DNA of 27,282 nucleotides from assembly GCA_934169535.1 (NCBI GenBank), contig CAKPOC010000005.1:1-27282 (forward strand). Reading direction: 5' to 3'. The notes beneath the pieces are model-generated. The model was not told the DNA's origin and made no database searches. It worked only from the letters and a program-made list of their open reading frames with translations. Each line of letters opens with the position of its first letter. Within the stretch, counting starts at the first letter, position 1. Position numbers and translations under genes: made by a program. This document shows positions 1 through 27,282 of this stretch, one piece after another. This stretch comes from an uncultured Clostridia bacterium (GTDB taxonomy: Bacteria > Bacillota > Clostridia > TANB77 > CAG-508).

Positions 1-75
1 TTCGAACCCACGGTAGGCTACAAACCTACGCCAATTTTCAAGACTGGTGCCATAAACCAACTCGACCACCTCTCC
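1..75 (-). tRNA. tRNA-Ser (anticodon UGA), 3' end cut off by the window edge
   Basis: Reverse complement of 1-75 reads GGAGAGG-TG-GTCGAGTTGGTTTATGGC-A-CCAGT-CTTGAAA-ATTGG-CGTAGGTTTGTAGCCTACC-GTGGG-TTCGAA. This gives a 7-nt acceptor arm, an anticodon stem CCAGT/ATTGG with loop CT-TGA-AA, a long class II variable arm and the start of the T arm. Confidence 0.85.
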
Positions 76-99
76 ATGTGTCAACTACTGACAAGTTAT

Positions 100-129
100 A
101 TATTATCACAATTTCTAACCTCTTGTCAA
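100..129 (-). promoter_or_regulatory. Candidate sigma-A type promoter for tRNA-Ser
   Basis: On the minus strand: TTGACA (plus 124-129), 18-nt spacer, TAATAT (plus 100-105), about 25 nt upstream of the mature tRNA 5' end at 75. Confidence 0.4.
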
Positions 130-146
130 GAGTAGTTGATTATTTT

Positions 147-638
147 TTACCTTTTATTTTCAATAGCCTTTTTTATTGCCTCTTCTTCTTCTTTAGATAG
201 TACATATTCAGATTTTCCATCTTTTACATTTTTAGCATATATGTTAGAATTATCCCTTGCATATATTCCATTTAATACAACTCCATTATTTTTATTATCT
301 AGCATTGCTAAGGCAAAGCTTAAATTACTTCCTGTATCCTTGTAAGCATTGTACCTAATCATTCCTATCTTTTTCAAGTAGTCATTTGATCTTTCATCTA
401 GCTTTCTACAGTACTCTATTATTTCTTCATTTTCTTTTTTTATTGAGTCTACCTTTTCAATATACTCTTTTAGCATATCATTGATATTTTCGCCTTTTCC
501 TAGTTTAGTCATAAAATTAGAATAATTCTTCCTTAGTTTGCTTAATTTTATGCAGTTTAATACATATAAAATTATTAACATTACATTTATAACTAAAATA
601 ATTATTTCAAAAATATTAAATTCCATTTTAAAATTCAT
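147..638 (-). CDS. DUF4446-family protein (N-terminal TM helix), the usual neighbour of parB in Firmicutes
   Basis: 163-aa ORF. It has an N-terminal hydrophobic helix (IFEIIILVINVMLIILYVL) and a C-terminal block IRYNAYKDTGSNLSFALAMLDNKNNGVVLNGIYARD...YAK...G...LSKEEEEAI typical of DUF4446. It sits directly downstream of parB. AAAGGAAG lies 9 nt before the ATG. Confidence 0.8.
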   Translation of the reverse strand: MNFKMEFNIFEIIILVINVMLIILYVLNCIKLSKLRKNYSNFMTKLGKGENINDMLKEYIEKVDSIKKENEEIIEYCRKLDERSNDYLKKIGMIRYNAYKDTGSNLSFALAMLDNKNNGVVLNGIYARDNSNIYAKNVKDGKSEYVLSKEEEEAIKKAIENKR

Positions 639-674
639 AACTATTAACTTCCTTTTATTTTTATAGTTCTTTAG

Positions 675-1553
675 TTACTTTATTAGTCCAAGAATTCGCT
701 CTAAATCATCATTTGAAGCATATTCAATAACAATTTTTCCTTTTTTAGCTCCTGCTTGTAACTTTACCTTTGTTCCAAAAAATCCTTGAAAAGACTCTTC
801 AATATCTCTATAGATTGCTCTATATTTTTCTTGTGTTTTTTTCTTTCTTTTTTCTGCTGCAATCTTTTCATTATTTATTATTCTATCCAAATCATCAGAA
901 TTATTACCTTCTACTACAATTTGTTGTGCTAATTTTAATTGTTTTTCTGGGTCTTGCATTCTCATTAATGCTCTACATTGTCTTTCACTAAAATTGTGCT
1001 CTAATACTAAATCGATAACTCTTGGATCTAAATTTAATATTCTAATATGGTTTGTTATTCCACTTCTACTTACTCCCAGTCTGTCCGCTAATTGTTGTTG
1101 TGTTAAGCCATAATCATCTAATAATTGCTTTAACCCTCTTGCTCTTTCTATAACATTAAGGTTTTCCCTTTGCATATTTTCTATTAGTGCAATTTCTCTA
1201 TTTTCTTGCTCTGTTTTAGTTCTTACTAAGCAAGGCATTTCTGTAAGTCCTGCTTTTTTAGAAGCTCTCCATCTTCTTTCACCCGCAATTATTTGATAAT
1301 AGTCATCTTTTGGCATTACAATTATTGGTTGAATTACACCATAATTTTTTATTGACTCTGCTAATTCTTCCAGCTTTTCTTCATCAAATTTTTTTCTTGG
1401 TTGATTCCTGTTAGGTTCTATTTGTGTTATTTTTATATTTTGAACAACTTCTCCATCAATTTCTTTTGATGTTTCTTTAACTTCTTCTGTATTTCTTAAA
1501 TTGTCACTAAATAAGGCATCTAGGCCTTTTCCTAAACCTGTCTTCTTAACCAT
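675..1553 (-). CDS. parB: Chromosome partitioning protein ParB/Spo0J
   Basis: 292 aa. N-terminal GLGKGLDALF, ParB box IIAGERRWRASKKAG, and an HTH region LTQQQLADRLGVSRSGITNHIRILNL. Located downstream of parA. Confidence 0.95.
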   Translation of the reverse strand: MVKKTGLGKGLDALFSDNLRNTEEVKETSKEIDGEVVQNIKITQIEPNRNQPRKKFDEEKLEELAESIKNYGVIQPIIVMPKDDYYQIIAGERRWRASKKAGLTEMPCLVRTKTEQENREIALIENMQRENLNVIERARGLKQLLDDYGLTQQQLADRLGVSRSGITNHIRILNLDPRVIDLVLEHNFSERQCRALMRMQDPEKQLKLAQQIVVEGNNSDDLDRIINNEKIAAEKRKKKTQEKYRAIYRDIEESFQGFFGTKVKLQAGAKKGKIVIEYASNDDLERILGLIK

Positions 1554-1578
1554 TTTTTTCTTTCCTTTCTTCTTTTAT

Positions 1579-2370
1579 TTATCTAGCATGCTTTGCTGTT
1601 TTTTTCTCTTCTTCATTCATCTTTAAGAATTCTCTAGTAAATTTATCGTATGCTTTTGCACCTTTTGATCTGCCATCATACATTGTAATAGGCATTCCAT
1701 AGCTTGGTGCTTCGCTTAATCTAACATTTCTTGGAATAACATTTTTATAAACTTTATCTCCAAAATATTTTTTTACTTCATTTACAACTTGGTTTGATAA
1801 GTTTGTCCTTGCATCATACATAGTAAGCAAAGCTCCTTCAACTGTAAGGTTTTTGTTCATATGGCTTCTTACTAGTTCTATTGTGTTTAAAAGTTGTCCT
1901 AATCCCTCCAATGCGTAATATTCACATTGAATCGGTATAAGTACACTATTAGAAGCAGTAAACGCATTTAAAGTTACTAAACCTAAAGAAGGAGGACAGT
2001 CTATTATAATGTAATCATATTCCTCTTTCATATTTTCTAATTTGCTTTTCAATCTAAATTCTCTATTTTCGCAACTTACTAATTGAACCTCTGCTCCTGC
2101 TAAATTTATATTAGATGGACAAAGGTCTAAATTTTTTACTTTAGTAGATTGTAAAGTGTTTTCTATTTCAATGTCTTCTATTAACACGTCATATACAGAA
2201 AATTGTTGTTCCTTTTCAATTCCTAATCCGCTAGTTGCATTCCCCTGTGGATCTGCATCTATTAATAAAACTTTTTTGCCTTTTTTTGCTAATAAAGCGC
2301 TCAAAGTTATTGCTGTAGTAGTTTTTCCAACTCCACCTTTTTGATTTGCTATTGATATTATTTTTCCCAA
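1579..2370 (-). CDS. parA: Chromosome partitioning ATPase ParA/Soj
   Basis: 263 aa. Deviant Walker A motif NQKGGVGKTTT. IIIDCPPSLG and the conserved C-terminal VIPRNVRLSEAPSYGMPI are also present. Confidence 0.95.
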   Translation of the reverse strand: MGKIISIANQKGGVGKTTTAITLSALLAKKGKKVLLIDADPQGNATSGLGIEKEQQFSVYDVLIEDIEIENTLQSTKVKNLDLCPSNINLAGAEVQLVSCENREFRLKSKLENMKEEYDYIIIDCPPSLGLVTLNAFTASNSVLIPIQCEYYALEGLGQLLNTIELVRSHMNKNLTVEGALLTMYDARTNLSNQVVNEVKKYFGDKVYKNVIPRNVRLSEAPSYGMPITMYDGRSKGAKAYDKFTREFLKMNEEEKKTAKHAR

Positions 2371-2431
2371 TGTTATTCCCCCAGTTCACTTTAGTTTACA
2401 TAATTTTTTATATTAAAATATTGACATACTA

Positions 2432-2460
2432 ATAATATACGAATATTTTTAATATGTCAA
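2432..2460 (-). promoter_or_regulatory. Candidate promoter for the parA-parB-DUF4446 operon
   Basis: Minus strand: TTGACA (plus 2455-2460), 17-nt spacer, TATTAT (plus 2432-2437). The -35 element is one arm of an 8-bp inverted repeat, TTGACATA (2421-2428) and TATGTCAA (2453-2460). Confidence 0.4.
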
Positions 2461-2475
2461 TAATTTTTTCATAAT

Positions 2476-3189
2476 TTATTTAATTGGTTCTTTTGCAGGC
2501 GTGCCAGGCCTTCTAGGGTATTTATTAGGAGTATTTTTAATTTTTTTAATAATTATTATTTTTCTCGATATTTGTTCCTCTCCTAAATTAAATTCTTTTA
2601 TTTGCTCTACTTTTCCGCCAAGAATTTCTATTGCTTTTTTTGCTTCTTCTAATTCTTCCTCTGCTTTTGGTCCTTTCATACACACAATTTTTCCACCTAC
2701 TTTAACAAAAGGAATTAAATATTCTACCAAAATGTTCATAGGAGCAACTGCTCTTGAAACTGCAACGTCAAATTTTTCTCTATATAATTTATTTTTTGCA
2801 AATTCTTCTGCCCTTGCATGATAAATTTCTATATTATTCAAATTTATTTTCTCTTTTACTTCTTTTAAAAAGTTAATTCTTTTATTTAATGAATCTACTA
2901 AAACAAAGTTTGCTTTGCTACAAATTGCAAGTGGAATTCCCGGGAATCCCGCCCCTGTTCCTACATCTATTACACTTTCGTTTTCTTTAATTTCATCTAA
3001 AATTGTAAGTGAATCCAAAAAATGTTTCTTTATAACTTCAAAAGGCTCAGTAATTGCTGTTAAATTTATTTTTTCATTCCACTCTAATAATAAGTTCATA
3101 TATTCAAAAAAATTTTTTTGTTGCTCATCATTTGCTCTCTGCTTATTATCTATTCTTTCAAATTCTTTTTTAAATTCTTCTAAATTCAT
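2476..3189 (-). CDS. rsmG: 16S rRNA (guanine527-N7)-methyltransferase RsmG (GidB)
   Basis: 237 aa. SAM-binding motif VIDVGTGAGFPGIPLAI and WNEKINLTAI are present. Canonical position next to mnmG. Confidence 0.93.
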   Translation of the reverse strand: MNLEEFKKEFERIDNKQRANDEQQKNFFEYMNLLLEWNEKINLTAITEPFEVIKKHFLDSLTILDEIKENESVIDVGTGAGFPGIPLAICSKANFVLVDSLNKRINFLKEVKEKINLNNIEIYHARAEEFAKNKLYREKFDVAVSRAVAPMNILVEYLIPFVKVGGKIVCMKGPKAEEELEEAKKAIEILGGKVEQIKEFNLGEEQISRKIIIIKKIKNTPNKYPRRPGTPAKEPIK

Positions 3190-3191
3190 AA

Positions 3192-5078
3192 TTACTCCTT
3201 TTCGCTTCTTTTACTTTGTTCTAAATATATAAGAAGTACTGATATATCAGCCGGTGAAACTCCTGATATTCTTGAAGCTTGGCCTACCGATTCTGGTTTA
3301 ATTTTATTTAATTTTTGTCTTGCCTCTAGTCTTAATCCTAAAATTTGAGAATAATCTATCTTGTCACTTAGCTTTTTTTCTTCTAATTTTTTAAATTTTT
3401 GAACTTGTCCCTCTTCTAATTTTAAGTATCCCTCATATTTTATTTGTATTTCTACTTCATTTTCTTCTTCTTTTGTAAGTTTAGGAGCATCTTTATCTAT
3501 CTCTTTTATATTTTCATACTTAATTTCAGTTCTTTTTAGTAAATCTGCCATTTTTACTCCTGCTTTAATCTCTGTAGAACCACATTTTTTTAAAACATTG
3601 TTTACTTCTTCAGTAGGCTTCGCTGTTTTTTTCTTTAATCTTTCAATTTCATCAAAAATATGTTGCTTTTTTTCTAAAAATTTATTATATCTTTCCTCTG
3701 ATATTAATCCGTTTTCATATCCTATTTTTAAAAGTCTTAAATCTGCATTATCTTGCCTTAAAAGGAGCCTATATTCAGCTCTTGAGGTCATCATTCTATA
3801 TGGTTCATTAGTTCCTTTTGTTACAATATCGTCAATTAATACTCCTATATATGCTTGAGATCTGTCCAATACCAGCGGTTCTTTTCCTTTTATTTTTCTT
3901 GCTGCATTTATTCCAGCAATTATTCCTTGGCTTGCAGCTTCTTCATATCCTGAAGTTCCATTTATTTGTCCTGCAAAGAACATTCCAGAAATATCTTTAT
4001 ATTCTAGCGAAAGTTTCAACTTTGATGGATCTATGCAGTCATATTCTATTGCATATGCCGGTCTTGTAAATTCAGCCTTTTCAAGGCCTGGAATTGTTCT
4101 ATACATTGCAATTTGAACATCTTCAGGAAGTGAAGAACTCATTCCTTGTATATACATTTCCTCAGTATCTTCTCCAAGTGGCTCAACAAAAACTTGATGT
4201 CTTTCTTTATCTGCAAATCTTACAACTTTGTCTTCTATTGAAGGGCAATATCTTGGCCCTGTTCCTACTATATTTCCAGAATATAAAGGAGACCTATTTA
4301 AATTTTTTCTAATTATTTCATGTGTTTTTGCATTTGTATATGTTAAATAACAAGGTTCTTGTTTTTTATTTGAATCGATCTTGTCTTCGAATGAAAAGGC
4401 TTCAATTTCTTTGTCTCCTTCTTGAATTTCCATTTTAGAAAAATCTATCGTTCTTTTATTTATTCTAGCTGGTGTTCCTGTTTTAAACCTTACAAGTTTA
4501 ATATTTAAATCATTTAAAACTTTTGATAATTCTTTGCTAGAAGCTACTCCATCTGGGCCTCCTTCATAAGAAGTTTCTCCTATAAATATTTTTCCATTTA
4601 AATATGTTCCGGTGCAAAGAATTACAGCTTTAACTTTATATATTGCCCCAATATTTGTTTCAACACTTTCTACCTTATTATCATTTACATTAATGTTAAC
4701 AATTTCAGCTTGCTTTAAATATAAATTTTCTTGTTTTTCTAAAGTGTGCTTCATTTCCATTTGATATTTTTTTCTGTCCGCCTGTGCTCTTAAAGAATAC
4801 ACAGCTGGTCCTTTGGAAGTGTTAAGCATCCTCATTTGAAGATAAGTTTTATCTATATTTTTACCCATTTCACCCCCTAGGCAATCAATTTCTCTTACCA
4901 AATGTCCTTTTGAACTTCCTCCTATGTGTGGGTTACAAGGCATATTTGCAACAGCTTCTAGACTTATTGAAAATATTAAAGTCTTTAACCCCATTCTGCT
5001 GCATGCAAGCGCTGCTTCACATCCTGCATGTCCTGCACCTATAACTGCAACATCATATTCTCCTGCTTCGTATTTCAT
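3192..5078 (-). CDS. mnmG: tRNA uridine 5-carboxymethylaminomethyl modification enzyme MnmG (GidA)
   Basis: 628 aa. N-terminal FAD-binding motif [18 protein letters not shown], plus [11 protein letters not shown] and [19 protein letters not shown]. Confidence 0.97.
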
Positions 5079-5375
5079 ATTTTATTCCTTTCTTTTTTAT
5101 TTTGTGGAAACATTTTTGAGTCAAGCCGGAAACATCATTTTTTGTTCGTTAAACTTTTGTTTTGTATTTTTCTTTGTTTCTCGCTTTTAGAGCTTGTTTC
5201 CTCGTTTCATTTTTATTTTTGTGTTCGTATTATAAGTTTAAATGCGTTTCTATATATTATGTCACCTTTGTCTTGTTTTTTGATATCTATGAGTTAAAAT
5301 TGAATTTATTTTTTATATCAATTAGTTAATTTTTCTTTGCATAATTTACATAATTTTAAAAATGGTACCAATTTT

Positions 5376-6743
5376 TTATTTTCCTAAGCAAAACTTCTTA
5401 AAAATTTCATTTATTATGTCTTCAGATGCGTTTTCTCCAGTTATACTTAATAAATTTTCTAAAATTTCTTTTATACATATTGAAGATATATCTACTGGCA
5501 TATTGTTTTTTATTGCTTCTTTTGCTTTTTTTAAGGCTTCTATGGCTTTTATTATATACTCTTTTTGTCTTTGGCTTGTCACAATTTCGCTATCATCTAA
5601 TTCTATTTGCCTTGCATTAAATAATTTTAATATTTCATCTTGTAAAAGATCATATCCTGTTTCATTTATTGTTGAAAAATTTATTTTTACATTTTTTAAT
5701 TTTTTTATTATTTCATTATTTTCTATGTACCCTTTTTTCAAATCAGTTTTATTTATAATTATTATTGCCTTTTTATTTTTTATAATTTCTATTATTTCTT
5801 TATCTTCCTCGTCAAGCTCACGAGAATCGTCAAATACAGCAATTATTAAGTCAGCAGTATTAATTATTTGTTTACTTTTTTTAACCCCTATTTGCTCAAT
5901 CTCGTCGCTTGTGTTTCTTATACCTGCTGTATCTATAATTTTTAGTGGAATTCCTTTTATATTTATATATTCTTCTATTGTGTCCCTTGTTGTGCCTTCT
6001 ATATTACTTACAATTGCCCTTTCTTCGCCTAAGATCATATTTAGTAAAGACGATTTTCCTACATTTGGCTTTCCTATAATCGTAGTTTTTATTCCTTCTC
6101 TTAAAATTTTTCCAATTGAAAAGCTTTCTTCTAGTTTTTTTAATTTTTCTTCTATATCGTTTAAAATATTATTAATTTTTTTATTAGTCGTTTCTTCAAT
6201 GTCATATTCAGGATAATCTATTGAGGCTTCTATGTCTGACATTAAATCTAATAATTCACTTTTTATTTCATTTATTTTTATAGATAATTTCCCGTCCAAA
6301 TGACGCTGTGCAACTTCCATTTCTTTTTCAGTTTTTGAATTTATTATATCTATAATAGATTCTGCTTGCGTTAAATCAATTCTTCCATTTAAAAATGCCC
6401 TTTTTGTGAATTCGCCTGGTTCCGCAAGTGTTGCGCCATTTTTTATGCACTCTTCTAATATGATTTTTTCAACAATCATTCCTCCATGTGCATTTATTTC
6501 ACACATATTTTCTTTAGTATAACTTTTAGGGCTAACGAAATATGAAACTAAAACTTCGTCAATGATTTCTTTTGTTTCATATTTTATTATATTCCCATAT
6601 TTCATTGTATACCCTTTTATAGGGCCTTTATTTTTGGGAACAAATATTTTTTCTAAAATTTTAAAGCAATCTTTTCCACTCATTCTTATTATTCCAATTC
6701 CGGCATTTCCTGGTGCCGTAGATATTGCAACTATTGTACTCAT
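5376..6743 (-). CDS. mnmE: tRNA modification GTPase MnmE (TrmE)
   Basis: 455 aa. N-terminal TIVAISTAPGNAGIGIIRMSG, G1 motif GKPNVGKSSLLN, DTAGIR, and the C-terminal FCLGK tetrapeptide. Confidence 0.97.
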   Translation of the reverse strand: MSTIVAISTAPGNAGIGIIRMSGKDCFKILEKIFVPKNKGPIKGYTMKYGNIIKYETKEIIDEVLVSYFVSPKSYTKENMCEINAHGGMIVEKIILEECIKNGATLAEPGEFTKRAFLNGRIDLTQAESIIDIINSKTEKEMEVAQRHLDGKLSIKINEIKSELLDLMSDIEASIDYPEYDIEETTNKKINNILNDIEEKLKKLEESFSIGKILREGIKTTIIGKPNVGKSSLLNMILGEERAIVSNIEGTTRDTIEEYINIKGIPLKIIDTAGIRNTSDEIEQIGVKKSKQIINTADLIIAVFDDSRELDEEDKEIIEIIKNKKAIIIINKTDLKKGYIENNEIIKKLKNVKINFSTINETGYDLLQDEILKLFNARQIELDDSEIVTSQRQKEYIIKAIEALKKAKEAIKNNMPVDISSICIKEILENLLSITGENASEDIINEIFKKFCLGK

Positions 6744-6758
6744 TTTTCCTCCTAAAAA

Positions 6759-6805
6759 AAGTCAAAGCAAGATTATAGAATTAACTAAAATCCGAACTTT
6801 GACTT
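6759..6805 (-). terminator. Hairpin between jag and mnmE (weak terminator or attenuator candidate)
   Basis: AAGTCAAAG (6759-6767) and CTTTGACTT (6797-6805) are perfect reverse complements (9 bp) separated by a 29-nt loop. On the minus strand the stem is followed by a T run and then the mnmE AGGAGG. The large loop makes it atypical. Confidence 0.3.
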
Positions 6806-6821
6806 CCGATTTAATATAAAA

Positions 6822-7508
6822 TTATTTTTTCTCAATTATTACTCTTCTTTTGTCGCCTTCGCCTATGCTATAAGTTGTTACTTTTGTACTATCTTGTAAT
6901 GTTGTATGAATAATTTTTCTTTCATATGGTGTCATAGGCTCTAACGTTACCTTTTTTCCTGTCCTAGCTACAGTTTTTTCTATTTTTGAAGCAAGGTCTT
7001 CTAATGTCTTTTTTCTTGTATCTTTATAGTTTCCTATATCTAATATTACTTTTACTTTATCTTCTATATTTTTTCCAGCTATATTGGTTATTATTAGCTG
7101 TAAAGAATTTAAAGCTTCTCCTCTATAACCAATTAAATTAGTTGAATCTTCTCCCTCAATTACTACATTTATTTTATTGTCATTTATTAAAACTTTGTAA
7201 CTTATTTTGTCAGATATTGTTTTTAAGAATTCACTTAAAAAGTTCTCTACATTTTCCTTTGCTTTTAAAAGGTTTTCTTCACTTATTTTTATTTCTTCCT
7301 TATGTTCTTTTTCCTTTTTTCCCTCTTTGCTTTCTTTTACAGTAATTTCAACTTTTACAATGTGTGGATCTAATATGCTAAAAAAGCTTTTTTTCTTTTC
7401 TTCTAATACTTTAATTTCCGCTTGTTCTTTTTTTATTCCAAGCTCTTTTAAGCCTTTTTCTATTGCTTCTTGAGTTGTTTTTCCCTCTGATATTATAGTA
7501 TTAAGCAT
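6822..7508 (-). CDS. jag: RNA-binding protein Jag/KhpB (Jag_N, KH and R3H domains)
   Basis: 228 aa. N-terminal EGKTTQEAIEKGLKELG (Jag_N) and C-terminal R3H region LEPMTPYERKIIHTTLQD. Canonical position after yidC, with an 8-nt overlap. Confidence 0.9.
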   Translation of the reverse strand: MLNTIISEGKTTQEAIEKGLKELGIKKEQAEIKVLEEKKKSFFSILDPHIVKVEITVKESKEGKKEKEHKEEIKISEENLLKAKENVENFLSEFLKTISDKISYKVLINDNKINVVIEGEDSTNLIGYRGEALNSLQLIITNIAGKNIEDKVKVILDIGNYKDTRKKTLEDLASKIEKTVARTGKKVTLEPMTPYERKIIHTTLQDSTKVTTYSIGEGDKRRVIIEKK

Positions 7509-8337
7509 TTTCTTCGTTCTCCTTATCTTTGTTAAAAAATTTATTTATAATTAATCTTTCTATAATCATTACTAAATTACTTATAAACCAATAAAGTGCT
7601 AAGCCTAGTGGGGCAATAAATGCTATTGAAATAGACATAATTGGAAGCATATAGTTCATTGACTTATTCATCTGTTCCATAGAATTCGCTAAGTCTTCTC
7701 CACCTTGCTCTTCCCCATCTTTCTTTTTTGTTTGGCTGTTATTAGTTAATTTCATTGATATCATTGAAGTTATTACATATAAGATAGGAATAATGTATAC
7801 TGTTGGATCTTTTAAATTCTGCATTGGAACTTTGCTTAAATCTAAACCTAAAAACTGCATATTAATATATACATTTTCATCTTGCTCAGATTTTTTTTGA
7901 ATTATTTGAATTTCTGGATAATTCGAAGCAGCTCCGCTTTCTTCTTTTATTTCGTTAGAATATTGGTTTATTAATTCAGGATTTACTTTTTTCATATATG
8001 TAAGTGGCTTACTTACAACCCAAAATACTGATAATATTATAACTATTTGTAAAATTGAAATTACACATCCTGAAAAAGGATTAAACTTTTCTGTTTTATA
8101 TAAATCTATAGTTGCCTGATTTAGTCTTTCTGGATCATTTTTATATTTATTTTGTATTTCAGTCATTTTTGCTTGCATTCTGTTTTGTGCTTTTACAGAC
8201 TTTTGCTGAATAATAGTTATTGGAATTAGTATTATTCTAAGTAGTATAGTAAACAGAATAATCGCTATTCCGTAGTTGTTTACTAAGTTATACAAAAAAT
8301 TTAAAACATATCCAAATAAACTTGATATTGCTCCCAT
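7501..8337 (-). CDS. yidC: Membrane protein insertase YidC (Oxa1 family)
   Basis: 278 aa and multi-pass. NYGIAIILFTILLRIILIPITIIQQKS, followed by MQAKMTEIQNKYKNDPERLNQATIDLYK and C-terminal PLGLALYWFISNL. Confidence 0.93.
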   Translation of the reverse strand: MGAISSLFGYVLNFLYNLVNNYGIAIILFTILLRIILIPITIIQQKSVKAQNRMQAKMTEIQNKYKNDPERLNQATIDLYKTEKFNPFSGCVISILQIVIILSVFWVVSKPLTYMKKVNPELINQYSNEIKEESGAASNYPEIQIIQKKSEQDENVYINMQFLGLDLSKVPMQNLKDPTVYIIPILYVITSMISMKLTNNSQTKKKDGEEQGGEDLANSMEQMNKSMNYMLPIMSISIAFIAPLGLALYWFISNLVMIIERLIINKFFNKDKENEENA

Positions 8338-8350
8338 ATTGTACCTCCAC

Positions 8351-8569
8351 TTATTTTAAAGGGTCATATCCTCCTTTTGAAAAAGGATTACACTTTAAAA
8401 TTCTTTTTATTGCTTTTGCCGTTCCTATAAAACAGCCATATTTTTCTATCGCTTGTCTTGCATATTCAGAACAGCTTGGATAGAATTTGCAATTTATCCC
8501 TATTTTAGATAATACAGGAGATAAATTTTTTTGATATATTTTTATCATATAAATTAAAATTTTTTTCAT
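8351..8569 (-). CDS. yidD: Membrane protein insertion efficiency factor YidD
   Basis: 72 aa. CKFYPSCSEYARQAIEKYG and the NPFSKGGYDP motif. Overlaps the rnpA stop by 4 nt. Confidence 0.9.
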   Translation of the reverse strand: MKKILIYMIKIYQKNLSPVLSKIGINCKFYPSCSEYARQAIEKYGCFIGTAKAIKRILKCNPFSKGGYDPLK

Positions 8570-8910
8570 TTTTTTAATAATGTTGCTTCCTCAAAGCATT
8601 TATTCATTTCGCTTTTTATTGATTCATAGCAATTATAATCCACAGGTGTTTTTTTGTTCCATAAAAAAACTATGTCATAGCCTTTTTCTAATTTTTTCAT
8701 TATGTCATAATAATTTGCCCTGATAAGTCTTTTTATTTTATTACGCCCTACTGCCTTGCATAAATGTTTATTAATAGCAACTCCAAAAGTATTTTCATTT
8801 TTATTGTTTGGTTTTATGTATACAATTATATGTTTTTTTACATAGTATTTTCCATATTTTAAAACATTGTTAAATTCATAATTTTTTTTTAGGGTTTTAA
8901 TTTTCTTCAT
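8566..8910 (-). CDS. rnpA: Ribonuclease P protein component RnpA
   Basis: 114 aa, basic. KAVGRNKIKRLIR (RNR-like motif). Located downstream of rpmH. Confidence 0.9.
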   Translation of the reverse strand: MKKIKTLKKNYEFNNVLKYGKYYVKKHIIVYIKPNNKNENTFGVAINKHLCKAVGRNKIKRLIRANYYDIMKKLEKGYDIVFLWNKKTPVDYNCYESIKSEMNKCFEEATLLKK

Positions 8911-8930
8911 TTTTACTCTTCTAAAATATA

Positions 8931-8962
8931 ATAATAAAAAAGACCACTAAACGCTTTAGTGG
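8931..8962 (-). terminator. Rho-independent terminator or attenuator between rpmH and rnpA
   Basis: CCACTAAA (8944-8951) and TTTAGTGG (8955-8962) form an 8-bp stem with a 3-nt loop. On the minus strand the stem is followed by TCTTTTTTATTATT. Confidence 0.6.
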
Positions 8963-8976
8963 CTCAAATTAAGTAA

Positions 8977-9111
8977 CTACGCACTAAGTTTTTTTCTGCC
9001 TTTTGCACGTCTAGCTTTTATTATGTTTCTTCCAGCTCTTGTACTCATTCTTTTCATAAAACCATGTTCTTTTTGTCTTTGTATTTTTTTAGGTTGATAT
9101 GTTCTTTTCAT
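8977..9111 (-). CDS. rpmH: 50S ribosomal protein L34 (not in the supplied ORF track)
   Basis: Hand translation of the minus strand gives [44 protein letters not shown] (44 aa). GGAGGTG lies 7 nt upstream. ATG is at 9111-9109 and the stop (TAG) at 8979-8977. Confidence 0.92.
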
Positions 9112-9173
9112 TTAAAGCACCTCCTATTTTGTGTATATTAATTATTACTAATTTTCTTTCATAAGTATTTGAT

Positions 9174-9203
9174 ATTATATACCAAGAATCACGGTTATGT
9201 CAA
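9174..9203 (-). promoter_or_regulatory. rpmH promoter (consensus hexamers)
   Basis: Minus strand: TTGACA (plus 9198-9203), 18-nt spacer, TATAAT (plus 9174-9179), about 60 nt upstream of the rpmH ATG. Confidence 0.55.
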
Positions 9204-9249
9204 TACTTTTACAGAAATTTAAAAATATTTATTTTTCTTTTGTTTTTTA

Positions 9250-9278
9250 TTGACTAATATCCCCTATTTTGATATTAT
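9250..9278 (+). promoter_or_regulatory. dnaA promoter candidate with extended -10
   Basis: TTGACT (9250-9255), 17-nt spacer ending in TGA, TATTAT (9273-9278). The DnaA-box cluster lies in the predicted leader, consistent with autoregulation. Confidence 0.5.
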
Positions 9279-9366
9279 ATACCAAAATGATAAGTGCGGT
9301 AAAAACTTTTTTGTTTTTTTGCTTACGCCTATACGTAAAAACTAAGGATAATGAATAGTTTGGAAG

Positions 9367-9411
9367 TTATCCACAATCTGTGGATAACCCTGTGGATAAC
9401 TATGTGAATAA
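9367..9411. promoter_or_regulatory. Upstream DnaA-box cluster (oriC left part and dnaA autoregulatory region)
   Basis: TTATCCACA at 9367-9375. TGTGGATAA at 9379-9387 and 9391-9399. TGTGAATAA (one mismatch) at 9403-9411. Confidence 0.85.
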
Positions 9412-9457
9412 CATTTATTTTTTTACTTTTTTCTTAATTATTGGAAGGATTATCAAA

Positions 9458-10804
9458 ATGCAGAACGAAATTAACGAATTATTAACCAAAGCAAAAGAAC
9501 TTTTAAAAGAAGAAGTTACAACAATTTCATATGAAACATGGATAAAAGGAATAGAGATTCAAAGTGTAGATAATGAAAAAATAAACTTAATTGTTACCAA
9601 TAATTTTACAAAAGATTTCTTAATGTCTAAATATTCTAGTCTATTAACTAATACTTTTAATTATTTAACAAATAAGGACTGCATAGTAACAATTTATTCT
9701 AGAGAAGAATTAAATGCTGCTGCAGAAAATGGTACTTCCACAGGGCCTATACAAATTGAAGCTCCTATTAATTATGCCTCTGCAAATTTAAATCCAAAAT
9801 ATACTTTTGCGTCATTTGTAGTTGGTAATAATAATAGGTTCGCTCATGCTGCAGCTTTAGCCGTTGCTGAAGCTCCTGCAGCATCTTATAATCCATTATT
9901 TATTTATGGTGGTGTTGGTCTTGGAAAAACTCACTTAATGCACGCCATCGGTAACGAAATTTTAAAAAATAACCGAAATTCTCGAATTTTATATGTAACA
10001 TCTGAAGCATTTACTAATGAATTAATAAATGCCATAAAGGATAATACTGGTGATCAATTTAGAAATAAATACAGAAGTATTGATGTTTTATTAATTGATG
10101 ATATCCAGTTTATTGCAGGGAAAGACCGAATTCAGGAAGAATTTTTCCACACATTTAATACATTATATGAAAGTGGAAAGCAGGTAATTTTATCTAGTGA
10201 TAAGCCACCAAAAGATATTCCTTTATTGGAAGATAGATTAAAGTCAAGGTTTGAATGGGGAATTATTGCAGATATTTCTAACCCTGATTACGAAACACGT
10301 TTAGCTATACTTAGAAAAAAAGCTCAAATAGAAAACATAATAATAGATGATGAAATTCTTTCAACTATAGCTACACGAATTGATTCAAATATTAGAGAAC
10401 TAGAAGGAGCCTTAAATAAATTAACTGCCAAAGCATCACTTGTGCAAACACCAATCACTATGGAAATGGCAGAGCGCGCTATAAATGATATTGTCGCAGC
10501 TCAAGAAAAAGTTATATCTGCAGAATTTATTCAAGATGTTGTTGCAAAATATTTTAGTGTAAATCCTAAAGATTTAAAAGGTTCAAAAAGGTCTAATGAC
10601 ATTACTTTTCCAAGGCAAATTGCAATGTATATGTGTAGAAATGTTGCAAATATGTCTCTTCCACAGATAGGACGAGCTTTTGGCAAAAGGGATCACACAA
10701 CAGTAATGCATGCTTGCAATAAAGTTGAACAAGACATGAAATTAAACTCAAATACAAAACTAATTGTGGAAAGTGTGAAAAACTTAATCCTCAACGACAA
10801 ATAA
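9458..10804 (+). CDS. dnaA: Chromosomal replication initiator protein DnaA
   Basis: 448 aa from the ATG at 9458 (MQNEINELL...), with GGAAGGA 8 nt upstream. Walker A LFIYGGVGLGKTHLMHA, Walker B LLIDDIQF, and domain IV with DHTTVMHA. The ORF-track start at 9380 would translate the DnaA boxes themselves. Confidence 0.97.
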   Translation: MQNEINELLTKAKELLKEEVTTISYETWIKGIEIQSVDNEKINLIVTNNFTKDFLMSKYSSLLTNTFNYLTNKDCIVTIYSREELNAAAENGTSTGPIQIEAPINYASANLNPKYTFASFVVGNNNRFAHAAALAVAEAPAASYNPLFIYGGVGLGKTHLMHAIGNEILKNNRNSRILYVTSEAFTNELINAIKDNTGDQFRNKYRSIDVLLIDDIQFIAGKDRIQEEFFHTFNTLYESGKQVILSSDKPPKDIPLLEDRLKSRFEWGIIADISNPDYETRLAILRKKAQIENIIIDDEILSTIATRIDSNIRELEGALNKLTAKASLVQTPITMEMAERAINDIVAAQEKVISAEFIQDVVAKYFSVNPKDLKGSKRSNDITFPRQIAMYMCRNVANMSLPQIGRAFGKRDHTTVMHACNKVEQDMKLNSNTKLIVESVKNLILNDK

Positions 10805-10904
10805 TTGATATTTCAACAAAAATCGACAAAAAACAAAATTAATGTTTGTAAAAATTATGTTTTGTAGAAAGTAACGGAGCTGTTCCTACGGATACGCTAG
10901 GAGG

Positions 10905-11125
10905 TTATCCACAGGGGTGCTGTGGATAACCTGTGGATAAAATGTGGATAACTGAGTTATCCACAAGTTTACATTTTTCCTGTGGATAACTTCTCGATTT
11001 TTCCACAGAGTTATCCACATCGGAAAACTTAGGGCCACTTAGCTTACACTTAGTTTTCCACACAATCCACAGCACCTACTACTACTACTACTAAATATAT
11101 TTATATTATTATAATAAAGGAGACG
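10905..11125. other. oriC core between dnaA and dnaN: DnaA-box array, DnaA-trio-like repeat, AT-rich unwinding element
   Basis: TTATCCACA at 10905, 10957 and 11011. TGTGGATAA at 10921, 10932, 10943 and 10981. TTTTCCACA at 10999 and 11054. CAATCCACA at 11063. These are followed by GCAC, (CTA)x6 at 11076-11093, and the A/T-only segment aaatatatttatattattataataaa up to the dnaN RBS. Confidence 0.9.
11076..11093. repeat. (CTA)x6 trinucleotide repeat = DnaA-trio-like element
   Basis: Six perfect CTA units on the + strand. The complementary strand reads 3'-GAT-5' repeats, matching the published DnaA-trio motif 3'-G/AAT-5'. The repeat is placed 4 nt after the last DnaA box and directly before the AT-rich region. 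Confidence 0.75.
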
Positions 11126-11132
11126 AAGACAA

Positions 11133-12240
11133 ATGAAACTACTTTGTGAGAAGGATAAAATCCTTAAAGCATTGAATTCCGTAACTAAAGCTGTTGCTGT
11201 TAGAACAACAATGCCTATATTAGAAGGAATTCTAATACAAACTAATGATAATGAAATAAAATTAACAACTTATGATTTAGAAATAGGAATAGAATATATC
11301 ATTAATGATTGTAAAGTAGAAGAACAAGGAGCTACAGTTGTAAATGCTATAATGTTTACTGAAATAATCAGAAGACTTCCTGATACAGAAATTAGTATAT
11401 CTGTAAATGATAAAAATTTATTAGTTATAGAATGTGAAGGTTCTTTATATAAACTTGCAACAATGAATCCAGATGAATTTCCTGAATATAGAAAATTCAA
11501 TTGAAATAGAGCAAGCTGCATTAAAAGATATGATAAGAAAGACTATTTTTGCTGTAAGTACAGAAGAAAATAGACCAATATTTACAGGATGTTTATTTGA
11601 AATTGCAAACAATAAGTTAAATGTTGTTGCTGTTGATGGATTTAGACTTGCTTGGAAGAGCAAATATTTACAAAGTAAAGTAAATAATTTTTCTGCTGTT
11701 ATTCCAGGAAGAACATTAAATGAAATGAATAAGATTTTAGTAGATTCTTTTGATAACGTAAAAATAGGAGTTGCTAAAAACCAAGTTTTATTTGAATTGG
11801 AAAACTGCAAAATAGTAACAAGACTTTTAGATGGAGAATTTTTAAATTATTCAAGTGTTATTCCAGAACATTGGGAAACAAGAATTAGAGCAAACAGAAA
11901 TATATTACAAGATTGTTTTGAAAGAATAAGCTTAATTTCATCTTCAAGCATAGAAAAAGAGAAGAAATATCCAGTAAAAGTTTCTATAGATGTTGGAAAA
12001 GTTACAATTTCTTGTACAAATCAAACTGGGGATGCAAAAGAAGAAATAATGGTTAATACAGAAGGAAAAAATTTGGAAGTAGGATTTAATCCAAAATACT
12101 TTTTAGATGTATTAAGAAATATAGATGATGAAGAAGTATTTGTTGATTTTGGCTCAAGTATTTCTCCATGTATAATAAGACCAGTAGAATCAGATGGCGA
12201 TTATACTTATATGATTTTACCAATAAAATTAAAAGAATAA
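11133..12240 (+). CDS. dnaN: DNA polymerase III beta subunit (sliding clamp) DnaN, interrupted by a +1 frameshift as sequenced (fragments 11133-11504 and 11473-12240)
   Basis: The two ORF-track pieces (123 aa and 255 aa) are colinear with a ~368-aa DnaN. Piece 1 ends ...LATMNPDEFPEYRKFN*. Piece 2 continues IENSIEIEQAALKDMIRKTIFAVSTEENRPIFTG in the +1 frame. The frame change lies within 11484-11502. Confidence 0.9.
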
Positions 12241-12259
12241 TACGGAAAAGGGCACATAC

Positions 12260-12291
12260 TTTTCCACAATTGGGGCACAGAATGTGGATAA
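12260..12291. promoter_or_regulatory. Convergent DnaA-box pair at the recF start
   Basis: TTTTCCACA (12260-12268) and TGTGGATAA (12283-12291) are 14 bp apart. The second box overlaps the recF ATG (12282). Confidence 0.6.
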
Positions 12292-13358
12292 CTAGTTTAG
12301 AAATGCAAAATTTCAGGAATTACGAAAAAGAAAAAATAGACTTTTCTAAAAATATAAATGTTTTTTATGGAGATAATGCTCAAGGAAAAACAAATATCAT
12401 AGAAGCTATTTTTATAGGTTCAATAGGAAAGTCTTTTAGAACAAATAAAGAAAAAGAAGTAATAAAACACAACGAAAATTTTACTAATATTATTATAAAT
12501 TATCAAAATAAAGATAGAGATGGTAATATAAAAGTACAAATTTCAAATAAAAAAAATATTTTTGTAAATGGTGTAAAAATAAAAAAATTAAGTGATTTAT
12601 TAGGAACAATTAACATCGTATTATTTACACCTGACGATATAAATATATTAAAAAATGGGCCAGACCAAAGAAGAAAATTTTTAAATATGATGATTGGACA
12701 AATTAGGCCAAACTATGTTAATATATTAAATACATATACAAAGGTAATAGAACAAAGAAATAACTATTTAAAACAAATAAGAGATTCAGAACAAACGTCT
12801 AAGATAAATTATAACATGTTAGATATATGGGATGAACAACTTTCAAATCTATCTTACAAAATATGTTTGTACAGAACCGAGTTTATAAATAAAATTTCTG
12901 ATAAAATAAAAGATATTCATAAAAATATTACAGAAAATAAAGAAAATATAAAAATTGAATATATTACCGAAAGTAGAGATCCCAAAAAATTATTAGAACT
13001 TATAAAACAAAGAAGAAAATTAGACATAATAAAAGGTTACACAACTAAAGGAGCACATAGAGATGACTTTAACATATATGTAGATGATGATTTAGTGTCT
13101 GTTTATGGCTCTCAAGGCCAGCATAGAACGGCTGTGTTATCACTAAAAATAAGTGAACTTAAAATAATAGAAGAAGAAACTGGAGAAAGTCCAATTTTAT
13201 TATTAGATGATTTTATGTCAGAGTTAGATAGTAAAAGAAGAAAAAATTTGCTTAATAATATAGGAAATACACAAGTTATAATAACTTGTACAGACGAAAT
13301 GGATAATAATTTTTTAGGAAAAATTTCTAAAGTAAAAGAAGGAAAAATTATAAAATAA
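12282..13358 (+). CDS. recF: DNA replication and repair protein RecF
   Basis: 358 aa from the ATG at 12282 (MWITSLEMQNFRNYEKE...). Walker A FYGDNAQGKTNIIEAI, signature SQGQHRTAVLSLK, Walker B PILLLDDFMSELD. The ORF-track start at 12168 lies inside dnaN. Confidence 0.93.
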   Translation: MWITSLEMQNFRNYEKEKIDFSKNINVFYGDNAQGKTNIIEAIFIGSIGKSFRTNKEKEVIKHNENFTNIIINYQNKDRDGNIKVQISNKKNIFVNGVKIKKLSDLLGTINIVLFTPDDINILKNGPDQRRKFLNMMIGQIRPNYVNILNTYTKVIEQRNNYLKQIRDSEQTSKINYNMLDIWDEQLSNLSYKICLYRTEFINKISDKIKDIHKNITENKENIKIEYITESRDPKKLLELIKQRRKLDIIKGYTTKGAHRDDFNIYVDDDLVSVYGSQGQHRTAVLSLKISELKIIEEETGESPILLLDDFMSELDSKRRKNLLNNIGNTQVIITCTDEMDNNFLGKISKVKEGKIIK

Positions 13359-15314
<1,956 letters not shown>

Positions 15315-15749
15315 AAATTAATAACCTGCAAGATATTTCTTGCAGGTTATTATTATAAAGCTGATATCAATCCCAGCTAAAACTAATACACCTATCGCTA
15401 CCATCTAATATATATTGCTATATAAATAAACAATAAAAACAAATATATTAATCAGTTGCTAGAATATAAGTCTACCCATAATAGCTATATTCATCCAAAC
15501 GAGGGACTAAAAATAACCACTAAAAGATAAAAATATACTCATAACATAGAATAATTACTACATAAAGTCAGCAATATAATAATAAATAATATAGCTTAAA
15601 AACGAAATAATTACTCACGTCGCCGACTGTAACCAACCTAAAATATTAAGCTAATTAAAATCTTTGCTCGAAACAGTTAAAACCGAAAGATCTTAACGAC
15701 TTCTTAGTTCAACTGATATCAACCTTGTAATAGTATTATTGTCAAAATA
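15315..15749 (-). ncRNA. Candidate ~430-nt structured non-coding RNA (unclassified; prediction only)
   Basis: A consensus promoter is on the minus strand at 15756-15785, and the terminator hairpin at 15323-15348 also works on the minus strand. No ORF of 60 aa or more occurs in either strand. A 13-bp long-range helix (15714-15726 with 15357-15369) and a 9-bp hairpin (15676-15697) are fully paired only in the minus-strand RNA, through G-U pairs. C exceeds G on the + strand here, opposite to the flanking + strand genes. Confidence 0.3.
15323..15348. terminator. Bidirectional rho-independent terminator after gyrB
   Basis: AACCTGCAAG (15323-15332) and CTTGCAGGTT (15339-15348) form a 10-bp stem with a 6-nt loop. 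It is followed by ATTATTAT on the + strand and by ATTAATTTTTAT on the - strand. Confidence 0.75.
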
Positions 15750-15755
15750 AAAAAA

Positions 15756-15785
15756 ATTATACAAGAATATTTATTTTTTTGTCAA
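15756..15785 (-). promoter_or_regulatory. Consensus sigma-A type promoter firing leftward (away from the island genes)
   Basis: Minus strand: TTGACA (plus 15780-15785), 18-nt spacer, TATAAT (plus 15756-15761). Confidence 0.5.
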
Positions 15786-15815
15786 AATAATAAATAATTT
15801 GACTTACGATTATTC

Positions 15816-15844
15816 TTGACAATAATAAAAAAAGAAAATAAAAT
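15816..15844 (+). promoter_or_regulatory. Promoter of the island operon (176-aa gene onward)
   Basis: TTGACA (15816-15821), 17-nt spacer, TAAAAT (15839-15844), then GGAG at 15863-15866 and the ATG at 15872. Confidence 0.5.
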
Positions 15845-15871
15845 AATAAAAAATAAAAGAAAGGAGAATGA

Positions 15872-16402
15872 ATGTATAATTCTATACAAAAATGGTTGCC
15901 AATAGAAGAAATAAATAAAAATGGAATAATAAAATTAAAAAATAATTATTTAATAAAAATTATAGAAATAAAACCAATAAATTATAATCTAAAATCATAT
16001 AGCGAAAAGGAAGCTATTTTAAATTCTTATAAATTATTTCTAAAAAATTGTGATTTTAATTTTCAAATATTAATTCAAAGTTCAAAAAAAGATTTAAATA
16101 AATATATATTAAAAATTCAAGAACAAAATAAAAATGAAGAAAATAATATAAAAAATATTTCTGAAGAATATATAAAAAATTTAAAAATAATAAATTCTCA
16201 AAATAAATCCGATATAAAAAATTTTTATTTTATTATTAATGAAAAAAAAGAAAAAAATAATGAAGAAATAATATTAAATAAATTAAACGAAAAATATTTA
16301 AAAATAAAAGAATTTATTTCTCGTTGTGGGAACAGTGCAGAAGAAATAAAAGAATATGACAAAATAATTAAAATATTAAAAAAAACAATTTATTTAAAAT
16401 AA
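15872..16402 (+). CDS. Hypothetical 176-aa protein resembling the N-terminal domain of Gram-positive VirB4-type (T4SS) ATPases; no ATPase domain
   Basis: SIQKWLPIEEINKNGIIKLKNNYLIKIIEIKPINYNLKSYSEKEAILNSYKLFLKNCDFNFQILIQS follows the pattern recalled for N-termini of Tn916 Orf16/TcpF-like conjugation ATPases (xQxxLP...DGI...Y.K...I..INY.L.S..EKE.I...Y..FL......Q.L). No TM segment and no Walker motifs. Family assignment is from memory, not from a search. Confidence 0.45.
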   Translation: MYNSIQKWLPIEEINKNGIIKLKNNYLIKIIEIKPINYNLKSYSEKEAILNSYKLFLKNCDFNFQILIQSSKKDLNKYILKIQEQNKNEENNIKNISEEYIKNLKIINSQNKSDIKNFYFIINEKKEKNNEEIILNKLNEKYLKIKEFISRCGNSAEEIKEYDKIIKILKKTIYLK

Positions 16403-16651
16403 ATAAAAAAATAATAAAAAAAAAATAATAAATAAAATAAATAATAAATAAAAAAATAAATAAATAAAAAATAAATAATAAAAAAAAATAAATAATAAAT
16501 AAATAAAAAATAATAAATAAAATAAATAATAAATAAAAAAATAATAAATAAAAAAATAAATAAATAAAAAATAAATAATAAAAAAAATAAATAATAAATA
16601 AATAAAAAATAATAAATAAAATAAAAATAAAAAAAATAATAAATAATAAAA
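16387..16651. repeat. 265-nt tract containing only A and T, built from an 85/99-nt tandem repeat (about 2.4 copies)
   Basis: No G or C occurs between C16386 and G16652. Unit 1 is 16426-16510 (85 nt). Unit 2 is 16511-16609 (99 nt), equal to unit 1 plus a 15-nt insert taataaataaaaaaa and minus one A. A partial unit 3 spans 16610-16651. A-runs recur about every 15 nt. Confidence 0.95.
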
Positions 16652-16663
16652 GGAGGAGTAAAT

Positions 16664-18403
16664 ATAGAAAATAATAAAAATATTATAGACATAATTCCGT
16701 CATATATAGATTTTAAAAATCCTAAATATATAGAAATTGAAGAAAAATATACGAGTGGAATTATAATTGTAGACTATTATAGAAAACAAAATGATTTAAT
16801 TCTAAAAAATTTAATTAATTCAAATATTAATTTTAATCTTTCAATATTCATAGAAAAACAAAACACAGAAAAAATAATTAGAGATTTAACTTATAATATA
16901 GGTAATGCTTCTGTAGATTTAAATAGTAAAAATAAAAATAGGCAAGACATAGATATAATTGAATTTACTTATGATGATGCAAAATATATAAGAAAACAAT
17001 TACAAATAGAAGATGAAAATTTATATTATTTTTATATTTATATAAATGTAATTGCAGATAATTTAGAAGAATTAAAAAATAATATTAATAAAATAAGAAG
17101 CACTTTAGAAATTAATGGAATAAAAACAAGACTAGGATATTTCAGACAAGAACAAATATATATAGGAACGATGCCATTAATGCTAAATAATCAAGAAATA
17201 AAAAATGCAGCTAGAAAAAATATTTTAACTTCAAGCTTAGTTTCAACATATCCATTTATATCAAATTCTATTTTTGATGAAGATGGAGTTTTAATAGGCA
17301 AAAATATGTATAACAATTCCTTGATTTTTATAAATAAATATGACAGTAATAAATACAAAAATGCTAATATGTGTATTTTTGGAACCAGTGGAGCAGGAAA
17401 ATCACATTATACAAAATTAAATATAATTAGATCTAGACTATTAGGAATAGATCAATATATTATAGATCCAGAAAGAGAATACAATAATTTATGCAAAAAT
17501 TTAGGAGGTAGTTTATTAAAAATAGGACCTACTTCAAATATATATATAAATATTTTTGACATAACAGAAGAATCAATAGAAGAAGGTGAAAAAGGATATT
17601 TATCAAATAAATTAATTAAATTGATGGGATTTTTTAAATTGATTTTTGGAAATATAGACGAAATAGAAAAAGGATTAATAGAAGAAAAAATAATAAATAT
17701 TTATGAGCAAAAAAATATAAATTTTGAGGATGAAAGTTTATATAAAAATAATAAATTTAAAAAATCGGAAGATATGCCAATTTTAGAAGATTTATTTTAT
17801 GAATTTGGAAAAGATAAAAAAACTAAAAAATTTCAAATAAAATTAATTCCTTTTATAAAAGGATCACTTAAATTTTTTAATAATTATACTAATATAAAAA
17901 TTAATAATAAATTAGTTGTAGCAGATGTTTATGATTTAGGTGAAGAAAATTTAAAATATGCTATGTACATTTTTATGGAAATATTTTGGAATTACATAAA
18001 AAAAGATAGAAAAAAGAAAAAGGCAATATATATAGATGAAATTTGGAGATTAATAGGAGTTACATCAAATAAGGAAGTTGCAAGCTTTGTTTATAAAATT
18101 TTTAAAACAATTAGAAAATATGGAGGAAGCGCTGTTGCAATAACACAGGATATATCCGATCTTTTTAGTTTGGATGATGGAAATTTTGGAAAAAGCATTT
18201 TAAATAATTCTAGCATAAAAAATTTTTTCGCACTAGAAGAAGAAAATATTAAAATTTTAAAAAAATATAGTAATATTTCAGAGAAAGAAGAATTGGATAT
18301 AAAATCACTCCAAAAAGGAGAAACTCTTATGTTTATCGAAAAAGAACATATTCTAGCTAAAATAGAAACTTTTGATTATGAAAATAAAATAATAAATAAT
18401 TAA
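16664..18403 (+). CDS. VirB4/TraE(TrsE)-like type IV secretion ATPase; no canonical start codon (putative ATA start at 16664, first ATG only at 17171)
   Basis: The frame is open from 16649. AGGAGG (16651-16656) sits 7 nt before ATA 16664. The N-terminal domain IIPSYIDFKNPKYIEIEEKYTSGIIIVDYY...FYIYINVIADNLEEL...RLGYFRQEQ is typical of Gram-positive VirB4/TrsE proteins. Walker A is IFGTSGAGKSHY, Walker B is AIYIDEIW, and the C-terminal motif is AVAITQDISD. The ORF track lists only 17171-18403. Confidence 0.8.
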   Translation: MENNKNIIDIIPSYIDFKNPKYIEIEEKYTSGIIIVDYYRKQNDLILKNLINSNINFNLSIFIEKQNTEKIIRDLTYNIGNASVDLNSKNKNRQDIDIIEFTYDDAKYIRKQLQIEDENLYYFYIYINVIADNLEELKNNINKIRSTLEINGIKTRLGYFRQEQIYIGTMPLMLNNQEIKNAARKNILTSSLVSTYPFISNSIFDEDGVLIGKNMYNNSLIFINKYDSNKYKNANMCIFGTSGAGKSHYTKLNIIRSRLLGIDQYIIDPEREYNNLCKNLGGSLLKIGPTSNIYINIFDITEESIEEGEKGYLSNKLIKLMGFFKLIFGNIDEIEKGLIEEKIINIYEQKNINFEDESLYKNNKFKKSEDMPILEDLFYEFGKDKKTKKFQIKLIPFIKGSLKFFNNYTNIKINNKLVVADVYDLGEENLKYAMYIFMEIFWNYIKKDRKKKKAIYIDEIWRLIGVTSNKEVASFVYKIFKTIRKYGGSAVAITQDISDLFSLDDGNFGKSILNNSSIKNFFALEEENIKILKKYSNISEKEELDIKSLQKGETLMFIEKEHILAKIETFDYENKIINN

Positions 18404-18418
18404 GAAAGGATTGATATA

Positions 18419-19126
18419 ATGAATTTAGCATTAGAAAATAATTTACAAAATAATTTAGATTTAGAAAATAAACAAAAGAATTTTTTAGAAACCAGTTTAG
18501 GAAAAGCAATAAATACAGGTTTAAATATTGGAATAAGATATTTACTTCCGGACCTTATAGAAGATGAAGTAATTAATATTAAAGATAGTATTTTTAATAA
18601 TGGAATAAAAGAAGGATTAAAAACTGCTGTAAATTCAGCAATAAATTTAGGAAAAAGTACGGTAGGAATATTTACGGGAAATTTTGAAAATATAAATCAA
18701 ATGCAAATGGCAATAAAAAACGGAGGAATAATAGATTCAATTTCTTCACTTGTTAATAAATCAATTAATAAAACGGTTGAATCAAAAAAATTGAATTATA
18801 GTGTTGGCAATACAATAAAAAGAGGAGCAAATAGTTTATTAAGTAGTATTTCTAAAAACATAGAAAATGAATTTGAAAACCAAGTAAATAATATAGAATA
18901 TTTAAATAAATATATAAATAATTGGAAAAACTATTTTAATAATAAAGATTTTGAAGGAATGCAAAGAGAATATGAAAAAATAAATGTAAAGGCAAAAGAA
19001 ATAGCACCAATAGAAAAAACAATAAATGATATAAAAAATGTTCAAAATTTGCATAAATTAATTAAAAACAATGGCCAAAATTTTAATTTATCAGATGAAG
19101 AAATGGAGCTTGCAAAAATGCTATAA
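18419..19126 (+). CDS. Hypothetical 235-aa alpha-helical protein, no recognised domain
   Basis: ORF with AAAGGA 7 nt upstream, beginning 16 nt after the ATPase stop. Rich in N/K/I/E with amphipathic Gly/Ala-containing segments (GLKTAVNSAINLGKSTVGIFTG). No TM helix and no signal peptide. Confidence 0.55.
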   Translation: MNLALENNLQNNLDLENKQKNFLETSLGKAINTGLNIGIRYLLPDLIEDEVINIKDSIFNNGIKEGLKTAVNSAINLGKSTVGIFTGNFENINQMQMAIKNGGIIDSISSLVNKSINKTVESKKLNYSVGNTIKRGANSLLSSISKNIENEFENQVNNIEYLNKYINNWKNYFNNKDFEGMQREYEKINVKAKEIAPIEKTINDIKNVQNLHKLIKNNGQNFNLSDEEMELAKML

Positions 19127-19163
19127 AAAACTAAAAAAACTTAGAAAAATAAGGCTTTTTTAC

Positions 19164-19192
19164 TTGCAAAAAGAATGTAGTTTTAGTATAAT
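19164..19192 (+). promoter_or_regulatory. gyrA promoter
   Basis: TTGCAA (19164-19169), 17-nt spacer, TATAAT (19187-19192), about 37 nt upstream of the ATG at 19229. Confidence 0.55.
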
Positions 19193-19228
19193 ACGAAGTG
19201 AATAAATGATATGAAAAGAGGTAAAAAA

Positions 19229-21685
19229 ATGGCAGGCAAGGAAGTACAAGAACCAGAAGATAGAAATGGTAAAGTCATAGAAAAAGATGTAGAAAAAGAA
19301 ATGAAAGATGCTTACATGGCATATGCAATGAGCGTTATTGTATCTAGAGCTTTACCAGACGTAAGAGATGGATTAAAACCAGTACATAGAAGAATTTTAT
19401 ATACTATGTATGAAGATGGTTTAACATCAGATAAGCCATACAGAAAGTCAGCAACTACAGTTGGTGACGTTTTAGGAAGATATCACCCACATGGTGACGC
19501 ATCTGTCTATGATGCTATGGTAAGAATGGCACAAACATTTTCACTTAGGTACCCATTGGTAGATGGACATGGTAACTTTGGATCAATAGATGGTGATCCT
19601 GCAGCTGCTTACCGTTACACAGAAGCTAGAATGTCAAAAATATCAGAACTAATGCTATCTGATATTGAGAAAAATACAGTAGATTTTATGCCAAACTTTG
19701 ATGACAGATTAAAAGAACCAACTGTATTGCCATCAAGAATACCAACTTTGCTTATAAATGGCTCATCAGGTATAGCCGTAGGAATGGCAACTAATATTCC
19801 ACCACACAATTTAACAGAAATTATAAATGCAATTATAAAAATAATAGATAGTGACAATGTTACAGACGAAGAGCTATTACAAATTGTAAAAGGCCCAGAT
19901 TTTCCAACAGGAGGATTAATTCTTGGAAGAGAGGCCATAAAGCAAGCTTATACAACAGGTAGAGGAAAGCTTACAATGAGGGCTGAAGCTGAAATTGAAG
20001 AAACAAGCAGTGGAAGACAAAAAATACTTGTAACTTCACTTCCATACCAAGTAAATAAATCTAAATTAATTGAAAATATAGCAGAACTAGTAAAAGAAAA
20101 AAGAATTGAAGGAATATCAGAGCTACGTGATGAATCAGACAGAGAGAACGCTGTTAGAATTCACATAGGATTAAAAAAAGATGCAAATGCAAGAGTTGTA
20201 TTAAATCAATTATATAAAAATACACAAATGCAAGAAACATTTGGTGTAATTATGCTTGCATTAGTTGATGGTGAACCTAAAATTTTAACACTAAGACAAT
20301 GTTTAGATTACTATATTGAACATAGAAAAGATGTAATTTTACGTAGAACTAAATTTGAACTTGATAAAGCTTTAGCGAGAGCTCATATTTTAGAAGGATT
20401 AAGAATTGCAATAGATAACATTGATGAAGTAATCAGAATTATAAGGGAATCTTATGATGATGCAAAAGAACAATTAATGAATAGATTTGGATTGTCAGAC
20501 ATACAAGCACAAGCTATTTTGGATATGAGATTAAAAACTTTATCTGGATTACAAAGAGAAAAAATAGAGGAAGAATATCAAGAACTATTAAAATTAATAG
20601 CACATTTAAGAGAAATTCTTTCAAGTGAAAAACTTGTATTTGACATAATCAAAGAAGAGTTAACTGAAATTAAAAATAAATATGGAGATGACAGATTAAC
20701 TAAAATTGTTGCTGCCGAAGGAGAATTCAACGATGAAGATCTTATAAAAAATGAAGAAACAGTTGTTGCATTAACTCATTTTGGATATATAAAAAGAATG
20801 CCAATAGATACATACAGAAGCCAAAAGAGAGGCGGAAAGGGTATAAGCGGAATTTCTACAAGAGAAGAAGATTTTGTAAAACAAATATTTACAGCAAATA
20901 CTCATGATACTGTACTATTCTTTACTAATAAAGGAAAACTATACAGATTAAGAGGTTTCGAAATACCAGAAGCAGGTAGAACTGCTAAAGGAACAGCTAT
21001 TGTAAACTTATTAAGTTTAGATGCAGGAGAAAAAGTATCTGCGGTAATTCCATTAAAATCATTTAAGGATGCAAAATATTTAATAATGGGAACAAAAAAT
21101 GGATTGATTAAAAAGACACCATTAGAAGAATATGATTCAAGTAGAAAAACAGGATTACTTGCAATTAATTTAAAAGAAGATGACGAATTAATTGATGTAA
21201 GATTAACAGACGACGAGAAAAACATTGTTTTAGTAACTACAAAAGGAATGTGCATAACATTTGATGAAAAAGATGTAAGACCTGTAGGAAGATTAGCACA
21301 AGGAGTAATTGGAATAAAACTAGATGATGATGACTTTGTAATAGGAATGGAATCAATAGAATCATCAAATAAAAAGGCAACATTGCTTGCAATTACAGAA
21401 AATGGATTTGGAAAGAGAACGGAACTTGAAGAATATAGAGTTCAAAATAGAGGTGGAAAAGGAGTAATAACTTACAAAATAACACCAAAGACTGGAAATA
21501 TAGTAGGAATAAGGATTGTTGAAGAAAAAGAAGATGTAATGTTAATTACAAATTCAGGAACAATAATTAGATTCAAAGTTAAAGATGTAAGCATTTTAGG
21601 AAGATCTACTCAGGGAGTAACTTTAATGAGAACAAATGCTAACGAAAAAGTCGTAAGCATAGAAACTGTAAATCCAGAAGAATAA
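19229..21685 (+). CDS. gyrA: DNA gyrase subunit A
   Basis: 818 aa from the ATG at 19229 (MAGKEVQ...), with AAAGAGGT 6 nt upstream. The in-frame ATG at 19211 has no [37 protein letters not shown], active-site [11 protein letters not shown], and C-terminal beta-pinwheel repeats with GGKG motifs. Confidence 0.97.
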
Positions 21686-21694
21686 AAATATAAT

Positions 21695-21723
21695 AAAAAT
21701 TTCCTCGTTATGAGGAAATTTTT
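21695..21723. terminator. Bidirectional terminator shared by convergent gyrA and the activase-fusion gene
   Basis: AAAAATTTCCTC (21695-21706) and GAGGAAATTTTT (21712-21723) form a 12-bp stem with a 5-nt loop. A/T runs lie on both sides. The stem overlaps the stop codon of the minus-strand gene. Confidence 0.8.
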
Positions 21724-24700
21724 ATTTGTTTTGTATAACATTTTTTAATTCATTAATTTCATTTTTAAGATTTTCATTTTTTAAATTATCTTTGGCAACA
21801 GCCATTAACAATTTAATTCTATTTGTTTGATTTGTTTCACTAGCGCCAGGGTCATAGTCAATAGGAGTTATATTTGCCATAGGATATTTATCTCTAATAG
21901 TTTTTATAACACCCTTACCAACAACATGATTTGGCAAGCAAGCAAATGGTTGAACACAAACTATATTGGAAATTCCATGTTCAATATATTCTACCATTTC
22001 AGCTGTTAAAAACCAACCCTCTCCAGTTTGATTTCCAATAGATAAAATATCCTTTACTTTATCTTCTAATTCCCAAATATCACAAGGTTGCATATAGCCC
22101 TTTTTAGATTTGGCAAGAGCTATTCTTTCATCTTTTTCTAAAATATCAATTAAATGAATTGCGAATTTAAATATTTTTGCTTTAAATTTATCTATTTTTA
22201 TTAGTTTATTAAATGTAATTTTATGAGTTGCAACAAATTTAATAAATCCCATAAAATCAGGAAGAATTACTTCTGCACCTTCTTGTTCTAATTTATCTGC
22301 AATAAAGTTATTTCCAAATGGATGATACTTAATTAGAACTTCACCTACAATACCGACTTTAGGTTTTACTACAGATGTATCAAGTTCTATCTTTTCAAAG
22401 TCATCTACTATTTCATAAATACTCTTTTTAAATTGTGATAAAGTAGAATGGGCTACTAAATCTTTACATTTATCAAGCCATTTATCAAAAAGAGCTTGAG
22501 TTTCGCCTTTGTTTACTTCATATGCTCTATTTTTTGTAAGCATTTTTTGTAAAATATCGCCATATATTACTACTTTTAAAAGTTTTTCTGCAAGCTTTGG
22601 TGTAAGCTTAAAGCCTGGCATTTTTTCCATTCCGACAACATTAAAAGATATTACAGGAACTTGAGAAAAACCAGCATCAGATAAAGCTTTTCTAATAAAT
22701 CCAATGTAATTTGTAGCTCTGCATCCGCCTCCAGTTTGTGACATTATTAAAGCTGTTTTATTAACATCATATTTTCCAGATTCTAGTGCTTCTATCATTT
22801 GACCTGTTGTTAAAATTGAAGGGTAGCAAGCATCATTATTTACATATTTTAATCCGGTTTCAACAGTATGATCAGTACAATCTCTAAGTAAAACAAAATT
22901 ATAGCCACAAGATTTTAAAGCTGTTTCAATAAGTTCAAAATGAGTAGGAATCATTTGAGGGCATAAAATTGTATAATTTTTACGCATTTCTTCAGTGAAA
23001 ATAACCTTATTAGGTCTATAATCTCCATTTCCTAAAGTATTTAAATTTTCTGTTTCTCTTTTTTTCATTGAAGCAAGTAGTGAACGAATACGAATTCGAA
23101 CAGCACCTAAATTATTAACTTCATCAATTTTTATTAAAGTATACATTTTATTGAAGCTTTTTAAAATTTCTTCTACTTGGTCTGTAGTAACGGCATCAAC
23201 ACCACAACCAAAAGAATTTAATTGTACTAGTTCTAGATTATTATGATGTCCAACAAAATCCGCAGCAGCATAAAGTCTAGCATGGTAAACCCATTGATTT
23301 ACGACCCTTAAAGAATGTGAAGGATGTACTTGGTCTGCAATGCTGTCACCCGTAATAACTGCAAGACCTAAACTTGTAATTAAAGTATCTATCCCATGAT
23401 TTATTTCAGGATCAATATGGTATGGACGTCCAGCAAGAACAATTCCTTTTAAATTATTTTTTTCGAGAAATTCGACCGCTTTTTTTCCTTCATTATGAAT
23501 GTCATTTCTGCAGTGCTGATATTCTTCTTCAGCAGCTTTTGCAGCTGACATAAGTTCTTTTTTAGAAAAATTATATTTTTTAAATTCAGGTAAATCCATA
23601 ATAGTTTTTGTTAAAGATTTGGCTTCAAATGGTAAAAAAGGATTTAAAAATGTTATATCAGGATTTTTTAATTCTTCTACGTTATTTTTTAAAACTTCTG
23701 AGTAAGAAATTACAATAGGGCAATTATAGTGATTGTCAGCCTTTTCGTATTCTTTTCTAGAATATGGAATACAAGGGTAAAATATAGTTTTTATTCCTTG
23801 CTTTATTAAACTTATTATATGACCATGAGAAAGTTTTGCGGGATAGCATACAGATTCTGATGGCATTGATTCCATACCTTTTTCATAGGTTTTTCTATTG
23901 CTCTTTTCTGAAATAATAACCCTAAAACCTAATTTTGTGAGGAATGTAAACCAAAAAGGGTAGTCTTCATACATATTTAAAACTCTAGGAATTCCAATAG
24001 TTCCACGAAAAGCTTCTTCTTCCTTTAATGGTGTATAATCAAAAATTCGCTTATATTTATATTTTACAAGGTTTGGCAAATCTTTATTTGCAGAAGTTAT
24101 TCCAGCACCTTTTTCACATCTGTTGCCTGATATGTGTTTTGTTCCATTACTAAATTTGTTAATAGTAAGTAAACAATGATTTTCGCAGCCATTACATCTT
24201 ATGTGAGAGGCTTCTATTTTTAAATTATCAATTTCTTCTGCTGTTGCTAATGTAGATTTATATGTCATATCAAGGTTTGCTTCATATTGTTCCAAGCTTA
24301 AAAGAGCAACACCATATGCGCCCATAAGACCAGCAATGTCAGGTCTTATAACATTCTTTTTAACAATTAATTCAAATGCACGAAGAATTGCATCATTGTA
24401 AAAAGTTCCACCTTGAACAACAATGTTATCACCTAAAACTTTCAGATCTCTAATTTTCATAACTTTTTGAATAGCATTTTTTATTACAGAATATGAAAGA
24501 CCAGCAGAAATATCACCTACTGAATAACCTTCTTTTTGAGCTTGCTTTATTTTTGAATTCATGAAAACTGTACATCTAGAACCTAAATCAACAGGATTTC
24601 TGGCATCTATTGCTGAATTTACAAATTCTTCAATTGTAAGGCCAAGGCTTTTTGCAAAAGTTTCTATAAAAGAACCACATCCAGAAGAACACGCTTCATT

Positions 24701-26023
24701 AAGCATTATATTGTCAATTGTGTTATTTTTTAATTTTATATATTTCATGTCCTGTCCGCCAATGTCTACAATACTTGTAACATCAGGTTGAAATTTTTTG
24801 GCAGCAGTATAATGTGCTATTGTTTCTATTTCGTTTAAATCTACATTTAAAGCAGTTTTTATTAAACTTTCACCATAGCCTGTAACGCCACTATATCTAA
24901 TAGTGACATTAGAAGGTAATACACTGTATAATTTTTTTAGCATAGACATGACGCTTTTTAATGGATTTCCGCCATTATTTTCATATAGGGAAAATAATAA
25001 TGATCCATTTTTATCTATTAAGACAAGTTTTGTAGTAGTAGAACCTGCATCAATTCCGACAAAAGCATCTCCTGAATATTCAGCTAAATTAGCCTTAGGG
25101 ACAACATCTTTTTTATGTCTGTTAATAAATTCTTCATAGTCTGAATCTGTTACAAATAAAGGCTTTAGTGGATTTGTTGTTGTATCCTTTGAAGATTTTA
25201 AAACTTGAATTTTAGCTTTTAATTTTTCACAAGAAATTGGTTTTATATTTAAAGAATCCAGTGCAGCACCTTTGGCAACTAATAAATGAGCTTCATTTGG
25301 TACTATAACTTGTTCTGGAGTTAAATGTAGAGTTTCTATAAATCTATTTCTTAATTCAGATAAATAACTAAGAGGACCTCCTAAAAAGGCTATATTTCCA
25401 CGGATTGGTCTTCCGCAAGCAAGGCCACTTATAGTTTGATTTACAACTGCTTGAAAAATAGAAGCTGCAATATCTTCTTTTGCAGCACCTTCATTTATTA
25501 AAGGCTGAACATCAGTTTTTGCAAAAACACCACACCTAGAAGCTATTGGATAAATAATTGTATGTTTTTTTGAAAGTTCATTTAAGCCAGCAGCATCAGT
25601 GTTTAATAATGATGCCATTTGATCTATAAAAGCACCGGTTCCACCTGCGCAGGTACCATTCATACGTTGTTCAATTGATTTACCAAAATAGATGATTTTA
25701 GCGTCTTCACCACCAAGTTCTATGACTACATTTGTTTTTGGAATGTACTTTTCAACAGCTCTTTTGCAAGAAACTACTTCTTGAACAAAAGGAACATCTA
25801 AGAAATTAGCAGCAGACATAGCTCCTGAGCCAGTTAAAGCAATTGTGAATTGGCTATCTTTAAATTTTAAAACTAAATCATCTAAAACTTTGCACACAGT
25901 ATGCTGGGTGTCAGAGTAGTGTCTTGTATAATTTGCATAAATAGTTTCTAAGTTTTGATTCATAACTACAATTTTTACAGTAGTCGAACCAACATCTAAA
26001 CCGACATGTAATAATTCGTTCAT
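21722..26023 (-). CDS. Large fusion protein: two BcrAD/BadFG-type (2-hydroxyacyl-CoA dehydratase activase-like) ATPase domains plus a C-terminal activase-associated (DUF2229/HgdB-like) region
   Basis: 1433 aa. There are two ASKHA ATPase modules (VGLDVGSTTVKIVVM...CAGGTGAFIDQMA...RCGVFAKTDV and VGIDAGSTTTKLVLI...CSSGCGSFIETFA...RCTVFMNSKI). A Cys cluster CNGCENHCLLT...GNRCEKG follows, then GIPRVLNMYEDYPFWFTFL and later repeats typical of CoA-enzyme activase-related proteins. Confidence 0.85.
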   Translation of the reverse strand: MNELLHVGLDVGSTTVKIVVMNQNLETIYANYTRHYSDTQHTVCKVLDDLVLKFKDSQFTIALTGSGAMSAANFLDVPFVQEVVSCKRAVEKYIPKTNVVIELGGEDAKIIYFGKSIEQRMNGTCAGGTGAFIDQMASLLNTDAAGLNELSKKHTIIYPIASRCGVFAKTDVQPLINEGAAKEDIAASIFQAVVNQTISGLACGRPIRGNIAFLGGPLSYLSELRNRFIETLHLTPEQVIVPNEAHLLVAKGAALDSLNIKPISCEKLKAKIQVLKSSKDTTTNPLKPLFVTDSDYEEFINRHKKDVVPKANLAEYSGDAFVGIDAGSTTTKLVLIDKNGSLLFSLYENNGGNPLKSVMSMLKKLYSVLPSNVTIRYSGVTGYGESLIKTALNVDLNEIETIAHYTAAKKFQPDVTSIVDIGGQDMKYIKLKNNTIDNIMLNEACSSGCGSFIETFAKSLGLTIEEFVNSAIDARNPVDLGSRCTVFMNSKIKQAQKEGYSVGDISAGLSYSVIKNAIQKVMKIRDLKVLGDNIVVQGGTFYNDAILRAFELIVKKNVIRPDIAGLMGAYGVALLSLEQYEANLDMTYKSTLATAEEIDNLKIEASHIRCNGCENHCLLTINKFSNGTKHISGNRCEKGAGITSANKDLPNLVKYKYKRIFDYTPLKEEEAFRGTIGIPRVLNMYEDYPFWFTFLTKLGFRVIISEKSNRKTYEKGMESMPSESVCYPAKLSHGHIISLIKQGIKTIFYPCIPYSRKEYEKADNHYNCPIVISYSEVLKNNVEELKNPDITFLNPFLPFEAKSLTKTIMDLPEFKKYNFSKKELMSAAKAAEEEYQHCRNDIHNEGKKAVEFLEKNNLKGIVLAGRPYHIDPEINHGIDTLITSLGLAVITGDSIADQVHPSHSLRVVNQWVYHARLYAAADFVGHHNNLELVQLNSFGCGVDAVTTDQVEEILKSFNKMYTLIKIDEVNNLGAVRIRIRSLLASMKKRETENLNTLGNGDYRPNKVIFTEEMRKNYTILCPQMIPTHFELIETALKSCGYNFVLLRDCTDHTVETGLKYVNNDACYPSILTTGQMIEALESGKYDVNKTALIMSQTGGGCRATNYIGFIRKALSDAGFSQVPVISFNVVGMEKMPGFKLTPKLAEKLLKVVIYGDILQKMLTKNRAYEVNKGETQALFDKWLDKCKDLVAHSTLSQFKKSIYEIVDDFEKIELDTSVVKPKVGIVGEVLIKYHPFGNNFIADKLEQEGAEVILPDFMGFIKFVATHKITFNKLIKIDKFKAKIFKFAIHLIDILEKDERIALAKSKKGYMQPCDIWELEDKVKDILSIGNQTGEGWFLTAEMVEYIEHGISNIVCVQPFACLPNHVVGKGVIKTIRDKYPMANITPIDYDPGASETNQTNRIKLLMAVAKDNLKNENLKNEINELKNVIQNK

Positions 26024-26060
26024 ATATGTACTCCTTTTTTATCCCCATTTAATAAACCTA

Positions 26061-26089
26061 ATTTTATACGGAAAATGCGATTTTGTCAA
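26061..26089 (-). promoter_or_regulatory. Promoter candidate of the activase-fusion gene
   Basis: Minus strand: TTGACA (plus 26084-26089), 17-nt spacer, TAAAAT (plus 26061-26066), about 35 nt upstream of the ATG at 26023. Confidence 0.45.
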
Positions 26090-26185
26090 TCAAAATAAAA
26101 AAATATAAAAAGTCGTTCTATATAGAAATTTTAAGGAATAGATATACTATCAAGAAAACGAAAAACAGTAGAGAGGAGATAATTT

Positions 26186-26746
26186 ATGAAAAATAATTTG
26201 AAAAAAATATTAATAATTATTTTAATATTAATTTTATTGGGAGGGTTATTAATTTTTATATTAAATAAAAATAATAAATCAAAAAATAATTATGAAGAAT
26301 ATGAACCAGAAGAAGTAATTTCAGAAAAGCTAGAAAGACAGACAATAGTAACTTTATATTATATAAATAAAAATTCAAGAAGATTAGAACCAGAAGCAAG
26401 ATTAGTGGATGTAAAAAATTTAGTTGAAAATCCATATGGAGAATTAATTAATTTATTGATTGGAGAATCAAAAAATGAAAATTTGGAGAGTGTAATTCCA
26501 AAAGATACAAAATTATTAAATGCTGAAATGAAAGAAAATGTTTTAATAATAAATTTTTCGGAAGAATTTGTTAATAATCATATAGGGGGAAAAGAAGAAG
26601 AAGAAAAAACAATAGAAGGAATTGTAAATACATTAACGGAATTAACAGAAGTTAATGAAATAAAAATATTAATAAATGGAGAAGAAAATAAAGCTTTTAA
26701 AGATAATCAAATAAACTTTGAAAATAATTTCTTAAGAAATGACTAA
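26186..26746 (+). CDS. GerM-domain membrane-anchored protein
   Basis: 186 aa. N-terminal TM anchor ILIIILILILLGGLLIFIL, followed by a single GerM-like domain (IVTLYYINKNSRRLEPEARLVD...ENPYGELINLLI...IPKDTKLLNAEMKENVLIINFSEEF...EGIVNTLTELTEVNEIKILING). AGAGGAG lies 7 nt upstream. Confidence 0.7.
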   Translation: MKNNLKKILIIILILILLGGLLIFILNKNNKSKNNYEEYEPEEVISEKLERQTIVTLYYINKNSRRLEPEARLVDVKNLVENPYGELINLLIGESKNENLESVIPKDTKLLNAEMKENVLIINFSEEFVNNHIGGKEEEEKTIEGIVNTLTELTEVNEIKILINGEENKAFKDNQINFENNFLRND

Positions 26747-26796
26747 AATAATAAATAAAAAAATAATAAAATAATAAATAAATAAAAAATAAATAA
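26744..26796. repeat. 53-nt A/T-only tract related to the 16387-16651 tract
   Basis: Contains only A and T, from the GerM stop codon to the weak RBS AAGG. It shares ataataaataaataaaaaataa (22 nt) and aataaataaaaaataaataa with the long tract upstream of the first VirB4-like gene. Confidence 0.8.
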
Positions 26797-26805
26797 GGTA
26801 AAAAA

Positions 26806-27282
26806 ATGAAAAAGCAAAAAGAAGATAAAAACAATTTCTTTTCAGGAACAATTTATGAAAAAGATGAAATAAGTCCATCATATATAAACATGGAAAATCC
26901 TAAATATTTAGAAATAGATGATTTATATTATTCAGGATTAATAGTTGTAAATTATTATAGAGAGCAAAATGATATATTACTAAAAACATTAATAGAAACA
27001 AACATAAATATGAATATTTCAATTTTCTACGAAAAGCAAGACTCATATAAAACAATAAAAGATTTAACTTACCACATAGGAAATGTAGGAGTAGAATTAA
27101 AAGAAAGCAACCAAAATAGAGAAGATATTGATATAGCTGCGTTTACATATAATGACGCAAAATATATAAGAAAAGAAATTCAAGTAAATAATCAAGATAT
27201 TTATTTTTTATATATTTATATTACAGTTTATGCAGATAATAAAAAAGATTTAGAGTATTATTTAAATAAAATAGAAGGAATA
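26806..27282 (+). CDS. Second VirB4/TraE-like ATPase gene, N-terminal 159 codons only (runs off the window)
   Basis: ATG at 26806, open to the window end. MKKQKEDKNNFFSGTIYEKDEISPSYINMENPKYLEIDDLYYSGLIVVNYYREQNDILLK... aligns colinearly with residues from about 11 onward of the 16664-18403 product. Hand alignment gives 75 identities in 128 positions. Confidence 0.8.
   Translation, partial: MKKQKEDKNNFFSGTIYEKDEISPSYINMENPKYLEIDDLYYSGLIVVNYYREQNDILLKTLIETNINMNISIFYEKQDSYKTIKDLTYHIGNVGVELKESNQNREDIDIAAFTYNDAKYIRKEIQVNNQDIYFLYIYITVYADNKKDLEYYLNKIEGI

Follow-up and report, generated by a model that had tools for sequence, protein, structure and literature searches.

A split VirB4 module between gyrB and gyrA in TANB77 Clostridia, a probable domesticated type IV secretion machine at the replication origin

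The interval between gyrB and gyrA in the DNA analysed here is probably an ancient, vertically inherited block at the replication origin rather than an inserted island. The split VirB4 that it encodes, together with a helical protein labelled H, likely belongs to a type IV secretion machine that was domesticated and shed its relaxase and its hydrolase. Both conclusions are drawn from the comparison of sequences. The window, by which we mean the whole stretch of 27,282 nucleotides that was analysed, contains oriC with its surroundings and comes from an uncultured gut bacterium of the Clostridia, low in GC and of the TANB77 / CAG-245 kind; CAG-245 has been assigned to TANB77 (PMC11680825), and one of the loci compared, L020, is that of Clostridium sp. 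CAG:245. Clusters of DnaA boxes lie at 9367-9411 and 10905-11062, and the cumulative GC-skew reaches its minimum at 9-10 kb. The remaining ORFs of the window that were scanned are all housekeeping (10 ORFs, plus an activase and GerM). The features needed below are the following.

13383..15314, plus strand: gyrB, from the ORF listing; left anchor of the conserved block
15319..15352, no strand assigned: perfect 15-bp hairpin found by scan, a predicted bidirectional terminator for gyrB (plus strand) and the RNA gene (minus strand)
15319..15730, minus strand: structured RNA gene of about 410 nt, from fold z-score, nhmmer and covariation
15735..15764, minus strand: predicted promoter of the RNA gene, -35 TTGTAT (15764-15759) and -10 AATAAT (15740-15735)
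15816..15844, plus strand: promoter-like site of the module operon, TTGACA-17-TAAAAT, 11/12 matches, predicted function
15872..16402, plus strand: detached VirB4 N-terminal domain protein, 176 aa, TrsD / TraC-like, from NCBIfam profiles
16387..16651, no strand assigned: A/T-only low-complexity spacer of 265 nt between the two VirB4 halves, the longest such run of the window
16664..18403, plus strand: VirB4/TraE-type ATPase, 579 aa, probable ATA start at 16664, from family profiles
18419..19126, plus strand: H, predicted soluble all-helical protein, 235 aa, a lineage-specific partner whose fold is not recognised
19164..19192, plus strand: promoter-like site ahead of gyrA, TTGCAA-17-TATAAT, 10/12 matches
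19211..21685, plus strand: gyrA, from the ORF listing and synteny; right anchor of the conserved block
26806..27282, plus strand: N-terminal 159 codons of a second VirB4 ATPase (CD1110 family, E 6e-13), cut by the window end

The original prediction, made from this DNA alone, suggested that the interval is an island of foreign or fast-evolving DNA, for which empty sites might be found in relatives. The loci of related species, all of them from metagenome assemblies, tell otherwise: a gyrB that is 80-95% identical to that of the window precedes the module in 65/65 loci with enough flanking sequence, and gyrA directly follows H in 52 of 55. In this clade, the order after gyrB is VirB4 N-domain, VirB4 ATPase, usually a TadZ-like ParA ATPase, and H, whose position between the ATPase (or the ParA-like gene) and gyrA is constant. 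The same arrangement from gyrB through the module to gyrA occurs in ENA and Logan contigs, and a distant lineage, with an ATPase 52% and a GyrB 69% identical, still has the module after gyrB. Relatives thus carry essentially the same genes here, at the same position in every related species locus examined, and the idea of a foreign island of variable presence has to be given up.

The three ORFs of the interval (176 aa, a 580-codon ATPase and 235 aa) are all present as first described, and the family assignments of the two VirB4 halves hold. The ATPase contains the motifs GTSGAGKS, IYIDEIW and AITQD, and alignment A1 shows no variation in the Walker A residues, the DE of Walker B or the TQD of AITQD. 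Its scores against P-loop_TraG (66 bits) and AAA_10 (42 bits) exceed the Pfam cut-offs, and it matches the CD1110 family of NCBIfam with E 1e-80, at a score of 272 bits that lies below the equivalog cut-off of 325; its family profile matches the solved VirB4 domain 4AG5 (E 6e-48). Its homologues are 61-79% identical; those on plasmids are just 27-33% identical, and forms of about 570 aa without the N-domain occur there. The 176-aa protein matches positions 2-160 of CD1110 (E 3.5e-8) and resembles TrsD (NCBIfam TrsD/TraD, E 4.7e-4), its orthologues have a precomputed assignment to PF26593, TraC-like, and the N-domain is a separate ORF at every locus examined. H has 3792 homologues, and none of the matches listed carries a Pfam domain; its equivalent in the clade is 240 aa long; searches for fold, PDB, plasmid and viral matches to H returned none, and its AlphaFold model is poor (pLDDT 57).

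The two halves of VirB4 are separated by an A/T-only run whose length had been given exactly. It consists of 207 A and 58 T, with TAA abundant in all frames, and shares its first 16 nt with the end of the N-domain gene. The spacer ranges from 20 to 1588 nt across species, and relatives have independent A/T-only runs of up to 216 nt, including one of 119 nt in a HiFi circular genome (L035). The frame of the ATPase is open from 16643 to 18403, with no ATG, GTG or TTG until 17171; GGAGG (16652-16656) is followed, after 7 nt, by the ATA that yields the 580 codons already proposed. The window is not alone in this: about 23 of the 92 loci examined likewise lack a canonical start codon for the ATPase, and relatives repeatedly have a strong Shine-Dalgarno site ahead of ATA or ATT. 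The three genes are probably one operon, read from the promoter at 15816-15844; the ATPase would be translated at a low level from ATA or ATT behind the strong Shine-Dalgarno site, and the hypervariable spacer would uncouple its translation from that of the N-domain.

The second-longest A/T-only run of the window, 53 nt, begins at the stop codon of GerM and precedes the second ATPase copy. The original prediction had placed a paralogue at 26744-27282, and had suggested that the system persists in several copies. An ATPase fragment does exist there; it starts at the ATG at 26806, and derives from a different lineage, being 57% identical to the first copy and 91% (amino acids) or 85% (nucleotides) identical to the ATPase at the canonical gyrB-gyrA locus of another species, L093. 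The fragment may be sequence of that other lineage, joined here by an assembly chimera, and the claim of several copies has this single edge fragment as its basis. That it is a real paralogue, acquired horizontally from another TANB77 lineage by a genome with two modules, is quite possible, if a little short of probable: the copy is contiguous within the window, its ORF is intact and has an ATG of its own and a ribosome-binding region that contains GGT, and the first copy is likewise preceded by an A/T-only tract. However, it sits at the window edge, it is joined within low-complexity A/T sequence, precisely at the stop codon of GerM, and it has no upstream N-domain gene, unlike every locus with the N-domain/ATPase pair. 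Moreover, the genes closest to it are those at the canonical locus in other species, relatives carry a terminator and a methyltransferase gene at its position after GerM, and sequence errors are probable in at least one place of the window, the frameshifted dnaN.

Upstream of the module, the original prediction had recognized a terminator of gyrB (15323-15348) and a divergent promoter region. The terminator is indeed there, as the hairpin at 15319-15352: the scan yields 2 terminator-like sites against 0.3 expected, and the alignment indicates that the stem is maintained in relatives through compensatory changes. Promoter matches exist on both strands as well, but the region has a further role. 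To judge by its pattern of paired changes, the sequence between gyrB and the N-domain gene encodes a conserved structured RNA of unclassified kind, on the minus strand. Its predicted fold (z-score -9.6) has 5' and 3' ends joined by a closing stem, five long hairpins and highly conserved junction strands, and nhmmer locates it immediately 3' of gyrB in no fewer than 60 loci. In alignment A4, which holds 52 sequences of the RNA gene, the predicted fold comprises 119 base pairs: 97.9% of cells are paired, compared with 37-44% after sliding of the partners, and changes on both sides affect 81 pairs, against 26-37; values of this size are reached by 0/500 shuffles. Many invariant G-U pairs fix the strand. 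The ORF listing has no ORF longer than 28 aa in the region, and searches against Rfam, tRNA and tmRNA gave no match. The promoter of the RNA is conserved in 52/52 aligned relatives, the invariant columns of A4 giving the consensus TTGAAT / CATAAT; a second minus-strand match, specific to the window, lies upstream (TTGACA-18-TATAAT, from 15785 to 15756, 12/12). Back to back with the RNA promoter stands the site at 15816-15844, and the promoter that had been proposed for gyrA is also found in its place. Promoter-like sites in total are no commoner than in shuffles, and weight is given to the top matches only.

We now turn to the partners of the module. Where a lineage has the ParA-like gene, the stretch just past gyrA-dnaI-dnaB contains homologues of four partners, namely a coupling protein, a VirB2-type pilin, a VirB6-like and a VirB3-like protein, and the same order holds in the 41/80 metagenome loci that are long enough to include H. 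The coupling protein matches TrwB_AAD_bind (E 2.4e-7), TraG-D_C and TraD, and the pilin-like protein matches T4SS_pilin in 10/10 orthologues (best E 6.7e-6). The VirB6-like assignment of a membrane protein is tentative, with 2 of 11 orthologues matching TrbL (best E 2.5e-4); equally tentative is the VirB3-like assignment of a small membrane protein, based on where the gene lies and on its 30% identity to the one preceding VirB4 in the mobile element L177. A search of the window for these four kinds of homologues found no match, and it has no relaxase or hydrolase, as the original prediction had observed of the conjugation partners. That prediction also held that a full type IV secretion system next to the module would make it a mere fragment: a minimal set does exist beyond gyrA-dnaI-dnaB in ParA-carrying relatives, but not in the clade of the window, which has neither the ParA-like gene nor adjacent partner genes.

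In the domesticated machine that we favour, VirB4 comes as two separate chains, one a TrsD-like N-domain and the other a TrsE-like P-loop ATPase, and the block also encodes the clade-specific helical partner H; in most of the clade, it further encodes the TadZ/CpaE-like ParA ATPase and has the four partners, among them a coupling protein of VirD4 type, on the far side of gyrA-dnaI-dnaB. The two halves would reassemble into a VirB4 hexamer, powering the assembly of a membrane channel and the passage of a substrate brought by the coupling protein, and the ParA-like protein would position the machine. Our best guess is that it would serve to export DNA or protein in a contact-dependent way. The ParA-like gene was presumably lost in the clade of the window, and in this genome the VirB4 trio may work without a secretion channel. 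The compact ATPase-centred system first suggested survives in this changed form, for a ParA-less clade without adjacent partners, its multi-copy part depending on the single edge fragment.

VirB4 is a member of the FtsK-HerA superfamily, and the split VirB4 and H could be a co-opted housekeeping ATPase, no longer secretory in the ParA-less clade or in the whole order: a putative motor of that superfamily acting on DNA or another cytoplasmic substrate, for example in chromosome handling or sporulation. In every lineage, the module lies close to the origin, interspersed with gyrB, gyrA, dnaB and dnaI, and H is soluble and clade-specific. Estimates of dN/dS (0.12-0.28 for the ATPase, 0.19-0.36 for H and 0.24-0.51 for the N-domain), rough because dS is near saturation (0.6-1.2), place the module genes under purifying selection, even in lineages without the ParA-like gene and adjacent partners. 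We nevertheless hold this reading to be unlikely: most lineages conserve coupling-protein and pilin genes together with the module, the same set is found on a conjugative element, the window already encodes a ParA/ParB pair of its own, and the absence of partner genes is established for the window and the adjacent region only.

Far less probable is a decaying remnant of a conjugative element that landed between gyrB and gyrA. It would account for the lack of relaxase, coupling protein, channel and hydrolase in the window, for a VirB4 in two pieces with a junk-like A/T tract between them, for the missing canonical start codon, and for an ATPase that is fragmented in some assemblies (L093). However, the split is common to every locus examined, dN/dS is far below 1, the catalytic motifs are invariant, the position is fixed in 65/65 species, and the unusual start recurs behind its strong Shine-Dalgarno site. 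Decay had been one of the original proposals, and the low GC, being order-wide, also speaks against it.

Composition had been the argument for foreign or fast-evolving DNA. The GC content is indeed lower in the N-domain gene (13%), the ATPase (20%) and H (22%) than in gyrB (32%) and gyrA (31%), but GerM (20%) and recF (24%) are equally low in the window; the order-wide medians are 22% for both the module and recF against 31% for gyrB and gyrA, and the gap is seen in all 64 loci carrying every flanking and module gene. The observation stands, while its interpretation yields to this order-wide pattern, common to recF, and to purifying selection. A recently acquired defence or accessory island, marked as foreign by low GC, is scarcely credible and contradicted by the conserved synteny: its further support, a PADLOC match of the ATPase to mad8 over the P-loop domain (E 5e-20), covers residues 231-569, the generic P-loop part, and nothing more, PADLOC returns no match for the N-domain and ParA-like proteins, presence is invariant among species, and H has no viral or plasmid relatives.

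The domesticated secretion machine is best seen beside the mobile element at locus L177. There, VirB4 is an unsplit protein of 849 aa, 40% identical, and it is adjoined by VirB3-like, pilin, coupling and VirB6-like homologues, together with a relaxase, MobC and an M23 hydrolase. Since the homologues of the partners are found on an element that bears a relaxase, the module would be a type IV secretion set that was domesticated, lacks a relaxase and has its VirB4 split in two.

The window is a replication-origin region. The genes for ParB, ParA, RsmG, MnmG, MnmE, Jag, YidC and RnpA lie on the minus strand, and dnaA, dnaN, recF and gyrB on the plus strand. Two clusters of perfect DnaA boxes (TTATCCACA), at positions 9367-9411 and 10905-11062 with dnaA between them, mark oriC: matches with at most one mismatch number 21 in the window against 8 expected, and the cumulative GC skew reaches its minimum at 9-10 kb. 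The ORF finder lets dnaA begin at the GTG at 9380; as this codon is overlapped by the first cluster, the gene probably begins downstream of it. The dnaN gene (11133-12240) is read in two frames, residues 1-123 at 11133-11501 and residues 122-373 at 11482-12237; an essential gene may be frameshifted here, although an error in the sequence or its assembly is more likely.

The nearest records are uncultured gut genomes labeled "Clostridia bacterium", including Clostridium sp. CAG:245, Clostridium sp. CAG:567 and a circular genome of 1.57 Mb; genomes of the clade measure roughly 1.5 Mb. We use the name TANB77 for this clade because CAG-245 has been assigned to that order (PMC11680825), in a paper that also links the clade to cancer-immunotherapy response.

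The contents that the original prediction gave to the interval between gyrB and gyrA are all in the sequence: an ORF of 176 amino acids, an A/T-only run of 265 nucleotides, the frame of an ATPase with its motifs, and an ORF of 235 amino acids, here called H. The flanking signals are there as well, gyrB having its own terminator and gyrA a promoter-like site of its own. The features discussed below are the following, in window positions.

13383-15314, plus strand: gyrB
15319-15352: perfect 15-bp hairpin in which gyrB ends
15730 to 15319, minus strand: structured RNA gene of about 410 nt, from fold, covariation and conserved position
15872-16402: ORF of the N-domain protein, 176 aa
16387-16651: A/T-only run of 265 nt, the longest such run in the window
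16643-18403: open frame of the ATPase, with no ATG, GTG or TTG before 17171, and with GGAGG followed, 7 nt on, by ATA at 16664
18419-19126: ORF of H, 235 aa
19164-19192: promoter-like site of gyrA
19211-21685: gyrA
26806-27282: N-terminus of a second ATPase copy, running off the window end

The identity of the ATPase as a VirB4/TraE/AAA_10-like protein is borne out by two Pfam domains that score above their gathering thresholds, P-loop_TraG (PF19044, 66.3 bits for a cut-off of 25.8) and AAA_10 (PF12846, 42.4 bits for a cut-off of 27.5). The motifs GTSGAGKS, IYIDEIW and AITQD are present, and GTSGAGKS, the DE of the second and the TQD of the third are invariant across 10 diverse homologues. A profile of the ATPase family matches the solved VirB4 domain of PDB entries 4AG5/4AG6 with E 6e-48, over profile positions 207-587. 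Of the family models, that of CD1110 (NF045971, 752 positions) is the one that the ATPase and the 176-aa protein both match best: the ATPase covers positions 191-730 (E 1e-80) and the 176-aa protein positions 2-160 (E 3.5e-8). Since the two ORFs align to separate parts of one model, they represent a single VirB4 in two halves. Both halves score below the equivalog cut-off of 325 bits (271.8 for the ATPase, 32.2 for the N-domain), and by these scores the module is related to the CD1110 equivalog without being a member. Similarly, the 176-aa protein reaches 20 bits (E 4.7e-4) on the TrsD/TraD model NF041427, whose cut-off is 200, a score that indicates resemblance only.

The VirB4 N-terminal domain exists as a separate polypeptide, and the split is present in all loci examined. 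Homologues of the ATPase number in the thousands, the best 120 being 61-79% identical to it. An exhaustive search delineates a compact ATPase family, with full-length representatives at 63, 52, 50, 47, 44, 43 and 40% identity; beyond it come ordinary VirB4 proteins of about 800 amino acids, at about 33% identity.

The original prediction saw in this interval a possible island of foreign or fast-evolving DNA, to be compared with the gyrB-gyrA interval of related genomes. A scan with one genome per species yields at least 359 relatives, 80 loci of which were fetched for the following counts: gyrB lies upstream of the module in 65/65 species loci with enough flank, and H is followed by gyrA in 52 of 55 loci, at a median gap of 144 nucleotides, the exceptions being loci L039, L041 and L088. 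The order of genes is recF, gyrB, an M14 peptidase gene in some, the N-domain gene, the ATPase gene, a ParA-like gene of 410-430 codons in most, H, and gyrA. Independent ENA and Logan contigs have the same order and, in a distant lineage whose ATPase is 52% and whose GyrB is 69% identical, the module is still downstream of gyrB. With the module present in all 65 loci, and not one empty site among these related species, the island reading is contradicted.

Purifying selection has been acting on all three genes: dN/dS is 0.12-0.28 for the ATPase, 0.19-0.36 for H and 0.24-0.51 for the N-domain, next to 0.09-0.24 for recF and 0.04-0.10 for gyrB and gyrA, all values being approximate with dS near saturation. 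It is true, as had been remarked, that the module is more A+T-rich than its neighbours, with a GC content of 13-22% in the three genes of the window against 31-32% in gyrB and gyrA. The conclusion that its DNA is foreign does not follow, since genes such as recF (24%) and GerM (20%) are as low. Over 64 loci, the median GC content is 22% for the ATPase, 22% for recF and 31% for gyrB and gyrA. The AT-richness of the module matches that of recF; it is thus a consequence of amino-acid composition and constraint, in a genome that is itself very AT-rich, and no sign of recent import. There is a lesson for annotation here: in this genome, neither low GC nor a divided gene nor the lack of an ATG was a mark of "foreign" or "dead" DNA.

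The two VirB4 halves are separated by a spacer whose length ranges from 20 to 1588 nucleotides across the loci examined. Relatives have independent A/T-only runs of up to 216 nucleotides, and one of 119 nucleotides is found in a HiFi circular genome. The spacer is hypervariable and of low complexity; the 265-nucleotide tract of the window is one of its states, and most likely a product of slippage. An ORF of 100 amino acids on the minus strand, 16390-16692, is an artefact of the poly-T complement of this tract. Fusion of the two halves by frameshift or bypass can be discarded: the spacer varies from 20 to 1588 nucleotides, and that of the window has stops in all frames. Without G or C, the tract leaves no room for a TTGACA-type -35 box, so that the ATPase is probably co-transcribed with the N-domain gene. 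Elsewhere, locus L061 (12800-16714) and locus L088 (13034-16812 and 8388-9911) have stretches of 1.5-3.9 kb inside the module without any ORF of at least 70 amino acids. Such stretches separate the ParA-like gene from H, or the N-domain from the ATPase. In L061, the portion read is very rich in A+T and contains internal repeats of about 110 nucleotides.

In about 23 loci, there is no canonical start upstream of the conserved ATPase N-terminus, and the only start of many others lies 16-35 codons inside. What recurs is a strong GGAGG/AGGAG Shine-Dalgarno motif followed, 5-9 nucleotides on, by ATA or ATT: this pattern is found at 16652-16666 of the window, in L013, L017-L019, L048, L049, L055, L056, L066 and L076, and in other loci. 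An ATT, ATA or ATC follows the Shine-Dalgarno motif in 66 of 86 loci, a count of little weight by itself, since at this base composition chance produces such codons often. Initiation of the ATPase at a near-cognate codon appears fairly likely, and the recurrence of the pattern suggests that it is conserved and probably low-level.

A paralogue of the ATPase had been announced at 26744-27282. The N-terminus of an ATPase is indeed there; its start is at 26806, and its nearest relative is the ATPase of another species. It is 57% identical to the first copy, and 91% identical in amino acids (85% in nucleotides) to the ATPase at the canonical gyrB-gyrA locus of that other species. No N-domain gene lies upstream of it. 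Its junction with GerM is an A/T-only tract of 53 nucleotides starting exactly at the stop codon of GerM, a position occupied in relatives by a terminator and a gene for a methyltransferase. The frameshifted dnaN suggests that sequence errors are present in the window, and it is about equally likely that the second copy is a real, horizontally acquired one or that it is an assembly chimera.

The protein H has thousands of close homologues, and no domain is found among the homologue matches listed. An AlphaFold2 model from 47 sequences is poor (pLDDT 57), Foldseek gives no match in the PDB at E<=0.001, and the best E value of its sequence profile against the PDB, 0.17, is not significant. The program hhalign detects no match between H and the proteins of 255 and 273 amino acids that follow the ParA-like gene in L179, a relative whose split VirB4 is 50% identical, and searches on plasmids and on viral contigs found no relatives of H.

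Between gyrB and the N-domain gene, where the original prediction placed a divergent promoter region, lies a conserved RNA gene. It has a promoter conserved in 52/52 aligned sequences, with consensus -35 box TTGAAT and -10 box CATAAT (at 15764-15759 and 15740-15735 in the window). In at least 60 loci the RNA lies directly 3' of gyrB, the two being convergent. It ends at the hairpin that it has in common with gyrB as a shared terminator. Its fold stands at z = -9.6 with respect to shuffles, and consists of a closing stem of 16 base pairs, five long hairpins, and junction strands that are very conserved. In an alignment of 52 sequences, 97.9% of the paired cells are standard pairs, against 37-44% when partners are slid by 1-3 columns; 81 of the 119 pairs are changed on both sides, against 26-37; and the covariation score is 0.389, against about 0.07. 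These observed values are reached by none of 500 shuffles. The many invariant G-U pairs fix the strand.

This RNA contains no ORF above 28 amino acids. Rfam gives no match at gathering score; for three members, relaxing to E<=1 or E<=10 yields chance eukaryotic or plastid matches only. There is no tRNA match, and ARAGORN sees no tmRNA. RNase P RNA, tmRNA, SRP RNA, 6S, OLE, ROOL and GOLLD are excluded by Rfam and ARAGORN and, on inspection, by the lack of their hallmark motifs. We thus have an unclassified candidate RNA class: covariation supports it as strongly as it does established large RNAs, and yet it has been assigned to no family. In locus L090, a second, weaker copy (4029-4386, E 3.7e-7) lies upstream, besides the copy that follows gyrB. 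In some lineages, a gene for an M14 zinc carboxypeptidase separates the RNA gene from that of the N-domain (L003, 6373-7290; also L064, L068 and L086); the RNA is therefore tied to the 3' end of gyrB and not to the module. The carboxypeptidase could be a cell-wall-remodelling partner.

That the window has no relaxase, coupling protein or channel gene was correctly anticipated, homologue search and ORF scan being both negative: we found no coupling-protein, pilin-like, VirB6-like or VirB3-like gene in it and no hydrolase, and no relaxase, integrase or mobility gene either in the window or among the genes called in the loci of relatives. With no relaxase and no variable presence, the module lacks the traits that define a mobile element. 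The original prediction added that a full type IV secretion system close by would make the module a fragment of it. The window itself has none; the lineages that carry the ParA-like gene do have a conserved coupling protein, beyond gyrA, dnaI and dnaB. In these lineages gyrA is followed by dnaI and dnaB on the opposite strand, then by four more genes:

93 aa: protein with hydrophobic segments
292 aa: polytopic, tentatively VirB6-like, matching TrbL/VirB6 in 2/11 orthologues, best E 2.5e-4
114 aa: pilin-like, matching T4SS_pilin in 10/10 orthologues, best E 6.7e-6, and TrbC/VirB2 in 3
coupling protein: matching TrwB_AAD_bind (E 2.4e-7), TraG-D_C and TraD

With just two of its 11 orthologues matching, the VirB6-like label remains tentative. 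With the coupling protein as seed, a scan of metagenomes yields 80 loci, 41 of which reach H; all 41 have, in this order, the coupling protein, pilin, VirB6-like and 93-aa genes, dnaB, dnaI, gyrA and H, and 29 extend further, to the ParA-like gene. The shorter loci show this order in truncated form, and genes past the coupling protein are not conserved. The coupling protein is a single ORF of about 580 amino acids in L120 (9818-11563); in L009 (20357-21905) it appears as two ORFs, of 204 and at least 298 amino acids, which may be a frameshift or an assembly error. No hydrolase was found in the loci of relatives, with the exception of the M14 peptidase of some lineages.

Among genes called or ORFs scanned, a relaxase is seen only in L177, a mobile relative. 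Its VirB4, unsplit, of 849 amino acids and 40% identical, shares a contig with the relaxase, a MobC and an M23 hydrolase, and with homologues of the 93-aa protein, the pilin, the coupling protein (32-41% identical) and the VirB6-like protein. The 93-aa homologue immediately precedes VirB4 there and is 30% identical; from this position and identity, we tentatively label the protein VirB3-like. In L179 (262-12744), the VirB6-like, VirB3-like, N-domain, ATPase and ParA-like genes form a single operon. This operon runs on into a T2SSE/CpaF-like ATPase and further genes, which hints at a link of this VirB4 subtype to Tad-type machinery. The ParA-like protein of relatives has an N-terminal domain of about 165 amino acids followed by a MinD/ParA domain, and aligns near full length, at 24-29% identity, with a protein of L177 that combines Response_reg and CbiA and precedes an RcpC gene.

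The simplest history is that the mating-pore genes of a conjugative element would have become fixed at the origin, lost relaxase and hydrolase, and later been parted into two groups. In the resulting machine, the VirB4 halves would reassemble into a hexamer powering a channel of VirB6-like, VirB3-like and pilin proteins; the coupling protein would feed the substrate, and the ParA-like protein, TadZ-like by its architecture, would position the whole. We infer that the most likely use is the contact-dependent export of DNA or protein.

The clade of the window (the window itself, L001, L006, L008, L013, L015-L020, the last being Clostridium sp. CAG:245, and L032) has no ParA-like gene and, after gyrA, a CoA-enzyme activase and GerM in place of dnaI, dnaB and the partner genes at the locus. 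Locus L083 shares features of this clade and has other genes after gyrA. One might combine an order-wide, relaxase-less secretion machine of conjugative descent, fixed at the replication origin among gyrB, gyrA, dnaB and dnaI and accompanied by the RNA as a possible cofactor or regulator, with a channel-independent role of the split VirB4 and its helical partner H, the only parts left in this clade, for example in origin DNA handling or sporulation: this composite picture we consider unlikely. The main rival reading, also unlikely, has the VirB4 trio co-opted for channel-independent housekeeping, at least in the ParA-less clade; the partner genes are missing from the locus in that clade, and in the scan with the coupling protein they accompany H in all 41 loci that reach it. 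The readings as a decayed remnant or as a defence island are contradicted by the synteny and selection data. A role in defence is further weakened by PADLOC, where a mad8 match covers the P-loop region only, with no other system components, in a fixed and core context; PHROGs gives generic P-loop and ParA matches only.

The secretion machine that we favour would be unusual: genes for type IV secretion usually belong to the accessory, mobile part of a genome, and here they are fixed and core-like, and evolve under purifying selection across a large group of uncultured gut bacteria. The retention of a secretion or transfer machine by genomes like these points to some important function between cells or between cell and host, and the module offers a natural test case for the domestication of conjugation genes.

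Literature searches on VirB4 with gyrA/gyrB, orphan VirB4, type IV secretion in TANB77 and structured RNA near gyrB returned no description of the module or of the RNA; a paper on a TANB77 pilus concerns a different cluster, of CpaF/Tad type. The module would work like a component of a type IV secretion system, and is not a member of a described element. Among its closest known counterparts are the TrsD/TrsE (TraD/TraE) genes of pSK41, pGO1 and pIP501-type Gram-positive conjugative plasmids. There too, VirB4 is divided into an N-domain protein of about 200 amino acids and a P-loop ATPase of about 570-670, and plasmids encode homologues of about 570 amino acids without N-domain, with the annotation DUF87 or traE, whose alignment spans 96-98% of the ATPase. 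However, identity to the ATPase of the window is only 27-28%, and the module is chromosomal, fixed at the origin and without relaxase, its two genes being parted by a hypervariable A/T spacer. Compared to the CD1110 family (NF045971) and to the VirB4 C-terminal domain of Thermoanaerobacter pseudethanolicus (4AG5/4AG6), the module is split, and off mobile elements. The ParA-like protein shares with TadZ/CpaE, the ParA/MinD-family localisation ATPase of Tad pili, an architecture of N-terminal and MinD/ParA domains, but its gene adjoins VirB4 instead of a CpaF ATPase, and is absent from the window. The L177 element has homologues of the VirB3-like, VirB4, pilin, coupling-protein and VirB6-like genes; unlike the clade set, it has a relaxase, MobC, an M23 hydrolase, antitoxin-like genes, an unsplit VirB4 and a GC content of 35%, whereas the clade set, with neither relaxase nor hydrolase, forms two divergent groups around gyrA-dnaI-dnaB. 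Small chromosomal sets of type IV secretion genes are known, on islands or in single species: the "type IVC" set of the Streptococcus suis 89K island, VirB1/VirB4/VirB6/VirD4, is a minimised Gram-positive system, and ComB of Helicobacter pylori is a chromosomal DNA-uptake system that is not known to use a relaxase or a coupling protein. In contrast to both, the set described here is order-wide and linked to the origin; its loci have no VirB1-type hydrolase, and it includes a coupling protein, for which ComB has no known counterpart.
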